A model generated the notes under the pieces. The model searched no databases, had not been told where the DNA came from, and saw nothing but the letters and a program-made list of their open reading frames with translations. Made by a program: the position numbers and the translations under genes. From the NCBI GenBank assembly GCA_022703055.1, contig JAKLEP010000001.1:410850-474849 (forward strand): a DNA stretch of 64,000 bases, in the 5' to 3' direction. Source of the DNA: Candidatus Omnitrophota bacterium (lineage in GTDB: Bacteria > Omnitrophota > Gorgyraeia > VGKH01). Of the stretch, positions 1 to 64,000 are shown in pieces (position 1 is the first letter of the stretch; each line of letters opens with the position of its first letter).

Positions 1-678
1 TTGATAGAAAAACAAGGGATTTATATTTACAAATATTTCGGTATGGCCGTAGGAGTTATTATTCCTTTGTCTATAGCATTTAGATTCGAGCTGACCAAAA
101 ATTGGGAATTGCTTTTCTTCGTTTTGATGCTTTTGTTTATATTTCTATTGCAATTTTCCAGGAGAGAAGAAACTCAGGCAGTTGTCAGTATCTCCACGAC
201 GGTATTCGGTATCCTTTATGTTGCTTGGCTCTTTAGCTTTGTCATAAAGTTAAGATTTTTGCCTTTTGGAGCTGGTTTGGTAGCAGCTATAGTTTTGATT
301 ACTAAAGCTGGCGATATCGGAGCATACCTTATTGGTTCGCGCTGGGGCAAGAGGGCCTTGATCCCCAGAATCAGTCCTAAAAAAACAATAGAGGGGGCTA
401 TCTCTGCATTGGCTTTTTCCGTTTTGGCGGCGCTCGCCAGTAAATCATTTTTGCCGGAGAAAGCAGTGTTTTCCAATATGCATTTGATTGCCATGGGTTT
501 ATTTTTTGGAATCCTGGGTCAGCTGGGAGATTTATCCGAGTCATTGATAAAACGCAGCTGCCAGGCTAAGGATTCTGGAGGAATTTTCCCCGGCCTTGGC
601 GGAGTTTTAGATGTAATAGACAGTCTTTTGTTTACTATCCCAGCTTTTTATGTCTATATGAGTACGGTGTTAGCATGA
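1..678 (+). CDS. cdsA: Phosphatidate cytidylyltransferase (CdsA family); may be 5'-truncated by the window edge
   Basis: Multi-TM protein. The C-terminal CDS signature is SLIKRSCQAKDSGGIFPGLGGVLDVIDS. Canonical cdsA-dxr-rseP synteny. The ORF starts at window position 1 with TTG, so the true start is uncertain. Confidence 0.8.
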   Translation: MIEKQGIYIYKYFGMAVGVIIPLSIAFRFELTKNWELLFFVLMLLFIFLLQFSRREETQAVVSISTTVFGILYVAWLFSFVIKLRFLPFGAGLVAAIVLITKAGDIGAYLIGSRWGKRALIPRISPKKTIEGAISALAFSVLAALASKSFLPEKAVFSNMHLIAMGLFFGILGQLGDLSESLIKRSCQAKDSGGIFPGLGGVLDVIDSLLFTIPAFYVYMSTVLA

Positions 679-1814
679 AAAACATAGCAGTTTTAGGATC
701 GACTGGATCAATAGGGCAAAATACTTTGGATATTGTCTCTGAATTTTCCGACAGACTTAGAGTTATGGGCTTAAGCGCCTATAATAATATAGGTTTATTG
801 AGAAGCCAGATTAAGAAGTTTAATCCTGAATTTGTCGCCATAAGAAAAGATAATATCCCGGTTTTAAAAAGAGATCTTGATAGCAGGGTTAAGATTTGTG
901 ATACCAATTCCGGGCTTAAGAATATGATTGCATCAAAAGACATCGATTTGGTAGTGGTGGCAATTTCCGGAAGCGGCGCCCTCGAATCGGTTTTGGAAGC
1001 AATCAGACAGAAGAAAACCGTTGCACTGGCTAATAAAGAAGCTTTGGTGATGGCTGGTTCCATCATTATGCGAGAGGCGAGAAAAAATAACACCCAGATT
1101 ATCCCTATTGACAGCGAACAAAGTGCGATATTCCAATGCCTTCAGGATAGAAATAAGAAGGAATTAAGAAAGATTTATCTTACTGCTTCGGGCGGGCCTT
1201 TGGTTGACGCTTCTCCAAACAGATTAAAAAACATATCAGTAAGAGAAGTCTTAAAGCATCCAAGGTGGAAAATGGGCAAGAAGGTTACAGTAGATTCAGC
1301 TACGCTAATGAATAAAGGCCTTGAGTTGATTGAGGCCATGTGGTTATTTGATGTGAGTGTGGATAAGATAGAAATTTTGATTCATCGCCAGGCGATTGTC
1401 CATTCCATGGTAGAATTCATTGATGGCTCGATTATCGCTCAGCTAGGCGTCACTGACATGAGACTTCCTATACAATATGCTTTGACTTATCCGGCGCGCT
1501 GGCAAGGAGTATTAAAATCTTTAGATTTCAGGAGCCTGAATCTTGCGTTTGAAAAACCAGACTTTGATAAATTCCCTTGCCTTAAGCTGGCTTATCAGGT
1601 AGCAAGAGCCAAGGGCACCGCGCCTTGCGTTTTAAATGCGGCCAATGAAATAGCGGTTGAGGCTTTCTTGGAAGAGAAGATAGATTATCTGGATATCTAT
1701 AGGATTATCAAATCAGTTTTATCTAAACACAGGGTTTTAAAGAATCCGAGCTTAAAAGAAATTATCTCGGTAGACAAATGGGCCAGAGAAGCCGCTAAAA
1801 AACTAATAAATTAA
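675..1814 (+). CDS. dxr: 1-deoxy-D-xylulose 5-phosphate reductoisomerase
   Basis: N-terminal NADPH motif LGSTGSIGQNTLDIV. Full-length Dxr-like sequence (LANKEALV, DSEQSAIFQC, HPRWKMG). 4-nt overlap with cdsA. Confidence 0.95.
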   Translation: MKNIAVLGSTGSIGQNTLDIVSEFSDRLRVMGLSAYNNIGLLRSQIKKFNPEFVAIRKDNIPVLKRDLDSRVKICDTNSGLKNMIASKDIDLVVVAISGSGALESVLEAIRQKKTVALANKEALVMAGSIIMREARKNNTQIIPIDSEQSAIFQCLQDRNKKELRKIYLTASGGPLVDASPNRLKNISVREVLKHPRWKMGKKVTVDSATLMNKGLELIEAMWLFDVSVDKIEILIHRQAIVHSMVEFIDGSIIAQLGVTDMRLPIQYALTYPARWQGVLKSLDFRSLNLAFEKPDFDKFPCLKLAYQVARAKGTAPCVLNAANEIAVEAFLEEKIDYLDIYRIIKSVLSKHRVLKNPSLKEIISVDKWAREAAKKLIN

Positions 1815-1818
1815 AGCT

Positions 1819-2904
1819 ATGTCATTTTTGATATTTATAATCGTAATAAGTATTTTAATCGTAATCCACGAATTCGGTCATTTTATCGTGGCTAAATCTT
1901 TAGGAATTAGAGTGGAGAAGTTCGTCTTAGGATTTGGCCCGCAGCTTTTGACCAAAAAACGAAATGATACAGAATACGCAATAGCCCTTATTCCTTTTGG
2001 TGGATATGTCAAAATGTCGGGCGATACCCCGGATGAATTTAGAGGCAACAAATGGGAATATTTTTCTAGACCTCCGGGACAGCGGGCTAAAATAGTCTTA
2101 TTTGGTCCGGTGCTGAATTATGTTTTGGCTTTTGTATGTTTTTGCCTGGTATTTTTTATTGGCTTTCCAACACTTGGCACAGAAGTTGGAGAATTAATGG
2201 ACGGCTTCCCAGGTAAAGAAGCAGGGCTTCTGTCCGGAGATAAGATAACAAATATTGACGGCAAGAAAGTTAATAATTGGGAAGAGCTGCAGAAGATAGT
2301 ATTCAATAAAAAAGAAGGCAAGCTAGATTTAATTATTTTAAGGGCGAATAAGGAAATTAAAATATCTATTTTGCCCAAAAGAGATACAGTTAAGAACATA
2401 TTCGGGCAAGAAGAAAAGGTCAGCTTAATCGGGATAAAACCCAAAGAAGAATTTGTCCAGATAAAATACCCTTTAGGACGGTCAATCGTTGAGGGGGCCA
2501 AGAAGCTGTTGTCCATGACGGGTCTTACCTATAAAGCTTTATATATGATGCTAACTGGCGGCATGTCTTTCAAAGAATCTGTTACCGGTCCGCTGGGGAT
2601 GTTTTTCATTACCAGTAAGGCCATGGAAGAGGGGATAGCTTATTTAATTTATGTCATGGCAATATTAAGCATGAGCCTGGCGATATTTAACCTGATTCCT
2701 TTTCCTGTTCTTGACGGAGGACATCTATTTCTTTTGGCTTTGGAAAAGATACGCGGGAAAAGATTGTCGCAAAATATAGACGATTGGATTAATAGGGTAG
2801 GATTAGGGCTTATCGTTTTTATGGCGTTATTTGTTTTTTATAATGATTTGATTAGATACGGTATAATCGATAAAATCGTAGGTTTTGTAAGTAATATTAA
2901 GTAG
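1819..2904 (+). CDS. rseP: Site-2 (RIP) zinc metalloprotease RseP family
   Basis: HEFGHFIVAK (HExxH) in TM1, one PDZ-like segment, C-terminal NLIPFPVLDGGH motif. Confidence 0.9.
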   Translation: MSFLIFIIVISILIVIHEFGHFIVAKSLGIRVEKFVLGFGPQLLTKKRNDTEYAIALIPFGGYVKMSGDTPDEFRGNKWEYFSRPPGQRAKIVLFGPVLNYVLAFVCFCLVFFIGFPTLGTEVGELMDGFPGKEAGLLSGDKITNIDGKKVNNWEELQKIVFNKKEGKLDLIILRANKEIKISILPKRDTVKNIFGQEEKVSLIGIKPKEEFVQIKYPLGRSIVEGAKKLLSMTGLTYKALYMMLTGGMSFKESVTGPLGMFFITSKAMEEGIAYLIYVMAILSMSLAIFNLIPFPVLDGGHLFLLALEKIRGKRLSQNIDDWINRVGLGLIVFMALFVFYNDLIRYGIIDKIVGFVSNIK

Positions 2905-2912
2905 GGAGCAAT

Positions 2913-4307
2913 ATGGACCTAAAAATGAAGTCTATAAAACACGACACTATATGGCGTAAATTCTTATTGTCAGCTGTATTGATGTCGTTATTGCCAATAC
3001 TTCTTTTGCTTTACATAGTTTACTTTATTACCACTCCGCGCGAAGAAATTAACACTACTCAGATAAGATGGTTGATATTCTGGATCATGTGTTCTGCCAT
3101 GGCCGGGTTCTGGATCACTAAGAATATGGTGAGATCTTTTATCCAACTATCACAAGGTTTCAAGAAGGTGGCAAACGGCAACTACTCTGCAAAGCTAGAA
3201 AAAACCGACGAGGCAGGCGAGATCGATGAGCTTTCCAAAGCCTTCAATAAGATAACCTCAAGGTTGGAAGACAATATCCGCGAGCTGCAGAGATCCAAAA
3301 GGATGATACAAGATATCCTTTCCCGCGTGGGCAAGGCAGTCGCATCTTTTCAGGATATAGACAAATTCTTAGAGCTCATAGTTTTTACGACTATTGAAGC
3401 TATCGGAGCCAAAAACGGGAAATTGATGTTGACCGATGAAGAGCAAAAAGAATTAACTACCAAGATATCTTTCGGTCAAGAGCAGATACAGGATCATATA
3501 ATAAAATCAGGAGAAGGTCTGTTGGGCGCGGTTTTAAAAAAGGGTAGGCCGGCATTATTATCTAAAGCTGAAAGCGGATATGGGATGAGCGTCATCAGCG
3601 TTCCTCTCGTTTATAGCAATAGAATAAACGGAATTATTGTATTAAATGATAAAATAGATTCCAAAGATTTCTCCGAAGACGATTTATTTATTCTTAGCGA
3701 CTTGGCTAGCCACATTTCTATCGCTCTTGAGAATTATCGCTTAAGCCTGGATGTTGAGAAGACTTATATTGAAACTATCAACGCTCTTGCCATGGCGGTT
3801 GATGCCAGGGATCCTTACACAAGAGGCCATAGCAAGCGGGTCGGAGAATACTGCGAAAGAATCGCCAAAGAATTTGGTTTGGATAATGAAACTGTAAAGA
3901 TGCTTAAAGACGCTAGCATCGTACACGACATTGGCAAAATCGGAATACCCGATGAGATTTTACGTAAAACCACGCCATTAACCGAGGATGAAGTTAAGCT
4001 CATACAGCAGCATCCTTTGATAGGAGAAAATATTTTGCGGCCGATCAGATCCTTCGAGAAGTTGCGCCATTTGATTCGCTTGCATCATGAGAGGCTTAAT
4101 GGCTCGGGCTATCCAGAAGGCTTAGCTGGGAAAGACTTATCTTTGCCGCTTAAGATAATGATTGTGGCAGATGCCTTTGATGCCATGACTTCAAACAGGC
4201 CTTATCGGCAGGCAATGAGCACATTACAGGCAAAACAGGAATTACAGAAATATTCCGGCTCTCTCTTTGACAAAGAGGTAGTAGACAAGTTTGTTGAAAT
4301 AATCTAA
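2913..4307 (+). CDS. Membrane HAMP-GAF-HD-GYP domain protein (putative c-di-GMP phosphodiesterase)
   Basis: Two N-terminal TM segments, a HAMP-like coiled region and a GAF-like middle. HD-GYP signatures: HDIGKIGIP and HHERLNGSGYPEGL. Confidence 0.85.
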   Translation: MDLKMKSIKHDTIWRKFLLSAVLMSLLPILLLLYIVYFITTPREEINTTQIRWLIFWIMCSAMAGFWITKNMVRSFIQLSQGFKKVANGNYSAKLEKTDEAGEIDELSKAFNKITSRLEDNIRELQRSKRMIQDILSRVGKAVASFQDIDKFLELIVFTTIEAIGAKNGKLMLTDEEQKELTTKISFGQEQIQDHIIKSGEGLLGAVLKKGRPALLSKAESGYGMSVISVPLVYSNRINGIIVLNDKIDSKDFSEDDLFILSDLASHISIALENYRLSLDVEKTYIETINALAMAVDARDPYTRGHSKRVGEYCERIAKEFGLDNETVKMLKDASIVHDIGKIGIPDEILRKTTPLTEDEVKLIQQHPLIGENILRPIRSFEKLRHLIRLHHERLNGSGYPEGLAGKDLSLPLKIMIVADAFDAMTSNRPYRQAMSTLQAKQELQKYSGSLFDKEVVDKFVEII

Positions 4308-5365
4308 TGGAATATAAACGTAGAAAAACTAGGATCATTAAAGTAGGTGATATTCGGATTGGCGGTAACAGTCCTATCTCTATCCAGGGGATGACGAAGA
4401 CCGAGACCAAGGATATCACGGCGACAGCGAATCAGATAAACCGCTTAAAAGAAATCGGAGCTGAGATTGTCAGAGTCGCCGTTAAAGATATCCAAGATGC
4501 TAAGGCGATAAAAATCATCAGAAGAAAAACCGATGCGGCTTTAGTCGCAGATATACATTTTAATTATCAATTTGCGATTGAAACGATAAAGAATGGTATA
4601 GATAAAATCAGGCTTAATCCGGGAAACATTTTTGATAGCAATCAAATAAAAGAGGTAGTGGCTTGTGCAAAAGAACACAGGATTCCCATCAGAGTGGGAG
4701 TAAATTCAGGGTCGGTTAGAAAGACAAGCGGCTCACTGGTTAATTCGATGGTTAAAAGTGCCCTGGATTATATAAAAATTTTAGAAAAATTAAGGTTTTT
4801 TGATATCGTGGTTTCTCTGAAGGCTTCGGAAGTGAATGATACCATCAGTGCTTATGAAAAATTGGCCAAGCTTTGCGATTATCCGTTTCATTTAGGCGTG
4901 ACCGCTACCGGGCCATTGCTACCTGGCACTATCAAATCAACGCTAGCCATTGGATCGTTGCTTGAAGAAGGTATCGGAGATACTATAAGGGTTTCCTTGA
5001 CTAGCAGGCCGGAAGATGAAATAATGGTTTCTAAGGAGATATTGCAATCATTGGGATTAAGAAATTTCTATCCTGAGATCGTGAGCTGTCCGACGTGCGG
5101 TCGCTGCCAGATAGACTTAATAAAGATTGTGAATTTAATCAAAAATAAAGTGGATGCTTTGCCTTCAAGAAATAGCAGGCTAGCGAGTAAAAAGATTGCT
5201 CTAATGGGCTGTATCGTTAATGGACCGGGCGAGGCAAAACAGGCGGATATGGGTGTTGCCTTTACTCGAAATTTAGCGCTTTTATTTAAAAAAGGAAAAG
5301 TTATCAAAAAGGCTTCGCAGAAGGATTCGATTAATTTTATTCTTAAGCAATTAGAAAAAGGATAG
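4307..5365 (+). CDS. ispG: 4-hydroxy-3-methylbut-2-en-1-yl diphosphate synthase
   Basis: GcpE-like sequence with Fe-S cysteines CPTCGRCQIDL and MGCIVNGPGEA. Confidence 0.95.
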   Translation: MEYKRRKTRIIKVGDIRIGGNSPISIQGMTKTETKDITATANQINRLKEIGAEIVRVAVKDIQDAKAIKIIRRKTDAALVADIHFNYQFAIETIKNGIDKIRLNPGNIFDSNQIKEVVACAKEHRIPIRVGVNSGSVRKTSGSLVNSMVKSALDYIKILEKLRFFDIVVSLKASEVNDTISAYEKLAKLCDYPFHLGVTATGPLLPGTIKSTLAIGSLLEEGIGDTIRVSLTSRPEDEIMVSKEILQSLGLRNFYPEIVSCPTCGRCQIDLIKIVNLIKNKVDALPSRNSRLASKKIALMGCIVNGPGEAKQADMGVAFTRNLALLFKKGKVIKKASQKDSINFILKQLEKG

Positions 5366-5369
5366 AGAT

Positions 5370-6626
5370 ATGTTTTGGTCAAAAGCATTTATTCCCACTT
5401 TAAAAGAGGCACCTCAGGATGCGGAGGCAATAAGTCATAAGCTTTTATTTAGGGCCGGAATGATCCGCATGCTTACTTCCGGTGTCTATATTTATCTTCC
5501 TTTAGGATTGATGGTCTTGGACAGGATAGAGTCGATAATTAGGGAAGAGATGAATGCTGCCGGAGCCCAAGAATTACTGTTATCATGCATTCAACCTTTG
5601 GAATTATGGAAGAAAACCGGTAGAGACGAGCAGTTGGCAGATATTATGATTCGTTTCGAGGACCGTCGGGGAAGAAACTTGTGCCTTGGTCCTACCCACG
5701 AAGAGGTAATTACGGAATTGGTGAAAAATCACGTAAATTCCTACAGGCAATTACCGGTTGTGCTATATCAGATTCAGACCAAGTTTCGCGACGAGATTCG
5801 TCCGCGCTTCGGCCTTATCCGTGCCTGCGAATTTGTAATGAAGGATGCCTATAGTTTTGACCGCGACCAGAAGGGATTGGAGAAGAATTATGAGGCGATG
5901 TTTACAGCCTATAAGAATATATTTATGCGCTGCGGGATCAAATTCTTGATTACCGAGGCAGATTCCGGAGTTATGGGCGGAAGTGTTTCGCACGAATTCA
6001 TGGTTCCGGCTCAAAGTGGAGAAGATATAGTCTTGTTTTGTAAAAAGTGTAATTTTGTAAAGACTTTAACCGAAGACAAACAAGAGAATTGTCCTCGTTG
6101 CAATACCGCTTTAGAGAAAAAACAGACCATAGAGGTAGGTCATGTTTTTCAATTAGGGACAAAATATAGCAAAGCACTGGGTGCTAATTTTCTTGATGAA
6201 AAAGGCCAGCAGCAGACGATTATCATGGGTTGTTACGGAATTGGCGTAAGTAGATTAATCTCTGCCATTATCGAGCAAAATAACGACGAGGACGGGATTA
6301 TATGGCCGCGAGAAATCAGTCCGTTTGATGTATTGGTGCTTCCTGTTCAGTCATCGAATAAAGAAGTAATGGATTTGGCTAAGAAATATTACAGCGAGCT
6401 TGTAAAGAAAGGTGCAAAAGTTTTGCTTGATGATAGGGAAGGCACGGCCGGAGTAAAATTTAAAGATGCAGACTTGATCGGCATCCCATTAAGGATTAAT
6501 ATCGGCGAAAAAAATCTTCAGAATGGCAAGGTTGAGATAAGCCTACGACGAGAAAAGAAGATAAATTTAGTGGATAAAAATAAGGTTGTGAGCGAAATTA
6601 TGAATCTTCTAAAGAAAGGTGCTTAG
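5370..6626 (+). CDS. proS: Prolyl-tRNA synthetase, bacterial type but without the INS editing domain
   Basis: Class II motif 2 FRDEIRPRFGLIRACEFVMKDAYSF and motif 3 GCYGIGVSR. Only 418 aa. A CxxC-x15-CxxC segment sits where INS normally lies. Confidence 0.9.
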   Translation: MFWSKAFIPTLKEAPQDAEAISHKLLFRAGMIRMLTSGVYIYLPLGLMVLDRIESIIREEMNAAGAQELLLSCIQPLELWKKTGRDEQLADIMIRFEDRRGRNLCLGPTHEEVITELVKNHVNSYRQLPVVLYQIQTKFRDEIRPRFGLIRACEFVMKDAYSFDRDQKGLEKNYEAMFTAYKNIFMRCGIKFLITEADSGVMGGSVSHEFMVPAQSGEDIVLFCKKCNFVKTLTEDKQENCPRCNTALEKKQTIEVGHVFQLGTKYSKALGANFLDEKGQQQTIIMGCYGIGVSRLISAIIEQNNDEDGIIWPREISPFDVLVLPVQSSNKEVMDLAKKYYSELVKKGAKVLLDDREGTAGVKFKDADLIGIPLRINIGEKNLQNGKVEISLRREKKINLVDKNKVVSEIMNLLKKGA

Positions 6627-7083
6627 GACAATGAATGCATACATCGACAAAATAAAAGAATTGGTAACTCCTTTATTGGAAAACAAAGTTATTGATTTGG
6701 TGGATCTGCATATCCAGCGAGATAGAAAAAAGGTCACCTTAAAGTTTCTGGTCGACAAACCAACCGGAGGCATAAGCCTTGAGGAGTGCGTTAAATTAAA
6801 CGAAGAAATCGGCCAAATCTTGGAGAACCAGGATTTTATCCAGGAAAGTTTTGTTCTAGAGGTTTCCTCTCCTGGACTAGACCGTCCGCTTATGACCATA
6901 AAAGATTTTATCAGGGCAATAAACAAAGATGTTATAATGTTCCTAAAGGAAAAAATTCAGGGCAAGCTTGAGTTAAGCGGAAGAGTTATTGCTGCTAAAG
7001 ACAATATTATATTTCTCGATATTCAGGGTCAGCAGGTAGAAGTACCTTTGGAAAAGATAAACAAAGCAAAATACATATTTTAA
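6619..7083 (+). CDS. rimP: Ribosome maturation factor RimP
   Basis: LEVSSPGLDRPL motif and rimP-nusA-infB synteny. The start could be the ATG at 6631. Confidence 0.85.
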   Translation: MLRTMNAYIDKIKELVTPLLENKVIDLVDLHIQRDRKKVTLKFLVDKPTGGISLEECVKLNEEIGQILENQDFIQESFVLEVSSPGLDRPLMTIKDFIRAINKDVIMFLKEKIQGKLELSGRVIAAKDNIIFLDIQGQQVEVPLEKINKAKYIF

Positions 7084-7097
7084 TCAAAGAGGAAAAT

Positions 7098-8315
7098 ATG
7101 AACGGCGAACTAATTGCAATACTTGAACAGATCGAGCGCGACAAAGGCATAGACAAGGACGTGCTGCTTCAGGCTGTAGAATCAGCTTTGGTTAGCGCTG
7201 CCAAAAAGGTTTGGAAGGATGTAGACCCCGAGGCAGAAATCAAGGTAGAGCTTGATAAGGAAACAGGAAAGATCCGTGCCTTTGCCGGCAATAAAGAGAT
7301 AAAATCCAAGGATTTTGGGCGCATCGCTGCCCAGACGGCCAAGCAGGTTATCATACAGAAAATCCGCGAAGCGGAAAAGGACGTAATCTTTGGCGAATTT
7401 CAAGGTAGGGTCGGACAGATTGTTAGTGGTAGCGTTTATAGATTCGAACGAGGCAATATCATTGTCGATTTGAATAAGACTGAAGGATTTATTCCTAAAA
7501 GCGAACAGTCAGCCAAGGAAGAATTCCATCAGGGCGAGCGTATCCGCGCTTATGTTATCGATGTAAAAAAAGAATCTAAGGGCCCGCAGATAGTTCTTTC
7601 GCGTACGCATCCGAATTTGGTAAGGAAATTATTTGAACTTGAGGTTCCGGAAATTTACGAATCCATCGTTGAGATAAAATCGATTGCCCGCGAAGCGGGA
7701 GAACGCACAAAGATTGCGGTTTGGTCAAAGGATGAAAAGGTTGATTGCGTGGGTGCCTGTGTAGGAATGAGAGGCCAACGGGTAAAGAATATCGTCTTAG
7801 AATTGCACGGTGAGAAAATTGATATTGTGCGTTGGTCAGATGATAACAATGATTTTGTAGTCGCGGCTTTAAGCCCGGCCAAGATTCAAAAAATATCTTT
7901 TGATAAAGAGGCTCATCGGGCTCAGGTGATTGTCCCTGAAGACCAACTTTCTTTAGCCATTGGAAAACACGGACAGAATGTCAGGTTGGCATCAAAACTG
8001 ACAGGATGGGAGCTCGATATCCGCACTGAAGAAACCAAAGAAGAAAAGGAACCCAAAGAGCTAAAAGAGCCGAAAGAGAAAAAAGAGAAGAAAGAAAAAA
8101 GAGAAACCAAGAAAACTCTCGAGTTAACTTCGCTTACCGGCGTAGGAGCAAAGCTTGCAGAAAATCTAAAAGAGGCAGGTTTTGATAGCCTGGAGAAGAT
8201 AGCCGGATCAAATGCTGAGGAACTTTCTAAGATTAAGGGCCTAGGAAAGAAAAAGGCCGAGAATATAGTTAAAGAGGCGGGTAAGCTTGTTGGAGAGGAT
8301 GAGAAAGAGGGTTAA
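7098..8315 (+). CDS. nusA: Transcription termination/antitermination factor NusA
   Basis: S1 and KH regions (GACVGMRGQRVKNI), a KE-rich linker, then a C-terminal HhH-like segment. Confidence 0.95.
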   Translation: MNGELIAILEQIERDKGIDKDVLLQAVESALVSAAKKVWKDVDPEAEIKVELDKETGKIRAFAGNKEIKSKDFGRIAAQTAKQVIIQKIREAEKDVIFGEFQGRVGQIVSGSVYRFERGNIIVDLNKTEGFIPKSEQSAKEEFHQGERIRAYVIDVKKESKGPQIVLSRTHPNLVRKLFELEVPEIYESIVEIKSIAREAGERTKIAVWSKDEKVDCVGACVGMRGQRVKNIVLELHGEKIDIVRWSDDNNDFVVAALSPAKIQKISFDKEAHRAQVIVPEDQLSLAIGKHGQNVRLASKLTGWELDIRTEETKEEKEPKELKEPKEKKEKKEKRETKKTLELTSLTGVGAKLAENLKEAGFDSLEKIAGSNAEELSKIKGLGKKKAENIVKEAGKLVGEDEKEG

Positions 8316-10570
8316 TGCGTGTCAACGAATTAGCTAAAGAATTGAAGGTTTCTAATCAGGAACTTTTAGATAAACTTAAAAGTTTGGGTGTAAAAGTCCA
8401 GACTTCTACGAGTATTGTTCCCAAAGAGGCGATTGACTTGTTGAAAAAAGGACCCAAAAAGACTAAGCCGGCGACTAAGGAGAAGCCTAAATCAAAGCCA
8501 AAACTAAAAGTTGCGGCCAAGAAACCTATTGTTAAAGAGAAAAAAGAAAAGCCAGTTCTCAAGGTTAAGGCAGTAAAAAAAGAAGTCAAGGTTAAAGAGA
8601 CTCCATCTGTTGCTATAGTAAAAGAGCCGTCAGCTACTCCACCCCCAGCAGTAAAGCCAGCTCCGATAAAGGAAATCAAGCCGGTTCCGGCGAAAGTCCT
8701 GAAGCCCGCAGTGATTAAAGAGAGAAAACCTTTCATTAAAGAAGCAAGGCCTGTGCCGGCAAAGGAAATAACGCCTCCGGCTGCGGAAATAAAACCTCCT
8801 TCTAGAGAAATCGAGATAAATATACCTATCACTGTGAAAGATCTGTCAGTCAAGCTGGGAGAAAAACCGAATGTCATTATTTCCAAATTGATAAAAATGG
8901 GGATTATGACTACGATCAACCAGCCCTTAGATGAAGCAACGGTTACTAAAATAGCCCCAAATCTTAATTTTGCTTTTCGTAAAACCTTGACCGAAGAAGA
9001 AAAACTGATTAGCGAGCATGAGATGGTTGAAGATAAGGCGCTTTTGTCTTGGCGCCAGCCGGTAGTTACCTTTATGGGCCATGTCGATCACGGCAAGACC
9101 TCACTTCTTGATACTATAAGAAAAACCAAGGTCGCCGAGAAAGAGCACGGAGGAATTACCCAACACATCGGCGCTTACGAAGTCAAAATTAATAAAGGCA
9201 AGATTACTTTCCTGGATACGCCGGGCCATGAGGCTTTTACCGCCATGAGGGCAAGAGGCGCTAATATCACCGATATAGTTGTTTTAGTTGTAGCTGCCGA
9301 TGAAGGCGTTATGCCTCAGACAGTAGAGGCATTAGATCATGCAAAAGCCGCAGGCGTGCCGATTATTGTTGCATTAAATAAGATCGACAGGCAGCAGGCA
9401 GATGTAGACAGCGTGAAAAAACAGCTCGCCGAATTAAATCTTTTAGCCGAAGATTGGGGAGGTAAGACTGTTGTCGCCGGAGTATCGGCTAAGACAGGCC
9501 AGGGCATAGATAATCTTCTTGAGATGATACTTCTTGAGGCGGAATTATTGGAGCTAAAGGCCAATTATAATAAAAGGGCATCAGGCGTAGTTGTAGAAGC
9601 TCAGCTGACCAAGGATAAGGGCCCTATCGCTACTTTAATCGTTAAGAATGGCGTGTTGAAGAAATCAGATATAGTTATAGCCGGAACGCATTATGGAAAA
9701 ATTAAAGCTTTATTAAATGATAAAGAACAGCCGATAGAGCAAGCCAATCCCGGGATGCCGGTTGAAATTCTTGGCCTTTCCGGAGTACCCGAGGCAGGAG
9801 AGCAATTTTTAGTCACCGAAGATGAGAAAAAGGCTAAAGAGATTTGCGCTAAGCGGCAGGAGATACAGAAACAAAAGCAGATGCAGCCAATCCAGAGAAT
9901 CAGTCTTGAAGATTTATATGCACAGGTTAAAGAAGGGAAAGTCAAAGAGTTAAGCATCATTATCAAGACCGATGTCCAAGGTTCTCTAGAAGCGCTGAAA
10001 GATTCGCTGGAAGAGTTGTCGACAAAAGAAGTAAAGCTTGTGACGATACATACAGGTATCGGCTCTATTAATAATTCCGATGTGGTCTTAGCAGCGGCGT
10101 CGAACGCGGTAATTATCGGTTTCCACGTTGAAATTGAGTCACAGGCTAAGGAAATGGCGGAAAAAGAAGGCGTGGATGTAAGAACATACAGGATAATATA
10201 CGATGCCACTAATGATATCAAAGCTGCTTTGGAGGGATTATTAGAGCCAAAGATAAAGAAGAAATTTATGGGCAGAATAGAAATCAGGCAAGTTTTTAAG
10301 CTATCCTCGAGGTCTGGAAACGTTGCCGGTTGTTTTGTCCAGAAGGGCAGAGTAGTACGTAATGCCGTAGCCGAACTCTTGCGTAACGGCCAAGTCATTT
10401 ACGAAGGCCAGCTTTCAAGTTTGAAGAGATTTAAAGATGATGTCCGGGAAGTAGAAGAAGGTTTTGAATGCGGGCTCACTTTAAGTAATTTTGATGATTA
10501 CAAGCAAGGTGATATAGTTCAGGTTTATGAAATAGAAAAAATCGCCAGGAAGTTGAAGGAGGAAGCTTAA
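8315..10570 (+). CDS. infB: Translation initiation factor IF-2
   Basis: G domain motifs [20 protein letters not shown] and NKID. Lys/Pro-rich N-terminal region. Confidence 0.95.
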
Positions 10571-10577
10571 ATCTAAG

Positions 10578-11558
10578 ATGAAGAAGAGAATTTTAAGCGG
10601 CATGCGTCCGACGGGAAAACTACATTTAGGCCATTTGGTTGGAGCTCTGAGCAACTGGGCGAAATTACAGGATAAATATCAATGTTTCTTTATGGTCGCC
10701 GATTGGCATGCGCTTATGAGCGAATATGAGGATGCCAAGTCTATGAAAGAATATGCCATTGATAACGTCGCTGACTGGATAGCCTGCGGCATTGATCCCA
10801 AAAAATCAGTGATATTCGTACAATCTGAAGTCAAAGAACATTTAGAGCTGGATATGTTTTTTTCCTGCATCACGCCTTTAGGATGGCTTGAACGATGTCC
10901 GACATACAAAGAGCAGCTAAAAGAGATAAAAAATAAAGATTTAAGCACCTATGCTTTCTTGGGTTATCCGGTTTTACAGGCCGCGGATATTTTAGTATAT
11001 AAAGCCGATGCGGTTCCGGTTGGGCAGGATCAGCTTCCTCATTTGGAACTTACTCGCGAAATCGCCAGGCGATTTAATCATTTATACGGCCATGTTTTTC
11101 CAGAACCGGAGGCGATTTTGACCCATGTTCCAAAGCTATTAGGCTCCGACGGAAGAAAGATGAGTAAGAGTTATGATAACACTATCAATTTATCGGATTC
11201 TCCTTCGATAATCAAAGAGAAAACCCAGAAAATGTTTACTGATCCCAAAAGAATAAGGTTGTCCGATCCCGGCCATCCTGATACTTGCAACGTTTTTAGT
11301 TATTATGAAGTCTTTGACCCTAAAAAGAAAGAGGAAGTGCACAATTGGTGCGTAAATGCCAAGCTTGGTTGTACTGAGTGCAAACAGAAATTGGCTGATG
11401 CGCTTATTGAAACTTTAGCTCCGATTCAAAAGAAGCGCGCTGATATCTTGAAAAATAAATCGAGAATCAATAAAATACTGGCTGATGGAGCAAAGAAAGC
11501 CGGCAAGATTACGCAAGAGACGCTTTCCTCGGTAAATAAAGCAGTATTTAAAGCATAG
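10578..11558 (+). CDS. trpS: Tryptophanyl-tRNA synthetase
   Basis: Class I motifs GKLHLGHLVG and KMSKS. Confidence 0.95.
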   Translation: MKKRILSGMRPTGKLHLGHLVGALSNWAKLQDKYQCFFMVADWHALMSEYEDAKSMKEYAIDNVADWIACGIDPKKSVIFVQSEVKEHLELDMFFSCITPLGWLERCPTYKEQLKEIKNKDLSTYAFLGYPVLQAADILVYKADAVPVGQDQLPHLELTREIARRFNHLYGHVFPEPEAILTHVPKLLGSDGRKMSKSYDNTINLSDSPSIIKEKTQKMFTDPKRIRLSDPGHPDTCNVFSYYEVFDPKKKEEVHNWCVNAKLGCTECKQKLADALIETLAPIQKKRADILKNKSRINKILADGAKKAGKITQETLSSVNKAVFKA

Positions 11559-11561
11559 AAG

Positions 11562-12326
11562 ATGACGCATAAAATAAAATTAGATTTTTTTGAAGGTCCA
11601 TTAGACCTTCTTCTGTATTTAATCAAAAAAAATGAAGTCAATATCTATGATATTCCGATATCAGAAATTACTGAGCAGTATTTGCAATACATCGAGTTAA
11701 TAAAGTTGCTAGATTTAGATATCGTAGGAGATTTTCTGGTTATGGCGGCAACTTTAATGCAGATAAAATCAAAAATGCTCCTTCCTCAGCCTGAAGTCCC
11801 GCCTGAAGAAGAGATTGTAGATCCACGCGCAGACTTAGTTAACCGTCTTCTTGAATACGAGAAATATAAAGAGGCTGCGGAAGAATTAAGGCAAAGAGAA
11901 TTAGCCAGGAAAAATGTTTTTATCCGCCCTCCCGATACGGAAACTGAAGAAAGATTCTTGCGCGAGCCGGGAGAGGTGTTTTTTGAGGCCAGCTTATTTG
12001 ATTTAATCAGCGCATTTTCCAAGGCGCTTAAAGATATTCCTCGAGAGACCTTTTACGAGGTCATGAAAGATGAATTCACCGTCGAGCAGAAGATCCACGA
12101 TATCCTGCATCTATTGCTTTTAAAACAGGAGATTAGTATCCAGGAGCTTTTCTCCAAGGCAAAGAGTAAATTGGAAATAGTGGCAAATTTTCTGGCAACC
12201 CTAGAACTGATAAGGTTAAAAGAAATAAATGTAATCCAGAGGCAACTTTTCGGCGAAATTATAATTATGAGAAATAAGGAGAATATAAAGCCCTATGGAG
12301 GAAAAGAGACAAAAACTGATAGTTAA
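11562..12326 (+). CDS. scpA: Segregation and condensation protein A
   Basis: N-terminal [24 protein letters not shown], typical of ScpA. No scpB follows. Confidence 0.85.
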
Positions 12327-13323
12327 TCAGGAGACGGAAGAGGATGTAGTATTAAATATTTCTCTTCGCCCGCAAAAGCTTACTGAGTTTGTCGGCCAAA
12401 AAGAGCTTGTGGATAATCTTAAAGTTGCTCTTCAGGCGGCAAAGCAAAGGAAAGAACCACTGGAGCATGTTCTTTTATCCGGGCCTCCAGGATTAGGAAA
12501 AACGTCTCTTGCCCATATTATCGCCCATGAGATGGATACCAAGATTACCGCCACTTCCGGGCCGGCAATCGAGCGTGCCGGAGACCTCATCGGGATTTTG
12601 ACCAATTTAGAGCAAGGCGATGTCTTGTTTATCGATGAGATTCACCGGCTTTCCAAAGTCGTTGAAGAATTCTTATATCCTGCAATGGAAAGCTTCCAGA
12701 TTGATTTTGTGATTGATAAAGGTCCGTATGCCAAGACTATTAAATTTAATTTGAAGCCTTTTACCTTGGTTGGAGCGACAACGCGCAGCGGGCTTCTGAC
12801 TGCGCCGCTTCGCGAACGTTTCGGGATGTTTTATCATCTGGATTTTTATCCTACTGAGGAATTGAGCAAGATTATTAATCATTCGGCAAAAATATTATCG
12901 CTAGAAATTGATAATGATGCTGCCGATGAAATTGCCCGGCGTTCAAGAGGCACGCCCAGGATTGCCAATAGGCTTCTGCGTAGGGTGAGAGATTATTTTC
13001 AAGTTAAGAAGTCCGGGCCTAAAGTCAATAAAGAAATCGTGGATGCCGCGCTCGATAACTTAAGGATTGATAAGGCCGGCCTCGATGAGGTTGACCGAAG
13101 AGTCCTAAAGACTATCATCGAGACCTACGAGGGCGGACCGGTAGGGGTAGAGGCATTGGCCGCGACTTTAAATGAAGAGGTCGATACGATCGTTGATTGT
13201 GTTGAGCCGTACTTACTTAAGGCCGGATATATAAAACGCACTTCCCGCGGAAGGCAAATTACAAAGTTAGCATTCGAACATTTTGGCCTTCCCATCAAAG
13301 CCGAACAGAAGGAATTATTTTAA
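12295..13323 (+). CDS. ruvB: Holliday junction branch migration helicase RuvB
   Basis: Walker [12 protein letters not shown], Walker B FIDEIHRL and RuvB-like C-terminus. Overlaps scpA by 32 nt. No ruvA is adjacent. Confidence 0.95.
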
Positions 13324-13331
13324 GGCTTAAA

Positions 13332-13868
13332 ATGAGATTACTGCTTCATGTTTGCTGTGGACCATGTCTGATTTATCCTTATGAAGTCTTAAGTAAAAAT
13401 GGCTACGAGGTAGAAGGGTTGTTTTATAATCCCAATATACACCCTTTAGCCGAGTACAATAATAGAAAGAAAGCGATAGAGGATTTCTCTGCAAAAGAGA
13501 AGATCAAAGTTAACTTTGATAATAGTTATAAGCCGGAAGAATTTTTTCAAGCTGTAGCAGGAAGAGAAAAATCTCCAGATAGATGCGAGCTTTGCTGGAA
13601 GATGCGCCTTAAAGAAACAGCAAGGTTATCAAAAGAGAAAGGTTTCGATTCTTTCTCGACGACGCTTTTGGTAAGTCCTTATCAAGATATCGATAAGATT
13701 AATAAAATCGGAGAAGATATCGCTAAAGAATCCGGAGTAAAATTCATTTTCCAAGACTTTAGAAGCGGATTTCGCCAGGCTCATAATAAGGCAAAGGAAT
13801 TGGGAATGTACTGTCAGAAATATTGCGGCTGTTTATTTTCGGAAATCGAAAGATATGAACGAACTTAA
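13332..13868 (+). CDS. queH: Epoxyqueuosine reductase QueH (DUF208)
   Basis: LLLHVCCGPC, CELCWKMRL and YCGC cysteine motifs characteristic of DUF208/QueH. Confidence 0.8.
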   Translation: MRLLLHVCCGPCLIYPYEVLSKNGYEVEGLFYNPNIHPLAEYNNRKKAIEDFSAKEKIKVNFDNSYKPEEFFQAVAGREKSPDRCELCWKMRLKETARLSKEKGFDSFSTTLLVSPYQDIDKINKIGEDIAKESGVKFIFQDFRSGFRQAHNKAKELGMYCQKYCGCLFSEIERYERT

Positions 13869-14079
13869 TATTCTAGGAAAAATTCTTATTTTTGCTGGGA
13901 TAATTTTAATCACGCTGGGGATACTTTTCGTATTCAGCAATAAGATTCCTTTGATTGGGAAGCTTCCAGGGGATATTTATATCCAGAAGAAGAATTTTTC
14001 TTTTTATTTTCCGTTAACTACAAGCATATTAATCAGTATTATTTTAAGTCTAATCTTAATGTTATGGTCAAGAAGATAA
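13855..14079 (+). CDS. Small membrane protein (DUF2905-like)
   Basis: 74 aa, two hydrophobic helices, GKLPGDIYI motif. Confidence 0.6.
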   Translation: MNELNILGKILIFAGIILITLGILFVFSNKIPLIGKLPGDIYIQKKNFSFYFPLTTSILISIILSLILMLWSRR

Positions 14080-15211
14080 CCTGCAATTTAATAGCTTTGG
14101 TGTTTATGGCTTCGCTTTTGGGATTTTCCCATGCCCCGCTACCTCCTAAGTCTGGCGAAGTCATCAGGGTTGCTATCGTCAAAGGAAAACCATTAGTCAG
14201 GCTTTTGATCAAAGGCCCATTTGGCGTCTATTCTTTGAATACCAACGAATTACTCGCCGAATATAGAGGACTTGATACATCTGTCGTTACTCCTACTGAT
14301 TTCGGTTTGCAGATTGGTACGTTTTCTTATTTTAAGATTTACGGGATAAAGATAGTCCCTAAAAGGGATGCGGCAATATACGTCGATAAGCGATGTTTCC
14401 GCGGTCAAATAGACATTATACGCCAGCAGGACAAAACACTTTTAATTGTCAACCACATCGACGTAGAAAATTATATCCGCGGTGTTCTGTACCATGAAGT
14501 TTCGCATAAGTGGCCGCTGGAATCCATTAAGGCTCAGGCCGTAGCTGCCAGGACATATGCCCTTTATCAGAAGAAGATTAATGAGAAAAATGATTTCGAT
14601 GTGACCAATGATGTTTATTCTCAAGTGTATGGTGGTCAAACCTCTGAAAAATACAGAACCAATAAAGCAGTAAATCAAACCTTGGGCGAATATTTAACTT
14701 TTAAAGGCGAGGTTTTTCCTGCTTATTTTCACGCCGCCTGCGCCGGTCATACTGAAGATGCATCCAGGCTTTGGAATATAGATTTACCACCTTTAAAAGG
14801 CAAGCCTTGCGATTTCTGCGGTAAATCCCCGCACTCAAAATGGAAAATTAATTTAAGATTAGCCGATATCCAGGTCAAGTTAATCAAATCCGGCAAGGAA
14901 ATTGGTCTCATTAAAGAGATTAATGTGTTGGAGCGTAATAATTCTGGCCGAGTGGAAAAGCTGGAAATCATTGACCGCCGAGGAAGCAAGATTTATATTT
15001 CAGGTAAAGACTTTCGCATGGTCGTCGGTCCTGATATTATTAGAAGTACAAATTTTGAAGTCATTATGCGTGGTTATTATGTTGATTTTGTCGGAAAAGG
15101 CTGGGGCCACGGAGTGGGCCTCTGCCAATGGGGTGCAAAATCAATGTCCGAATGCGGATTTACGTATGATCAGATTTTAAAGTATTATTATCCCGGCAGT
15201 GAAATATCCAA

Positions 15212-15215
<4 letters not shown>
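14064..15215 (+). CDS. SpoIID/LytB domain protein (peptidoglycan lytic enhancer family)
   Basis: Signal peptide. Sequence blocks YLRGV-like (NYIRGVLYHEV), AQAVAARTYAL and CQWGA are typical of SpoIID. Confidence 0.8.
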
Positions 15216-18066
<2,851 letters not shown>

Positions 18067-18082
18067 AAAGAGGAGGAACAAA

Positions 18083-18442
18083 ATGAAAAAGATCCAAGAT
18101 GTAGAGAAAATGTATCTTAAGAAAGATATCCCGGATTTTAGGCCTGGCGATACGGTAATCGTATCGGTTAAGGTGCCGGAGGCTGACGATAAATTCCGCA
18201 TCCATGATTTTGAAGGAGTGGTTATCGCTCGGCGCGGAAGCGGGATCAATGAGAGTTTCTCGGTGAGAAAAATTTCTTTTGGAGAGGGCGTTGAAAGGGT
18301 TTTTCCTTTACATTCGCCAACAATTGATAAGATCACCCTGGTTAAAAAATCCAAAGCCAAAAGAAGCAAGCTCTATTATCTTCGCGAGAGAATCGGAAAA
18401 CAAGCCACCAAGGTAGAAACAGAACACCAGCAGCAACAATAA
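18083..18442 (+). CDS. rplS: 50S ribosomal protein L19
   Basis: L19-like sequence ([27 protein letters not shown]). GGAGG RBS upstream. Confidence 0.95.
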
Positions 18443-19086
18443 TGCTTTATTACGAAAATAAAGCCCAAAAAGACGGCTTTAAATTCGTCGTCGGAGTAGA
18501 TGAGGCTGGCCGCGGACCTTTGGCCGGCCCCGTAGTAGCTTCTGCAGTATATCTTAAAACAAAACGTTTTAAGAATCGGATTGATGATTCTAAAAAACTT
18601 TCAAGCCTCCAGCGCCAAAAGGCTTTTAGAGAAATAATCGAGAAATCGTTCTTTGGTTTGGGAGTTGTCAGCGAAAGCGCGATTGATGAGATCAATATTT
18701 TAGAGGCTACGCGCCTTGCCATGCAGAAGGCGCTTTTGGATTTGTTTTCTCAATTAGCCAAGAGCCACAAAATCGCCAAGTCCAAATTTAGAAAATCTGT
18801 CTGCGCTTTGATAGACGGTAGCCCACTTTTTTTGGATGTGCCTTGTGCCACAAGAAACATTGTAAAAGGTGATTCCAAGAGCCTTTCTATCGCATGTGCC
18901 TCAATAGTTGCAAAAGTCACGCGTGATAGGATGATGGAAACTATTGATAGGTTCTTTCCCCAGTACGGTTTTTCAAAACACAAAGGATACGGGACAAAAG
19001 CGCATGTGAAGGCGATAGAAAAGTTTGGCCCGTCAGTTTTTCACCGCAAAACTTTTTTCCCAGTAAGATGTCTCGCGATAAAATAG
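18442..19086 (+). CDS. rnhB: Ribonuclease HII
   Basis: GVDEAGRGPLAGPVV catalytic motif. Confidence 0.9.
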   Translation: MLYYENKAQKDGFKFVVGVDEAGRGPLAGPVVASAVYLKTKRFKNRIDDSKKLSSLQRQKAFREIIEKSFFGLGVVSESAIDEINILEATRLAMQKALLDLFSQLAKSHKIAKSKFRKSVCALIDGSPLFLDVPCATRNIVKGDSKSLSIACASIVAKVTRDRMMETIDRFFPQYGFSKHKGYGTKAHVKAIEKFGPSVFHRKTFFPVRCLAIK

Positions 19087-19451
19087 AATTAGGCCTGTTA
19101 GGCGAAAAGAAGGCTCAAGAATTCTTAAAAGACAACGGCTATAAGATTTTAGATAAGAATTTTCGTACCGCTCTCGGAGAAATTGATATAGTCGCCAAAG
19201 ATAAAGACTGCATCTGTTTTGTAGAAGTAAAGACTAGGACGAGTGACCAAAAGGGTTCGCCCTTAGAGGCGATTACCAAAAACAAGCAACATAAGTTGTC
19301 GCAGATGGCTTTATTGTATCTAAAAAATAAAAACCTGCTTCATAAATCCGCACGTTTTGATATTGTCAGCGTTATGCAGAATCTTCAAGAAGCAGATAAG
19401 ATCGAGATTATAAAAAATGCTTTTTCGCTGGATAACCGCTACCTTTACTAA
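19068..19451 (+). CDS. yraN: YraN family (UPF0102) endonuclease
   Basis: GEIDIVA ... CFVEVKTR PD-(D/E)XK core. rnhB-yraN synteny. Confidence 0.8.
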   Translation: MSRDKIELGLLGEKKAQEFLKDNGYKILDKNFRTALGEIDIVAKDKDCICFVEVKTRTSDQKGSPLEAITKNKQHKLSQMALLYLKNKNLLHKSARFDIVSVMQNLQEADKIEIIKNAFSLDNRYLY

Positions 19452-19460
19452 GGAGTAGAC

Positions 19461-21155
19461 ATGCTTTCTGATTTAGAGATAGCCCAAAAATCAAAAATGG
19501 TTCCTATTGTGAAAATCGCCAGAAAATTAGGACTAAAGGAAAGCGATTTAGAGCTCTTTGGTAAATACAAAGCCAAGATTTCCTTGGATGTTCTAAAGAA
19601 ATTAAAGGATCGTCCCAAAGTAAAATACATAGATGTAACCGCAATCACGCCTACGCCGCTCGGGGAAGGTAAGACTGTTACCACTATCGGCCTTGCCATG
19701 GCGCTCAACCATATCGGCAAGAAATCAATTGCCTGTATCCGTCAGCCCTCTTTAGGTCCGGTATTCGGGATAAAAGGAGGAGCAGCCGGCGGAGGATATT
19801 CCCAAGTCTTACCGATGGAAGATTTTAATCTGCATTTTACCGGCGATGTTCACGCTGTTGGTATAGCGCATAATTTAGCCGCGGCATTCTTGGATAATCA
19901 TATCGCCAAGGGCAACAAATTAAATATTAATCCCGATACAATTTCCTGGAAACGTGTCGTAGATGTTTCAGATAGGGCTTTGCGTCATGTTCAAGTAGGT
20001 TTGGGCGGCAAAGATAATGGAGTCCCGCGCGAAACAGGATTCGATATCACTGTCGCATCAGAGGTCATGGCGATTTTGGCGTTAGCAGAGGATTTAAAAG
20101 ATTTGAGAAAACGCATTGGTCGTATTGTGCTTGCCGAAGATAAAAACGGAAAACCTATTACCGCTGAGGATTTGAAAGTTGCAGGAGCCATGACAGTTCT
20201 TCTAGCGGATGCGATTAGGCCGAATTTAATTCAGACATTGGAGAATACTGCCTGTATAGTCCATGCCGGGCCGTTTGCCAATATCGCCCACGGAAACAGC
20301 TCAATTATCGCCGATAAAATCGCTTTTAAACTCGCCGATTATGTCGTCACGGAAAGCGGATTTGGCGCAGATTGCGGTGCGGAAAAATTTATGGATATCA
20401 AATGCCGCGTAAGCGAGCTTAAGCCAAATTGTGTGGTGATTGTCTGTTCCATGCGGGCATTAAAGATGCATTCTGGTAAATTCCAGGTTGTCGCCGGGAA
20501 ACCTTTGGATAAAGCTTTAGTTTCGGAGAATCTGGAAGCCATAGAACAAGGCGCCTGCAACCTAGAGAAACAGATTCAAAATATGAAATTATTCGGTGTG
20601 CCGGTAGTTGTGGCAATTAATGTTTTTGAAACCGACACTGAAAAAGAAATTGAATTAGTTAAGAAAATTGCTATTAAGGCCGGAGCTGATGATTGCGTGG
20701 TTAGCCGCGTCTGGGCGCAAGGCTCAAAAGGCGGGGCAGATTTAGCCAAGGCAGTAGCGAAAGCCTGTGATAAAACCAGCAAATTTAATTTCTTATATTC
20801 ATTGGATATGTCCATTAAGGATAAAATAAAGACTATCGCTACAAAAATTTACGGCGCCAAGGATGTGGAATACAGTCCTGAGGCAGAAGCTAAAATCGAA
20901 AAGTTTACCAAGCTAGGTTACGATAAGCTTCCGATTTGTATGGCTAAGACTCACTTGTCTTTATCGCACGACCCTGCTTTAAAAGGGAGGCCACGTGATT
21001 TTATTTTGCCTATCCGCGATATCAGGCCGTCAGTTGGCGCAGGATTTTTGTATCCTTTATGCGGCTTGATGCAAACCATGCCGGGACTACCCAGCCATCC
21101 GGCAGGGGAAGCAATCGATATCGATGAAAATGGAAAAATAAGGGGGCTATTTTAA
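19461..21155 (+). CDS. fhs: Formate-tetrahydrofolate ligase
   Basis: PTPLGEGKTVTTIGL P-loop and full-length FTHFS similarity. Confidence 0.95.
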   Translation: MLSDLEIAQKSKMVPIVKIARKLGLKESDLELFGKYKAKISLDVLKKLKDRPKVKYIDVTAITPTPLGEGKTVTTIGLAMALNHIGKKSIACIRQPSLGPVFGIKGGAAGGGYSQVLPMEDFNLHFTGDVHAVGIAHNLAAAFLDNHIAKGNKLNINPDTISWKRVVDVSDRALRHVQVGLGGKDNGVPRETGFDITVASEVMAILALAEDLKDLRKRIGRIVLAEDKNGKPITAEDLKVAGAMTVLLADAIRPNLIQTLENTACIVHAGPFANIAHGNSSIIADKIAFKLADYVVTESGFGADCGAEKFMDIKCRVSELKPNCVVIVCSMRALKMHSGKFQVVAGKPLDKALVSENLEAIEQGACNLEKQIQNMKLFGVPVVVAINVFETDTEKEIELVKKIAIKAGADDCVVSRVWAQGSKGGADLAKAVAKACDKTSKFNFLYSLDMSIKDKIKTIATKIYGAKDVEYSPEAEAKIEKFTKLGYDKLPICMAKTHLSLSHDPALKGRPRDFILPIRDIRPSVGAGFLYPLCGLMQTMPGLPSHPAGEAIDIDENGKIRGLF

Positions 21156-21698
21156 ATGTATAAGAACAAATCCGTAAAAATTTATCTGGATGATTTGTCG
21201 GCTAAGAAACCGGCACCAGGCGGCGGCTCGGCAGCAGCTTTGGCAGGTGCGTTAGGGGCTGCGCTTTTGTCCATGGTGGCTAATTTCACCGTCGGAAAAG
21301 AGAAATATAGGCAGTTTGAACAAGAAATCAAAAGTTCGCTATCAAAAAGCGAAAAAATAAGAAAAAAATTGCTTGAATTGGTCGATTTAGATGTTATAAC
21401 TTATACTAAGGTTGCTAAAAGTAAGAAAAAATCTCTCGCCTTATACCAGAAATCATTGAAGGAAGCAGCCAACGTTCCTTTAGAAATAACTAAAAATTGT
21501 ATTGAAGCTTTGGAATTGTGCCCGATTTTGGAAGCCAAGGGCAATAAATATTTAGTAAGCGACGTGCATGTGGCAAGACAGTTGCTTGTCGCCGCGGTTC
21601 ATTCCGCAGTAGTAAACGTAAGGATAAATCTTCCTTACATTGAAGACAAAGAATTTGTGCACAGAGTTGACCAACAATTAAGATCCTGGAGGGTTTAG
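21156..21698 (+). CDS. fchA: Cyclodeaminase/cyclohydrolase-domain protein (FchA-like methenyl-THF cyclohydrolase)
   Basis: PAPGGGSAAALAGALGAAL motif of the FTCD C-terminal family. Sits between fhs and folD as in acetogen clusters. Confidence 0.8.
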   Translation: MYKNKSVKIYLDDLSAKKPAPGGGSAAALAGALGAALLSMVANFTVGKEKYRQFEQEIKSSLSKSEKIRKKLLELVDLDVITYTKVAKSKKKSLALYQKSLKEAANVPLEITKNCIEALELCPILEAKGNKYLVSDVHVARQLLVAAVHSAVVNVRINLPYIEDKEFVHRVDQQLRSWRV

Positions 21699-22547
21699 AT
21701 GCCAGCTCAATTACTCGAAGGTAAAATCATTGCCGCAGAAATCAAAGATAAATTAAAGCAGGAGATTGCTAGTTTAGGCAAAAAACCGGTTTTAGCCAGT
21801 ATTATCGTCGGAGAAAATGCCGGAGCTGAGTCTTACTGCAAATCCCAAGCCAAAACCGCCGAGGGATTAGGTATTGAGTATCGTTTAGAAAGATTATCCG
21901 CCGATACCACTCAGGCTAGTCTTGTTGATTTTATCAAAAAACTAAATAATGATAATTCGGTCAATGGAATTATAATTCAAATGCCTTTGCCAAAACAAAT
22001 TGATTATAAGTCCATCAGTTCATTTATTGCGCCAGATAAGGACATCGAAGGCATGCATCCGCAGAATTTAGGAAAAGTTTTGATGGGAAAAGCCAAGATC
22101 GCACCTTGCACCGCATCCGCAGCTTTTGCGCTTATTGAGGCAACAGGAGTAAATCTTTATGGAAAAGAAGTGGTTATTGTCGGCCACAGCGAAATCGTGG
22201 GAAAGCCTTTAAGTCTTCTGTTATTAGAAAAATTTGCCACCGTCACAGTCTGCCATATCGGGACTTCTGATGCGGGAAAATTGGTTGATCACGTAAAAAA
22301 AGCCGAAATTCTGGTCGTGGCAGTGGGAAAAGCTGGCCTTATTAAAGGCGAATGGATAAAAGAAAGCGCAATTGTAATTGACGTAGGCATAAATCGAATT
22401 AACGATAAAATCGTCGGAGACGTGGAATTTGAAGAAGCCGCCGAGCGCGCCGCATATATTACGCCGGTTCCCGGCGGAGTAGGGCCGTTAACCGTCACCA
22501 TGTTAATGAGAAATTTAGTGGAGGCAGCCAAGATTCAGCAGCGATGA
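21699..22547 (+). CDS. folD: Bifunctional methylene-THF dehydrogenase / methenyl-THF cyclohydrolase
   Basis: QMPLPKQID, VVIVGHSEIVGKPL and TPVPGGVGPLT. Confidence 0.95.
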   Translation: MPAQLLEGKIIAAEIKDKLKQEIASLGKKPVLASIIVGENAGAESYCKSQAKTAEGLGIEYRLERLSADTTQASLVDFIKKLNNDNSVNGIIIQMPLPKQIDYKSISSFIAPDKDIEGMHPQNLGKVLMGKAKIAPCTASAAFALIEATGVNLYGKEVVIVGHSEIVGKPLSLLLLEKFATVTVCHIGTSDAGKLVDHVKKAEILVVAVGKAGLIKGEWIKESAIVIDVGINRINDKIVGDVEFEEAAERAAYITPVPGGVGPLTVTMLMRNLVEAAKIQQR

Positions 22548-22873
22548 GGACTATAGCTCTTTTAGCAATATCAAATATCTTTATGACTTTTGCCTGGTAT
22601 GGGCATCTAAAGTATAGAAATTCTCCGCTTGTGATAGCGATCTTGGCCAGCTGGGGCATTGCATTATTTGAATATTGTTTTCAGGTGCCGGCAAACCGTT
22701 TTGGTTCATATCAGTTTTCCACAGCCCAGCTTAAAACAATCCAGGAAGTAATCACTTTAGTTGTTTTTGCGATTTTTTCGGTAGTTTATCTTAAAGAAGG
22801 CTTAAAGTGGAATTATATCGTTAGTTTTTTATTAATTATCGCAGCAGTGTTTTTTATGTTTAGGAAGTGGTAG
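22544..22873 (+). CDS. DMT-superfamily small membrane protein (DUF486-like)
   Basis: 109 aa with 3-4 TM helices. N-terminus LLAISNIFMTFAWYGHLKY is typical of DUF486. Confidence 0.65.
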   Translation: MRTIALLAISNIFMTFAWYGHLKYRNSPLVIAILASWGIALFEYCFQVPANRFGSYQFSTAQLKTIQEVITLVVFAIFSVVYLKEGLKWNYIVSFLLIIAAVFFMFRKW

Positions 22874-22876
22874 TCA

Positions 22877-23746
22877 ATGACTTTTAAAGAGAAAATTAGT
22901 GCAAGAAAATTCTTGCTCACATCTGAAATAGGCCCTCCAAAAGGCATTGAGACTAAAGAGTTGTTGGAGGATGCGGAATTAATCCGCGGGAAAGTGGATG
23001 CGATTAATGTCACTGACTTGCAGAGTTCGGTGATGCGCCTTGGTTCTTTGGCAGTTTGTAAGATGCTTGTCGATAAAGGCTTTGAACCGATATTCCAGAT
23101 GACTTGCCGCGATAGGAATCGTTTAGCATTGCAGTCGGATTTATTATCCGCTGCGGCGTTCGGAATTGAAAATGTTTTGGCTTTAACCGGAGACCACCAG
23201 TCTTTAGGAGACCATCCTGATGCCAAAGGCGTATTTGATTTGGATTCAGTCCAGCTTTTGGAAGTCATCAGAAAATTAGAGTCAGGCGAAGATATGGCGG
23301 GAAATAAACTCACCGGCGCTGCTCCAAAATTTTGTAAAGGCGCAGTGGTAAATCCCGGAGCTGATCCTTTAGAGCCGCAACTCGCCAAAATGGAGAAGAA
23401 GATCGCTGCCGGCGCGGAATTTTTCCAGACCCAGGCAGTTTATGATATCGCGCAATTTGAGATTTTTATCAAAAAAGTAAAACACGTTAAGGTCCCGATT
23501 ATGGCGGGAATTGTTTTGTTAAAATCCGCGGGAATGGCAAAATATATGAATGCCAATGTCGCCGGAGTGCATGTGCCGGATAATTTTATCAAGGAGATGC
23601 AGGATACCAAAGACAAAAGCGCGACATCTATTGATATCGCCGCGCGATTGATCAAAGAATTAAAACCCATGTGTCAGGGCATTCATATTATGCCTATCGG
23701 CTGGGACAAAAAGGTTCCGCTCGTAATCGAAGCTGCGGGGCTTTAG
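22877..23746 (+). CDS. metF: Methylenetetrahydrofolate reductase (short, acetogen-type MetF)
   Basis: 289 aa MTHFR TIM-barrel-like sequence (AINVTD, ALTGDH, FFQTQAVYD). No MetV-like gene is adjacent. Confidence 0.9.
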   Translation: MTFKEKISARKFLLTSEIGPPKGIETKELLEDAELIRGKVDAINVTDLQSSVMRLGSLAVCKMLVDKGFEPIFQMTCRDRNRLALQSDLLSAAAFGIENVLALTGDHQSLGDHPDAKGVFDLDSVQLLEVIRKLESGEDMAGNKLTGAAPKFCKGAVVNPGADPLEPQLAKMEKKIAAGAEFFQTQAVYDIAQFEIFIKKVKHVKVPIMAGIVLLKSAGMAKYMNANVAGVHVPDNFIKEMQDTKDKSATSIDIAARLIKELKPMCQGIHIMPIGWDKKVPLVIEAAGL

Positions 23747-23754
23747 GAGCAATA

Positions 23755-25017
23755 ATGAAGAATATCGTAATAGTTGGAAATTCGCCGGAGGCAGTTCATT
23801 TTATTGAAGCTCTCCGGGAATCCGACAAAGAGAGCCGGATTGTGCTTTTATCCGAGGAGAATCATCTATCCTACAGGATTGATTTACTGCCTGATTTTAT
23901 TGAGGGCGCACTTTCCAAAGACAAAATTAGCTACCGCGGCGCGGAATTCTTCCAGCAAAATAACGTTGAAATTCAACTGGGAAAAACCATTTCCCGGATT
24001 AATTTTAATAAAAATCGCATCTCTGTTGAAGCTCCCCAGGACGAATCAGCTCCCAAAACAGAAGAAGCCAAGCCGAATAAAGTACAGCTGGATTATGACG
24101 CGCTTTTATTGGCAAACAGCGCTGGCGTAGAATTTCCCGCGATAGAAGGGGTAAAAAAAGAAGGAGTTTTCGGCTTAAGGACATTGGAGGAAGCAGAAAA
24201 AATCCTGAATTTTATTTCTTTGGCCGATACCGCTTGCGTTATCGGCGGCGGAACCATCGCTTTAAAACTCAGCCTCGCATTAAAAAATAAGAAATTAGAG
24301 GTGAAACTCATTACGCAGCAGGAATATATTCTCTCTAAGCTTTTAGACAGAGAAGCTTCCGAATTCTTCCAGAATAAAATTAAAGAGGCGGGGATTGAGT
24401 TAATCAATTCAAAATCGGTATCTGAGGTAATCGGAAACGGAGATGTCAAGGCAGTGCGCCTTGATTCGGGGAAGGTTATCGCCTGCCAGCTGGTTATTTT
24501 CACCGACGGAGTATCGCCGAATATCCAGTCGGTAAAGGATAGCGAAATAAAACTAAAAAAAGGCATTTTGGTGGATAATACGCTTAAGACGTCGCTTTCG
24601 AATGTATATGCCGCAGGCAGTATCTGTCAGCTGGAAGATGAGGATTTGAACCGGTTAGACATCAACCAGCTATACTCAAGGTCTGTTGCGCAGGGAAAAA
24701 TCGCCGGCAAGAATATTGCAGGCGAAAATATCCAGTACCAACAGGCCGTTTCAATGAATTCGCTGGAGTTTTTAGGTTTGTCGGCTGTATCGATAGGCGA
24801 TTTGCATCAGAAAACGAACCAGGAAATTTTGGTAAGGGTTCTGCCGGATAACAAAGGCTACAAAAAATTGGTTATTGAAGGAAATAATTTAGCTGGCGCA
24901 ATTCTTGTCGGCGATACAAAACAGGCCGGGGATTTATTCATCCTTATAGAACAGAAAAAAGATATCAGTAGTTTTAAAGATAAATTACTTAATGATGATT
25001 TTAGCCCAACAACTTAA
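23755..25017 (+). CDS. FAD/NAD(P)-dependent pyridine nucleotide-disulfide oxidoreductase family protein
   Basis: Start moved to ATG 23755 (AGGAGC RBS). The 23671 start in the track overlaps metF. Second Rossmann motif is CVIGGGTIALKLS. First motif is atypical (IVIVGNSPEAV). Confidence 0.75.
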   Translation: MKNIVIVGNSPEAVHFIEALRESDKESRIVLLSEENHLSYRIDLLPDFIEGALSKDKISYRGAEFFQQNNVEIQLGKTISRINFNKNRISVEAPQDESAPKTEEAKPNKVQLDYDALLLANSAGVEFPAIEGVKKEGVFGLRTLEEAEKILNFISLADTACVIGGGTIALKLSLALKNKKLEVKLITQQEYILSKLLDREASEFFQNKIKEAGIELINSKSVSEVIGNGDVKAVRLDSGKVIACQLVIFTDGVSPNIQSVKDSEIKLKKGILVDNTLKTSLSNVYAAGSICQLEDEDLNRLDINQLYSRSVAQGKIAGKNIAGENIQYQQAVSMNSLEFLGLSAVSIGDLHQKTNQEILVRVLPDNKGYKKLVIEGNNLAGAILVGDTKQAGDLFILIEQKKDISSFKDKLLNDDFSPTT

Positions 25018-25031
25018 AGAAAGGATTTCTA

Positions 25032-27200
25032 ATGTCTGAAGTAGTTGTGAGTCTTGCGATGAGCGGAGCGGGAAAAGTCGTAGGTCTGACTGAAGAGAAA
25101 CTGAACGCAGCCATAAAAGATAAGACAGAATCTTGCAAAATAGGTTTCCCGGAGACAGCTTTTTATCTTCCTATGGCCAATGCGCTCTTGGCGAAAGAGG
25201 CGAAGACCTTAAAAGACGCCAAAGATATTTTGGCTCACGCAAAATCATTAATTGATGTAAAAGGCACGCCTGGATTAGTAAATGCCACCGATGCCGGAAT
25301 CGCCACCTTACTTTGCGCGGAGATTCTTATGGTTTTGAGGTATTTATATAATGAGGAGCCTCAAGCCGATTGCAACGGTTTTTTCACGGATAATATTTTA
25401 CGTTCACTGGGAATACAGCTTGTCGATGGAAGAATGCCGGGTTTTGCCGCGATAATCGGCGCAGCTCCGGATAATAAGACTGCAGTGGATATTGTCCGTC
25501 AGTTCCAGGAAAGAAACATCGTAGTTTTTGCCGGTGGCTCAAGTAATGGCAGATCCATTATTGATCAGCTCAAAGAAGAAAAAGTCCAGATGGGCTGGGA
25601 TAATTACATCGTTCCTTATGGAAGAGATATCGCATCGGCGATTTATCCCCTACATTGGGCAATCAGAGGGGCTTTGACTTTTGGCGGTATAAAGCCGGGT
25701 CAAGCGGATAAATGCCTGCAGTATTGCAAAGAGCGCGTTTTGGCATTCGGTTTGGCTCTGGGCGCGATTGATGATATCAAAGTTGCCGCGGCAGCCGGGG
25801 CAATCAGAATGGGTTTTCCGATTATTGCCGATACTGACGTTCCTGAGATACCCGCAACGCCTTTTACCACTTATGAGGCGTTGGTAAAAGAGAAGGATTA
25901 TAAAAAAATAGTTTCAAGGTGCGTTGAGGTCAGGGGCATCAAAGTAAAAGTTTCCCATGTGCCTATCCCCGTCATGTACGGCGCAGCCTTTGAAGGGGAA
26001 AGGGTAAGAAAAGAAAATCTTTTTGTAGAGTTCGGCGGCAAAGTATCCACGGCCATAGAATATCTGCACAGCAAAAAATTAGATGAGGTTGAGGATAAGA
26101 AGATTGAAGTTATCGGCCCGGACCTTGATATCGTAAAAACTTTGCCAAAAAAGAATATGCCTCTAGGTATAGAGGTTATGGTGGCAGGAAGAAAATTCAA
26201 CAAAGACTTTGAGCCGATACTGGAAAGACAAATTCACCGCTACATTAACTGGGCTATGGGGCTTATGCATATCGGACAGCGAGATATGATCTGGATAAGA
26301 ATTAACAAAGAAGCTGCGGAAAAAGGTTTTAAATTGCAGCACATCGGTATAATTTTGCACGCTATGATCCACCAGGATTACAGCGCCATCGTGGATAAAG
26401 TCCAAGTGAAGATTTACACCAAAGAAGAAGACGTGGAGAAGTTATCCAAGCAGGCGCAAAAAGTATTCGCGGAGCGCGATGAACGTTTAAGCGGTATGAC
26501 CGATGAGAGCGTTGATGCATTTTACAGCTGTACGCTGTGTCAGTCTTTTGCCCCGAATCATGTCTGTGTCATTACGCCGGAAAGGCTCGGGCTTTGCGGA
26601 GCATATTCCTGGCTTGACGGCAGGGCAAGTTACGAAATCACGCCTACTGGTCCGAACCAGCCTATTAAAAAAGGTTCGATTCAAGACGACAAATTAGGCA
26701 AATGGAAAAACGTTGATAACTTCGTTTTTGATAAATCAAATAAGAGCGTTCAGTCGGTGAGTATGTATTCTTTGATGGTTGATCCACAGACTTCCTGTGG
26801 CTGTTTTGAATGTATCCTAGCGGTTATCCCGGAAGCAAATGGTGTCATGATTGTCAACCGCGATTTCTCCGGGATTACTCCCTGCGGGATGACTTTCACC
26901 ACATTAGCGGGTTCGGTCGGAGGAGGAGTTCAGACTCCGGGATTTTTAGGTGTTGGGAAATTATATGTTGTCAGCAAGAAGTTTATCTCAGCAGAAGGGG
27001 GCTTGAAGCGTTTGGTCTGGATGCCCAAGGAATTAAAAGAGCTTTTAGGGGATAAATTGAAGAAGCGCTGCCAGGAAATAGGAGACCCTGATTTCATCAA
27101 TAAAATTGCCGATGAAACCAATGCCACTACGATTGAAGAGCTTGTTCCGTTTCTTGAGAAGGTGAAACATCCGGCGTTAACCATACCTCCCATTCTTTAG
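25032..27200 (+). CDS. acsB: CO-methylating acetyl-CoA synthase (ACS, A-cluster subunit)
   Basis: A-cluster ligands C-x2-C-x8-C-x9-C (SCTLCQSFAPNHVCVITPERLGLCG) and the Cys-Gly-Cys motif (SCGCFECI). 722 aa bacterial-type length. Confidence 0.9.
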   Translation: MSEVVVSLAMSGAGKVVGLTEEKLNAAIKDKTESCKIGFPETAFYLPMANALLAKEAKTLKDAKDILAHAKSLIDVKGTPGLVNATDAGIATLLCAEILMVLRYLYNEEPQADCNGFFTDNILRSLGIQLVDGRMPGFAAIIGAAPDNKTAVDIVRQFQERNIVVFAGGSSNGRSIIDQLKEEKVQMGWDNYIVPYGRDIASAIYPLHWAIRGALTFGGIKPGQADKCLQYCKERVLAFGLALGAIDDIKVAAAAGAIRMGFPIIADTDVPEIPATPFTTYEALVKEKDYKKIVSRCVEVRGIKVKVSHVPIPVMYGAAFEGERVRKENLFVEFGGKVSTAIEYLHSKKLDEVEDKKIEVIGPDLDIVKTLPKKNMPLGIEVMVAGRKFNKDFEPILERQIHRYINWAMGLMHIGQRDMIWIRINKEAAEKGFKLQHIGIILHAMIHQDYSAIVDKVQVKIYTKEEDVEKLSKQAQKVFAERDERLSGMTDESVDAFYSCTLCQSFAPNHVCVITPERLGLCGAYSWLDGRASYEITPTGPNQPIKKGSIQDDKLGKWKNVDNFVFDKSNKSVQSVSMYSLMVDPQTSCGCFECILAVIPEANGVMIVNRDFSGITPCGMTFTTLAGSVGGGVQTPGFLGVGKLYVVSKKFISAEGGLKRLVWMPKELKELLGDKLKKRCQEIGDPDFINKIADETNATTIEELVPFLEKVKHPALTIPPIL

Positions 27201-27294
27201 GGGGAGGCTTGCAACTGTAATAAAATCAAAAAGATATAAAAAAGTTCTTGACCAAATGGCTAATATTTATTATTCTAAATACAGACAGCAAAAT

Positions 27295-28116
27295 ATGAAA
27301 ATAAGAAAGTTAAGCATCATCTTCTGTGCTGTTCTCTTCATTGTGGCATATCAATCTCCATGTTTTTCCGTTGATTTTAAAGATCAGGCAGAAAAATATC
27401 GTGATAAAGGATTAGCTGCCCAAAAACGTGGTGATATACAGGGAGCTATCTCTTTTTACGAAAAGGCTGTAAGCCTGAATTCTAATTTGGTGGCAGCTTA
27501 TAATGATTTAGGTGTCGCTTACGAATATTTAGGCCAGCTAAAGCTGGCGGAGGAGAATTACCTCAAGGCAATACAGCTAGATAAGTATTATTTAGGCGCA
27601 TATACAAATTTAGCCAGCCTTTATCAGAATATGGGCCGATTAGAAGAGGCTGCATTGTTTTGGAAGAAGAGGGTTGATTTTGGCAAACCCGAGGACCCAT
27701 GGACCATAAAGGCAGAAGAAAACTTGGATAAGCTTTTGTCGGGCTCTAAGGATTTTGAAACCGTGATTAAAGAAGACGAGATAAAGAATTTTAATTCAGA
27801 AGTAGCCAGCCGAAAAAGAGAACAGTTCAGAGAAAATTTGGCCAAGGTAAAGGAACATTTTGAGCGCGGAAAAAAGCTTTTCAAGGAGAAATTATACTCC
27901 GACGCAAAAACCGAATTCCAACAGGCTTTAAAACTTAACCCCAATGACCTTGAGATTCTTGATTATTACAAGAGGGCTAAAGAACAAGAGACTAGTCAGC
28001 AAGTCAAAGACCGTGCCCAGCGAGGGGTCAGCTATTACGAAGTCGGCGATACGGACCAGGCTCGAAAAGAATTCGAGCGCATACTCTCCGTTATTCCAGA
28101 TAAAACTAACCAATAA
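27295..28116 (+). CDS. Secreted TPR-repeat protein
   Basis: Start moved to MKIRKLSIIFCAVLF (signal peptide), downstream of a TTGACC-17-TATTCT promoter that lies inside the longer track ORF. Several TPR-like repeats follow. Confidence 0.7.
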   Translation: MKIRKLSIIFCAVLFIVAYQSPCFSVDFKDQAEKYRDKGLAAQKRGDIQGAISFYEKAVSLNSNLVAAYNDLGVAYEYLGQLKLAEENYLKAIQLDKYYLGAYTNLASLYQNMGRLEEAALFWKKRVDFGKPEDPWTIKAEENLDKLLSGSKDFETVIKEDEIKNFNSEVASRKREQFRENLAKVKEHFERGKKLFKEKLYSDAKTEFQQALKLNPNDLEILDYYKRAKEQETSQQVKDRAQRGVSYYEVGDTDQARKEFERILSVIPDKTNQ

Positions 28117-28155
28117 AATTTAGCATGATTTAATTTTAATCTTTTTATCCCGTCG

Positions 28156-30723
28156 ATGAACAAACCTAAATTGTTCTTAATTGATGCCAATTCATTTTGT
28201 TATCGTGCATACTATGCCATACGGAATTTATCGACTTCTTATGGCCAGCCGACGAATGCTATATACGGATTCACTAATATGCTGAAAAAAATCCTTCAAA
28301 AAGAGAATCCAGAATATATAGGTATTTGTTTTGACGTGGGCAGAAAGACTTTTAGGCAGGAAAAATTCACCGAATACAAGATTCACCGGCCTCCCATGCC
28401 CGATGATTTGAAAAGCCAGATGTCGTTTATAAAAGAGATAATCTCGGCATATAATATCCCGATTTTTGAAATGGAAGGATTTGAGGCCGATGATGTGATC
28501 GCCACCTTAGCCAGGAAACTGGCGAAAAAGAAATTCGACATCTTTATCGTCAGCCAGGATAAAGACATATTGCAATTAGTCGATGAAAACATCAAGGTTT
28601 ATAGTCCCGCCAAAGAGGGCGTATTGATATATGACGAGGGAAACGTCAGAGAAAGGTTTAAACTCGGCCCCAAGAGCATCGCCGACCTTATCGGCCTTAT
28701 GGGCGATTCAACCGACAATATCCCCGGCGTCAAGGGGGTTGGCGAGACAACGGCGGTTAAACTTTTGGAAGAGTTCGATAATCTAGATAACTTATTTGAT
28801 AATCTCGATAAAGTAAAGTCGGATAAATTAAAAGAGCTTTTATTGGAACATAAAAACGAAGCGATAATGAGCAAGGAACTGGCAAAACTGGATAGAGAGG
28901 TGCCGCTAGATTTGGATATCGAGAAGCTTAAGCTAAGAGAACCCGACTATCCGAAATTGTTTGAATTATTCAAGAAGTTTGAATTCAACAGCTTCTTAAA
29001 AGATTTGCCTCAAGTAGAAGCCAAAAAAGAGCCGGCGAAACTAGTATTGCTCATCGATAAAGATAAAATTAATGCTTTAGTCGAAAATTTTGCCAAAGAG
29101 AACTCAGAGATTGCCTTAGCGATAGTTTCCAGAGATTCTTCAATTAACGCGGTTTTTTCCGGGGAAAAGAAAGTGGTTTACATCGTCGAATCGCAAAACT
29201 TGAAGCTTTTAGCTCCGATTTTGGAGGATAAAAAGATAAAAAAGATAGTCTATGATTTTAAAGCCACATTGATTATGCTTCAGGATTTTGGTCTTACCTT
29301 AGATAATAATATCTTTGATTTAATGCTGGCAGCTTATATCATCGACCCGTCAAAAACAAGTTATGCCGTGGATGATTTATCTTGGGAATATTTGAAAGAA
29401 GCGCCGGCAAAACTGGGCGAGGATTATCCGGTCAATGTTAGATTGTTTTGCGAACTTGCTCCGATTTTAGAAAAGATATTGAAGGAAAGGTCTCAGCTGG
29501 ATTTATTCTATAAAGTTGAGATTCCGCTAGCTAGAATCCTGGCAATAATGCAGACCAACGGCGTAAAAATCGATACTGATGTCCTGGATAAAATATCGCA
29601 ACACTTGAATTCAAGGCTGGATAAATTGATCGCCGAAATTTACCAGGACGCCGGAGAAGAATTTAATATCAATTCTCCCAAGCAATTAGCAGTGGTTTTG
29701 TTTGAGAAATTGAAACTTCCTCCGGTAAAAAGGACCAAGACAGGGTTCTCCACCGACGAAGAAGTCTTGAGGAAATTGAGTTCAAAACACCGCATTGCAA
29801 AGAATATTCTGGAATACCGCCAGCTGACAAAATTAAAAACCGGCTATGTCGATACCCTGCCCGAGCTTATTAATCCTAATACCGGCAGGGTGCATACGTC
29901 GTTTAATCAGACCATAACCGAGACGGGGAGACTTAGCTCAAGTGCGCCAAACTTGCAGAATATTCCGATAAGGACCGATATCGGCAGGCAAATCAGGAAG
30001 GCTTTTATCCCGGGCGAAGATGGATATCTGCTTATGTCGGCGGATTACTCGCAGATAGAGCTAAGAATTCTGGCACATCTATCTAAAGATAAAAGCCTCA
30101 TAGATGCTTTTAAGGCAGACAAAGATATCCATAGGCTTACCGCCTCTTTAATTTTTGATATAAAGCAGCAAGATGTTACCGACGATATGCGCGATACGGC
30201 AAAGAGAATCAACTTTGGAATCATCTACGGTATGAGTAGCTTTGGCCTGGCAAAAGATCTGGAAATTTCCCAGGAAGAAGCTCAAGCCTTCATCGATGCG
30301 TATTTCTTAAGATATCCCAAGGTCAAAGATTATATGCAGAGCCAGATAAAATTAGCCCAAAAAGAAGGCTTTGTTAAAACCTTGTTAGACAGAAGGCGAT
30401 ATTTGCCGCAGATTAATAATCAGAATATTGCCATTAGACAACTTGCCGAACGCCAGGCGATAAATACTCCGGTGCAGGGTTCGGCGGCAGATTTAATCAA
30501 GCTTGCCATGATCGACGTGCAGAAGGAAATTGAAAATAAGAAATTAGCATCCAAGATTCTGATGCAGGTGCACGATGAATTGGTTTTTGAATTTCCCAGG
30601 CAAGAAAAGGAATCATTAAAAAGAATAGTAAAGCATATTATGGAAAATGCCCTTGAGTTATTGGTCCCGATCAAGGTCGATATTAAGGTAGGTAAAAACT
30701 GGCTAGAAATGGAGGAGGAATGA
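28156..30723 (+). CDS. polA: DNA polymerase I
   Basis: 5' nuclease N-terminus. Polymerase motifs DYSQIELRILAH and QVHDELVFE. The central 3'-5' exo region lacks recognisable DxE/YxxxD motifs. Confidence 0.95.
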   Translation: MNKPKLFLIDANSFCYRAYYAIRNLSTSYGQPTNAIYGFTNMLKKILQKENPEYIGICFDVGRKTFRQEKFTEYKIHRPPMPDDLKSQMSFIKEIISAYNIPIFEMEGFEADDVIATLARKLAKKKFDIFIVSQDKDILQLVDENIKVYSPAKEGVLIYDEGNVRERFKLGPKSIADLIGLMGDSTDNIPGVKGVGETTAVKLLEEFDNLDNLFDNLDKVKSDKLKELLLEHKNEAIMSKELAKLDREVPLDLDIEKLKLREPDYPKLFELFKKFEFNSFLKDLPQVEAKKEPAKLVLLIDKDKINALVENFAKENSEIALAIVSRDSSINAVFSGEKKVVYIVESQNLKLLAPILEDKKIKKIVYDFKATLIMLQDFGLTLDNNIFDLMLAAYIIDPSKTSYAVDDLSWEYLKEAPAKLGEDYPVNVRLFCELAPILEKILKERSQLDLFYKVEIPLARILAIMQTNGVKIDTDVLDKISQHLNSRLDKLIAEIYQDAGEEFNINSPKQLAVVLFEKLKLPPVKRTKTGFSTDEEVLRKLSSKHRIAKNILEYRQLTKLKTGYVDTLPELINPNTGRVHTSFNQTITETGRLSSSAPNLQNIPIRTDIGRQIRKAFIPGEDGYLLMSADYSQIELRILAHLSKDKSLIDAFKADKDIHRLTASLIFDIKQQDVTDDMRDTAKRINFGIIYGMSSFGLAKDLEISQEEAQAFIDAYFLRYPKVKDYMQSQIKLAQKEGFVKTLLDRRRYLPQINNQNIAIRQLAERQAINTPVQGSAADLIKLAMIDVQKEIENKKLASKILMQVHDELVFEFPRQEKESLKRIVKHIMENALELLVPIKVDIKVGKNWLEMEEE

Positions 30724-32120
30724 AAGTATTATTGTGTTCTTCGGAGGTGGTCCCGTTTGCGAAAACCGGTGGCCTGGCAGATGTTGCCGGGGCGCTGCCT
30801 TTGGCATTGGAAAAAGAAGGCGTAGAAGTTAATATCTGTATGCCTAAGTATGGCTCAATCAAAGAGCAGGATTATAATATCAAAAAGTTGGATGATACTG
30901 TTTATCACTGCAAAATCGGCAAGAAAATAAACGTATATTTTATCGCAAACGACAATTACTTCAATCGCCTTGGGCTTTACGGAGAGAAAACCGGCGACTA
31001 TCCCGATAATTTAGATAGATTTATGTTTTATGCTAAAGAAACTTTGAATCTACTAAAAAAGATAAATTTCAAGCCAGATGTTATTCATTGCAATGACTGG
31101 CAGACTTCGCTTATACCAGTATATTTGAAGACGCAATATTCCAAAGATCCGTTTTACAAAAAGATTAAGACACTTTTGACGGTTCATAATTTGGCTTATC
31201 AGGGATTATTCAGTAAAGATCAGTATCCTAAACTGGGTTTGGACTGGAGCCTGTTTAACATCGACGGGCTGGAATTCTATGACAAGATTAATGTATTAAA
31301 AGGTGGGATCGTTTATAGCGATTTGGTCAGCACGGTAAGCCAAGCCTATGCCAAAGAGATCCAGACCAAGGAATTCGGTTGCGGCCTTGAGGGGATGCTT
31401 CTAAAAAGAAAGAAGTTCCTTTCCGGAATAATTAACGGATTGGATTACGAACTATGGGATCCGGCGCTGGATAAGCTGGTTTATAAAAAATTCTCACCTA
31501 AGAACCTCGAAGATAAATATATCAATAAACTGAGGCTCCAAGGAGAATGCGGATTAGCGCAAAATAGAAACGCGCTGCTTTTGGGCTTTGTGGGAAGATT
31601 GGCCGAGCAGAAAGGTATCGATATTATTTCGAACAATCTCGATCAAATGTTTAAATCCAACATCCAGATGGTGATATTGGGTACAGGAGACCAGAAATAC
31701 CATGAGATATTGGATGGCCTTTCCAAGAAATATCCGGGTAAATTTACTCTGTATTTAAAATTTGACAACACTATCGCCCATAAGATTTATGCTGGCTGCG
31801 ACGTATTCCTTATGCCTTCACGCTATGAACCTTGCGGTTTGGGCCAGATGATTAGTTTTAAATACGCAACTGTTCCTTTGGCTTTTAAGACCGGAGGCTT
31901 GGCAGACACAATCGTCGATTTAGAAAAAAATAAAACCAAGGGAAATGGTTTGCTTTTTGAGAAGTATGAGGCCAAAGAATTCATGAAGAAATTCAATAAA
32001 GCCGTATCTTTGTATAAAGATAAAGGTGCTTGGCAGAAAATCTTAAAGAGAATAGTTAAGCTTGATTTCTCCTGGGAAGAATCTGCTAAAAAATATATTG
32101 CGCTTTACAAAAAATGTTAG
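30720..32120 (+). CDS. glgA: Glycogen/starch synthase
   Basis: N-terminal SEVVPFAKTGGLADV motif. GT5-like length. Confidence 0.9.
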   Translation: MKVLLCSSEVVPFAKTGGLADVAGALPLALEKEGVEVNICMPKYGSIKEQDYNIKKLDDTVYHCKIGKKINVYFIANDNYFNRLGLYGEKTGDYPDNLDRFMFYAKETLNLLKKINFKPDVIHCNDWQTSLIPVYLKTQYSKDPFYKKIKTLLTVHNLAYQGLFSKDQYPKLGLDWSLFNIDGLEFYDKINVLKGGIVYSDLVSTVSQAYAKEIQTKEFGCGLEGMLLKRKKFLSGIINGLDYELWDPALDKLVYKKFSPKNLEDKYINKLRLQGECGLAQNRNALLLGFVGRLAEQKGIDIISNNLDQMFKSNIQMVILGTGDQKYHEILDGLSKKYPGKFTLYLKFDNTIAHKIYAGCDVFLMPSRYEPCGLGQMISFKYATVPLAFKTGGLADTIVDLEKNKTKGNGLLFEKYEAKEFMKKFNKAVSLYKDKGAWQKILKRIVKLDFSWEESAKKYIALYKKC

Positions 32121-32710
32121 TTATTGGAATAACTGGTAGTTTCGGAACTGGAAAAAGCACGGTGGCAATGATCTTCGCATCTTTAGGTGCGAAGATAATC
32201 GACGCCGATAAGATCGTCCACGGGATTCTTGCCTCGGAAAATAAAGCCTCGCGGAAGATAATTGCAGTTTTCGGTAAAGGTATATTGAATAGTTCCGGAA
32301 GGATTTGTCGAAGAAAGCTAGGCAGGGCAGTTTTTCAGGATAAGAAACGACTGCTTAGGCTTTGCGATATCATCCATCCGGAAGTTATAAAGAAAATTAA
32401 AGCCGAGATTAAAACTTTTGACAATCGCAGCAAAAAAACTATTATTGCCCTGGAGGCGCCTTTGTTGATAGAGGCTGGGCTTTTGGGATTGGTGGATAAA
32501 TTAGTTGTCGTTGTGGCAACCAAAAACAATCAATTTAAACGAATTCATAAGAAAATGAGTTTGACTAGCAGTGAAATTAAAAGGAGGATAGAGGCGCAGC
32601 TGCCATTAAAGAAAAAGGTAAAACTGGCAGATTATGTAATCGATAATAATAAAACAATTGCTTTTACTCGCAAACAAGTAAAAGATATCTACAAACATAT
32701 TCTCAAATAA
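32114..32710 (+). CDS. coaE: Dephospho-CoA kinase
   Basis: [13 protein letters not shown]-loop. About 200 aa. Confidence 0.9.
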
Positions 32711-32720
32711 GGAGGAAGCA

Positions 32721-33992
32721 GTGGTTGAGAAAGCAGTAGAACAGGTTGATATTGTAAAAATGAAAGAGATGAAGATAACCGAACTCAATAAGATCGCTAA
32801 AGACTTAAACGTCAACGGCGTAAGCGGCCTTAAGAAGCAGGATCTTATTTTTAAGATCTTGCAAGCCAAGGCGGAAAAAGAAGGTCTTATGTTCGGCGAA
32901 GGAATCCTCGAGATTTTGCCCGAAGGATTCGGTTTTTTGCGCTCTCCGAACTATAACTATCTGCCCTGCCCGGATGATATTTACATATCGCCGTCGCAGA
33001 TTAGGAAATTCAACCTTCAGACCGGGGATACGGTAAGCGGCCAGATCCGTCCGCCTAAAGAAGGAGAAAAATATTTCGCCCTTCTAAAGGTTGAGGCGGT
33101 AAACTTTGAGAACCCCGAGACCGCAAAGGATAAAGTCCTTTTTGATAATTTGACGCCAATTTATCCGCACGAGCGTTTCATACTGGAGAGGGAACCGGAA
33201 GAGACATCGATGCGCATAATGGACATGCTTACTCCTGTCGGAAAAGGGCAGCGTGGCTTGATTGTTGCCCCACCCTACAGCGGCAAGACCGTTATTCTGC
33301 AAAAGCTGGCAAATTCTATTACCAAAAACCATCCGGATGCAACTTTGATTATTTTGTTGATTGATGAGAGGCCCGAGGAAGTCACCGACATGCAGCGCAA
33401 TGTCAAAGCTGAAGTTATCTCATCGACTTTCGATGAACCAGCAGAGCGTCACGTTCAGGTTGCAGAAATAGTATTAGAAAAAGCAAAAAGACTTGTAGAG
33501 CATAAGAAGGATGTGATAGTATTGTTGGACAGTATTACCCGGTTAGCCCGAGCTTACAATACGGTCGTACCGCATAGCGGAAAGATTCTCTCCGGCGGCG
33601 TTGATTCAAACGCGCTTCATAAACCCAAGAGATTCTTTGGTGCGGCGCGCGCCATTGAAGAGGGCGGGAGTTTAACTATCATCGCAACGGCCTTGGTTGA
33701 TACCGGCAGCCGTATGGACGATGTCATCTTTGAAGAGTTTAAAGGTACCGGCAATATGGAAATTACCCTGGATAGGACGCTTTTCCAGAGAAGGATCTAT
33801 CCGGCGATTGATATCAAGCGTTCCAATACACGGCATGAAGAGATGCTTATTGAAGAAGAGAAGCTGCGCAAAATCTGGATTTTGCGAAAAGTTCTAAACG
33901 AATTGAATACTGTTGAAGCTATGGAGCTTCTGATTGACAGATTATCCAAAACAAAATCAAATGACGAGTTCTTAAAAAACATGAATAAGTAA
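32721..33992 (+). CDS. rho: Transcription termination factor Rho
   Basis: GTG start. N-terminal RNA-binding region, Walker [22 protein letters not shown]. Confidence 0.95.
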
Positions 33993-34008
33993 GGAGGGTT
34001 TACTAAAG

Positions 34009-34209
34009 ATGAAAGACAAGATTCATCCGGCTTACAAAGAAACGACAATCACCTGCGCATGCGGAGAGGTAATACATACCCGCTCGACAAAACAGAATGT
34101 CCGCGTGGAAATCTGCTCCAAGTGCCATCCATTTTTTACCGGACAGCAAAGGTTGGTTGATACCGCAGGCAGAGTAGAAAGATTCAAAAAACGCTACGGC
34201 GCAAAATAA
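34009..34209 (+). CDS. rpmE: 50S ribosomal protein L31 (Cys-containing form)
   Basis: [10 protein letters not shown]-terminus. CxC ... CxxC cysteines. Confidence 0.95.
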
Positions 34210-34221
34210 ATTCTTTTCAAT

Positions 34222-35289
34222 ATGTATGAGAATTTAAAAGAAATAGAAAACCGTCACGACGAGTTAGAAAAGCTGATTTCCGACCCGAAGGTTATTTCCG
34301 ACCGAAACCTTTATCAGAAATACGCCAAGGAATTGGCTCAAATTTCAGAGCTAGTTAAAAGCTTCAGGCAGCTTAATAAGATTTCTAGCGAAATTGAAGA
34401 CCTTGATAAGCTGCTTAATTCTAAAGGCCAGGATAAGGATTTCCTTGAATTGGCAAAGTCGGAGCTATCTTCTTTAGAGGAAAAGAAAAAGGCATTAGAG
34501 AATAAAATCGAAGAATTGCAACAAGAGGAAGATAAAGATGCTGGTCGTGACGTTATCGTAGAAATCAGGGCGGGCACTGGCGGTCAGGAGGCCAGTCTTT
34601 TTGCCGCTGATCTTTACAGGATGTATGCCAAATATGCTGCAAGGCATAATTTGGACGTAGAGGCTTTAAGTAGCCACTCATCCGAGGCCAAGGGCTTCAA
34701 AGAAATTATTTTTAGTGTAAGAGGTAATGAAGCCTATAAACGAATGAAGTTTGAAAGCGGAGTCCACCGCGTGCAGCGCGTACCGACAACCGAAGCCTCA
34801 GGCAGAATCCATACTTCGACAGCGACTGTTGCGGTATTGGTTGAACCGGAAGAAATCGAAATCAATATCGAGCCTAAAGATTTGCGTATTGATGTCTTCC
34901 GCGCAACCGGTCCCGGCGGACAAGGTGTCAATACCACCGATTCCGCGGTAAGGATTACCCATATCCCCACAGGGGTAGTAGTAAGTTGCCAAGATGAACG
35001 CTCTCAGCTAAAAAACAAAGCCAAGGCAATGAGAGTTTTAAGGGCAAGGCTCCTTGATAAGATGCGCCAGGACGAGATATCGAAAATATCCAACGAAAGA
35101 AAATCTCAGATAGGCTCAGGCGAGCGCTCCGAGAAAATAAGAACCTATAATTTTCCCGACAGGCGCGTAACTGACCATCGCATTGGCTTTACCATCCATC
35201 AATTGGAGAATTTCTTGGAAGGCGACCTTGATGAAATGAATGAGGCGCTGTTAAAGGCAGAAAGAGAAGAGAAAAAGAAGAATCGATGA
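34222..35289 (+). CDS. prfA: Peptide chain release factor 1
   Basis: GGQ motif (GPGGQGVNTTDSAVRITHIPTG) and a PxT-type region (RVPTTEASGRIHTS). Confidence 0.95.
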   Translation: MYENLKEIENRHDELEKLISDPKVISDRNLYQKYAKELAQISELVKSFRQLNKISSEIEDLDKLLNSKGQDKDFLELAKSELSSLEEKKKALENKIEELQQEEDKDAGRDVIVEIRAGTGGQEASLFAADLYRMYAKYAARHNLDVEALSSHSSEAKGFKEIIFSVRGNEAYKRMKFESGVHRVQRVPTTEASGRIHTSTATVAVLVEPEEIEINIEPKDLRIDVFRATGPGGQGVNTTDSAVRITHIPTGVVVSCQDERSQLKNKAKAMRVLRARLLDKMRQDEISKISNERKSQIGSGERSEKIRTYNFPDRRVTDHRIGFTIHQLENFLEGDLDEMNEALLKAEREEKKKNR

Positions 35290-36077
35290 CGGAAAAAGAA
35301 CTGTTGCTTACAGCCTTATTGAATTGTAAACGCTCAGATTTATATACCGGCGGTGTTTCTTTGGATGACAAAAAAGAAGAAATTTTGTCTTCAATGCTAA
35401 TACGCCGCAAGCAGGGAGAGCCAATTCAATACATTACCGGGTTTACAGAATTTATGGGGCTTCATTTTAAAGTTGATAATCGCGCCTTGATTCCCCGCCC
35501 GGAAACCGAAATATTGGTTGAGCAGACCGTTCAATTAATAGAAAATCATTTTTCAGGCAAGGATATTGGTATCTTGGATCTGTGCACTGGAAGCGGCAAT
35601 ATCGCCATAAGTTTAGCTAAATCTTTAGAAAACGTAAAGATTACCGCTTCTGATATATCAGACCGGGCGCTGGAGTTAGCTAAAGAGAACGCCGTTATTA
35701 ATAATGCGCAAGGCAAAATTGGATTCTTAGAGAGCAATCTGTTCGATAAACTATCTAGAGATCGCTTATTTGATATTATCGTTTGCAATCCGCCATATTT
35801 AAAATCAGATGAATTAGAACAATCTCCTATCGAACTTTCCTTTGAGCCGCGTATCGCTCTTTATGCCGGAAAAAAAGGGATCTTATTTTACTCTGAGATT
35901 ATAAAACAGGCGCCGAGATTTATAAAAAAAGACGGCTATCTTATTTTTGAAATCGGTTTTAACCAATTAAGACAAATCAAGAAAATATCAGATGCCTCCA
36001 AGAAATTTGTTCTCGAGAAGGTAATTAAGGATTACAATAATATCGACAGAGTGATATTCTTGCGAAAGGTAAATTAA
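35286..36077 (+). CDS. prmC: Release factor glutamine N5-methyltransferase
   Basis: NPPY motif (VCNPPYLKS), SAM motif LDLCTGSGNIA, prfA-prmC synteny. Confidence 0.9.
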   Translation: MTEKELLLTALLNCKRSDLYTGGVSLDDKKEEILSSMLIRRKQGEPIQYITGFTEFMGLHFKVDNRALIPRPETEILVEQTVQLIENHFSGKDIGILDLCTGSGNIAISLAKSLENVKITASDISDRALELAKENAVINNAQGKIGFLESNLFDKLSRDRLFDIIVCNPPYLKSDELEQSPIELSFEPRIALYAGKKGILFYSEIIKQAPRFIKKDGYLIFEIGFNQLRQIKKISDASKKFVLEKVIKDYNNIDRVIFLRKVN

Positions 36078-36079
36078 AT

Positions 36080-37342
36080 ATGGATAAGCTTGTAATTTTT
36101 GGCGGAAGGCCGTTAAATGGCGAAGTAAGGGTGAGCGGGGCAAAAAATTCGGTCCTGCCGATTCTTGCCGCGACACTTTTGACCGATGAGCCTTGTGTGA
36201 TTAAGAATGCTCCATATCTACGCGATACCAACACCATGTTAAGAATCTTGCGTTCTCTGGGGAAAAACGCGGAATTTAGCAATGACAAGATACATGTCAC
36301 GACCAGAGAAAGCGATAAATTCATCGCCGATTACAGATTGGTTTCCACCATGCGCGCCTCATTTTGCGTGTTGGGCCCGCTCTTGGGAAAATTAAAAAAG
36401 GCAAAGGTGTCTTACCCCGGAGGTTGTGTAATCGGAATAAGGCCCGTGGATTTGCATCTAAAAGGGATAGAAGCTTTGGGTGCAGAGGTCAAGATCGAGA
36501 GCGGTTATGTCAATACCCAAGCTAAGAATCTAAAGGGAAATCACATTTATTTGGGCGGAGAATTTGGTTCGTCGGTTTTGGCTACTGATAATGTAATGAT
36601 GGCAGCGACTTTAGCCAAAGGCAAAACCATTATTGAAGCCGCGGCCTGCGAGCCGGAAGTAACGGATTTGGCTAATTTCTTAGTAAAGATGGGTGCAAAA
36701 ATCAAAGGCCAGGGTTCACCGCGCATAGAAATCGAGGGAGTCAAGCAATTACACGGCGCAGAATATTCCATTATTCCCGATAGAATCGAAGCAGGGACTT
36801 TTATGCTCGCCGCTGCAATAACTAAGGGGCAAATCACCATTAAAGGCGTAATTTGGGAACATCTTTTAGCTTTAATCGATAAATTGGAACAGGCAGGTGT
36901 TAAAATTAAGAAAATCGACGGAAAATTAATTGTTAACGGCAAAAGAAGGCTTAAACCCGTCAACGCAACTACCTTGCCTTATCCGGGATTCCCGACGGAT
37001 TTACAGGCACAATTTATGACTTTAATGGCGGTTACGCCTGGGGCTAGCATCATCTCCGAGAAGATTTATCCTGATAGATTTATGCATATCGCCGAACTCA
37101 ATCGTATGGGAGCCAATATCAAAAGAGAAGGTCCGCACGCTATTGTCCAGGGAGTGAAATTATTATCAGGCGCACCTTTGATGGCATCGGATCTCAGGGC
37201 TTCAGCAGCTTTGGTTTTAGCGGGATTAGTGGCTCGTGGCAAGACTGAAATTTCAAGAATTTACCATCTTGATCGAGGGTATGAAAACTTAGAGGTAAAA
37301 CTTAATAAATTAGGCGCGAAGATTCATCGGGAAAAAGAATAA
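36080..37342 (+). CDS. murA: UDP-N-acetylglucosamine 1-carboxyvinyltransferase
   Basis: Full-length MurA similarity with the catalytic Cys loop [15 protein letters not shown]. Confidence 0.95.
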
Positions 37343-37343
37343 G

Positions 37344-37922
37344 ATGATTTTAGTTATCGATAATTATGACTCATTTACTTACAATTTAGTGCAATACCTG
37401 GCTGAATTGGGACAGGACTTAGACGTCTTCCGCAATGATAAAATCAGTATCGATAAAATAAAAGCGCTAAGACCTAAATCAATCGTGATTTCTCCCGGTC
37501 CGGGCAGGCCAATAGATGCAGGCATATCAAATCGAGTAATTAAAGAATTTGCGGGGAAAATTCCTATTCTTGGCGTTTGCCTTGGTCATCAGTGCATCGC
37601 AGAGGTATTCGGAGGGAAAGTCGTTAGCGCTAAGAAACTGATGCACGGTAAAACTTCGATGATTTACCATAACAAAAAGACGATTTTTAAAGGGATAAAG
37701 AATCCTTTTGTAGCTACGCGCTATCATTCTTTGATTGTAGAAAGAAAGAGCATTCCTAAATGTCTTGAAATAATTGCGCAAACCAAAGATAAAGAGATAA
37801 TGGGTTTAAAACATAAAAACTTTCCGGTATGGGGAGTGCAGTTTCATCCGGAATCGATATTGACTCTGGAGGGGAAGAAAATACTCAAGAATTTTATCCG
37901 TCTACGCTCGCCTAAATCTTAG
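37344..37922 (+). CDS. trpG: Anthranilate/aminodeoxychorismate synthase glutamine amidotransferase component
   Basis: Class I GATase triad (GVCLGHQ, FHPES). Directly precedes trpD. No trpE is adjacent. Confidence 0.85.
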
Positions 37923-37979
37923 CAAAGGCGAGCTTCGGTGGATTTCGCCAAAGAGGCCCATAGGAGGCTCAATAAAACA

Positions 37980-38996
37980 ATGATTGAAGAAGCGATTATA
38001 AAACTAAGCAAAAGAATAAATCTTACCGGCCAGGAGATGCAGCAGGTGATGCAGGAGATTATGACCGGAAAAGTTGCCGACGACAAGATAGCCACATTTC
38101 TTTCTGAACTAAGGCAAAAAGGCGAGACTCCGGAAGAAATAACAGCTGCAGCGACTATTATGAGAAAGTTTGCCATCAAAATAAAATCCAATGAGGAGAT
38201 TATTTTGGATACTTGCGGAACAGGTGGAGATAAATCCGGAACCTTTAATATATCTACGATAAGCGCCTTCGTTGTTGCGGCTTCAGGGATAGCTGTTGCT
38301 AAGCATGGCAATCGTTCAGTATCCAGTAAATGCGGCAGCGCCGATCTCCTGGAGGCTCTGGGAGTTAATATAAATATTCCTCCAGAAGCAGTTGAAGAAT
38401 GCTTGGCTAAAATTGGCATAGGTTTCTTGTTCGCGCCCAAGCTTCATCCGGCGATGAAATACGCCATGCCGGCAAGGCAACAACTTAAAAGCCGCACTAT
38501 CTTTAATATTTTAGGGCCATTGACCAATCCTGCCCAGGCAGCGCATCAGGTTTTAGGTGTGTTTGACAAGGACTTGGTTGAGCCCCTTGCCCAGGTCTTA
38601 AGGAATTTAGGAGTTAAACATGCGTTGGTGGTTCATGGATTAGACGGATTAGACGAAGTAACCACGACTGCTAATACTATGGTTTGCGAAGTAAAAGACA
38701 AAAAGATATTTTCATACGAAATCAATCCTTCTGATTTCGGGATTGAAAAGGCATCTAGCGAAGATTTAAAAGGCGCAGATATCCAGACCAATGTTGAGAT
38801 CGCAAAAGAGGTTTTGTCCGGAAAGAAAGGCCCGGAAAGAGATATAGTGCTGCTTAATTCGGCCTGCGCGATTTATGCGGCTGATAAGGCTGGCGATATC
38901 AAAATCGCGCTTAAGCTTGCGGAGAAAGCCATCGATAGCGGCAAGGCAAAAGAAAAATTAGCATTGCTAATAGAATGTACGAGAAAAATTGGCTGA
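37980..38996 (+). CDS. trpD: Anthranilate phosphoribosyltransferase
   Basis: CGTGGDKSGTFNIST motif. Start placed at ATG 37980 (MIEEAIIKL, typical TrpD N-terminus). The track's GTG start at 37938 is an alternative. Confidence 0.9.
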   Translation: MIEEAIIKLSKRINLTGQEMQQVMQEIMTGKVADDKIATFLSELRQKGETPEEITAAATIMRKFAIKIKSNEEIILDTCGTGGDKSGTFNISTISAFVVAASGIAVAKHGNRSVSSKCGSADLLEALGVNINIPPEAVEECLAKIGIGFLFAPKLHPAMKYAMPARQQLKSRTIFNILGPLTNPAQAAHQVLGVFDKDLVEPLAQVLRNLGVKHALVVHGLDGLDEVTTTANTMVCEVKDKKIFSYEINPSDFGIEKASSEDLKGADIQTNVEIAKEVLSGKKGPERDIVLLNSACAIYAADKAGDIKIALKLAEKAIDSGKAKEKLALLIECTRKIG

Positions 38997-39774
38997 AGAT
39001 TTCTTAACTAAGATAATTAAAGAGAAGCAAGAGTTTGTTAAAAAACAGAAAAGCAAACTATCCGAAAAAGAACTGCAGAGAAAATCCCAATCAATATTCC
39101 CTAGAAGTTCTTTTGCAAATTCCTTAAAACAATCAGGCAAAATTTCGCTTATCGCCGAGATAAAACAGGCTTCCCCGTCGAAAGGAATAATAAGGGAAGA
39201 ATTTAATCCTGTAGATATAGCGTTAATTTATCAAGATTCGGGAGTAGATGCTCTTTCGGTATTGACAGAAGAGAAGTATTTTAGGGGCAGCGCAGATATT
39301 TTAAGCCAGATCAAGGAAAAAACAAAGCTGCCTGTCTTGAGAAAAGACTTCATCGTTGATACTTATCAGATATATGAGTCAAATCTTATCGGAGCGGATG
39401 CGATTCTACTGATCGCCGAGATTCTATCCGATAAACAATTAAATGAGTTCTTAAGCCTGGCGGGCAGCCTTAAGCTTGATTGCCTGGTAGAGGTAAGTAA
39501 TAAAAGCGATTTGGGAAAAGTCCTCAAGACCGATGCCGGGATTATAGGAATAAATAATCGCAATCTGCATACATTCGATGTTGATTTACAAACTGTTGAT
39601 AAATTAGTTCCTTTAATACCTAAAGATAAGATTATCGTGGCAGAGAGCGGATTAAGCGATACCAGACAGATAGGCGCTTTAAAAAATCTGGGAGTTAATG
39701 CGGTGCTTATCGGTGAGGCATTTTTAAGAGCCAAAGATATAAGCGCAAAAATCAAAGAATTGATGGGGTATTAA
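38989..39774 (+). CDS. trpC: Indole-3-glycerol phosphate synthase
   Basis: IAEIKQASPSKG motif. TTG start overlapping the trpD stop. Confidence 0.9.
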   Translation: MAEDFLTKIIKEKQEFVKKQKSKLSEKELQRKSQSIFPRSSFANSLKQSGKISLIAEIKQASPSKGIIREEFNPVDIALIYQDSGVDALSVLTEEKYFRGSADILSQIKEKTKLPVLRKDFIVDTYQIYESNLIGADAILLIAEILSDKQLNEFLSLAGSLKLDCLVEVSNKSDLGKVLKTDAGIIGINNRNLHTFDVDLQTVDKLVPLIPKDKIIVAESGLSDTRQIGALKNLGVNAVLIGEAFLRAKDISAKIKELMGY

Positions 39775-39779
39775 TCGCC

Positions 39780-40409
39780 ATGCAAGTAAAGATCTGCGGA
39801 ATTACCAATTTGGAAGACGCTCTAAACGCGATAAATCTCGGCGCTGATTTCTTGGGTTTTGTTTTTTACAAGAAAAGCCCAAGATCCATTTCGGTTTCGG
39901 ATGCTAAAAAAATAATTGAGTTGCTTCCGAAGTCGGTGGGAAAAGTCGGGGTATTCGTCGATGCTTCGGAGCTAACCATAAAAAGCGCGGTCAAAAAATG
40001 CAATCTTGACTATATCCAGCTTCACGGCGATGAAGACGCTGCTTTTTGCAAGAAATTATCGAATAAAGGCAAAATTAAAATCATAAAGGCATTCAGAATC
40101 AAAGATGCCGGTAGCTTAAAGCAATTGGCGGATTATGAGGTAGACGCCTATCTTTTGGATGCATTCGATGAAAAGGTACGCGGCGGAAGCGGGAAGAATT
40201 TTAATTGGGGCCTGCTTTCTAAAATCAAAAATCTTGAATTTAATATAATCCTTTCCGGCGGATTAAACTCTAAGAATGTTAAGAAGCTTATAAAAAGATT
40301 TAAGCCCTACGCTGTAGATGTCTCAAGCGGCGTCGAGAGAACAGCCGGAAAAAAGGATTATAGGTTAATGAGAGATTTTATTCTGTCCGCAAAAGAGGCA
40401 TATCTTTAA
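39780..40409 (+). CDS. trpF: Phosphoribosylanthranilate isomerase
   Basis: VKICGIT N-terminus, YIQLHGDE, typical length. Confidence 0.9.
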   Translation: MQVKICGITNLEDALNAINLGADFLGFVFYKKSPRSISVSDAKKIIELLPKSVGKVGVFVDASELTIKSAVKKCNLDYIQLHGDEDAAFCKKLSNKGKIKIIKAFRIKDAGSLKQLADYEVDAYLLDAFDEKVRGGSGKNFNWGLLSKIKNLEFNIILSGGLNSKNVKKLIKRFKPYAVDVSSGVERTAGKKDYRLMRDFILSAKEAYL

Positions 40410-40427
40410 CCCCGCCAAATAACTATC

Positions 40428-41444
40428 ATGAGCAGCCCATTTTATTTCCAGTGGCATATAACCGACGCCTGCAACCTACGTTGCCGGCATTGCTATCAGG
40501 ATAATTTTACCTCCAAATCCGACCTAGACTGGCCGAGGCTTAAAATTGTCTGCGATAATATATTTGATGCATTAAATACCTGGGGCAATAAAGGCCTGAT
40601 TACTCTTACCGGAGGAGAACCTTTGTTAAAGAAGGAATTCATTCCGCTGCTTGATTATCTAAATAATGCCAATGAGATTAAGGAGCTTAATATTATTTCC
40701 AATATTACTTTGTTAGATGATAAAAAGATAGAAGAGCTGAAAGAATTCAAGAAATTAAAGAAGATTAAATTCTCGCTTGAAGGCATAACCCCTGAGACCA
40801 ATGATAGCATAAGGGGCAAAGGTTCTTTTGATAAGATAATAAAAAGTTTCCTTTTGTTAAAAGCCGACGGTTTTTTCGAAGTGGATTTAATGTTCACGCT
40901 GCTTAGAAGCAATCTAAAAGAGGTGCCCAAGATATTTTCATTCGCCAAGAAGATGGGGCTTGACGGTTTTATATTGGAAAGATTTATTCCGCTTGGCCAG
41001 TCAAAAGCCATAAGAAAAGAAATACTCTCAAAAGACGAATGGAAGAATCTGGTTGGGCTTTTGGCTGATCTCTGCCAGATTGATTGCAATCTAAATGATA
41101 TCATCCATCTTAAGGCATTCTGGGTGAAATTTCACCCTAAAACCAGGACACCGGCTCTTTTGGGCGCGCCTTGCACGGTTGGAATAGACGGTCTTTGCAT
41201 CATGCCAAGCGCTGATGTTTATCCCTGTCGCAGATTAAATATCCCGATAGGGAATCTTTTGAAAAATGATTTAACCGATATTTGGGAGAATTCCGATGTT
41301 TTGTTTGCTTTGAGAAAGAAATATAACCTTAAAGGGAAATGCGCGTCTTGCAGTATCCAATACTGTCGAGGATGCCGCGCTTTGGCCTACTCAGTCAAAG
41401 ACGACTACTTAAAAGAAGATACCCAATGCTGGTATGAAGAATAA
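40428..41444 (+). CDS. Radical SAM enzyme with C-terminal SPASM/twitch-type cysteine cluster
   Basis: CNLRCRHCY (CxxxCxxC) near the N-terminus. C-terminal pattern CTVGIDGLCIMPSADVYPC ... GN ... CASCSIQYCRGCRALAY. Confidence 0.8.
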   Translation: MSSPFYFQWHITDACNLRCRHCYQDNFTSKSDLDWPRLKIVCDNIFDALNTWGNKGLITLTGGEPLLKKEFIPLLDYLNNANEIKELNIISNITLLDDKKIEELKEFKKLKKIKFSLEGITPETNDSIRGKGSFDKIIKSFLLLKADGFFEVDLMFTLLRSNLKEVPKIFSFAKKMGLDGFILERFIPLGQSKAIRKEILSKDEWKNLVGLLADLCQIDCNLNDIIHLKAFWVKFHPKTRTPALLGAPCTVGIDGLCIMPSADVYPCRRLNIPIGNLLKNDLTDIWENSDVLFALRKKYNLKGKCASCSIQYCRGCRALAYSVKDDYLKEDTQCWYEE

Positions 41445-42336
41445 GCCTGCCTATATTAATCTTTACAAAAAGGGTAAATTAGACAAGATAATCGAAAAGC
41501 TTAATAAAGTTTTAGAATCTTGCGAGCTTTGTCCCAGAAAATGTAAAGTCAACCGAAAAAAAGGAGAACAGGGGTTTTGCCGTTCGGGAAAAGATTTGAT
41601 GATTTCCAGCTTCGGACCTCATTTTGGAGAAGAGCCTGAGCTCGTCGGTAAATTAGGCTCCGGGACAATATTTCTTGCAAACTGCAACCTCGGATGCATA
41701 TATTGCCAGAATTATGATATTAGCCATTTGGGGGAAGGGACAGAATTTACTGTTGAGCAACTTGCCAGGCAGATGATTCATCTGAAAAATATCGGATGCC
41801 ACAATATAAATTTTGTTACGCCCACGCATTTTTTGCCGCAGATTGTAGAAGCAGTAAAATCAGCCGTTGCTTTAGGTTTAGATTTACCCTTGGTATATAA
41901 TTCCAGCGGCTACGATAATGTCGTGATGATAAAGATAGCGGAAGGCGTATTCGATATTTATATGCCGGACATAAAATATTCCGATTCTAAGTATGCAGAG
42001 AAGTATTCTCAGGCACCGGATTATTTTGAGCGCGCAAAAGAAGCGGTAAAAGAAATGCACAGGCAGGTCGGAGATTTGGAGACAGAGGAAGGTATCGCCG
42101 CAAGGGGCCTGCTTATCCGCCACTTGGTCCTGCCCAATAACGCCGCAGGCTCAGAAAAAGTTCTGGAGTTTATCGCCAAAGACATATCTCGCGATTCTTA
42201 CGTAAATATAATGGATCAATACCGTCCTTGTTATAAAGCAGGAAATTTCGAAGAAATAAGTCGCTTCCCGAAAAAAGAGGAATTGGATAAGGCGATTGCA
42301 ATTGCCAGGAGCTTAGGCTTGCATCGCGGATTTTAA
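41434..42336 (+). CDS. Radical SAM enzyme, PflX/COG1313-like (activase-like)
   Basis: N-terminal CELCPRKCKVNRKKGEQGFCRSG followed by the radical SAM triad CNLGCIYCQN. 11-nt overlap with the upstream radical SAM gene. Confidence 0.8.
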   Translation: MKNKPAYINLYKKGKLDKIIEKLNKVLESCELCPRKCKVNRKKGEQGFCRSGKDLMISSFGPHFGEEPELVGKLGSGTIFLANCNLGCIYCQNYDISHLGEGTEFTVEQLARQMIHLKNIGCHNINFVTPTHFLPQIVEAVKSAVALGLDLPLVYNSSGYDNVVMIKIAEGVFDIYMPDIKYSDSKYAEKYSQAPDYFERAKEAVKEMHRQVGDLETEEGIAARGLLIRHLVLPNNAAGSEKVLEFIAKDISRDSYVNIMDQYRPCYKAGNFEEISRFPKKEELDKAIAIARSLGLHRGF

Positions 42337-42372
42337 CTTGTAAAATTCATCAATAAGAGTTAAAATAACTCC

Positions 42373-42636
42373 ATGGTTAAAATTAAAAACAGAAGAGGGT
42401 TCTTTACGCTGCTTGGGCTTATCCTGGCAATCGCAATAATCATAATCCTGATGCAGACTGTCCTTAAGAACTATTACGGGAGGCCGCTATTAGATAAAAC
42501 GACTGGCCAGTCCATCTCCGGCAATGGCGTAAATGTTACGACATATCATGATGTTGTCGGAAGCACCAGGCAACAGGTGCAACAGATTAATAAGCAGATG
42601 CAGGATTATGGCAGGCAGATTGAAGAAATCAAGTAA
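42373..42636 (+). CDS. Small protein with prepilin-like N-terminal anchor
   Basis: RRGFFTLLGLILAIAIIIIL resembles a type IV pilin/pseudopilin leader plus hydrophobic helix, but lacks the conserved Glu5. Q-rich C-terminus. Confidence 0.45.
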   Translation: MVKIKNRRGFFTLLGLILAIAIIIILMQTVLKNYYGRPLLDKTTGQSISGNGVNVTTYHDVVGSTRQQVQQINKQMQDYGRQIEEIK

Positions 42637-42679
42637 CTTGGTGTTATCTTAACTTTCTGTATACCAATAAGTTAATTCC

Positions 42680-43360
42680 ATGGCAAAATTTAATTTCTCA
42701 CCTACAGGTTTAGCGTTGTTGTCTGATTGCCCGAGGTGTTTCTGGCTGCAGGTAAACAAAGGTATAAAAAGGCCGAGGGGAATTTTTCCGTCTTTGCCCA
42801 CGGGCATGGATTCGGTGATAAAAAAGTATTTTGATAAATACCGCGTAAAAGGAAAACTGCCGCCAGAGTTAGATGGCAAAATAACAGGGAAATTATTTGA
42901 CGATTTGGGAAAGTTGGAGCGCTGGCGGAGTTGGCGCACGACCGATTTGCGTTACGAAGATAAAGCTCAAGATGTGATCTTAAGCGGCGCGCTTGATGAT
43001 TGCCTGGTCGATGGCCAATTTTTTATTCCCTTGGATTATAAGACCAAAGGTTCACAAGTAAAAGAGGATCCGGCTAAATATTATCAGAATCAGCTTGATA
43101 GTTATTGCCTGATGCTTGAGGCCTTGGGTTATAAGACCAAAAACGAGGCAGTGCTGGTTTATTATTCGCCGAAGGAAGTATCGGAAAACGGCACGGTGAA
43201 ATTTAATGTTGCGCCTTTTAAGATAGATACCAATCCTGAATCGGCTAAGGCAGTGATAAAGAGGGCTATTGAAGTTTTGTTGGGTCCACTACCAAAAAGA
43301 ACTTCGGAATGCGAATTCTGCACACTGATAAATGAAGCCCAGACTTACGGAACAAAGTGA
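42680..43360 (+). CDS. PD-(D/E)XK nuclease, Cas4/RecB-like, with four cysteines
   Basis: Core GALDD ... PLDYKTK ... QLDSY. N-terminal CPRC and C-terminal CEFC pairs resemble Cas4-type metal/Fe-S ligands. Confidence 0.7.
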   Translation: MAKFNFSPTGLALLSDCPRCFWLQVNKGIKRPRGIFPSLPTGMDSVIKKYFDKYRVKGKLPPELDGKITGKLFDDLGKLERWRSWRTTDLRYEDKAQDVILSGALDDCLVDGQFFIPLDYKTKGSQVKEDPAKYYQNQLDSYCLMLEALGYKTKNEAVLVYYSPKEVSENGTVKFNVAPFKIDTNPESAKAVIKRAIEVLLGPLPKRTSECEFCTLINEAQTYGTK

Positions 43361-43621
43361 ACGTAAGTCTGTTGGCTGAATTTACCCCGCCCTTTTGGCG
43401 GGTTATAACATATTAAATGTCCCCACCCAAAAGGGCGGGGTTGAATTCGCGCAAATAATTTACGTCACACTTCGTGTCCCGTAAATTGTGCGCTCATTCA
43501 AAATGAGAAGTTTAAATAACAGGCAGAATAAAGTATTTCAGTTAAAAACGGCCGGCTTTATTAATAAAAGTATTCAATTTAAAAAGGCAAAAAGAGTTAA
43601 TAAATTAGACAGGCGGATAAA

Positions 43622-44287
43622 ATGAAAAGATTGATTTTGGATATTGAAACTGTAGGCGTTGATTTTGATTCGCTCGACGCTGTTTCTAAGGAATATATGC
43701 TAAAATACGCCGAGGACGATAAGGAAGAAGAAGCGATTAAAGAAAGTACCAGTTTCTATCCTCTGACTGCCCAGGTTATTGTCATCGGCCTGCTTAATTC
43801 TGAAACCGACAAAGCCATAGTCTATTATCAGAATCCCAAAAAAGAAAACAAAAAAGTCGAAAACGGCGAGTTTATTTGCGGCGACGAAAAAGAAATTCTG
43901 GAGTTATTCTGGAAACAGATGTCTGATTGTGACCAGTTCGTCACTTTTAACGGCAGGATGTTTGATGCTCCGTTTTTATTGGTGCGCTCTGCCATCTTAA
44001 AGGTAAAGCCAACCAGGAATCTTATGCCCAATCGCTACGATTCTAAATTCCATGCCGATTTATTAGACCTTTTGACTTTTTACGGAGCGATGCGCAGGCG
44101 TTTTAACCTTCATATGTGGTGTAAAGCCTTTGGCATAGCCAGCTCCAAGGAGTCAGGCATCACCGGGCACGACGTAAAGAATCTTTTTAAAGATGGTAGG
44201 CATTTCGATATCGCGAAATATTGCCTTGAGGATTTGAGGGCAACCAAGGAACTTTATAAGTATTGGGAAAAATACCTGAAATTTTAG
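43622..44287 (+). CDS. RNase H-fold 3'-5' exonuclease (PolB-exonuclease-like, DEDD)
   Basis: Exo I LILDIETVG, Exo II FNGRMFDAPFL, Exo III YCLEDL. Confidence 0.75.
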   Translation: MKRLILDIETVGVDFDSLDAVSKEYMLKYAEDDKEEEAIKESTSFYPLTAQVIVIGLLNSETDKAIVYYQNPKKENKKVENGEFICGDEKEILELFWKQMSDCDQFVTFNGRMFDAPFLLVRSAILKVKPTRNLMPNRYDSKFHADLLDLLTFYGAMRRRFNLHMWCKAFGIASSKESGITGHDVKNLFKDGRHFDIAKYCLEDLRATKELYKYWEKYLKF

Positions 44288-44296
44288 CCCGAAATC

Positions 44297-44324
44297 TTGA
44301 AAATTTGGAATTTTGTGGTATACT
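44297..44324 (+). promoter_or_regulatory. Sigma-70-type promoter for the structured RNA
   Basis: TTGAAA (44297-44302), 16-nt spacer, extended -10 TGgTATACT (44316-44324). The predicted TSS lies just before the closing helix at 44332. Confidence 0.6.
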
Positions 44325-44331
44325 TTATTAT

Positions 44332-44510
44332 AGCCGATAAAGGTTATCCCCGACGAAAGTCGGGAGTCGCAAAGCCGACAGACCTAAATTGCTCCCTACA
44401 GGAGAGCTTGGCGGAGCCAAGTTAGACCGATAGCCGGTTAGGCAGAAGGAAAGAGCGATATGGTGGCTGGGTTGCCGAAGCGAAGGAGGATAGTAGATCC
44501 TTTATCGGCT
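44332..44510 (+). ncRNA. Unclassified structured RNA of about 180 nt (riboswitch-like leader or stand-alone sRNA)
   Basis: Perfect 12-bp closing helix AGCCGATAAAGG (44332-43) / CCTTTATCGGCT (44499-510). Internal hairpins include CCCGAC-GAAA-GTCGGG (44349-64) and CTTGG-CGGAG-CCAAG (44407-21). No ORF. Promoter upstream and terminator downstream. Confidence 0.5.
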
Positions 44511-44526
44511 TTATCTTTTTTATAAG

Positions 44527-44559
44527 CCTCTAACTATAAAGTTAGAGGTTTTTATTTTT
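44527..44559 (+). terminator. Intrinsic terminator between the structured RNA and the CxxCxxCC gene
   Basis: 9-bp stem CCTCTAACT / AGTTAGAGG, loop ATAA, followed by TTTTTATTTTT. Ends 8 nt before ATG 44567. Confidence 0.7.
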
Positions 44560-44566
44560 ACCAGAT

Positions 44567-44848
44567 ATGGAAGACCATTATAATAATTATCAAGAAAATA
44601 AATTAAAGGAATTTGAATCAGCCTGCCTGCGTTGCGGAAATTGCTGCGGCGCCGCCGACAACAACCCCTGTGAGCATTTAATCCCGGATAAAGACGGTAA
44701 ATATTTATGTGATATCTACGAACATAGATTCGGCCTGCATAAAGCAAAAAACGGAAACGTGTTCCTTTGTGTCCCTATAAGGAATATCCTTTTTAAGTCA
44801 TGGACCGGTTCGGAAAAATGCGCCTACAAAAAGATGCTTACTAGGTAG
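44567..44848 (+). CDS. YkgJ-family CxxCxxCC zinc/iron-chelating domain protein
   Basis: CLRCGNCCG motif plus additional Cys/His. 93 aa. No obvious SD. Confidence 0.6.
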   Translation: MEDHYNNYQENKLKEFESACLRCGNCCGAADNNPCEHLIPDKDGKYLCDIYEHRFGLHKAKNGNVFLCVPIRNILFKSWTGSEKCAYKKMLTR

Positions 44849-44928
44849 CTCTAAAATCTTACCCAAAAATTCTCTCAATAATAACTATTTTGTGATATAA
44901 TAACTTCACCTTAAGGAGGGCAATAATC

Positions 44929-45888
44929 ATGTTTGGTTTGAAAATAAGAATGTATTTATTGACTATCATATTGTTTGCCGTTGTGTATGCGATAGTCTCC
45001 ATGCTGTCCTATTCGGTATTCGGCATCGGAGATTTTTATTTTTATCTGGTTTTGTCGCTGGTATTTATGTTTATCCAATATATGGTAGGGCCGAAACTAG
45101 TGGAATGGTCCATGCATATACGTTACGTGAACCAGAATGAGTATCCGCAGCTGCACCAGATGGTGGCTGAGCTTGCACAGAAGGCAAGAATACCCAAGCC
45201 CAAAATCGGCATTGCCCAGATTTCCTTGCCAAATGCATTTGCCTACGGCCGATGGAAGTCCGACGGCAGAGTCTGTGTAACCCAAGGCATACTGGATTTA
45301 TTAAGCCCGGATGAATTACGCGCGGTTTTAGGCCATGAGATGACTCATTTGAAAAACCGCGACGTGCTTTTTATTACGTTGCTTTCGGTTGTACCTATGA
45401 TTCTTTATCGTATTTTCTGGAGTTTGATGTTTTATCGGGGCGGTTCAAGACGAAGTGACAGCGGCTACGTCGCGCTGGTGGGGCTGGCGGCGCTTATTTT
45501 CTATTTTATCACCAATCTTTTAGTTCTATACGCCTCGAGGATCAGGGAATATTTTGCTGACAGAGGTTCTGTTGCTTTAGGCAATCCCGCGCCTGAGCTA
45601 GCCACCGCGCTCTATAAACTTGTTTACGGCTCGGCCCGCATGCCCAAAGATGCTTTAAGGCAGGTCGAGGGCCTGAAGGCATTTTTCTTGAATGATCCTT
45701 CGCGCGGTTTAAAGGAATTACATGAGCTAAGAGAATTAGATTTGGATAGAAGTGGCACAATCGACGCCAATGAGCTTCTCGCCATAAGGACCAAGACTGT
45801 CAGGCTTTCTTTCGGCGACAAGGTTATGGAATTGATGAGCACCCATCCCAATATGCTTAAGCGTATAAAAAGGCTCTCTTCAGCCTAA
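44929..45888 (+). CDS. htpX: M48-family membrane zinc protease HtpX
   Basis: HEMTHLKNRD (HExxH), four TM segments, extended -10 TGaTATAAT and AGGAGG RBS upstream. Confidence 0.9.
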   Translation: MFGLKIRMYLLTIILFAVVYAIVSMLSYSVFGIGDFYFYLVLSLVFMFIQYMVGPKLVEWSMHIRYVNQNEYPQLHQMVAELAQKARIPKPKIGIAQISLPNAFAYGRWKSDGRVCVTQGILDLLSPDELRAVLGHEMTHLKNRDVLFITLLSVVPMILYRIFWSLMFYRGGSRRSDSGYVALVGLAALIFYFITNLLVLYASRIREYFADRGSVALGNPAPELATALYKLVYGSARMPKDALRQVEGLKAFFLNDPSRGLKELHELRELDLDRSGTIDANELLAIRTKTVRLSFGDKVMELMSTHPNMLKRIKRLSSA

Positions 45889-45900
45889 AGGAGAATTAGA

Positions 45901-46200
45901 TTGGGCAAATCATTTATCAGGGTCTATAAAGAGTTTGACGTAGAGGATGTTTCAAAACATCTTTTAATTTTCGGCGAACTCCTTGCTACTTGCAATAATT
46001 GTTCAAAATTAGGGCTTGCCCTAACGACCAGGACCTGCCCGGAATGTAAAACCGAATTTAGATTCGCAACTTTCAGCTCTACAAAAGAGCGGGAATCCCA
46101 GATGCACAAGATCGCCAATATGACCGATCTTATCTTCCTCGACTATGACGATTTCAAGCGGGTAAGCGGCAAGCTCAAAGCCAAGGATTTCTTCAAATAA
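45901..46200 (+). CDS. Hypothetical zinc-ribbon protein
   Basis: TTG start with AGGAG RBS. CNNC-x13-CPEC pattern. No family recognised. Confidence 0.45.
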   Translation: MGKSFIRVYKEFDVEDVSKHLLIFGELLATCNNCSKLGLALTTRTCPECKTEFRFATFSSTKERESQMHKIANMTDLIFLDYDDFKRVSGKLKAKDFFK

Positions 46201-46206
46201 ATCTAG

Positions 46207-47343
46207 ATGATAAACCAGCAAAGGTTAATTAAGTTGACCCAGAGGCTTCTTTCGATCGAGTCGGAAAATCCTCCCGGTAATGAATACCGTATCGCTATTT
46301 TTGTGGCCAAATTCTTAAAAGATGTAGGGCTTCAAGTCAAATCCTATGAATTTGCTAAACGAAGGCCTAACATCGTCGCTGTGTTGAAGGGAGAGAATTC
46401 CAAAAGGTCCTTATTGCTGTCTCCTCATATCGACACTGTTCCTGCCGGAAGAGGTTGGAGATTTGATCCCTACAAAGCAAAAATCTATAAAGGCAGGATT
46501 TACGGACGAGGGGCAAGCGACTGCAAGGGAAACCTGGCTGTCGGCCTGGAAGTAATCAAGAGTTTAGCCGAGGACAAAATCAAATTACGAAATGATATTA
46601 TTTTTGCTGCTACGGCTGACGAAGAAACCGGCAGCTATTTTGGATTAATCCCGTTGATTAAGAAAAATATCTTGCGGCCGAAGGCGGCTGTGATACTTGA
46701 TGCTGACGGCTCGGATATTATCGTCGCCCAGAAAGGGCTGATTCATTTTAAATTAAGCATTTTCGGCAAGAAGGCCCACGGCGCATATCCTGAAAGGGGA
46801 ATAAACGCTATTGATATCGCCGCTAAGATTATCTTGAAGTTAAAAAACCATAAATTCAAATTTAAAAAGCATGAATTCTTAAAGCCTCCGACGATAAATA
46901 TCGGTATGATTAATGGCGGAGACAAGGTAAATATGGTGGCAGATTGGTGCGAGGTCATGATTGACCTGAGGTTTTTGCCCGGGATGAAGCCCAAGGTTTT
47001 ATTGGATGCAATCAAAAAAATAGCCAGGCAAGAGGCTAAGAGTTTTAAAATTGATATCGAGGCAATTCAGGAGCCATCGGAGATGGATAAGAGGCATTAT
47101 TTGGTCGAGCGTTTATTAAAAGCCAATAAGAAGTTCTCTAAGAACGCAATTATCAAAGGTTCGGAAGGTGCAACGGTAATGAGTTGGTTTATAGATAAGA
47201 ATATTCCTACGATCGCCACCGGTTACGGCCAAAAAGGCACGGCTCATGCTACCAACGAATACGTAAAAATTAATGATTTATACAAAGGCGCTAGAATATT
47301 AGAGGAGTTTGTCAAACTTTACGATCGCTATGAAGCCAAGTAG
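46207..47343 (+). CDS. M20 family metallopeptidase (ArgE/DapE-like deacylase)
   Basis: SPHIDTVPAG, YGRGASDCKG and ADEETGS metal-binding motifs. Confidence 0.85.
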   Translation: MINQQRLIKLTQRLLSIESENPPGNEYRIAIFVAKFLKDVGLQVKSYEFAKRRPNIVAVLKGENSKRSLLLSPHIDTVPAGRGWRFDPYKAKIYKGRIYGRGASDCKGNLAVGLEVIKSLAEDKIKLRNDIIFAATADEETGSYFGLIPLIKKNILRPKAAVILDADGSDIIVAQKGLIHFKLSIFGKKAHGAYPERGINAIDIAAKIILKLKNHKFKFKKHEFLKPPTINIGMINGGDKVNMVADWCEVMIDLRFLPGMKPKVLLDAIKKIARQEAKSFKIDIEAIQEPSEMDKRHYLVERLLKANKKFSKNAIIKGSEGATVMSWFIDKNIPTIATGYGQKGTAHATNEYVKINDLYKGARILEEFVKLYDRYEAK

Positions 47344-48112
47344 AAAAATTTTAGTAACAATATTAATATTCTTGATTTTAATCAATATAATTCTGGTTTT
47401 GTATAATTCGCGGAATTATTTTAAAGAGACATTGAATAAAGGTTATGATTTCTCCAAAACCAAGATTAAATTCTTAGCGCCTGAAACCAAAAGCCTTCCT
47501 TTCAAAAACGGCGAAGAATTCGTATATCGAATAGATATGGGTTTTATTCCCTTGGGCAGGGCGCGTTTATCTTTCGGAGGGAAGATTAAAATAAAAGGCC
47601 AAGATCTCTATCTGATAAAATTCAAGACTAACACCGTCAATTTCAAGGACACAGAAACAATCTATGCCCAACCTGACACATTCTTGCCCGTGAGGATTGA
47701 AAGAGACATAAACATGTGGGGAGTGTCCAGCAAGATCGTCGAGGAATACAACCAGAAAGAAAAGTCTGTGAAGATAACCAAGACCGAGCTAGGCAAGACA
47801 AACGTCCAGACGATAAATAGCGATAGCGAGCTTCAGAATGTTATCTGTATGATTTATTATTATCGTCTTGACAACAATATCGAGCTCGGAAAAACAGTGA
47901 ATATAAATCTCCCTCTTAAGAAAATTGCCGTAGAGGCAAAAGAAATAAGGAAAGTAAAGTTGCCCAAAGGCAAATTTGAGGCATTTATATTAGAAAGTGT
48001 TCCCGGCGGCTACGATCTCTGGTTTGATACGGGCAAAAACAGGATTCCTTTAAAGATAACCGGAGCCATAACCTTCGGTAATGCGGCGCTGGTATTATTA
48101 GATTTTAATTAG
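47309..48112 (+). CDS. DUF3108-like secreted/anchored protein
   Basis: N-terminal TM anchor and beta-rich sequence with a YRIDMGFIPLGRA-type start reminiscent of DUF3108. Confidence 0.55.
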   Translation: MSNFTIAMKPSRKILVTILIFLILINIILVLYNSRNYFKETLNKGYDFSKTKIKFLAPETKSLPFKNGEEFVYRIDMGFIPLGRARLSFGGKIKIKGQDLYLIKFKTNTVNFKDTETIYAQPDTFLPVRIERDINMWGVSSKIVEEYNQKEKSVKITKTELGKTNVQTINSDSELQNVICMIYYYRLDNNIELGKTVNINLPLKKIAVEAKEIRKVKLPKGKFEAFILESVPGGYDLWFDTGKNRIPLKITGAITFGNAALVLLDFN

Positions 48113-48153
48113 TTTGCAGATTAAGAGATTATACTCTATAATTTATTAATATT

Positions 48154-49332
48154 ATGACACTACCAAACAAAAAAGGATATTTCGGAGATTTCGGCGGTAA
48201 ATTCGTTCCTGAGACTTTGATGTCTGCTCTTACCGAACTAGAACAGGAATATAAAAAGGCCAGAAAAGACAAAAAGTTTAAGCTGGAGCTAAATTATTAT
48301 CTTAAAGAGTATGCCGGCCGTCCCACGATTTTATATCCGGCGAGGAATTTATCTAAAGCTTTAGGCAAGGGAAAGATTTATCTAAAAAGAGAAGACCTTC
48401 TGCATACCGGCGCCCATAAAATAAATAACACCTTGGGACAGGTGCTTTTGGCCAAAAGGATGAAGAAGTCGCGCATTATCGCTGAGACTGGAGCCGGCCA
48501 GCACGGTGTTGCCACCGCTACGGTAGCAGCTATGTTTGGTCTCAAATGCGAAGTCTATATGGGCTCAGAAGATATTAAGAGGCAAAGATTGAATGTCATC
48601 AGGATGAAGCTTCTGGGTGCGAAAGTCATCCCGGTTGAAACCGGTTCCAAGACTTTAAAAGACGCCACTACCCAGGCAATCAGGGATTGGGTAACCAATG
48701 TAGGCCATACGCATTATATTATTGGTTCTGTGGTTGGTCCTCATCCTTATCCTGCGATGGTCAGGGATTTTCAGAGCGTTATCGGAAAAGAGGCAAGACA
48801 ACAGATTTTGAAGCTTGAAGGCAGGCTCCCGGATTATCTGGTCGCCTGCGTCGGCGGAGGCAGCAATTCCATGGGGATATTTTATCCTTTCTTTAATGAT
48901 AAAAAAGTGAAGTTTATCGGAGTCGAGGCAGCAGGTGTGGCTTTAAAAGAAGGCAAACACGCCGCAACCTTAGTCAAGGGAAAAATCGGAGTTTTGCACG
49001 GCGCAAAAAGCGATTTATTACAGGATAGATTCGGGCAGGTCGATATTGCCCATTCGATTGCAGCAGGATTAGATTATCCCGGCGTCGGGCCCGAACACTC
49101 ATTTTATAAGAAAATCGGCCGCGCCCAATATTTCGCCGTGACCGATAAGCAAGCGATGGAAGGATTTAAATTATTGTCCCAGACCGAGGGGATTATCCCG
49201 GCGCTTGAGCCGTCGCATGCAATTTATTATCTGAAGGTTTTAAAAAACAGGCTTAAGAAGGATTCCGTTGTAATCCTTTGCCTTTCCGGCAGGGGCGATA
49301 AAGACGTGGATATCGTCGAAAAACTGATTTAA
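48154..49332 (+). CDS. trpB: Tryptophan synthase beta chain
   Basis: PLP lysine motif HTGAHKINN and GGGSNSMG. Confidence 0.95.
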
Positions 49333-50130
49333 ATGAAGAATAGAATAGACGCAAAATTTAGAGCTCTTAAGAAAGCCAGAAAGAAGGCATTCATTGTTTT
49401 TATCATGGCCGGCGACCCGAATATTGAGGCCACCAGAAAACTGGTCTTAGCATTCGATAAGATCGGCGTGGATATCGTGGAATTAGGCGTGGCCTTTTCC
49501 GATCCTTTAGCCGACGGGCCGATTATCCAGGCAGCAGGCCAGAGAGCGCTTAAGAATAAGATAAATCTGGATAAAATACTTGGTTTGGTAAAAAGTATCC
49601 GCCAGAAATCTCAAGTACCGCTTGCGCTGATGACTTATTACAACCCGGTTTTTAGGTTTGGCGAGAAAAAGTTTTTACTTGCGGCGAAAAAATCCGGAGT
49701 GGACGGAATTATTATTCCCGATATTATCCCCGAGGAAGAAGGCGAAATCATCAAAACCGCCAAGAAGATCGGACTGGCCAATATTTTATTTGTCGCTCCG
49801 ACAAGTAATAAAAAAAGGATAGAAGCAGCCGCAAGGTTATCGACTGGATTCATTTATTATGTTTCCCTTTCCGGCGTCACCGGTGTGCGCAGGAATTTGG
49901 CTAGCGATTTATCACGCAAGGTAAGGGAAATCAAGAAATTCACCCTGAAACCGGTCTGCGTCGGATTCGGCATATCAAATGCCTCACATGTAAGAGAAAT
50001 CTCAAAAGTTGCCGACGGAGTGATTATCGGAAGCGCCATCGTGGATAAAATCCAGAAAAATCTCAGCAATAAAGACCTGGTTGGAAAAGTCTCGCAATTC
50101 GTTAAACAATTAAAGAGCCCGCTAAAATAA
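49333..50130 (+). CDS. trpA: Tryptophan synthase alpha chain
   Basis: VELGVAFSDPLADGPIIQ and YYVSLSGVTG motifs. Starts 1 nt after the trpB stop. Confidence 0.95.
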   Translation: MKNRIDAKFRALKKARKKAFIVFIMAGDPNIEATRKLVLAFDKIGVDIVELGVAFSDPLADGPIIQAAGQRALKNKINLDKILGLVKSIRQKSQVPLALMTYYNPVFRFGEKKFLLAAKKSGVDGIIIPDIIPEEEGEIIKTAKKIGLANILFVAPTSNKKRIEAAARLSTGFIYYVSLSGVTGVRRNLASDLSRKVREIKKFTLKPVCVGFGISNASHVREISKVADGVIIGSAIVDKIQKNLSNKDLVGKVSQFVKQLKSPLK

Positions 50131-51402
50131 ATGTATAAGAAAACAGTCTTAAAAAATGGTTTGAGAGTGATAAGTCACAATATGCCCCAGCGGCAAACCG
50201 TATCCTTGGGTATCTGGTTCGGTGTCGGCGGCCGCTACGAAAGCAAAAATAACAAGGGCATTGCTCATTTTCTGGAGCATATGGTTTTCAAGGGCTCCAA
50301 AAAATATTCCAACCGCCAGATAAAAGAATCTCTGGAGGGAGTGGGTGGAAACCTAAACGGCTTTACTTCCGAGGAGATGACCTGTTATCTGGTAAAAATC
50401 CCCGCCCAATATCTTAAGCTCGCCCTTGATGTGCTTTCCGATATGGCAATAAACCCGCTTTTAAAGCCGCAGGATATTGAAAAGGAAAGGACGGTTATTG
50501 CCGAAGAAATCCGGATGTATAAAGACATGCCGGCGCATCTGGTCCAGGACAGATTGGATGAGCTTATGTGGCCGAATCATCCTTTAGGATTGAATATCGC
50601 CGGGACCGAAGAATCGGTGTCCAGAATCACCAAAGCTGATATATCAAATTTTAAAAATTATTATTACACGCCTGCCAATATCGTGGTGGCTGCCTGTGGA
50701 AATCTTAAACATGAGAAACTGGTTGAAGCTTCTAAAAGTATCTTCAACGGCAGCGCTCAAGACAAAGATTTAAGCTTTAAGGAAATTGTAATATCGCAGG
50801 ATAAACCGCAGGTCAGCCTGTTTTCTAAGGATACTGAGCAGACGCATGTTTCAATAGGGTTTCATAGTTTAAAGAGGGGCTCGCCCGACAGGCACGTCCT
50901 GGGTTTATTAAATGTAATCCTGGGTGCCAATATGTCCAGCCGCCTGTTTAACGAGGTGCGGGAGAAAAGAGGCCTGGTCTATGCAATCTCAAGTTTCGTA
51001 AGAAGATTCCACGATGCCGGCGCATTTACTATCCATGCCGGGACCGACAATAAGAAATTCATTGAAGTCATTAAAGTCATCATAACCGAATTAAATAAGA
51101 TAAAAAAGTCAAAACCCACAAGCTCAGAATTAAAGCGCGCCAAGGAATATTACATAGGTCAACTCACCATTGAGCTTGAGGATACCTTGGACCATATGAT
51201 CTGGATAGGCGAATCAACGATGGCGCTGGATAAAACCTATACCTACGGCCAAATCTTGGACCAGATTAAGAAAATAAATCTTGATGATATCTTGCGCATA
51301 TCCGATAAGATTTTTAAGAATCAGAATATTAACCTGGCGGTGGTCGGTCAGGGCGTAGATAGATCCAAGAAAAATATTCAGGAGATATTTAAATTAGATT
51401 GA
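50131..51402 (+). CDS. M16 (pitrilysin/insulinase) family zinc peptidase
   Basis: Inverted zinc motif HFLEHMVFKGS (HxxEH). Confidence 0.85.
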   Translation: MYKKTVLKNGLRVISHNMPQRQTVSLGIWFGVGGRYESKNNKGIAHFLEHMVFKGSKKYSNRQIKESLEGVGGNLNGFTSEEMTCYLVKIPAQYLKLALDVLSDMAINPLLKPQDIEKERTVIAEEIRMYKDMPAHLVQDRLDELMWPNHPLGLNIAGTEESVSRITKADISNFKNYYYTPANIVVAACGNLKHEKLVEASKSIFNGSAQDKDLSFKEIVISQDKPQVSLFSKDTEQTHVSIGFHSLKRGSPDRHVLGLLNVILGANMSSRLFNEVREKRGLVYAISSFVRRFHDAGAFTIHAGTDNKKFIEVIKVIITELNKIKKSKPTSSELKRAKEYYIGQLTIELEDTLDHMIWIGESTMALDKTYTYGQILDQIKKINLDDILRISDKIFKNQNINLAVVGQGVDRSKKNIQEIFKLD

Positions 51403-51403
51403 C

Positions 51404-52390
51404 ATGATTATTTTAATTGTAATTTTAATATTGTTTTTCACTGTTGTTTCGGCATTCTTGTCGGCTTCCGAGACTTCGCTTATCGGTATAAGTAAAATTA
51501 GGTTGAGAAACCTGGCCAATTCGGGGAAGAAAAATGCCGTAATTGCCCAGGATCTAATCAGCAAACGGCTGGATAAGGTAATCGTTACGATTCTAGTCGG
51601 AAATAATTTCGTGAATATTGCCATTTCAAGTATCGCTACCGCTATTTCCGTGTTTTTCTACGGGCCTAAGATCGGCGTAATTGTTGCTACTTTCTGCTCT
51701 AGTTTCTTCATCATGGTATTTTGCGAAATTGCACCTAAGATCTTCGCCGTGCGTTTTACCGAAAAGACCGCGCTTTTTGTCGCGCCGATAATGAAAGCGC
51801 TTTTGGGTGTTTTTGGCCCTATCGCCAATTTCTTTACCAAACTCGGCAATCTAATCGTAAGAATTCTTGGCGGAAGCCCGGCAAAACGCTCACCTCTTGT
51901 GACAGAAGAGGAATTGAGGCTGATGATAGAAGTCGGCAAAGAAGAAGGCGTATTGACCGACGAAGAAAGAAAGATGCTGCATAGGATCTTTGAGTTCGGC
52001 GATACCTTGGTTTCGCAGGCGATGAAGAAGAAAGAGGATATCGTGGCAATCGATGTCAATGCTTCTCAAGAAGATTTCTTGAATAAATGCCTTGAAGAGG
52101 GCCATTCCCGTATCCCGGTTTATGAAGGCTCGATCGATAATATTATAGGAATCATTGATGCCCATGCCATGCTGTATGTGTTAAAGAACAAGCAGTTGTT
52201 TGTTATCCGTGATCTTATAGAAGGTGCCTATTATGTCGAGCCGGCCAAAAGGGTCAATGAGCTCTTGAGGGAATTTCAGCAGAAGAAAATCCAGATTGCC
52301 ATCGTAGTTGACAAGAACAAGAAGACTCAGGGATTAGTCACGCTCGAAGACCTGATAGAAGAAATCGTGGGCGAGATAGAAGAAGAATAG
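51404..52390 (+). CDS. CNNM/HlyC-CorC family transporter (DUF21 + CBS pair; no CorC_HlyC C-terminal domain)
   Basis: Four N-terminal TM helices (DUF21) and a CBS pair. Ends at 328 aa. Confidence 0.85.
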   Translation: MIILIVILILFFTVVSAFLSASETSLIGISKIRLRNLANSGKKNAVIAQDLISKRLDKVIVTILVGNNFVNIAISSIATAISVFFYGPKIGVIVATFCSSFFIMVFCEIAPKIFAVRFTEKTALFVAPIMKALLGVFGPIANFFTKLGNLIVRILGGSPAKRSPLVTEEELRLMIEVGKEEGVLTDEERKMLHRIFEFGDTLVSQAMKKKEDIVAIDVNASQEDFLNKCLEEGHSRIPVYEGSIDNIIGIIDAHAMLYVLKNKQLFVIRDLIEGAYYVEPAKRVNELLREFQQKKIQIAIVVDKNKKTQGLVTLEDLIEEIVGEIEEE

Positions 52391-52497
52391 CTTGTGCTCT
52401 TTAATCTAAAATTTACGATTTTATTGACAAAGCTCAAATTCTGTGGTAAAAAACATTAAGTTTCTCAAACCAAACAAACCATATAGGGAGGTGTTTA

Positions 52498-52638
52498 ATG
52501 AAGGCTTACTGCGTAAAGTGCAAAGATAAGAGAGAAATGAAAGACGGAAAAGAAGTTACCATGAAAAACAAACGCAAGGCAATGAAAGGCAAATGTCCTA
52601 CTTGCGGCACCAGCATGTTCTGTATCTTAGGAAAGTAA
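52498..52638 (+). CDS. 46-aa zinc-ribbon protein (DUF5679-like), absent from the ORF track
   Basis: My translation: MKAYCVKCKDKREMKDGKEVTMKNKRKAMKGKCPTCGTSMFCILGK. Strong RBS GGGAGG 7 nt upstream. CxxC-x24-CxxC. TTGACA promoter upstream. Confidence 0.6.
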   Translation: MKAYCVKCKDKREMKDGKEVTMKNKRKAMKGKCPTCGTSMFCILGK

Positions 52639-52753
52639 AATCAGGAATAATAAAGTAGTCAAAAAAGGCAAGTCTTTAAGTACAAAATCAAAAGCAGTAT
52701 TAGTAGCCGATTGCGCGGCTGATAAGAAAGCCGACAAGATTGTTATTCTTGAT

Positions 52754-53032
52754 ATGCGCAAGGTTGCTAACTTCTGCGATTTTTTTATTGTCTGTAGCGG
52801 CTCCTCGGATAGGCGGGTAAAGGCGATTGCCGATGGCATAATCGAAGGCCTGGAGGCAAAATCAATGCATATCCACCATGCCGAGGGGCGCGAACAGGCC
52901 AAATGGATAGTGATAGATCTCGGAGATATCCTGGTTCACATCTTTGAAGAAAAGGTCCGAGATTTTTATAATTTAGAGCACCTTTGGCAGGACGCCAAAA
53001 GGCTCGCTTACAAGAACAAAAGTGCTGATTAA
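52754..53032 (+). CDS. rsfS: Ribosomal silencing factor RsfS (start codon unresolved; homology extends upstream to about 52680)
   Basis: DFFIVCSGSSDRRVKAIADGI and WIVIDLGDILVHIF are RsfS hallmarks. The in-frame upstream sequence (AVLVADCAADKKADKIVILD) also looks like RsfS but has no ATG/GTG/TTG. Confidence 0.8.
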   Translation: MRKVANFCDFFIVCSGSSDRRVKAIADGIIEGLEAKSMHIHHAEGREQAKWIVIDLGDILVHIFEEKVRDFYNLEHLWQDAKRLAYKNKSAD

Positions 53033-53061
53033 CCGACCAGTCGATAGAGAACTTCTAAAAG

Positions 53062-54723
53062 ATGAGAGATTTGAAGGCCGTTATCGGCCAGGCTTTAGAT
53101 GTTAGTTTAAGTAAACTCTTCCCCGATTTAAGTCCTCAACCCCAGTCCAATATAGAAATCCCCAACGATAAAACCCACGGAGACCTTGCAAGCAATCTGG
53201 CTTTGAAAGCTTGCAAGCCATTAAAGAAATCCCCGCTTGAGATCGCCAATCAAATTAAAAATTACCTTACTGAGAATTCTAAGCAATTAGGAATAGCTGA
53301 TTATATCGGCAAGATTGAGGTCCAGTCGCCGGGTTTCATCAATTTTTTCTGCACGAATAAAATACTTTCTGAGACCATCCATGAAATTCTTGATAAGAAG
53401 GATAATTTTGGCAAGAGTGATATTGGAAAATCCAAGAAGGTTCAGATTGAGTTTGTCAGCGCCAATCCCACCGGGCCTTTAAGCGTCGCCCACGCGCGCC
53501 AGGCAGCAGTGGGTGATTCTTTGGCCAATATCATGAGTTTCCTGGGATTTAAGGTAGTTCGTGAATTTTATATTAATGACGAGGGCAATCAAATCAGGAT
53601 TCTGGGGTTATCTATTGCCAGCCGTTACAAGGAATTGTTAGGCCAGCCGGAAAGTTTTCCTGCCGACGGCTACAAAGGAAGTTATATTTATGATCTGGCC
53701 AAACAGATGATTGAATCATCCAAGCCAAAAAAGATAGAAGATATAGATTCTAATCTTGCTGAATTCTCGGAATTCGGTGCAAGCACCATCTTAAAGATTA
53801 TCAAGAAAGAATTGGAAGATTTCAAAGTAAAATTTGACATCTGGACTCCGCAGTCGGCATTGACCAAAAAAGGCGAGGTCACTAAAATCGTTGAGTTTTT
53901 AAGGAAGAAAGGATTCATCTACGATAAAGACGGCGCAGTCTGGTTTCGCTCAACCGAATTTGGCGATGACAAAGACCGCGTGCTGGTAAAAAGCGACGGA
54001 ACATTTACGTATCTTACCCCCGACATCGCCTATCATCAGGATAAATTCAGGCGCGGGTTTGACTGGGTGATTAATATTTGGGGGCCGGACCATCATGGAT
54101 ATATCGGAAGGATAAAAGCTGCGGTTCAGGCATTGGGAAGAAAAAAAGAAGATCTGTCCGTTATAATTGTGCAGCTGGCCACATTATTTAAAGACGGAGC
54201 GCCTGTTCCCATGTCCACGCGCGCCGGCCAATACGTCACGCTACAGGAAGTTTTAGATGAAATCGGCCCTGACGTCTCAAGATTCTTCTTTCTGATGCGC
54301 CGGGTGGACAGCCACTTGGATTTTGATTTATCGCTTGCCAAGAAACAGTCGCCGGAGAACCCGGTTTATTATATCCAATACGCCCACGCAAGGATCTCGA
54401 GCATTATCAAGAAATCCGGTAAGGTCGATTTTAAGAAAGCTGACCTTAATTTATTGAAAGAGCCGGAGGAGCTGGATCTGGTAAAAATACTTGCGCAATT
54501 CCCCGAAGAATTGGAAGCCTGTGTGAAAATGCTTGATCCGTTTAATCTGGTTTCATATTTGCAGCAGCTGGCTGCAGTATTCCATAAATTTTACGATACC
54601 CACAAGGTCATCAGCGAAGATGAGAAACTCATGCTTGCCCGTCTGGACTTGGTCGAGGCAACGCGCCTAGTTCTTGCCAACGGCTTAAGATTATTGAATG
54701 TCTCTGTCCCCGAGAAGATGTAG
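53062..54723 (+). CDS. argS: Arginyl-tRNA synthetase
   Basis: SANPTGPLSVAHAR (HIGH region), MSTR (KMSKS variant), DALR-like C-terminus. Confidence 0.95.
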   Translation: MRDLKAVIGQALDVSLSKLFPDLSPQPQSNIEIPNDKTHGDLASNLALKACKPLKKSPLEIANQIKNYLTENSKQLGIADYIGKIEVQSPGFINFFCTNKILSETIHEILDKKDNFGKSDIGKSKKVQIEFVSANPTGPLSVAHARQAAVGDSLANIMSFLGFKVVREFYINDEGNQIRILGLSIASRYKELLGQPESFPADGYKGSYIYDLAKQMIESSKPKKIEDIDSNLAEFSEFGASTILKIIKKELEDFKVKFDIWTPQSALTKKGEVTKIVEFLRKKGFIYDKDGAVWFRSTEFGDDKDRVLVKSDGTFTYLTPDIAYHQDKFRRGFDWVINIWGPDHHGYIGRIKAAVQALGRKKEDLSVIIVQLATLFKDGAPVPMSTRAGQYVTLQEVLDEIGPDVSRFFFLMRRVDSHLDFDLSLAKKQSPENPVYYIQYAHARISSIIKKSGKVDFKKADLNLLKEPEELDLVKILAQFPEELEACVKMLDPFNLVSYLQQLAAVFHKFYDTHKVISEDEKLMLARLDLVEATRLVLANGLRLLNVSVPEKM

Positions 54724-54725
54724 CC

Positions 54726-56408
54726 ATGCAGAATTCATGGAAGATACCAGCCCCCAATTCCGCCTTACAGCTCAAACTTAGCCAGAAACTCAATATCCAT
54801 CCTTTAATCTGCCAGATTTTAATTAACCGCGGAATGACGGACCACGAATCCTTGGGAAAATTCCTAAACGGAGATATTTCGCATCTTTACGATCCGTTTC
54901 TTTTGAAAGACATGCAAAAGGCAATAGATCGGATAAAAAAAGCCGCGCAAAATAAAGAAAAGGTTTTAGTTTTTGGCGACTATGATGCCGACGGTGTCAC
55001 CAGCTGCGCGATTTTATTAACCGCATTAAAGAAAATGGGTCTTGATACCAAATATTATATTCCTCACCGGGTGAATGAAGGCTACGGGATAAATGAGAAT
55101 GCAGTCAAATTCGCCAAGCAACATAAAATAACGCTTTTTATAAGTGTCGACTGCGGCACGGCGAATTTTAAAGAGATAGATTCGCTTAACAAAGCCAAGA
55201 TTGATGCGATTGTTATCGACCATCACAAACCGCTGGAAGATAAATTGCCTAAAGCTTTTGCCATCGTCAATCCCAAACAGCCCGGATGCAAATATCCGTT
55301 TAAGGATTTGGCAGCGGTGGGTGTGGTGTTTAAAGTCCTTCAGGCAATTTCAGGCGATAGCGCATTTGAGGATTTGGATCTGGTTTCTTTGGGCACGGTT
55401 GCCGACGTCATGGACATTACCGGAGAAAATAGGATTATCGTCAAGGAAGGATTGAAGCGCTTAAATGAAACTACAAGAGTTGGCGTTAAAGCTCTCATCG
55501 AAGCAGCGAGTCTAAAAAATAAAAAGATTACCCCCGGGTTTGTCAGTTTTATTCTGGCACCGCGAATTAATGCCAGCGGCAGGATGGATTCGGCAGAGAA
55601 ATCCTTAAAACTTTTCTTGACCGAAGACGCAGGCGAGGCGCAGATTCTGGCCAGTGATTTAAATAATCATAACCGCCAGCGGCAGAAAATAGAAGAGGAG
55701 ACTTTGCGCCAGGCGCTGGATTTAATCTCTCGCGATGTGAATTTTAAGGAGCATTATGTGATTGTCCTGGGACAGGACGGCTGGCACGAAGGCGTTTTGG
55801 GGATTGTCGCTTCCAAGATTATGGACCGATTTTACCGGCCGACCATAATTATTTCCTGGGACGAAAGATTAGGCAAGGGGTCGGCCCGCTCAATCGATAA
55901 ATTCCACATCTTTGAGGCCTTGTCCGGCTGCGCGGAATTCTTAGAAAGTTTTGGTGGCCATCAGCATGCTGCAGGATTAACAATCCTTAAAGACAATCTC
56001 GATAAATTTAGAGACGAGATTAATCGCATCGCCAAAAACACGCTTTCCGATTTAGACCTCATCCCAAGTTTAGATATTGACGCCCAGGTTCCTTTATCGG
56101 TTTTGGATGTGGATTTGGTTTCGGCAATTGAAAACTTGGAGCCTTTTGGGGTGGGAAATCCCTATCCGCTATTGTGCTCGCGCAATTTAGAGATTAAATC
56201 CAAACCGACAATTGTGGGAAAAGATACGATTAAATTCTGGGTGACGGACGGCAAATTGACTGCTCAGGCCATCGGATTCGGCCAGGCAAATTTGTTTGAT
56301 TTGGTTAGCGAAGCTGAGTCGCTAGACTTGGTTTACTCGCCATCCATAGACGACTGGCACAAACCCGCCGAGATTCAGTTGGAAATTAAAGACCTGAAAG
56401 TAAATTAG
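54726..56408 (+). CDS. recJ: Single-stranded-DNA-specific exonuclease RecJ
   Basis: DHH motifs VFGDYDADGVTS, SVDCG and VIDHHKP. DHHA1 GGHQHAAG. Confidence 0.95.
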   Translation: MQNSWKIPAPNSALQLKLSQKLNIHPLICQILINRGMTDHESLGKFLNGDISHLYDPFLLKDMQKAIDRIKKAAQNKEKVLVFGDYDADGVTSCAILLTALKKMGLDTKYYIPHRVNEGYGINENAVKFAKQHKITLFISVDCGTANFKEIDSLNKAKIDAIVIDHHKPLEDKLPKAFAIVNPKQPGCKYPFKDLAAVGVVFKVLQAISGDSAFEDLDLVSLGTVADVMDITGENRIIVKEGLKRLNETTRVGVKALIEAASLKNKKITPGFVSFILAPRINASGRMDSAEKSLKLFLTEDAGEAQILASDLNNHNRQRQKIEEETLRQALDLISRDVNFKEHYVIVLGQDGWHEGVLGIVASKIMDRFYRPTIIISWDERLGKGSARSIDKFHIFEALSGCAEFLESFGGHQHAAGLTILKDNLDKFRDEINRIAKNTLSDLDLIPSLDIDAQVPLSVLDVDLVSAIENLEPFGVGNPYPLLCSRNLEIKSKPTIVGKDTIKFWVTDGKLTAQAIGFGQANLFDLVSEAESLDLVYSPSIDDWHKPAEIQLEIKDLKVN

Positions 56409-56632
56409 GCTTTTTGGACTTTTCCCGCCTTGATGCATTTGGCGCAGACCATCACGGTTCTAACTGAGCCGTTGATAATCGCTTTGATCCTTTGCACGTT
56501 AGGCAAGAAAACTTTTTTGGTGGTACGGGTGGTCTTTTTACCCACGCCGCCTTTTTTCTTGGCGAGACCTTTTCTTTTGATTGTTCTTCCGGCCATCGGG
56601 CCGACACCGCAGATTACGCATCTTCTAGACAT
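56405..56632 (-). CDS. rpmB: 50S ribosomal protein L28 (Cys-containing form)
   Basis: MSRRCVICGVGPMAGRTIKRKG... with CxxC ... CxxC. The only convincing minus-strand gene. 4-nt convergent overlap with recJ. Confidence 0.95.
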   Translation of the reverse strand: MSRRCVICGVGPMAGRTIKRKGLAKKKGGVGKKTTRTTKKVFLPNVQRIKAIINGSVRTVMVCAKCIKAGKVQKA

Positions 56633-56666
56633 GATTTAATCTCCTTAAATTTGAATTAATACAAGC

Positions 56667-56694
56667 ATTGTACTGAAAAACCAAGAATTGTCAA
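56667..56694 (-). promoter_or_regulatory. Sigma-70-type promoter for rpmB
   Basis: On the minus strand: TTGACA (56694-56689), 16-nt spacer, TACAAT (56672-56667). Confidence 0.5.
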
Positions 56695-56782
56695 GGCAAA
56701 ATTCAGTTGATAAACGAGGCCCGATGGCCAAATTCAAAAATCACCTAAACCCCGATATCGTGATATAATAAGGAAAATTAAG

Positions 56783-56811
56783 GGAACTTTTATCGTTAAT
56801 CTATTGTCTAA
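56783..56811 (+). promoter_or_regulatory. ECF-type promoter upstream of the ECF sigma gene (autoregulatory candidate)
   Basis: AAGGGAACTTTT ... TGTCTAA, i.e. GAACTT (56784-89), 17 nt, TCTAA (56807-11). Same geometry as the second copy at 57853-57881. Confidence 0.65.
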
Positions 56812-56829
56812 GAAAGTGAAAAGAAAATT

Positions 56830-57384
56830 ATGCAGGATATATCCGATAAAATATTAGTCCAGGCTGCAGCCGGTGACATGGATAGTTTCCACGAGATTTA
56901 CAAGGCGACGAGCGGCTTTGTCTACAACGTGGCGCACCGCATCACCAATAGCCGCGAGGACGCCGAAGACGTCACTCAGGAGGTTTTCTTGAAGATACAC
57001 AAGAACTTAAACAATTTCCAGTTCCGTTCGTCTTTTAAGACCTGGGTTTATCGGATTACGGTCAACACCGCGATTAATGCCACCAAAAAGACATCTAAGG
57101 ATTTAAACCGCAGGGTGGATTTTGATAAGGCAATTCAGTCGCTGGGAGATGCGCCAAAAGAATCAGGCGTGGATAAAGAGGCAAATGAATTAAAAGTAAA
57201 GGCATTATTGGATAAGCTTAATCCCGACCAGCGCGCCTGTGTCGTGCTTAGAGAAATAGAAGGCTTAAGTTATGAAGAGATTGCAAAATCTTTAAAGATA
57301 AATTTAAATACCGTGCGCTCGCGCTTAAAACGGGCGCGCGCGATGCTCATGAATATCGGGCAGAAAAGAGGAGACCTAAAATGA
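56830..57384 (+). CDS. ECF (group IV) RNA polymerase sigma factor
   Basis: Region 2 (DAEDVTQEVFLKIH) and region 4 (LREIEGLSYEEIAKSLKINLNTVRSRL). Confidence 0.9.
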   Translation: MQDISDKILVQAAAGDMDSFHEIYKATSGFVYNVAHRITNSREDAEDVTQEVFLKIHKNLNNFQFRSSFKTWVYRITVNTAINATKKTSKDLNRRVDFDKAIQSLGDAPKESGVDKEANELKVKALLDKLNPDQRACVVLREIEGLSYEEIAKSLKINLNTVRSRLKRARAMLMNIGQKRGDLK

Positions 57385-57851
57385 ACTGCGAAAAGATAAA
57401 AGAATTAGTTTTGACGGATTTTTCCGATAACCGCCTGGATGAAAAGACCAAGTGGCAAGTCAATCAGCATCTTGATTCCTGCGCTAATTGCCGCGAATTT
57501 TACATCTCGGTGAATAAAGTTGCCATTGATCCGTTCAAGAAAATAGAGAAAGAAACCCCGCCGGATTATTTGTGGTATCGCATCAAGGAAAGAATCGGCG
57601 ATGCCAAACCAAAGCCTGCCTTTAGCGGAGTTTTTGAAGGCCTGCAGGTGTTTTTCCACCCCAAACCGGCGTTTGCCCTGGCAACTATCGCTATGGTGAT
57701 TATAGTTGCCTCGGTTCTGTTTCGGCCGTACTTAAGGGATAGGGAGCTGAATATCTATCTCAACGACCAGATGGATTTTGTTTCTAATCTTGGTCAAAAC
57801 GGAAGCCCGCAGATAAATCTGGGAACTTCGGTAGAAGAATTTTTACTCTAA
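57381..57851 (+). CDS. Anti-sigma factor (zf-HC2, single TM)
   Basis: HLDSCANCREF (Hx3Cx2C), one TM (AFALATIAMVIIVASVLF), 4-nt overlap with the sigma gene. Confidence 0.75.
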   Translation: MNCEKIKELVLTDFSDNRLDEKTKWQVNQHLDSCANCREFYISVNKVAIDPFKKIEKETPPDYLWYRIKERIGDAKPKPAFSGVFEGLQVFFHPKPAFALATIAMVIIVASVLFRPYLRDRELNIYLNDQMDFVSNLGQNGSPQINLGTSVEEFLL

Positions 57852-57852
57852 G

Positions 57853-57881
57853 GGAACTTTTTAAAATGTTCATCTGTCTAA
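57853..57881 (+). promoter_or_regulatory. Second ECF-type promoter, upstream of the Spy/CpxP-like gene
   Basis: AAGGGAACTTTTT ... TGTCTAA, i.e. GAACTT (57854-59), 17 nt, TCTAA (57877-81). Confidence 0.65.
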
Positions 57882-57904
57882 CCTAGTGAAAGGAGGCGAT
57901 TAAG

Positions 57905-58444
57905 ATGAACGTAAAATTAAATAAGATATTAATGTTAGTAGTAGCCTTAGGTTTTTTAGGGTTTACGACTTTGGCTTCGGCTGCCGAAACTCAAACTGAA
58001 GCCAATCAGGCCGTTCAAACTCCCGGGAAGGCATTCCAACAGAAGCGGCAAGCGATGGCGGATAATTTCGCCAAGGAACTTGGCTTGACTGACGAGCAGC
58101 AGGCGCAGCTTAAGGCGCAGCGTGAACAACAAAAGAAGGAAAATCAGGCTGTAAGAGAACAACTCAGAGCCAAGAACCAGGAATTAAGGCAGGAGTTGGA
58201 AAAGGCGACCATTGATGAAGCCAAAGTCAGTGGCCTGGTTAGCGAGATCACCGCTCTTGAAGGTAAGAAATTAAATCAGCATGTTGCAGGCGTAATCGCT
58301 ACGAAAAAAATTCTTACTCCCGAGCAGCAGGCCAAGATGAAGGCCAAAATGGATGAGCGCAAAGAGCACATGCGCCATAAAATGGGCGGTAAAATGGGCG
58401 GCGGCGCAAGAGAGCGCATGGAAGAAAGATTCGACACCAAATAA
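57905..58444 (+). CDS. Periplasmic Spy/CpxP-family (LTXXQ) protein
   Basis: Signal peptide. Two LTxxQ motifs (LGLTDEQQAQLKA, LTPEQQAKMKA). Helical, Q/K/E-rich. Confidence 0.75.
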   Translation: MNVKLNKILMLVVALGFLGFTTLASAAETQTEANQAVQTPGKAFQQKRQAMADNFAKELGLTDEQQAQLKAQREQQKKENQAVREQLRAKNQELRQELEKATIDEAKVSGLVSEITALEGKKLNQHVAGVIATKKILTPEQQAKMKAKMDERKEHMRHKMGGKMGGGARERMEERFDTK

Positions 58445-58475
58445 CCCGTATGGCTGGTAAAAGGGGGCAATTAAA

Positions 58476-59057
58476 ATGAAAAAGATAATTTTAAATAGAA
58501 GATTTTTGATCGCAACGCTACTTTGCCTTGGCCTTCTTTCGGCTTCGGTTGATGCCTTTGCCCGCGATGAGCGAGGCCACGACCGGGGCTATAGCCATGG
58601 CAGAAGCGGCGGCAAGCGTGAAGTAGTAGTGGTAAACCATCATAGATATTATTATGATGACGGCAGGTTCTACCGGCCGGGTTGGTTTGGTTTCAGGATC
58701 TCTATCGGCACACCGCCGGTGGGGATAGTGATTTCCTATCTTCCGGCGCGGCATAAGACCTTGGTTATTGGGAACACAACATATTATTATTGCGACAATG
58801 TCTACTACAAGCCGGTTCCTCAGGGATATGTGGTGGTTCCTGCGCCGGTGGTGGCTTCCAATGCTCAGGTGATTGTGCAGCAGCCTCAAGGTGTGATTGG
58901 TGAGACCGTGGTTATCAACGTGCCTAATATTAACGGCAGTTATACCCCGGTTGTTTTGACTAAGAGCGGCAATGGTTATATCGGGCCGCAGGGTGAGTTT
59001 TATCCCGGCAATCCCACTGTGGAGCAGCTAAGAGCTTTATACGGAAAACAGGGATAG
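58476..59057 (+). CDS. Secreted hypothetical protein with Tyr-rich repeats
   Basis: Signal peptide (..VDAFA|RDE). Repeated HRYYYDDGRFYRP / TTYYYCDNVYYKP motifs. Part of the ECF operon by position. Confidence 0.55.
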   Translation: MKKIILNRRFLIATLLCLGLLSASVDAFARDERGHDRGYSHGRSGGKREVVVVNHHRYYYDDGRFYRPGWFGFRISIGTPPVGIVISYLPARHKTLVIGNTTYYYCDNVYYKPVPQGYVVVPAPVVASNAQVIVQQPQGVIGETVVINVPNINGSYTPVVLTKSGNGYIGPQGEFYPGNPTVEQLRALYGKQG

Positions 59058-59081
59058 AGGGATAGCTTAGGTTTTAATGAA

Positions 59082-59123
59082 GGGCCCCCGCCACTGAAAC
59101 AATGGCAGGGGCCCTCATTTTTT
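59082..59123 (+). terminator. Intrinsic terminator after the ECF module
   Basis: GGGCCCCCGCCA (59082-93) / TGGCAGGGGCCC (59103-14) pairs 11 of 12 positions. 9-nt loop, followed by TCATTTTTT. Confidence 0.8.
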
Positions 59124-59124
59124 A

Positions 59125-59153
59125 TTGCTAAATTCAATATCCTAAGTTACAAT
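59125..59153 (+). promoter_or_regulatory. Sigma-70-type promoter for pyk
   Basis: TTGCTA (59125-30), 17 nt, TACAAT (59148-53). Confidence 0.5.
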
Positions 59154-59195
59154 AGCCTTATCAATACCCGATAAGCGGTTTTTATATTACGAGAC

Positions 59196-60230
59196 ATGGT
59201 TAAAACTAAGATTATCTGTACTTTAGGCCCATCAAGTTCCACTTCTGCCGTCATCCGCAATATGACCCTGGCAGGAATGGATGTTGCGCGCCTGAATTTC
59301 TCCCACGGAAACCACGAGGCGCACAAAAATTACATCGATATCGTGCGTTCGATCAATAAAAAATACCACCGGGCCGTAAAGATATTGGGCGACCTGGAAG
59401 GAAACCGCATCCGCATCGGCAAATTAAAGAACCATAAGCCCCTGGTTTTAACCAGAAGAAAGATATTTTATCTTACCAATCGCAGTTTGGCAGGCAGCAA
59501 TAATATCGCCGGCTTTGACTATCAAGGTGAGCTTTCCGATATCAAAAAGAACCAGCTGATTTTTATCGATGACGGAAATATCTGCCTGAAAGTGAAAGCG
59601 GTAAGTAGCGATATGCTAAAGACCGAGGTCGTTTCCGGCGGCCTGCTAAAAGAGAATAAGGGGATAAATATCCCAGCAGCAAGGCTTAAATTTCACCGCA
59701 TAACCGAGAAGGATAAAATAGACTTGGCTTTCTGCATTAGGCATAAGGTTGATTATATCGCCCAGTCTTTTGTCAGGGATAAAAAGGATATTTTAAAGAT
59801 AAGGCAGATATTAGCGAATAGATTGCCGGGTGTTAAGATTATCGCCAAGATAGAAAACAAAGACGGCATAAGGAATATCGATGGGATTATTGATGTATCG
59901 GATGGCATAATGATTGCCCGCGGCGATATGGGGATATCGATTCCGATTTACCAGATACCGGTAGTCCAGAAAGAGATTATAGCTAAGTGCAATAAGAACG
60001 GAAAGTTTGTCATCACCGCTACTCAGATGCTTGAGAGCATGGTGGAAGAGAAGATTCCGCACCGCTCGGAGGTAACCGATGTCGCCAACGCGATTTTAGA
60101 CGGGAGCGATTTTGTCATGCTTTCGGCAGAGACTGCCGCCGGAAAATATCCGGTTGAGTCAGCCAGGATGATGAACCAGATAATCAAGTTTACGGAAGGC
60201 TCAAGGATTTATAAAAACAGGCCGGAATAA
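59196..60230 (+). CDS. pyk: Pyruvate kinase, A+B domains only (C-terminal domain absent)
   Basis: KIICTLGPSS, ARLNFSHG, MIARGDMGISIP, TATQMLESM and LSAETAAGKYP. Stops at 344 aa, roughly where the C domain normally starts. Confidence 0.85.
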   Translation: MVKTKIICTLGPSSSTSAVIRNMTLAGMDVARLNFSHGNHEAHKNYIDIVRSINKKYHRAVKILGDLEGNRIRIGKLKNHKPLVLTRRKIFYLTNRSLAGSNNIAGFDYQGELSDIKKNQLIFIDDGNICLKVKAVSSDMLKTEVVSGGLLKENKGINIPAARLKFHRITEKDKIDLAFCIRHKVDYIAQSFVRDKKDILKIRQILANRLPGVKIIAKIENKDGIRNIDGIIDVSDGIMIARGDMGISIPIYQIPVVQKEIIAKCNKNGKFVITATQMLESMVEEKIPHRSEVTDVANAILDGSDFVMLSAETAAGKYPVESARMMNQIIKFTEGSRIYKNRPE

Positions 60231-60244
60231 GCGGACTAGATGTT

Positions 60245-60325
60245 GGGCCCCTCACCTTTTTAGTATTCAAGAGGTTTTTAATTTGAGCTTTAAAGCACGT
60301 TGAACGGAGAAAAGGTGAGGGGCCC
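60245..60325. repeat. Perfect 16-bp GC-rich inverted repeat with a 49-nt spacer
   Basis: GGGCCCCTCACCTTTT (60245-60) and AAAAGGTGAGGGGCCC (60310-25), followed by CTTTGTTTT. Lies at the pyk/island junction. Confidence 0.8.
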
Positions 60326-60337
60326 CTTTGTTTTATC

Positions 60338-60365
60338 TTGACAAACTTTAGTCAAAAGTTATAAT
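60338..60365 (+). promoter_or_regulatory. Near-consensus sigma-70 promoter for the ORF6N gene
   Basis: TTGACA (60338-43), 16 nt, TATAAT (60360-65). Confidence 0.65.
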
Positions 60366-60395
60366 ATACCCGACAATTAAATTTCGCTTACCAAA

Positions 60396-60425
60396 CCTTC
60401 AGGAGAGAATTCCTGGAGGTTTTTT
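60396..60425 (+). promoter_or_regulatory. Leader hairpin + U-tract sequestering the SD of the ORF6N gene (copy A)
   Basis: CCTTCAGGA (60396-404) pairs with TCCTGGAGG (60411-19), one G-U pair. TTTTTT follows and ATG 60426 comes directly after. The GGAGG SD lies in the 3' arm. Confidence 0.6.
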
Positions 60426-60965
60426 ATGGTCAAAAAAGAATCAAAGACGGTAATCAAGGTTACGCCTGCCGGTATTATCGAGGACATGATTTATATAGTC
60501 CGCGGGCAAAAGGTAATGTTGGATAGTGACCTCTCTCAACTCTATGGCGTAAAAACAAAATCACTCAATCTCGCCGTCAAAAGAAATATTGACAGATTCC
60601 CGCATGATTTTATGTTCCAGTTAACTAAAGAAGAGTTTGCTAACTTGAGGTTTCAATTTGAAACCTCAAGTTGGGGCGGTATTAGATATCTGCCTTTTGT
60701 TTTTACTGAACAGGGCGTAGCTATGCTTTCTTCGGTTCTAAACAGCAAAAGAGCCATCCAGGTCAATATCGCCATAATGAGGACGTTTATCAAATTGCGC
60801 CGGATGATTTTGACTCACAAAGAAATGCGTCGCAAAATTGAGGAGATGGAGAAAAGATACGACAAGCAGTTTAAGGTTGTCTTTACCGCACTAAAGGAGT
60901 TATTGGACCATTCCAAAGAACCACAGAAGCCGAGGGCGAGAATTGGATTCCATCCTGACAAATAG
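60426..60965 (+). CDS. ORF6N (KilA-N-related) DNA-binding domain protein
   Basis: IVRGQKVMLDSDLSQLYGVKTKSLNLAVKRNIDRFPHDFMFQLT is the ORF6N hallmark. Coiled-coil C-terminus. Confidence 0.8.
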   Translation: MVKKESKTVIKVTPAGIIEDMIYIVRGQKVMLDSDLSQLYGVKTKSLNLAVKRNIDRFPHDFMFQLTKEEFANLRFQFETSSWGGIRYLPFVFTEQGVAMLSSVLNSKRAIQVNIAIMRTFIKLRRMILTHKEMRRKIEEMEKRYDKQFKVVFTALKELLDHSKEPQKPRARIGFHPDK

Positions 60966-60977
60966 AACTTTTTTCTT

Positions 60978-61263
60978 GCCCCCACACCAATTTATGTTTT
61001 ACGTCTATTTATTAAAAAGCAAAAAAGATAACAAGCTTTATCTCGGATCCACTAATGACTTGGAGCGAAGGCTAAAAGAACATAATGATGGCAAAGTTTT
61101 TTCTACAAAGCCAAGAAGGCCATTTGAATTAATATATTATGAGGCTTATAAGTCTGAAAAAGATGCCCGCTATCGAGAAAAGAACCTTAAATTGCGTTCT
61201 CGAGCATACACTCAGTTAAAAAAACGCATTCTTGGCAGTATTTCCTAAAATTGGTGTGGGGGC
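60978..61263. repeat. Perfect 16-bp inverted repeats bracketing the GIY-YIG ORF
   Basis: GCCCCCACACCAATTT (60978-93) abuts ATG 60994. AAATTGGTGTGGGGGC (61248-63) overlaps the last base of the stop codon (TAA 61246-48). Confidence 0.85.
60994..61248 (+). CDS. Small GIY-YIG nuclease-domain protein (84 aa)
   Basis: MFYVYLLKS ... LYLGSTNDLERRLKEHN ... Y..E...A..REK pattern. Start moved from 60943 because the track's start overlaps the ORF6N gene. Confidence 0.8.
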   Translation: MFYVYLLKSKKDNKLYLGSTNDLERRLKEHNDGKVFSTKPRRPFELIYYEAYKSEKDARYREKNLKLRSRAYTQLKKRILGSIS

Positions 61264-61333
61264 TTGCCAAAATCACCAAATAGGGTTATGATAATTCTAT
61301 TCGCTAAAGCTTTATAAACAGATAAGGAGGAAA

Positions 61334-61558
61334 ATGAAGGCTATCCAGATTTTACTTTGTTGCCTTGGCATAGTAATCGGTTTATTCGTATTCTTAAAGC
61401 CGGCCATAGCCATTGAAATGCAGAGGAAGTTTTACGCGATAATTAACTGGCGGCTTGAGCCCATCTCTATGGAGAAGGAAATCAAAAATACCAAGCTCAT
61501 GGGCTTTGGCTTATTTGTAGTCACCGTAGTGGCCATGGTCTATGCACTGGTCAAATAA
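61334..61558 (+). CDS. Small two-TM membrane protein
   Basis: AAGGAGG RBS and two hydrophobic helices. No family recognised. Confidence 0.45.
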   Translation: MKAIQILLCCLGIVIGLFVFLKPAIAIEMQRKFYAIINWRLEPISMEKEIKNTKLMGFGLFVVTVVAMVYALVK

Positions 61559-61583
61559 TCAAGAAGCAATGCTTTCGTAGCTC

Positions 61584-61612
61584 TTGTAAAAAGAGTGAGT
61601 TAGAGTTATCAT
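61584..61612 (+). promoter_or_regulatory. Candidate sigma-70 promoter for the HsdR-like gene
   Basis: TTGTAA (61584-89), 17 nt, TATCAT (61607-12). Context cTTGxxAa...agtTATxATata resembles the ORF6N promoter. Confidence 0.45.
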
Positions 61613-61680
61613 ATAGCTTAAAGTAGCACCTTACATTATGAATCCAATTAAAATTACAGACTATTAACGCCAATCGCTTG

Positions 61681-61710
61681 CCTCCAGGAAGATAAAGCTG
61701 GAGGTTTTTT
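61681..61710 (+). promoter_or_regulatory. Leader hairpin + U-tract (copy B), upstream of the HsdR-like gene
   Basis: CCTCCAG (61681-87) / CTGGAGG (61698-704) followed by TTTTTT. Shares TCGCTT.CC...CAGGA.A.AA...CTGGAGGTTTTTTA(A)TGGT with copy A. Confidence 0.55.
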
Positions 61711-61741
61711 AATGGTTTAACTAAATTTAAATTCGTAAATT

Positions 61742-64000
61742 ATGGAAAAAGAAGCAAAAGCAAGAATAAAAATTAATAAACTTCTAGAAGAGTCTGGTTG
61801 GCGTTTTTTTGATACGCCAGAGGGCAAAGCCAATGTAAAACTTGAGAGCAACGTAAGGCTTGAAGACCTAGGCGAAAACTTCGAAAAAACTACGCAGGGA
61901 TTTATTGATTACCTTTTATTAGATGAAAGTAGTTTTCCTATTTGTGTTCTTGAGGCAAAATCAGAGGAAAAGGATCCATTAATTGGTAAAGAAAAAGCTA
62001 GGAGATATGCTAATTCACAGAATGTTCGCTATATTATCTTATCAAATGGCAATATTCATTATTTTTGGGATAAGCAATTAGGCAACCCGACAAGAATTTC
62101 ACGCTTTCCGCCATTACAGAGTTTTAAAAGTCACAAGAATTTCTTGCCAGACACAAATAAGTTAATCCAAGAACAAGTAAACGATGATTACGTTGTGCTT
62201 ACACAGAATCCACTGTATAAGCAGGATCCTCGGTGGAAAGATGAAGCTCAACGTGAAGCTTTTATTAAAGAAACTGGGCTTAAATTTTTGCGGGCTTATC
62301 AATTAAGGGCAGTACAAACTATTCAAAGCGCAGTCTCAAAAGGAAAAAATAGATTTTTGTTTGAGATGGCAACTGGTACTGGGAAGACTCTAGTTGCCGG
62401 TGCAATCATTAAACTTTACCTTAAAACTAATAATGCCCGTAGAGTACTTTTTTTAGTAGATCGTCTTGAACTCGAGACTCAGGCACTGAAAGCATTCAAA
62501 GACTATCTTAAGCCAGATTATTTTACAGTAATTTTCAAGGAAAATAGAGACGATTGGCAAAAGGCAGATATTGTTATTACCACTGTCCAGAGCATCTCAC
62601 ACGATAATAAATATCTTAAGCTTTTCTCGCCAACCGACTTTGATTTAGTCATCTCAGATGAAGCCCATAGGTCAATTTCAGGAAATAGCCGCCTCATCTT
62701 TGAATATTTTATCAGTGCAAAACTAGGCCTTACCGCGACTCCGAAGGATTATTTAAAAAATATTGATGAAAAAAAGCTAGCCGCAACCGATCCTCGGGAA
62801 TTAGAAAAACGTATCTTATTTTCTACCTACAAAACTTTTGGCTGTGAAAGTGGAGTTCCTACGTTTAGATATACCTTACCAGATGGTGTAAAAGATGGCT
62901 ATTTAGTTAATCCAAAAGCAATCGACTGCCGAACCGAAATAACAACACAGCTTCTTTCAGATAAAGGATATGCCGTTCAAGTACAAACCGAGGAAGGTCA
63001 AGAAGATGAAATAATTTATAAACAAAAAGATTTTGAGCGAAACTTTTTTTCAGAAAAGACCAATATAGAATTCGTGAAGACATTTATGGAAAATGCAGCA
63101 AAAGATCCTATCTCTGGTGAAATTGGAAAAAGTATTGTGTTTTGCGTAAGCCGAAAACATGCATCTAAAATCACTGATATTCTTAACGACTTTGCACTTA
63201 AGATGTTCCCTGGGAAGTATAACTCTGATTTCGCAGTCCAGATAACTTCTGATATTGGTAAATCACAGCAGATGTCGATTAGTTTCGCCAATAATAACCT
63301 TAATGGTCATACTAGTTTTTTCCCAGGCTATAAATCCAGCAAAACCAGAGTCTGCGTAACTGTAGGGATGATGACAACAGGCTATGATTGTCTTGATATA
63401 CTTAATCTTTGTTTAATGCGGCCGATCTTTTCTCCAACCGACTTTGTTCAAATTAAAGGAAGAGGAACGCGAAAATTTACCTTTAGCTATAAAGAAAGGC
63501 AGTTTGATAAAGAAGAAGTAGTCGAGAAAGAAAAAGAAAATTTTAAACTTTTTGATTTCTTTGCTAATTGTGAATATTTTGAGGAGAAATATCCTTACGA
63601 TCAAGTTATTAAGTTGCCACCCACAAAGAAAGGAACCGGGGGAGACGGACCACCACCGCCTTCACCAGTTGTTACCGAAATAGATGTTCCGGATCCTCTT
63701 AAGATGATGGAAGTAATGTCTTTCGAAGGCGATATTATGCGCGTGGACCGTGAGCTTTATATGAATAAATTTGAATCAAAAGTAAAAGAAACCTATGAAA
63801 AAACTCCAGAATTTAAAGAAGCCGTTGATAGTGGTAATTACGAAGAAATGGAGCAGTTTATTAAAGCTCATGTTTTTAATAAGCCAAAGGAATATTTTAA
63901 TCTTGAAGCAATACGACAGGGATATCATGCAGACCGTCGCTTAGGACTTTGGGAAATTTTGGATAAAATTTTTGGGAAGATTCATCGTTTTAAGACTAAA
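61742..64000 (+). CDS. hsdR: Type I restriction enzyme R-subunit-like nuclease-helicase (HsdR/EcoEI-like), 3'-truncated by the window; absent from the ORF track
   Basis: I translated 753 uninterrupted codons from ATG 61742 to the window end. N-terminus EAKARIKINKLLEESGWRF. PD-(D/E)XK motif IDYLLLD...VLEAKSEE. SF2 motifs EMATGTGKT (I), ISDEAHRS (II), LGLTATP (III) and QIKGRGTR (VI). A Gly/Pro linker (GTGGDGPPPPSP) is followed by a helical C-terminal region. Confidence 0.85.
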   Translation, partial: MEKEAKARIKINKLLEESGWRFFDTPEGKANVKLESNVRLEDLGENFEKTTQGFIDYLLLDESSFPICVLEAKSEEKDPLIGKEKARRYANSQNVRYIILSNGNIHYFWDKQLGNPTRISRFPPLQSFKSHKNFLPDTNKLIQEQVNDDYVVLTQNPLYKQDPRWKDEAQREAFIKETGLKFLRAYQLRAVQTIQSAVSKGKNRFLFEMATGTGKTLVAGAIIKLYLKTNNARRVLFLVDRLELETQALKAFKDYLKPDYFTVIFKENRDDWQKADIVITTVQSISHDNKYLKLFSPTDFDLVISDEAHRSISGNSRLIFEYFISAKLGLTATPKDYLKNIDEKKLAATDPRELEKRILFSTYKTFGCESGVPTFRYTLPDGVKDGYLVNPKAIDCRTEITTQLLSDKGYAVQVQTEEGQEDEIIYKQKDFERNFFSEKTNIEFVKTFMENAAKDPISGEIGKSIVFCVSRKHASKITDILNDFALKMFPGKYNSDFAVQITSDIGKSQQMSISFANNNLNGHTSFFPGYKSSKTRVCVTVGMMTTGYDCLDILNLCLMRPIFSPTDFVQIKGRGTRKFTFSYKERQFDKEEVVEKEKENFKLFDFFANCEYFEEKYPYDQVIKLPPTKKGTGGDGPPPPSPVVTEIDVPDPLKMMEVMSFEGDIMRVDRELYMNKFESKVKETYEKTPEFKEAVDSGNYEEMEQFIKAHVFNKPKEYFNLEAIRQGYHADRRLGLWEILDKIFGKIHRFKTK

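Follow-up and report, generated by a model that had tools for sequence, protein, structure and literature searches.

The window analysed here, a 64-kb stretch of DNA from an uncultured Omnitrophota bacterium, carries on its forward strand a predicted promoter, a long structured RNA element, a canonical intrinsic terminator (T2) and a gene for a cysteine-rich protein (Table 1). The promoter is of the sigma-70 type with an extended -10 element, its parts being TTGAAA at 44297-44302, TG at 44316-17 and TATACT at 44319-24; 10 of the 12 consensus positions are matched, plus the TG extension. Four promoter-like sites were found against 4.1 expected, so the promoter match alone is not above chance. 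The promoter is conserved in the orthologous loci L005 and L007, and in most of the 40 members of the RNA family a -10-like hexamer begins 11-13 nt before the first base of the helix that closes the RNA. Transcription is predicted to start at about 44331-44332, the first base of this closing helix.

Table 1 Features of the promoter, RNA element, terminators and downstream gene (positions in the window).
Feature	Position	Strand	Basis or remark
Sigma-70-type promoter, extended -10	44297..44324	+	TTGAAA, 16-nt spacer, TGgTATACT
Closing helix, 5' strand ("P1-long")	44332..44343	+	Covaries with 44499-44510
Tetraloop hairpin (Vc2 P1b, Rfam P1)	44343..44370	+	Rfam alignment; compensatory changes in relatives
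Junction AA	44371..44372	+	Rfam alignment; A44371 is the A47 equivalent, invariant in 31 family members
Receptor helix, 5' strand (Vc2 P2, also P3)	44373..44394	+	Rfam alignment, covariation
Branched lineage-specific insertion, distal part of receptor helix	44395..44452	+	Rfam alignment: 61 nt against 3 in the consensus
Receptor helix, 3' strand, and aptamer 3' tail	44453..44479	+	GGGTTGCCGA nearly invariant
Purine-rich linker, aptamer core to closing-helix 3' strand	44480..44498	+	About 20 nt; sequence and length vary among relatives
Closing helix, 3' strand, CCTTTATCGGCT	44499..44510	+	Pairing, covariation
U-run TTATCTTTTTT directly 3' of the closing helix; with the helix, the proposed first terminator T1	44511..44521	+	
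Second, canonical intrinsic terminator T2	44524..44559	+	12-bp stem 44524-35/44540-51, loop ATAA, tail TTATTTTT
Gene for 93-aa cysteine-rich protein	44567..44848	+	CxxCGxCC, four further invariant Cys and one His

Homologues of the 93-aa protein, of which a profile search returned 639, mostly from Omnitrophota, keep the CxxCGxCC motif invariant, and some of them are named "YcgN (CxxCxxCC family)" by JGI. No Pfam domain is assigned to the protein or to any of the 120 homologues listed, and PF03692 (YkgJ / CxxCxxCC, zinc- or iron-chelating) scored 8.2 bits against a cut-off of 23 (E = 5.5). The nearest GAGG lies 18 nt upstream of the ATG, in the 3' arm of T2, and no convincing promoter was found for this gene, a TTTACC-16-TATAAT match being located inside the ORF. 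Genes of c-di-GMP turnover are represented by an HD-GYP-type gene in the window and by REC-GGDEF genes in relatives.

Much of this arrangement had been picked out in a preliminary description made from the DNA letters. The extended -10 promoter, the perfect 12-bp helix 44332-43/44499-510 (-18.6 kcal/mol, covarying), the U-rich tract now placed at 44511-21, an HD-GYP gene in the window (HAMP-GAF-HD_5, 2913-4307) and a downstream gene lacking a Shine-Dalgarno sequence (none lies 5-12 nt before the ATG) were all found as it had them. Other points needed adjustment. A terminator is present where it was placed at 44527-59, with its stem starting at 44524 and a gap to the ATG of 7 rather than 8 nt. 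The gene called "YkgJ-type" CxxCxxCC has the cysteine motif, in the form CxxCGxCC, but not a significant PF03692 match. The region said to hold no ORF holds nothing substantial, only trivial frames of 42 aa (TTG start) and 30 aa.

Scanning with Rfam covariance models gave a single family match in the whole 64-kb window, to c-di-GMP-I (RF01051) at 44332-44479. This match scored 41.2 bits against a gathering score of 35 and was full-length (model positions 1-87 of 87), with E = 1.2e-4 over the 64-kb window and 6.9e-7 over the 371-nt region. No other Rfam family reached its gathering score, and a permissive scan gave chance-level matches only (E of at least 0.24). Orthologues of the RNA score 38.7-45.6 bits against RF01051, the fold of 44328-44566 beats 200 of 200 shuffled sequences (z = -4.2), and a family-specific covariance model (31 relatives) finds the window RNA as a single copy at 140.9 bits. 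The RNA that begins at about 44332 is therefore very probably a c-di-GMP-I (GEMM-I) riboswitch, to which we assign a probability of roughly 0.95. The partial resemblance to the Vc2 c-di-GMP-I aptamer remarked on in the preliminary description has thus become a true family match. The same description had proposed an Rfam scan and named a confident hit to an ordinary known family as the outcome contrary to its own proposal; RF01051 is such a family. Its alternatives were a riboswitch-like leader or an independent sRNA such as a 6S-like RNA: the riboswitch class holds, an sRNA is still a live minority reading (see below), and the 6S-like option finds no support, RF01051 being the only family to reach its gathering score.

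The same RNA architecture is found before the same gene in diverged orthologous loci, and occurs in about 40 MAGs, mostly Omnitrophota. Across 31 aligned sequences, pairing extends to 96.8% of cells, with compensatory double changes in 19 of 34 pairs; none of 500 shuffles reached the observed value, and slid controls were 27-48% paired. Compensatory changes were also seen in 11 of 57 pairs among the nine closest relatives. The search of related genomes suggested in the preliminary description has thus yielded homologous loci with covarying helices. A metagenome scan with GTTAGACCGNNNNNCGGTTAGG returned nine loci, three of them true relatives and six chance matches.

Numbering of Vc2 (RF01051, Vibrio cholerae) was transferred through the Rfam alignment and the Vc2 pairs given in the literature (PMC11705072). 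The tetraloop hairpin is closed by G44343-C44370 and U44344-G44369 and has a 6-bp stem (44349-54/44359-64), a GAAA loop (44355-58) and the internal loop UAU/GUC, where the consensus and Vc2 have AAA/GAC; this is the GAAA-capped hairpin 44349-64 of the preliminary description. In the receptor helix, AGCC, CAG and ACC pair with 44462-73, and the two tetraloop-receptor halves are CCTAAA (44383-88), noted earlier as a CCUAAA receptor-like element and now placed by the Rfam alignment, and TATGG (44459-63). Beyond them, TTGCTC (44389-94) pairs with 44453-58 in a distal stem, all six pairs of which covary in the family. The GNRA hairpin and the receptor helix that mark the class are thus both present, and both covary in relatives. 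By the Rfam alignment, C44368 is the equivalent of C44, G44466 that of G83 and C44475 that of C92, and the 31 sequences show no change in the columns for G20, A47 and C92. In Vc2 crystal structures, A47 intercalates between the two guanines of the ligand. C92 of Vc2 pairs with the ligand, which is also contacted by G20, and C44-G83 is an inter-helix pair (PMC11705072). With tetraloop and receptor in place and the equivalents of G20, A47 and C92 retained, the RNA is predicted to bind c-di-GMP. The 3',3'-cGAMP riboswitches (GEMM-Ib) are reportedly defined, in the work of Kellenberger et al. and Nelson et al. from 2015, by an A replacing G20; the window and all 31 aligned relatives have G at this position.

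The extra length that had made the RNA seem much longer than GEMM-I is accounted for by an insertion in the variable loop, the linker and the closing helix. The insertion is about 58-61 nt in size. Whole-leader thermodynamic folds varied too much among orthologues to define its structure and comparative analysis was used instead; MAFFT and RNAalifold on the insertion alone recovered only its closing stem and parts of hairpins. Hairpin A (44407-12/44416-21) has two compensatory pairs, while hairpin B (44426-29/44435-38) and a conserved UAGGC (44439-43) are nearly invariant in the nine closest relatives, which leaves no variation to probe the pairing. The linker can form a local hairpin with the closing-helix 3' strand (44481-91/44497-507, -9.8 kcal/mol). 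In the window, L071 and L043 this hairpin exceeds what shuffled linkers give, but the family as a whole shows no enrichment. Two further roles for the linker were considered and rejected. As a mimic of the 5' strand that would capture CCUUU in the bound state, it pairs 2.56 of 6 inner nucleotides against 2.93 when shuffled (39 members); as a ribosome-binding site, its AAGGAGG is followed by no start codon and the sequence is not conserved.

In the closing helix, AGCCGATAAAGG (44332-43) is perfectly complementary to the 3' strand over 12 bp, the outer 5-6 bp of which contribute -6.6 to -8.5 kcal/mol. Positions 44332-42/44500-10 are 96.2% paired in the 31 sequences, with double changes in 6 of 11 tested pairs, and the conserved sequence in the family is AGCCGAUAARGG / CCUUUAUCGGCU. 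On the Vc2 numbering, 44332-36 correspond to the 5' strand of P1a (G14 being 44336), 44337-41 to junction nucleotides 15-19, 44342 to the ligand-contacting G20 and 44343 to G21. The inner 6-7 pairs of the helix thus take up the junction nucleotides 44337-41 and G44342. In Vc2 the junction nucleotides and G20 have no 3'-strand partner, and the imino proton of G20 contacts the ligand (PMC11705072). The inner columns of the alignment vary by compensation (columns 10-207: AU 17, GU 8, GC 5; columns 11-206: GC 29, GU 2), and the inner helix, including the G20 equivalent, is therefore under selection. Before the 3' strand exists, the inner 5' strand has a predicted unpaired fraction of about 80%.

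The closing helix is followed by at least 6 U within 10 nt in 33 of 40 family members, compared with 7% in the background. Because this U-run is conserved and the inner half of the helix pairs the G20 equivalent and the 5' junction, we infer that helix and U-run form a terminator that would compete with ligand binding. A terminator with a folded 155-nt aptamer as its "loop" is unconventional, and we found no characterised example.

The analysis thus shows family membership, covarying helices, a conserved U-run and promoter position, and the overlap of the closing helix with ligand-contacting residues; that the RNA binds ligand, where its transcripts end, that T1 terminates and which way the switch works are inferred. 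Our preferred reading, held tentatively and at somewhat less than even odds, is that the closing helix and the adjoining U-run act as a ligand-antagonised intrinsic terminator, T1, which encloses the aptamer and gives an ON switch, T2 apparently being constitutive. When c-di-GMP is absent, the emerging 3' strand would zip onto the free 5' strand and transcription would stop near 44515-44521. Were c-di-GMP bound first, the inner pairs would be blocked and only an outer helix of 5-6 bp could form, allowing more read-through. T2 would then limit the read-through into the cysteine-rich protein gene. The outer 5-6 bp with the U-run, or the 44481-91/44497-507 hairpin, might terminate equally well with ligand, which would leave T1 unregulated.

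The opposite direction is the classical design: c-di-GMP would organise the junction, stabilise the closing helix as the stem of T1 and stop transcription before the gene. If binding both requires and stabilises the closing helix, as with P1a in Vc2, the switch would indeed be OFF. In Vc2, ligand binding accompanies formation of the P1a closing helix and expression is repressed (PMC11705072), and Cd1 is an OFF switch acting on transcription (PMC9262584). The position of Vc2 P1a is taken in the window by the outer 5 bp of the helix, and a Paenibacillus relative (L050) has a 9-bp closing helix outside the junction, directly followed by a U-run, as an OFF design predicts. Against such a switch, the helix in the window covers the G20 equivalent and five junction nucleotides, these inner pairs covary, and the 5' strand is predicted to stay free until the 3' strand appears. 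Stabilisation by ligand is hard to see here because a helix of -18.6 kcal/mol should form ligand-free and its inner half excludes the ligand. We therefore regard an OFF switch as unlikely.

T2 (-14.8 kcal/mol) is conserved in the window, L005, L017, L007, L016 and L071, whereas L080 lacks it and L043 has a T2 of unrelated sequence. The preliminary description had made T2 the regulated element, with AGUUAGA (44420-26, inside the insertion) pairing with UCUAACU (44529-35) in the T2 5' arm as an anti-terminator. Both of the AGTTAGA copies it listed, at 44420-26 and 44540-46, are present, and the pairing can be extended by AGGC (44440-43) with GCCU (44526-29), across hairpin B. The complementarity in the window is all Watson-Crick (7 bp, or 6 + 4 bp around hairpin B), and 85.7% of cells are paired among the seven T2-bearing relatives. 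This pairing nevertheless shows no informative covariation, 20-62 of 500 shuffles equalling the observed measures, and its duplex of -10.0 kcal/mol is unexceptional against shuffled arms (z = -1.2). L071 and L080 carry GGUUAAACC, in which a G-to-A change gives an uncompensated central A-C mismatch; L043 retains CCGGUUAGGC despite its unrelated T2, and L080 retains the insertion despite having no T2. In none of 20 family members was the insertion a significant partner of the T2 5' arm, and one would not expect the distal end of the receptor helix to sense whether ligand is bound. The anti-terminator model thus appears very improbable.

No other conserved partner of the T2 5' arm emerged in these 20 members when the closing-helix 5' strand with the tetraloop hairpin, the insertion, the linker and the closing-helix 3' strand were taken as candidates (mean z -0.4 to -1.2). 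The pairing GGCUUUAU/AUAAGCC reaches z = -2.9 in the window and was rejected, as it is not conserved in L005, L017 and L016. Complementarity of the -10/leader segment (ACTTTA...) to the T2 loop was likewise set aside: L071 lacks it, and it falls 5' of the predicted start. It spans 11 bp in L007 and L016, 10 bp in L005 and 7 bp in the window, and we attribute it to repeated CUUUAU/AUAAAG elements. Being strong and lacking a conserved anti-terminator, T2 would largely mask regulation at T1, as in the Bc1 riboswitch discussed below.

The RNA might instead be a self-contained promoter-to-terminator sRNA that binds c-di-GMP and always ends at T1 or T2, with no attenuation of the gene; it could serve as a c-di-GMP buffer, have ligand-dependent stability, bind a partner through the insertion or act by transcriptional interference. 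The predicted start at the first base of the closing helix, the paired 5' and 3' ends with two terminators after them, and the lack of a conserved T2 anti-terminator would all suit such an RNA. Some related loci have the RNA followed by a terminator and a new promoter: in the GH1 group, the gene has an extended -10 promoter past T2, and in L043, L030 and L063 an extended -10 box lies between T2 and the gene, 6-8 nt before the ATG. Twelve MAGs have the RNA facing a convergent REC-GGDEF-MshEN gene, whose leader it therefore cannot be, and among the Omnitrophota-labelled loci listed each MAG occurs once. Loci with a terminator and new promoter, or with a convergent gene, fit a self-contained RNA better than a leader. 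Since relatives are sometimes not 5' leaders, this is a live minority reading. Yet the gene in the window starts 7 nt past T2 without a recognisable promoter or Shine-Dalgarno sequence, and the orientation and position of the RNA relative to the gene stay constant over protein identities from 91% to about 55%. In L060, L068 and L080 the closing helix and U-run are the only terminator signal between the RNA and the gene, so the gene must there be transcribed through the RNA. On balance, an independent sRNA seems unlikely for this locus.

A broader view, which we consider doubtful, is that Omnitrophota carry a "long-form" GEMM-I: a transcription unit of its own, with an extended receptor helix, a closing helix that sequesters G20 and doubles as terminator stem, ON behaviour and varied deployment. 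The -10 box would sit at a fixed distance before the first paired base, and lineages would differ in whether the unit serves as leader, as insulated upstream unit or as convergent antisense unit opposite a diguanylate cyclase gene, the last of these giving negative feedback on c-di-GMP synthesis.

Compared with known systems, the window RNA shares with Vc2 the GAAA hairpin and the CCUAAA/UAUGG receptor helix, whose docking is predicted here, together with the GCAAAG junction, the ...GGGUUGCCGA tail, the equivalents of G20, A47, C92 and C44-G83, a closing helix made from the two ends and the three-helix design. It differs in that a branched insertion of 61 nt replaces a 3-nt loop, the closing-helix 3' strand does not adjoin the C92 equivalent but follows it after about 20 nt, and the 12-bp helix also pairs the junction and the G20 equivalent. 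Control in the window probably acts on transcription; that of Vc2 is described as acting on translation. The Bc1 c-di-GMP-I riboswitch of Bacillus thuringiensis has a dual-terminator expression platform in which terminator 1 unfolds with c-di-GMP and terminator 2 stays folded and masks the response (PMC11218506). The behaviour proposed for the window is the same, and here too a GEMM-I aptamer would be followed by two rho-independent terminators a few tens of nucleotides apart, the putative T1 and T2; both Bc1 terminators are ordinary hairpins past the aptamer, while T1 would be the aptamer's own closing helix with its U-run, and the organism and regulated gene are unrelated to those of the window.

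The pilM 3',3'-cGAMP riboswitch of Geobacter is defined by an A in place of G20, which gives its cGAMP specificity, unlike the window family with its invariant G. This GEMM-Ib RNA is a transcriptional ON switch in which aptamer and terminator are mutually exclusive (PMC9262584). Its aptamer fold is homologous and its logic is the one proposed for T1, but its terminator is built from the 3' aptamer strand and downstream strands, whereas that in the window would use the 5' aptamer strand and one downstream strand. Finally, the HMP-PP (thiS) riboswitch has a terminator-embedded aptamer (PMC6478431), so that aptamer and intrinsic terminator stem share nucleotides and do not lie side by side; ligand and fold are unrelated, and a tiny aptamer within a classic hairpin stands against a 155-nt aptamer enclosed by the stem.

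The GEMM-I class itself is ordinary; the extra helices and the closing-stem build are a lineage-specific twist, and the outcome for the mechanism leaves the class assignment unchanged. The Rfam model barely detects this enlarged GEMM-I, and routine annotation probably overlooks members whose insertions are slightly larger. If the closing helix is a ligand-competing terminator, it would represent a compact expression-platform design so far uncharacterised for GEMM-I. The REC-GGDEF loci with their convergent RNA would be candidates for an RNA-based feedback loop acting on c-di-GMP synthesis. As an annotation, the element at 44332-44559 would tie c-di-GMP signalling to a small, widespread and uncharacterised cysteine-rich protein, and possibly also to HtpX, a zinc-ribbon protein and an M20 peptidase, whose genes lie downstream.

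RF01051, the c-di-GMP-I (GEMM-I) aptamer, was the sole Rfam match in the entire window at curated thresholds, lying at 44332-44479 on the plus strand with a score of 41.2 bits (gathering score 35) and with model positions 1-87 of 87 covered. The partial likeness to Vc2, the type GEMM-I riboswitch from Vibrio cholerae, noted in the preliminary description therefore reflects a true family match. The RNA had seemed too long for GEMM-I because its receptor helix is tipped by 61 nt in place of the 3-nt consensus loop. Further Rfam families gave chance-level matches only (E at least 0.24) in a permissive scan of 44250-44620, and a 6S-like RNA, the alternative raised earlier, was unsupported in either scan. 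On every in silico criterion of membership the element is a predicted GEMM-I riboswitch. Four features set it apart from textbook GEMM-I: the insertion, which is large and branched; a closing helix that is displaced and so elongated that it takes in the junction; the U-run behind this helix; and a second terminator.

The locus elements were checked by reading the sequence from 43900 to 45200 (see table). The promoter, the perfect 12-bp helix, the GAAA-capped hairpin and the repeated AGTTAGA (44420-44426 and 44540-44546) were all as first described, and equally no Shine-Dalgarno sequence was found at normal distance from the ATG. ORFs overlapping the RNA are trivial (42 and 30 aa), in agreement with the earlier reading of no ORF. 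The U-rich tract and terminator are also present, although the gap to the ATG is 7 nt, not 8. With 4 promoter-like sites observed in the region versus 4.1 expected, the promoter match would not by itself stand out from chance; the promoter is significant because it is conserved in relatives. Folding of the RNA region beat all 200 dinucleotide shuffles (z = -4.2).

Coordinates and features of the window RNA, its insertion, the family plan and apparent tandem matches
Feature	Position	Strand	Detail
Promoter, extended -10	44297-44324	+	TTGAAA 44297-44302, 16-nt spacer, TG 44316-44317, TATACT 44319-44324; consensus match 10/12
Closing helix	44332-44343 with 44499-44510	+	AGCCGATAAAGG and CCTTTATCGGCT, perfect complementarity
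Hairpin with GAAA cap	44349-44364	+	
U-rich tract	44511-44521	+	
T2 terminator	stem 44524-44551	+	12 bp, then TTATTTTT
Start codon (ATG), 93-aa gene	44567	+	U-tail ends 7 nt before
Insertion, closing stem			UUGCUC with GAGCGA in window; two compensatory pairs (A3)
Insertion, A-rich strand			variable (A3)
Insertion, hairpin A	44407-44412 with 44416-44421		two compensatory pairs; sequences quite different in L043, L060, L068
Insertion, spacer			short, between hairpins A and B
Insertion, hairpin B	44426-44429 with 44435-44438		nearly invariant in A3, pairing thus without covariation signal
Insertion, UAGGC	44439-44443		conserved, hardly varies in A3
Family plan, 5' end			-10-like hexamer begins 11-13 nt before conserved 5' strand (A)GCCGAUAARGG
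Family plan, core			tetraloop hairpin, extended receptor helix, tail ...GGGUUGCCGA
Family plan, linker			mostly 13-38 nt, extremes 2-3 to 88 nt; small hairpin often inside
Family plan, 3' end			3' strand CCUUUAUCGGCU, then U-run
Tandem matches, L038	5306-5537 and 5670-5836		
Tandem matches, L069	577-687 and 838-1018		
Tandem matches, L057	486-649 and 797-976		

Identical copies of the downstream 93-aa protein occur in two MAGs from NCBI and two bioreactor metagenomes from JGI, and the leaders there are 100% identical as well. At four diverged loci (L005, L007, L071 and L080; protein identity 91%, 72%, 68% and 65%, respectively) the RNA keeps its position and orientation, scores 38.7-45.6 bits against RF01051 and carries the same insertion of roughly 60 nt. 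These loci share the order exonuclease, RNA, Cys-rich gene, HtpX (in some), 99-aa zinc-ribbon gene and M20 peptidase. Homologues of the protein are annotated Candidatus Omnitrophica or Omnitrophota, and family members in unrelated contexts (L081-L084) lack the riboswitch.

When a single genome per species was scanned for GEMM-I core motifs whose receptor helix exceeds the consensus by 35 nt or more, 62 loci were returned, ~35 of them from Omnitrophota MAGs and the remainder labelled Planctomycetia, Elusimicrobia, Armatimonadota, Gammaproteobacteria and others; three or four are chance matches in coding DNA. A fixed plan is common to ~40 loci, mostly Omnitrophota-labelled. In an alignment of 31 long-form RNAs (A2) the core structure was 96.8% paired, with changes on both sides in 19 of the 34 pairs, which 0 of 500 shuffles reached; slid controls were 27-48% paired. 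Compensatory pairs made up 6/11 of the closing helix and 6/6 of the distal receptor stem. The helix conservation and covariation in related genomes that had been proposed as a check were thus found. A covariance model built from A2 gave the window RNA 140.9 bits and detected it just once in the 64 kb. The departures from textbook GEMM-I are common to a lineage of ~40 MAGs. Two same-strand matches to the family model lie 130-150 nt apart in L038, L069 and L057 as apparent tandem aptamers, and L065, L028 and L054 have a large insertion within the tetraloop hairpin instead.

A47 contacts the ligand in Vc2 crystal structures, and the 3',3'-cGAMP subclass of GEMM-I is defined by A instead of G20. 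The A2 columns aligned to G20, A47 and C92 of Vc2 are invariant across the 31 sequences, the window equivalents in the Rfam alignment being G44342, A44371 and C44475. With G at the G20 position, c-di-GMP is favoured over 3',3'-cGAMP as the predicted ligand. The HD-GYP gene noted earlier in the window encodes a HAMP-GAF-HD_5 protein (HD-GYP-type phosphodiesterase, 2913-4307), so c-di-GMP turnover is plausible in the source organism.

The insertion was compared among the nine closest sequences (A3). It probably elaborates the structure of a peripheral helix. In other sub-families the extension is an irregular long hairpin with ...AAGCC...GGUUAG(N)AGGC..., or takes a different branched form. Between UUAGG (44438-44442), in the conserved UAGGC element, and the receptor half CCUAA (44383-44387) complementarity is perfect, and L043 has two copies of the closing-stem partner AGGCAA; the receptor helix could therefore conceivably pair in other registers.

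It had been proposed that AGUUAGA in the insertion pairs with UCUAACU as an anti-terminator, freeing T2. The two are complementary, and AGGC (44440-44443) with GCCU (44526-44529) could extend the pairing across hairpin B, but the model failed every comparative test and is highly improbable. It showed no informative covariation (20-62 of 500 shuffles match the observed measures), the duplex of -10.0 kcal/mol reached only z = -1.2 against shuffled arms, and among 20 family members that have a second terminator the insertion was never a significant T2 partner. Moreover, GGUUAAACC in L071 and L080 creates an uncompensated mismatch, L043 retains CCGGUUAGGC yet has an unrelated terminator, and L080 retains the insertion without a T2-like terminator. 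Separately, the -10/leader region at 44322-44333 (ACTTTAT...) is complementary to the T2 loop and adjoining arm (44530-44542), over 11 bp in L007 and L016 and 10 bp in L005; this is absent in L071. The complementarity varies in step across three lineages, and the -10/leader region precedes the predicted transcription start; repeated CUUUAU/AUAAAG elements are the probable source.

In Vc2, ligand gI pairs with C92, the G20 imino proton contacts gII, C44-G83 forms an inter-helix pair, and the closing helix P1a comprises G11-C97, A12-U96, C13-G94 and G14-C93 (PMC11705072). The closing helix of the window RNA is longer: G44336 equals G14 at the top of P1a, 44337-44341 the junction 15-19 and G44342 G20, and 44337-44343 are paired with 44499-44505 despite this equivalence. 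The inner pairs (A2 columns 10-207: AU 17, GU 8, GC 5; columns 11-206: GC 29, GU 2) are under selection. Because the G20 imino proton contacts the ligand (PMC11705072), the inner helix and ligand binding should exclude each other. A U-run directly follows the closing helix in 33/40 members versus 7% of 10-mers in the same loci, and upstream of the same gene in L060, L068 and L080 helix and U-run are the only terminator signal. Calculated energies were -18.6 kcal/mol for the full helix, -6.6 to -8.5 for its outer 5-6 bp and -14.8 for T2 at 44524-44559. The inner 5' strand is predicted to be ~80% unpaired before the 3' strand is transcribed, and therefore the emerging 3' strand can zip the helix by default.

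Beyond sequence and covariation, we infer the following steps. By default, the emerging 3' strand would zip onto the 5' strand to form T1, a terminator of closing helix and U-run that encloses the aptamer. Pre-bound c-di-GMP would block the inner half of T1 so that polymerase passes (an ON switch), and T2 would be a second, unregulated terminator damping read-through. We assign this ligand-antagonised T1 with unregulated T2 a probability of roughly 0.45. The same logic is seen in the homologous pilM switch, where aptamer and terminator are mutually exclusive (PMC9262584). Similarly, in Bc1 of Bacillus thuringiensis T1 unfolds with c-di-GMP and T2 stays folded, masking the response, which matches the dual terminators proposed here (PMC11218506). 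Opposite polarity, the same aptamer acting as an OFF switch, is unlikely. Outside Omnitrophota, a GEMM-I RNA of Paenibacillus piri (L050:3490-3635) has a 9-bp closing helix (AACCACCGA/TCGGTGGTT) outside the junction with a U-run directly after it, a predicted simpler closing helix serving as terminator stem.

A stand-alone, constitutively terminated RNA is a slightly weaker candidate still. Upstream of GH1 beta-glucosidase genes (L022, L027, L028, L048, L056, L079 and others) the RNA is succeeded by a strong second terminator and then by an extended -10 promoter serving the gene, with a -35-like TTGGGA supplied by the 3' arm of the terminator (GTTGGGA). In L043, L030 and L063 only 6-8 nt separate an extended -10 box from the ATG, and in 12 MAGs the RNA is convergent to a REC-GGDEF-MshEN gene, overlapping its last codons. 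Against this reading, the gene in the window's lineage sits directly behind T2, and no promoter of its own was recognisable. At the GH1 loci (L048:1296-1400; L022, L027, L028, L056, L072, L079) GTTGGGA stands 17 nt before the extended -10 box GTGCTATAAT, and therefore the promoter of the GH1 gene is a separate one that overlaps the riboswitch unit's terminator. The box after the second terminator reads TGCTATAAT or TGGTATAAT in L043 (downstream of 5237), L030 and L063, which suggests leaderless mRNAs in these Omnitrophota lineages.

Invariant residues of the 93-aa protein (44567-44848) are eight cysteines, with the motif CxRCGxCCG among them, and one histidine. A profile search gave 639 homologues at E ≤ 0.001, almost all ~90-105 aa long and, where named, Omnitrophota; none of the 120 listed (P0001-P0120) has a Pfam domain, JGI calling some 'YcgN (CxxCxxCC family)'. 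The earlier label 'YkgJ-type' holds as a motif-level likeness, whereas PF03692 membership is not demonstrated (E = 5.5). A homologue follows a PilZ-domain gene in L082, and in L081 another lies ahead of a response regulator and a T2SSE ATPase, which hints at a tie between this family and c-di-GMP signalling. The next gene, an HtpX-like M48 protease (44929-45888) with weak EF-hand matches in its C-terminal part, is preceded by an extended -10 box of its own, TTTGTGATATAAT, together with a strong ribosome-binding site, AAGGAGG (44884-44931), so that co-regulation with the gene under riboswitch control is not required.

In L067 the RNA (7402-7572, minus) is convergent with an ORF (5966-7420, plus) for a 484-aa REC-GGDEF-MshEN protein of diguanylate cyclase type, an arrangement also seen in L021, L026, L039, L040, L045, L047, L058, L061, L064, L073 and L075. 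The RNA of this sub-family has its own TGGTATAAT promoter, and the closing-helix 3' strand and U-run overlap the last ~19 nt of the ORF (...RADKGF and stop). Here, c-di-GMP-controlled antisense read-through could feed back on c-di-GMP synthesis. Judged from its sequence, the element belongs to a known riboswitch class, which its lineage features leave unchanged; the four departures from textbook GEMM-I may represent an expression-platform design so far uncharacterised.

Follow-up and report, generated by a model that had tools for sequence, protein, structure and literature searches.

Background

The Ssn proteins are site-specific nucleases of single-stranded DNA (ssDNA) whose genes are flanked by NTS/SRM hairpin repeats in the arrangement NTS-ssnA-NTS (Chenal et al. 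2025, PMC11893778). The same authors likened them to the RAYTs with their REP sequences and to IS200/IS605 (PMC11893778). A fused HsdM-HsdS accompanied by a separate HsdR has been termed 'Type IMS' (Roberts et al. 2012, PMC3510504). PDC-S05 is listed by PADLOC as a candidate single-gene defence family, and a tested representative with a RhuM-type domain lowered the plating of T7 and T5 by approximately 1000-fold.

Genes resembling each of these lie at the end of the window, the stretch of 64,000 nt of an Omnitrophota contig that was analysed. A preliminary description proposed that an ORF6N gene, a GIY-YIG gene, a small membrane-protein gene and an HsdR-like gene acted there as one unit rather than as a plain type I restriction-modification (RM) system. 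We consider it probable that the region is instead a composite of four independent things and not one new defence system.

Results

The ORF6N, GIY-YIG, 74-aa membrane-protein and HsdR-like genes are adjacent and co-oriented, all being on the + strand (Table 1). Gene calls agreed with the Pfam, PADLOC and motif assignments for the gene types originally reported, the 74-aa protein having two hydrophobic segments and no family. The long spacers of the preliminary description were confirmed (195, 28, 85 and 183 nt against an upstream median of 7 nt, with upstream gaps of at least 150 nt in 8 of 59 cases in the same window), as were the near-consensus promoters within them and the higher AT content, since GC was 0.35-0.37 past position 61000 and 0.419 ± 0.023 in the rest of the window. 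For the contig beyond 64000 the window numbering was continued (window-equivalent coordinates), and the extension and the window had zero mismatches across 12,667 shared bases. The stretch from 60966 to approximately 68230 (window-equivalent) had a GC of 0.346, and the suggested k-mer check placed it at a tetranucleotide distance of 0.303 from the first 60 kb, compared with 0.151 ± 0.012 for same-size chunks.

Table 1 Features of the region, in window coordinates unless marked otherwise
Feature	Position	Strand	Remarks
Pyruvate kinase (pyk), complete short form	59196..60230	+	344 aa, barrel domain only; Pfam PK 1e-112
Terminator-like hairpin	60245..60325	+	GC-rich outer stem 16-17 bp, U-rich run 3'
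Sigma-70 consensus promoter of ORF6N	60338..60365	+	TTGACA-16-TATAAT, 12/12 matches
ORF6N leader hairpin	60393..60425	+	GGAGG ribosome-binding site in 3' arm, then T6 up to ATG
ORF6N protein	60426..60965	+	179 aa; Pfam ORF6N 1.3e-35
Perfect 31-nt palindrome	60642..60672		ORF6N codons 73-83
Left arm of inverted repeat bracketing GIY-YIG	60969..60993		core GCCCCCACACCAATTT
GIY-YIG nuclease, Ssn-like	60994..61248	+	84 aa, small, single-domain; Pfam GIY-YIG 5e-19
Right arm of inverted repeat	61248..61272		AAATTGGTGTGGGGGC
Promoter-like site upstream of membrane-protein gene	61264..61292	+	TTGCCA-17-TATGAT, 10/12, consensus match only
Protein with two hydrophobic segments	61334..61558	+	74 aa; native composition, GC3 0.573
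Leader-hairpin copy, paralogous to that of ORF6N	61681..61720	+	GGAGG-T6, mini-ORF ATG GTT TAA; 21 nt before hsdR ATG
HsdR-like restriction subunit	61742..64000	+	first 753 of 838 codons; PD-(D/E)xK nuclease and SF2 translocase domains
Fused hsdM-hsdS, one target recognition domain	64261-66240 (window-equivalent)		659 aa; 2-3 nt after hsdR stop

A foreign block with defence-type genes does start here, as the idea of a defence-like island implied, but not as a single unit. The compositional shift occurs only after ORF6N. Against a core GC3 range of 0.47-0.57, ORF6N had 0.489 and the membrane-protein gene 0.573, compared with 0.318 for GIY-YIG and 0.17-0.29 for hsdR, hsdMS and the genes for 57, 287 and 202 aa. 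Contigs with these exact proteins all belonged to the same population (99.9-100% identity), and the insertion boundaries were placed from composition and distant synteny only, because no empty-site genome was found.

The pyk gene had been described as truncated. It scored above the TIGR01064 cut-off and had a native GC3 (0.551). In approximately 60 relatives (53-65% identity), drawn from Omnitrophota and neighbouring phyla, the gene stops 0-25 codons past the same point after the barrel domain, and the short form is present throughout the lineage. By this comparison pyk encodes an intact short-form enzyme and is a context gene outside the island. The GC-rich repeat 3' of pyk, previously taken as the left edge, is indeed a perfect 16-mer pair (60245-60260 and 60310-60325), and it is a terminator-like hairpin (-41.9 kcal/mol, z = -4.95); a hairpin of similar style is located 3' of a DUF6515 gene (59081-59115). 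The relative L099 has a homologue of the 60245 hairpin, differing by a compensatory change, 5' of the ORF6N promoter and behind a gene other than pyk. An edge role is contradicted by this conservation with the ORF6N promoter and by the position of the compositional shift.

The ORF6N protein matched three PDC-S05 models of PADLOC over its full length (5e-61 to 5e-40, the best at 4.8e-61) and the PHROG 4792 anti-repressor (5.5e-30). Its AlphaFold model (pLDDT 78.5) predicts an N-terminal domain resembling a winged helix, with long helices in the C-terminal part. In two Omnitrophota relatives, L097 and L099, orthologues with 74% identity follow the same RecJ-L28 gene run, and one of the two genomes additionally has ECF sigma/anti-sigma/LTXXQ genes in common. 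ORF6N is evidently a native, syntenic gene, and this is in part the conserved core synteny that the preliminary description had named as evidence against its proposal. The promoter is conserved in both orthologues and the leader has an invariant stem and a variable loop across the three orthologues, with the same promoter and leader being followed by different downstream genes, which in L097 encode surface proteins and not defence proteins. Beside ORF6N, relatives have, among others, AbiE, HNH and a Schlafen-type helicase, as well as a 927-aa N6_N4 methyltransferase together with a ResIII protein. Homologues are repeatedly found close to defence or RM genes, and the family, as 'anti-repressor', is also frequent on viral contigs, plasmids and conjugative transposons.

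The palindrome within the ORF6N coding sequence is the longest short-loop palindrome of the window. The same position was palindromic among 38 distinct homologue sequences, with 82.8% of cells paired (27-41% when slid) and double changes in 11 of 15 pairs, and 12.2 of 15 Watson-Crick pairs were observed where synonymous resampling gave 6.2 (0/1000). This conserved palindrome of approximately 30 bp was unexpected and is kept beyond the protein-sequence requirement; neither it nor the leader hairpin features in the descriptions of ORF6N or PDC-S05 proteins that were found.

The arms of the GIY-YIG repeat abut the start and stop codons of the gene exactly, and matched twice in the window where 0.02 matches were expected. 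Of 80 homologous loci, 55 have kept the repeat CCCCCACACCAA / TTGGTGTGGGGG, with compensatory changes, and the alignment of the arms had 82% of cells paired (39-46% when slid) with changes on both sides in 17 of 23 pairs. Homologues begin at the 60994 ATG and not at an upstream TTG, and this ATG lacks a preceding ribosome-binding site. The arms also occur nearby without the gene, either as hairpins of 28-38 nt or around unrelated inserts of 30-80 nt. No expansion of the repeat was seen in 71.5 kb of this genome. The predicted fold pairs the arms, and the fold of the whole cassette was no better than shuffles (z = -1.5). A regular expression for the SRM consensus had no matches in the window and two in the 270 kb of the 80 loci. 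The protein shares 37-38% identity with homologues from Shinella and Azospirillum, which are themselves flanked by canonical Ssn-related motifs. Its placement in the Ssn clade (cd10448) and not in UPF0213 is tentative, B. subtilis YazA and BH0048 being about equally similar to it. Homologues of ORF6N, the membrane protein or hsdR were found near none of the 80 loci. By composition and context, GIY-YIG would be a separate low-GC insertion.

The 74-aa membrane-protein gene is native as judged from composition. Its product had no family in Pfam, PADLOC or PHROG and 157 cluster representatives by HMMER. In L192-194 an ORF6N remnant is followed after approximately 800 nt by a 58%-identical homologue of this protein, a proximity that speaks against the composite interpretation, and further homologues lie in unrelated contexts.

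The leader hairpins of ORF6N and hsdR are alike, as originally noted (Smith-Waterman score of 33, where 600 real windows gave at most 25 and 2000 shuffles at most 29), and CTGGAGGTTTTTT occurs in the window only at these two leaders. The HsdR-like protein (GC3 0.282, full gene ending at window-equivalent 64258) matched ResIII (2e-38), PADLOC REase_I (1e-63) and PDB 3h1t, a type I R subunit (3.5e-33), with the motifs D56/E71-x-K73/QxxxY, Walker A at 210, DEAH at 306 and QxxGRxxR at 570. The reported absence of hsdM and hsdS was an effect of the window end, as a fused hsdM-hsdS directly follows in the extended contig. It matched N6_Mtase (8e-45), one Methylase_S (2e-16), MTase_I (6e-85) and Specificity_I (2e-18), the latter two in PADLOC. 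Its M part carries DPACGTAGF and NPPF, after which come a target recognition domain of type I and a coiled-coil helix. Two-domain fusions of 833-836 aa with 48-54% identity lie behind hsdR homologues on three unrelated contigs. These R and M·S pairs recur across phyla (Thermoproteota, Syntrophales and another contig), and ORF6N, GIY-YIG and the membrane protein were absent beside them. Three cargo genes (57, 287 and 202 aa) are located behind the RM module.

Discussion

In the composite interpretation, ORF6N would encode a DNA-binding protein of the anti-repressor or PDC-S05 kind that is winged-helix-like and forms dimers. The gene would have a leader hairpin that sequesters the ribosome-binding site, and in this lineage it would stand at the upstream limit of a variable spot rich in defence genes. 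Between it and the native membrane-protein gene, GIY-YIG would be a self-contained low-GC cassette of 304 bp in which the nuclease gene has one half of its cognate hairpin on either side. The analogy with Ssn (PMC11893778) suggests that the protein may recognise this hairpin when the DNA is single-stranded and introduce a nick next to it. From approximately 61600 to 68200 (window-equivalent) a horizontally acquired block would follow, its core a two-gene type I-like RM module with unrelated cargo genes behind. HsdR would supply the nuclease and the ATP-driven translocase, and HsdM-HsdS, with its one recognition domain, would dimerise to the equivalent of M2S, methylate a bipartite site that is symmetric and bring HsdR to DNA lacking the modification. 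We infer such an (M·S)2 assembly from the Type IMS proposal (PMC3510504) and by comparison with half-size S subunits.

The original proposal of one multi-gene defence system sharing leader hairpins is largely refuted and now seems very improbable. The four genes are adjacent and co-oriented, the two leaders are significantly similar and ORF6N matches PDC-S05, but the contexts of ORF6N, hsdR, the membrane protein and the 80 GIY-YIG loci gave no co-occurrence, codon composition is mixed among the four genes and hsdR is paired with an M·S gene of its own downstream. Both the conserved synteny and the type I operon that were to count against one unit were found in part. It is less improbable, though still unlikely on balance, that ORF6N acts independently as a gene for defence or regulation (PDC-S05) and works beside the downstream defence genes, for example by sensing infection or controlling island expression, which would explain its retention at the border of the variable spot. 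The PDC-S05 matches, the phage protection by one representative, the defence-type neighbours in relatives and the leader copy upstream of hsdR are consistent with this, but the surface-protein genes in L097, the frequency of the family as 'anti-repressor' on mobile elements and the different domain of the tested protein argue against it. A loose functional link of ORF6N to whatever lies downstream may exist, because homologues lie near defence or RM genes and the family figures among the defence candidates of PADLOC, and the leader copy at hsdR could reflect shared regulation.

For the GIY-YIG repeat, a role in mRNA is rather unlikely. In that case the 5' and 3' arms would pair over a long range into a stem that masks the start codon and regulates translation or stability. 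The exact abutment of the arms, their predicted pairing and the missing ribosome-binding site would suit such a stem, but the gene-free arms, the fact that hairpins flanking relatives of the protein are ssDNA nuclease sites and a cassette fold matched by shuffles would not. There is little likelihood that the HsdR-like protein belongs to another helicase-nuclease defence (type ISP/IIG-like, MADS, DISARM or a BREX accessory) and is not type I-like. The EcoAI family R model reached 224-227 bits against a cut-off of 550, and PADLOC also matched type IV enzymes, PbeA and DrmD, more weakly; MAD2, which we counted among the below-cut-off scores for this alternative, had only 110 bits against 720. 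The best matches of both proteins are nevertheless all type I, including PDB R and M subunits, the conserved cassette consists of two genes only, and further MADS, DISARM or BREX genes were not found among downstream profile matches of the Pfam/PADLOC type.

Within the composite interpretation, the ORF6N protein resembles PDC-S05 and ORF6N anti-repressor-like proteins in its full-length PDC-S05, Pfam and PHROG 4792 matches and in adjoining an RM module, but its gene is native in composition and syntenically conserved, and the sole tested PDC-S05 member differs in carrying RhuM. The R and M·S pair matches the Type IMS architecture, with R nearest the EcoAI (type IB) family, although below its curated cut-off. 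It shares with type I RM the separate R with nuclease and translocase motifs, the M motifs with a type I recognition domain and the adjoining genes, but its M·S has a single recognition domain where relatives have two. Like RAYTs with REP hairpins and IS200/IS605, the GIY-YIG cassette places a nuclease gene between inverted short hairpin-forming repeats that also occur gene-free, but the fold is GIY-YIG and not HUH/Y1, dispersal was not seen in the 71.5 kb and mobility is putative. Homology and arrangement point to the Ssn nucleases with flanking hairpin repeats as its closest known system. The repeat and the SRM consensus are unrelated in sequence, and each flank carries a half-hairpin, so that the gene occupies the loop of one split hairpin instead of standing between two complete ones, but the cassette shares with Ssn a small (<150 aa) single-domain GIY-YIG protein, conserved inverted hairpin-forming repeats within about 0-30 nt on both sides of the gene and, in many loci, additional hairpin copies close by.

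Gene content and composition downstream of pyk

The window was placed on a 500-kb JGI contig (Ga0116241_10000031) by exact-protein look-ups, with 0 mismatches across 12,667 shared bases. The preliminary description had read an ORF6N gene, a GIY-YIG gene, a small membrane protein gene and an HsdR-like gene as possibly one defence unit following a truncated pyk. The labels ORF6N, GIY-YIG and HsdR-like were borne out by Pfam and PADLOC searches, PADLOC assigning the ORF6N gene to PDC-S05 and the large open reading frame to REase_I, and the repeats, the promoter matching the consensus at 12/12 positions and the two terminator-like leader hairpins were all present. The reported absence of hsdM and hsdS was an effect of the window's end, as a fused hsdMS gene follows hsdR in the extended contig (L001). 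After hsdMS are genes of 57, 287 and 202 aa and then, beyond the low-GC block, an fn3 protein and a DEAD-box helicase of high GC.

Features of the region (window or window-equivalent coordinates, the latter being the L001 coordinate + 51333; other loci in their own coordinates)
Feature	Coordinates	Strand	GC3	Composition	Remarks
Core, ECF sigma through pyk, plus fn3 and DEAD-box helicase			0.47-0.57	native	
pyk	59196-60230	+			followed by four genes
Consensus promoter	60338-60365				12/12
ORF6N	60426-60965	+	0.489	native-like	Pfam ORF6N 1.3e-35
Palindrome (15 + 1 + 15)	60642-60672				codons 73-83 of ORF6N
Deviating block	60966-68230				GC 0.346
Left cassette arm	60969-60993				25 nt
GIY-YIG gene	60994-61248	+	0.318	foreign	Pfam GIY-YIG 5.3e-19
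Right cassette arm	61248-61272				25 nt
74-aa membrane protein gene	61334-61558	+	0.573	native-like	two hydrophobic segments; no family match
Ends of assemblies L006/L094, L007, L008	61387-61401				inside the 74-aa gene
Second leader hairpin	61681-61711				
Mini-ORF ATG GTT TAA	61712-61720				in frame with hsdR
hsdR-like gene	61742 to 64258 (beyond window end)	+	0.282	foreign	ResIII; PADLOC REase_I 1.2e-63
hsdMS			0.289	foreign	659 aa
57- and 287-aa genes	66291-67331 (L001 14958-15998)		0.224, 0.174	foreign	
202-aa gene			0.281	foreign	
33-nt direct repeat copies	67369-67401, 68057-68089 (L001 16036-16068, 16724-16756)				
Other perfect palindrome	15318-15343				
Gene-less arm sites	L115 3501-3529; L116 1258-1285; L117 2509-2537; L130 2647-2750; L131 2779-2882, 2895-3001; L122 1500-1606; L124 1627-1733				in homologous GIY-YIG loci
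Canonical Ssn-type gene	L190 1379-1887				Azospirillum lipoferum plasmid AZO_p3
Group II intron reverse transcriptase	L193 2236-3525				RVT_1 + GIIM

Third-position GC divides the genes sharply into native and foreign. A compositional deviation was also found at the tetranucleotide level, where the deviating block lay at a distance of 0.303 from the first 60 kb, compared with 0.151 +/- 0.012 (maximum 0.176) for chunks of the same size. This pattern points to two separate insertions around native genes, which would be a 304-bp GIY-YIG cassette and a block of ~6.5 kb starting between 61560 and 61740. Neither an integrase nor a tRNA was found at the borders. An empty-site relative was absent from the collections, as exact-protein look-ups with pyk, ORF6N and the membrane protein returned only the same population (99.9-100% identity) and a genome scan with pyk gave nothing closer than 65% identity. 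An Rfam search of 59000-64000 gave nothing credible.

The 202-aa gene, at the right end of the block of low GC, is flanked by a 33-nt direct repeat, TAGGGACNTTCCCCNAGTTGAACTTGAGGG, whose copies are 91% identical and which does not occur in the 64-kb window. The repeat may be the border of the island or the sign of another small insertion. The 57- and 287-aa genes are 3 nt apart, have the lowest GC3 of the region and may be a toxin-antitoxin-like pair. Assignment of the 287-aa protein as PIN-PilZ was rejected, the C-terminus giving only a weak PilZ-like match (TIGR02266, 7e-5, below cut-off) and the N-terminus being PIN-like by eye only, with no match to the protein in Pfam or PDB. Domain and PADLOC searches with the 202-aa protein were uninformative.

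The short pyk and the hairpin after it

The pyk product has the barrel domain only and the C-terminal PK_C domain is absent (Pfam). In ~60 relatives with 53-65% identity the frame ends 0-25 codons past the barrel domain, and the short form is therefore a trait of the lineage rather than the truncation it had been taken for. Matches in the genome scan were mostly Candidatus Omnitrophota MAGs (<=65% identity), while long forms with ~240 extra codons were mostly matches of ~45% identity from Clostridia/Ruminococcus. Short pyk lacking the C-terminal domain predominates throughout Omnitrophota, and likewise in MAGs that are labelled Elusimicrobia, Planctomycetes and Verrucomicrobia (L011-L073).

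The idea that DNA was simply inserted between pyk and the DEAD-box helicase gene was considered and rejected. In four related Omnitrophota loci (L014, L042, L052 and L059) the helicase gene (63-80% identical) immediately precedes pyk, and in this genome it is ~9 kb downstream, so the gene order has been rearranged and not merely interrupted.

The GC-rich hairpin after pyk (-41.9 kcal/mol, z = -4.95) is followed by a U-rich run, as is a hairpin after the DUF6515 gene. It had been proposed as the left edge of an island. The hairpin is conserved with a compensatory change upstream of the ORF6N promoter in the relative L099, where the gene before it is other than pyk, and it reads as a terminator or insulator and not as an island end.

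A GIY-YIG gene within a split hairpin

The GIY-YIG protein has 84 aa, of which residues 1-71 form the only Pfam domain. Its gene is directly adjoined at the start and stop codons by the two arms of an inverted repeat (TTTACCCCCACACCAA-loop-TTGGTGTGGGGGTAAA). A 101-aa gene model extended to a TTG start was discarded as homologues begin at the ATG after the left arm. Eighty homologous loci (65-82% amino-acid identity) were collected in a metagenome scan, and both arms were present in 55 of them (<=70 nt from the coding sequence, <=3 substitutions) with unrelated outer flanks. Among 53 distinct arm pairs, 82% of arm cells paired compared with 39-46% when the partner was slid, and double changes occurred at 17 of 23 pairs (e.g. 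CCCCCGCACC/GGTGCGGGGG, ATCCCC/GGGGAT); selection of the loci by a 12-mer biases the arm core, leaving the flanking pairs and the compensatory changes unaffected. One cassette was 98.7% identical in two loci with unrelated upstream flanks, one of these contigs ending at the coding sequence. A more distant homologue (L033, 51% identity) is without the bracket, and the repeat is therefore specific to a subfamily.

Arms also occurred near GIY-YIG genes as solo hairpins of 28-38 nt and around unrelated inserts of 30-80 nt, with solo hairpins or gene-less bracket pairs near the gene in ~17 other loci. The gene-less sites resemble empty or miniature forms of this element. No further copy of the bracket repeat was found within 71.5 kb of this genome. 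A viral origin was rejected after a search of the IMG/VR viral contigs, which held no cassette, solo hairpin or relative of the protein.

A conserved palindrome within ORF6N

The ORF6N gene belongs to a very large family that is strongly conserved across phyla and annotated in PHROGs as anti-repressor. Two related genomes of Omnitrophota have orthologues (74% identity) located after the same RecJ-L28 run of genes, and L099 additionally shares the ECF sigma, anti-sigma and LTXXQ genes. All three ORF6N loci have kept the consensus promoter together with the 5' leader and the hairpin holding the ribosome-binding site. The genes downstream differ, with SIMPL, AbiEii and an HTH protein, DUF6788, a nucleotidyltransferase, HNH, MazG-like and a Schlafen-type helicase in L099/L100 and surface proteins in L097/L098. 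Other homologues were located between a ParE toxin and a 927-aa N6_N4 methyltransferase with a ResIII protein (a Planctomycete), after two integrases and before ArdA (a Bacteroides conjugative transposon), on Sulfuricurvum and Legionella plasmids and in 92 viral contigs.

Within ORF6N is the longest short-loop palindrome of the window, which is perfect. The same protein position is palindromic, with differing sequences, in homologues from all of these sources, including several phyla, plasmids, the transposon and viral contigs (e.g. CTTGAGGTCACAA-T-TTGTGACCTCAAG and GGGGTATCACA-AAA-TGTGATACCCC), and in one group (AACTGGTCACAA-A-TTGTGACCAGTT) the palindrome lies in another reading frame. The comparison covered the window, L097, L192 and L197-L279. 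In 38 distinct sequences 82.8% of palindrome cells were paired, against 27-41% with the partner slid, and double-sided changes occurred at 11 of 15 pairs; the centres were picked by maximal symmetry within a 75-nt stretch and still coincide in the protein alignment. When synonymous codons were resampled with each protein sequence held fixed, the mean number of Watson-Crick pairs was 6.1-6.2 and at most 7.1 in 1000 runs, compared with 12.2 of 15 observed. The amino acids encoded there change in step, following base complementarity (S with V, F with E, C with G). The palindrome is kept by codon choice together with co-varying amino acids and would constrain the protein sequence of a gene widespread on mobile elements and in defence islands.

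In an AlphaFold model (pLDDT 78.5) the winged-helix-like domain leads into long helices (108-161) that would be compatible with dimer formation, and the segment encoded by the palindrome is mostly loop at lower confidence. The nearest solved folds were weakly similar and winged-helix-like (Ski/Dachshund, E = 0.13). Our best guess is that the palindrome would be a self-binding site of dimeric ORF6N or a structured ssDNA or RNA signal. A search of a literature library did not find the palindrome or its sequences described. In some homologues (L099, L200, L277) the encoded motif is tandemly duplicated. The only other perfect short-loop palindrome of the window with a stem of at least 11 bp is AGAGAATTTATC-AC-GATAAATTCTCT.

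The restriction-modification module

The hsdR-like gene encodes 838 aa and its stop codon is separated by a 2-nt gap from hsdMS. The product matched ResIII (~2e-38 to 2.6e-38) and PDB 3h1t (3.5e-33), and carries the motifs of a PD-(D/E)xK nuclease and an SF2 helicase/translocase (D56, E71-A-K73, Q93xxxY, ATGTGKT 210, DEAH 306, TATP 331, QIKGRGTR 570). Its score of 224-227 bits (5e-67) was below the curated EcoAI/FtnUII cut-off of 550 (NF046051), which by profile makes it a relative of that equivalog and not a member. The fused M·S polypeptide matched N6_Mtase (7.9e-45) and PADLOC MTase_I (6e-85), its M part matched HsdM 5ybb (3.7e-35) and EcoKI M (1e-25) in PDB with DPACGTAGF at 178 and NPPF at 271, and a single Methylase_S domain (1.9e-16) spans residues 463-618. 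All catalytic motifs of both proteins are intact.

Homologues of hsdR (~838 aa, 60-78% identity) were found in Thermoproteota, Syntrophales, Latescibacteria, Anaerolineae, Actinobacteria and candidate-phyla bacteria. An N6_Mtase gene directly follows in 3/3 contexts read, and in the two that are complete it is an N6_Mtase and Methylase_S fusion of 833-836 aa. The M·S of the window aligns over the methyltransferase and first recognition domain of these two-domain relatives, and its last helix matches both of their conserved helices.

The membrane protein and the second leader

The 74-aa protein was found alone by a word-based search and was rejected as an orphan when full HMMER returned 157 distant cluster representatives. 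One homologue (58% identity) has, ~800 nt upstream, an ORF6N homologue that is truncated at the N-terminus, and two others are in unrelated contexts. This fits an old adjacency of the two genes in the lineage, which may later have been split by the GIY-YIG insertion, without demonstrating that they work as a pair. In a related contig (L193) a group II intron reverse transcriptase is directly downstream of the membrane protein homologue. Three independent assemblies, L006/L094, L007 and L008, break off inside the 74-aa gene at points no more than 15 nt apart, which suggests a strain-level branch point or a variant downstream.

The leaders of ORF6N and hsdR were more alike than the first leader was to 600 real control windows or 2000 shuffles, and share a 13-mer found nowhere else in the window. 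The second leader hairpin copies that of ORF6N up to ATGGT, and directly after it, following GGAGG-T6, is a start-stop mini-ORF, 21 nt before the start of hsdR, which is without a ribosome-binding site of its own. The hairpin may be what is left, at the site of insertion, of a second 5' end of the ORF6N type, or it may act as a terminator and ribosome-loading site for hsdR.

Composite origin of the region and comparison with known systems

The preliminary description was largely real in what it observed and its reading as one system is unsupported. The four genes do adjoin one another; ORF6N is syntenic elsewhere with other downstream genes, all 80 GIY-YIG loci are without ORF6N, the membrane protein, hsdR and hsdMS, and the three hsdR contexts read have no ORF6N, GIY-YIG or membrane protein gene upstream. 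The region is composite. ORF6N is a native gene located at a variable spot, the gene for the small membrane protein is likewise native, the Ssn-like hairpin cassette is an independent element, and a Type IMS restriction-modification module has been imported together with cargo. As an island it is ordinary, being a type I-like restriction-modification module and cargo beside a conserved gene, and the parts deserving attention are the split-hairpin GIY-YIG family and the palindrome within ORF6N.

For these parts we propose, as an idea rather unlikely to hold, that the cassette would be a minimal autonomous hairpin element with a putative Ssn-like nuclease gene in the loop of its own hairpin, and that the ORF6N palindrome would separately be a cis-acting site, either a self-operator or an ssDNA or RNA hairpin. 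The arms would pair in single-stranded DNA and the nuclease would excise or copy the loop, making the cassette a GIY-YIG counterpart of the 'peel and paste' transposition of IS200/IS605. Arms around unrelated short inserts might then represent a general cassette carrier. A hidden cis element in a common anti-repressor or candidate defence gene, if true, would bear on ORF6N gene control. The ~30-bp palindrome is common to ORF6N genes of Omnitrophota, of Bacteroides conjugative transposons, of plasmids from Legionella and Sulfuricurvum and of many viral contigs.

The ORF6N protein matched three PDC-S05 models (PDLC04856 4.8e-61, PDLC04869 1e-58, PDLC04849 5.4e-40). The one PDC-S05 representative tested elsewhere, a RhuM-domain protein, protected E. 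coli from T7 and T5; the likeness here is to the profile models, whereas the tested member is of the RhuM type.

Judged by Roberts et al. (2012, PMC3510504) and by what is generally known of half-size S subunits, M·S would dimerise to recognise a symmetric site. The 'Type IMS' defined there has a fused M·S and a separate HsdR, with one recognition domain explicitly allowed. The hsdR and hsdMS genes have both the fusion and the separate HsdR and, by gene architecture, are a putative type I-like restriction-modification module of Type IMS. Such natural modules are widespread and pass between phyla.

The closest known system to the cassette is Ssn, in which small GIY-YIG proteins cut ssDNA beside cognate hairpin repeats flanking their own genes (Chenal et al. 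2025, PMC11893778). Likenesses are the single-domain GIY-YIG protein of <150 aa and the inverted, hairpin-forming repeats 5' and 3' of the gene. Shinella and Azospirillum plasmid homologues (37-38% identity) carry canonical SRM repeats, and the protein is about equally like these and UPF0213 proteins (YazA, 49% identity over 56 aa; BH0048, 4e-8). A canonical Ssn-type gene with two SRM hairpins per side also lies between sufB and sufC of an Fe-S cluster operon on Azospirillum lipoferum plasmid AZO_p3. In contrast, the repeats here fail the SRM consensus HGTCWYN(0-2)YYVSBRHN(0-5)WNVSBRGN(0-2)RNCYNB, which matched nowhere in the window and twice across the 270,599 nt of the 80 loci, compared with 4 matches each in the Shinella and Azospirillum positive controls. 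The cassette is a candidate Ssn-like element, its protein a putative sequence-specific ssDNA nuclease and a candidate member of the Ssn clade. A large natural Ssn-like family with a cognate hairpin unrelated to the published motif would offer more enzyme and site pairs for ssDNA tools. While Ssn genes lie between two complete hairpins, the gene here lies inside one split hairpin, and this simpler element makes the question of whether NTS-ssnA-NTS is a mobile element testable.
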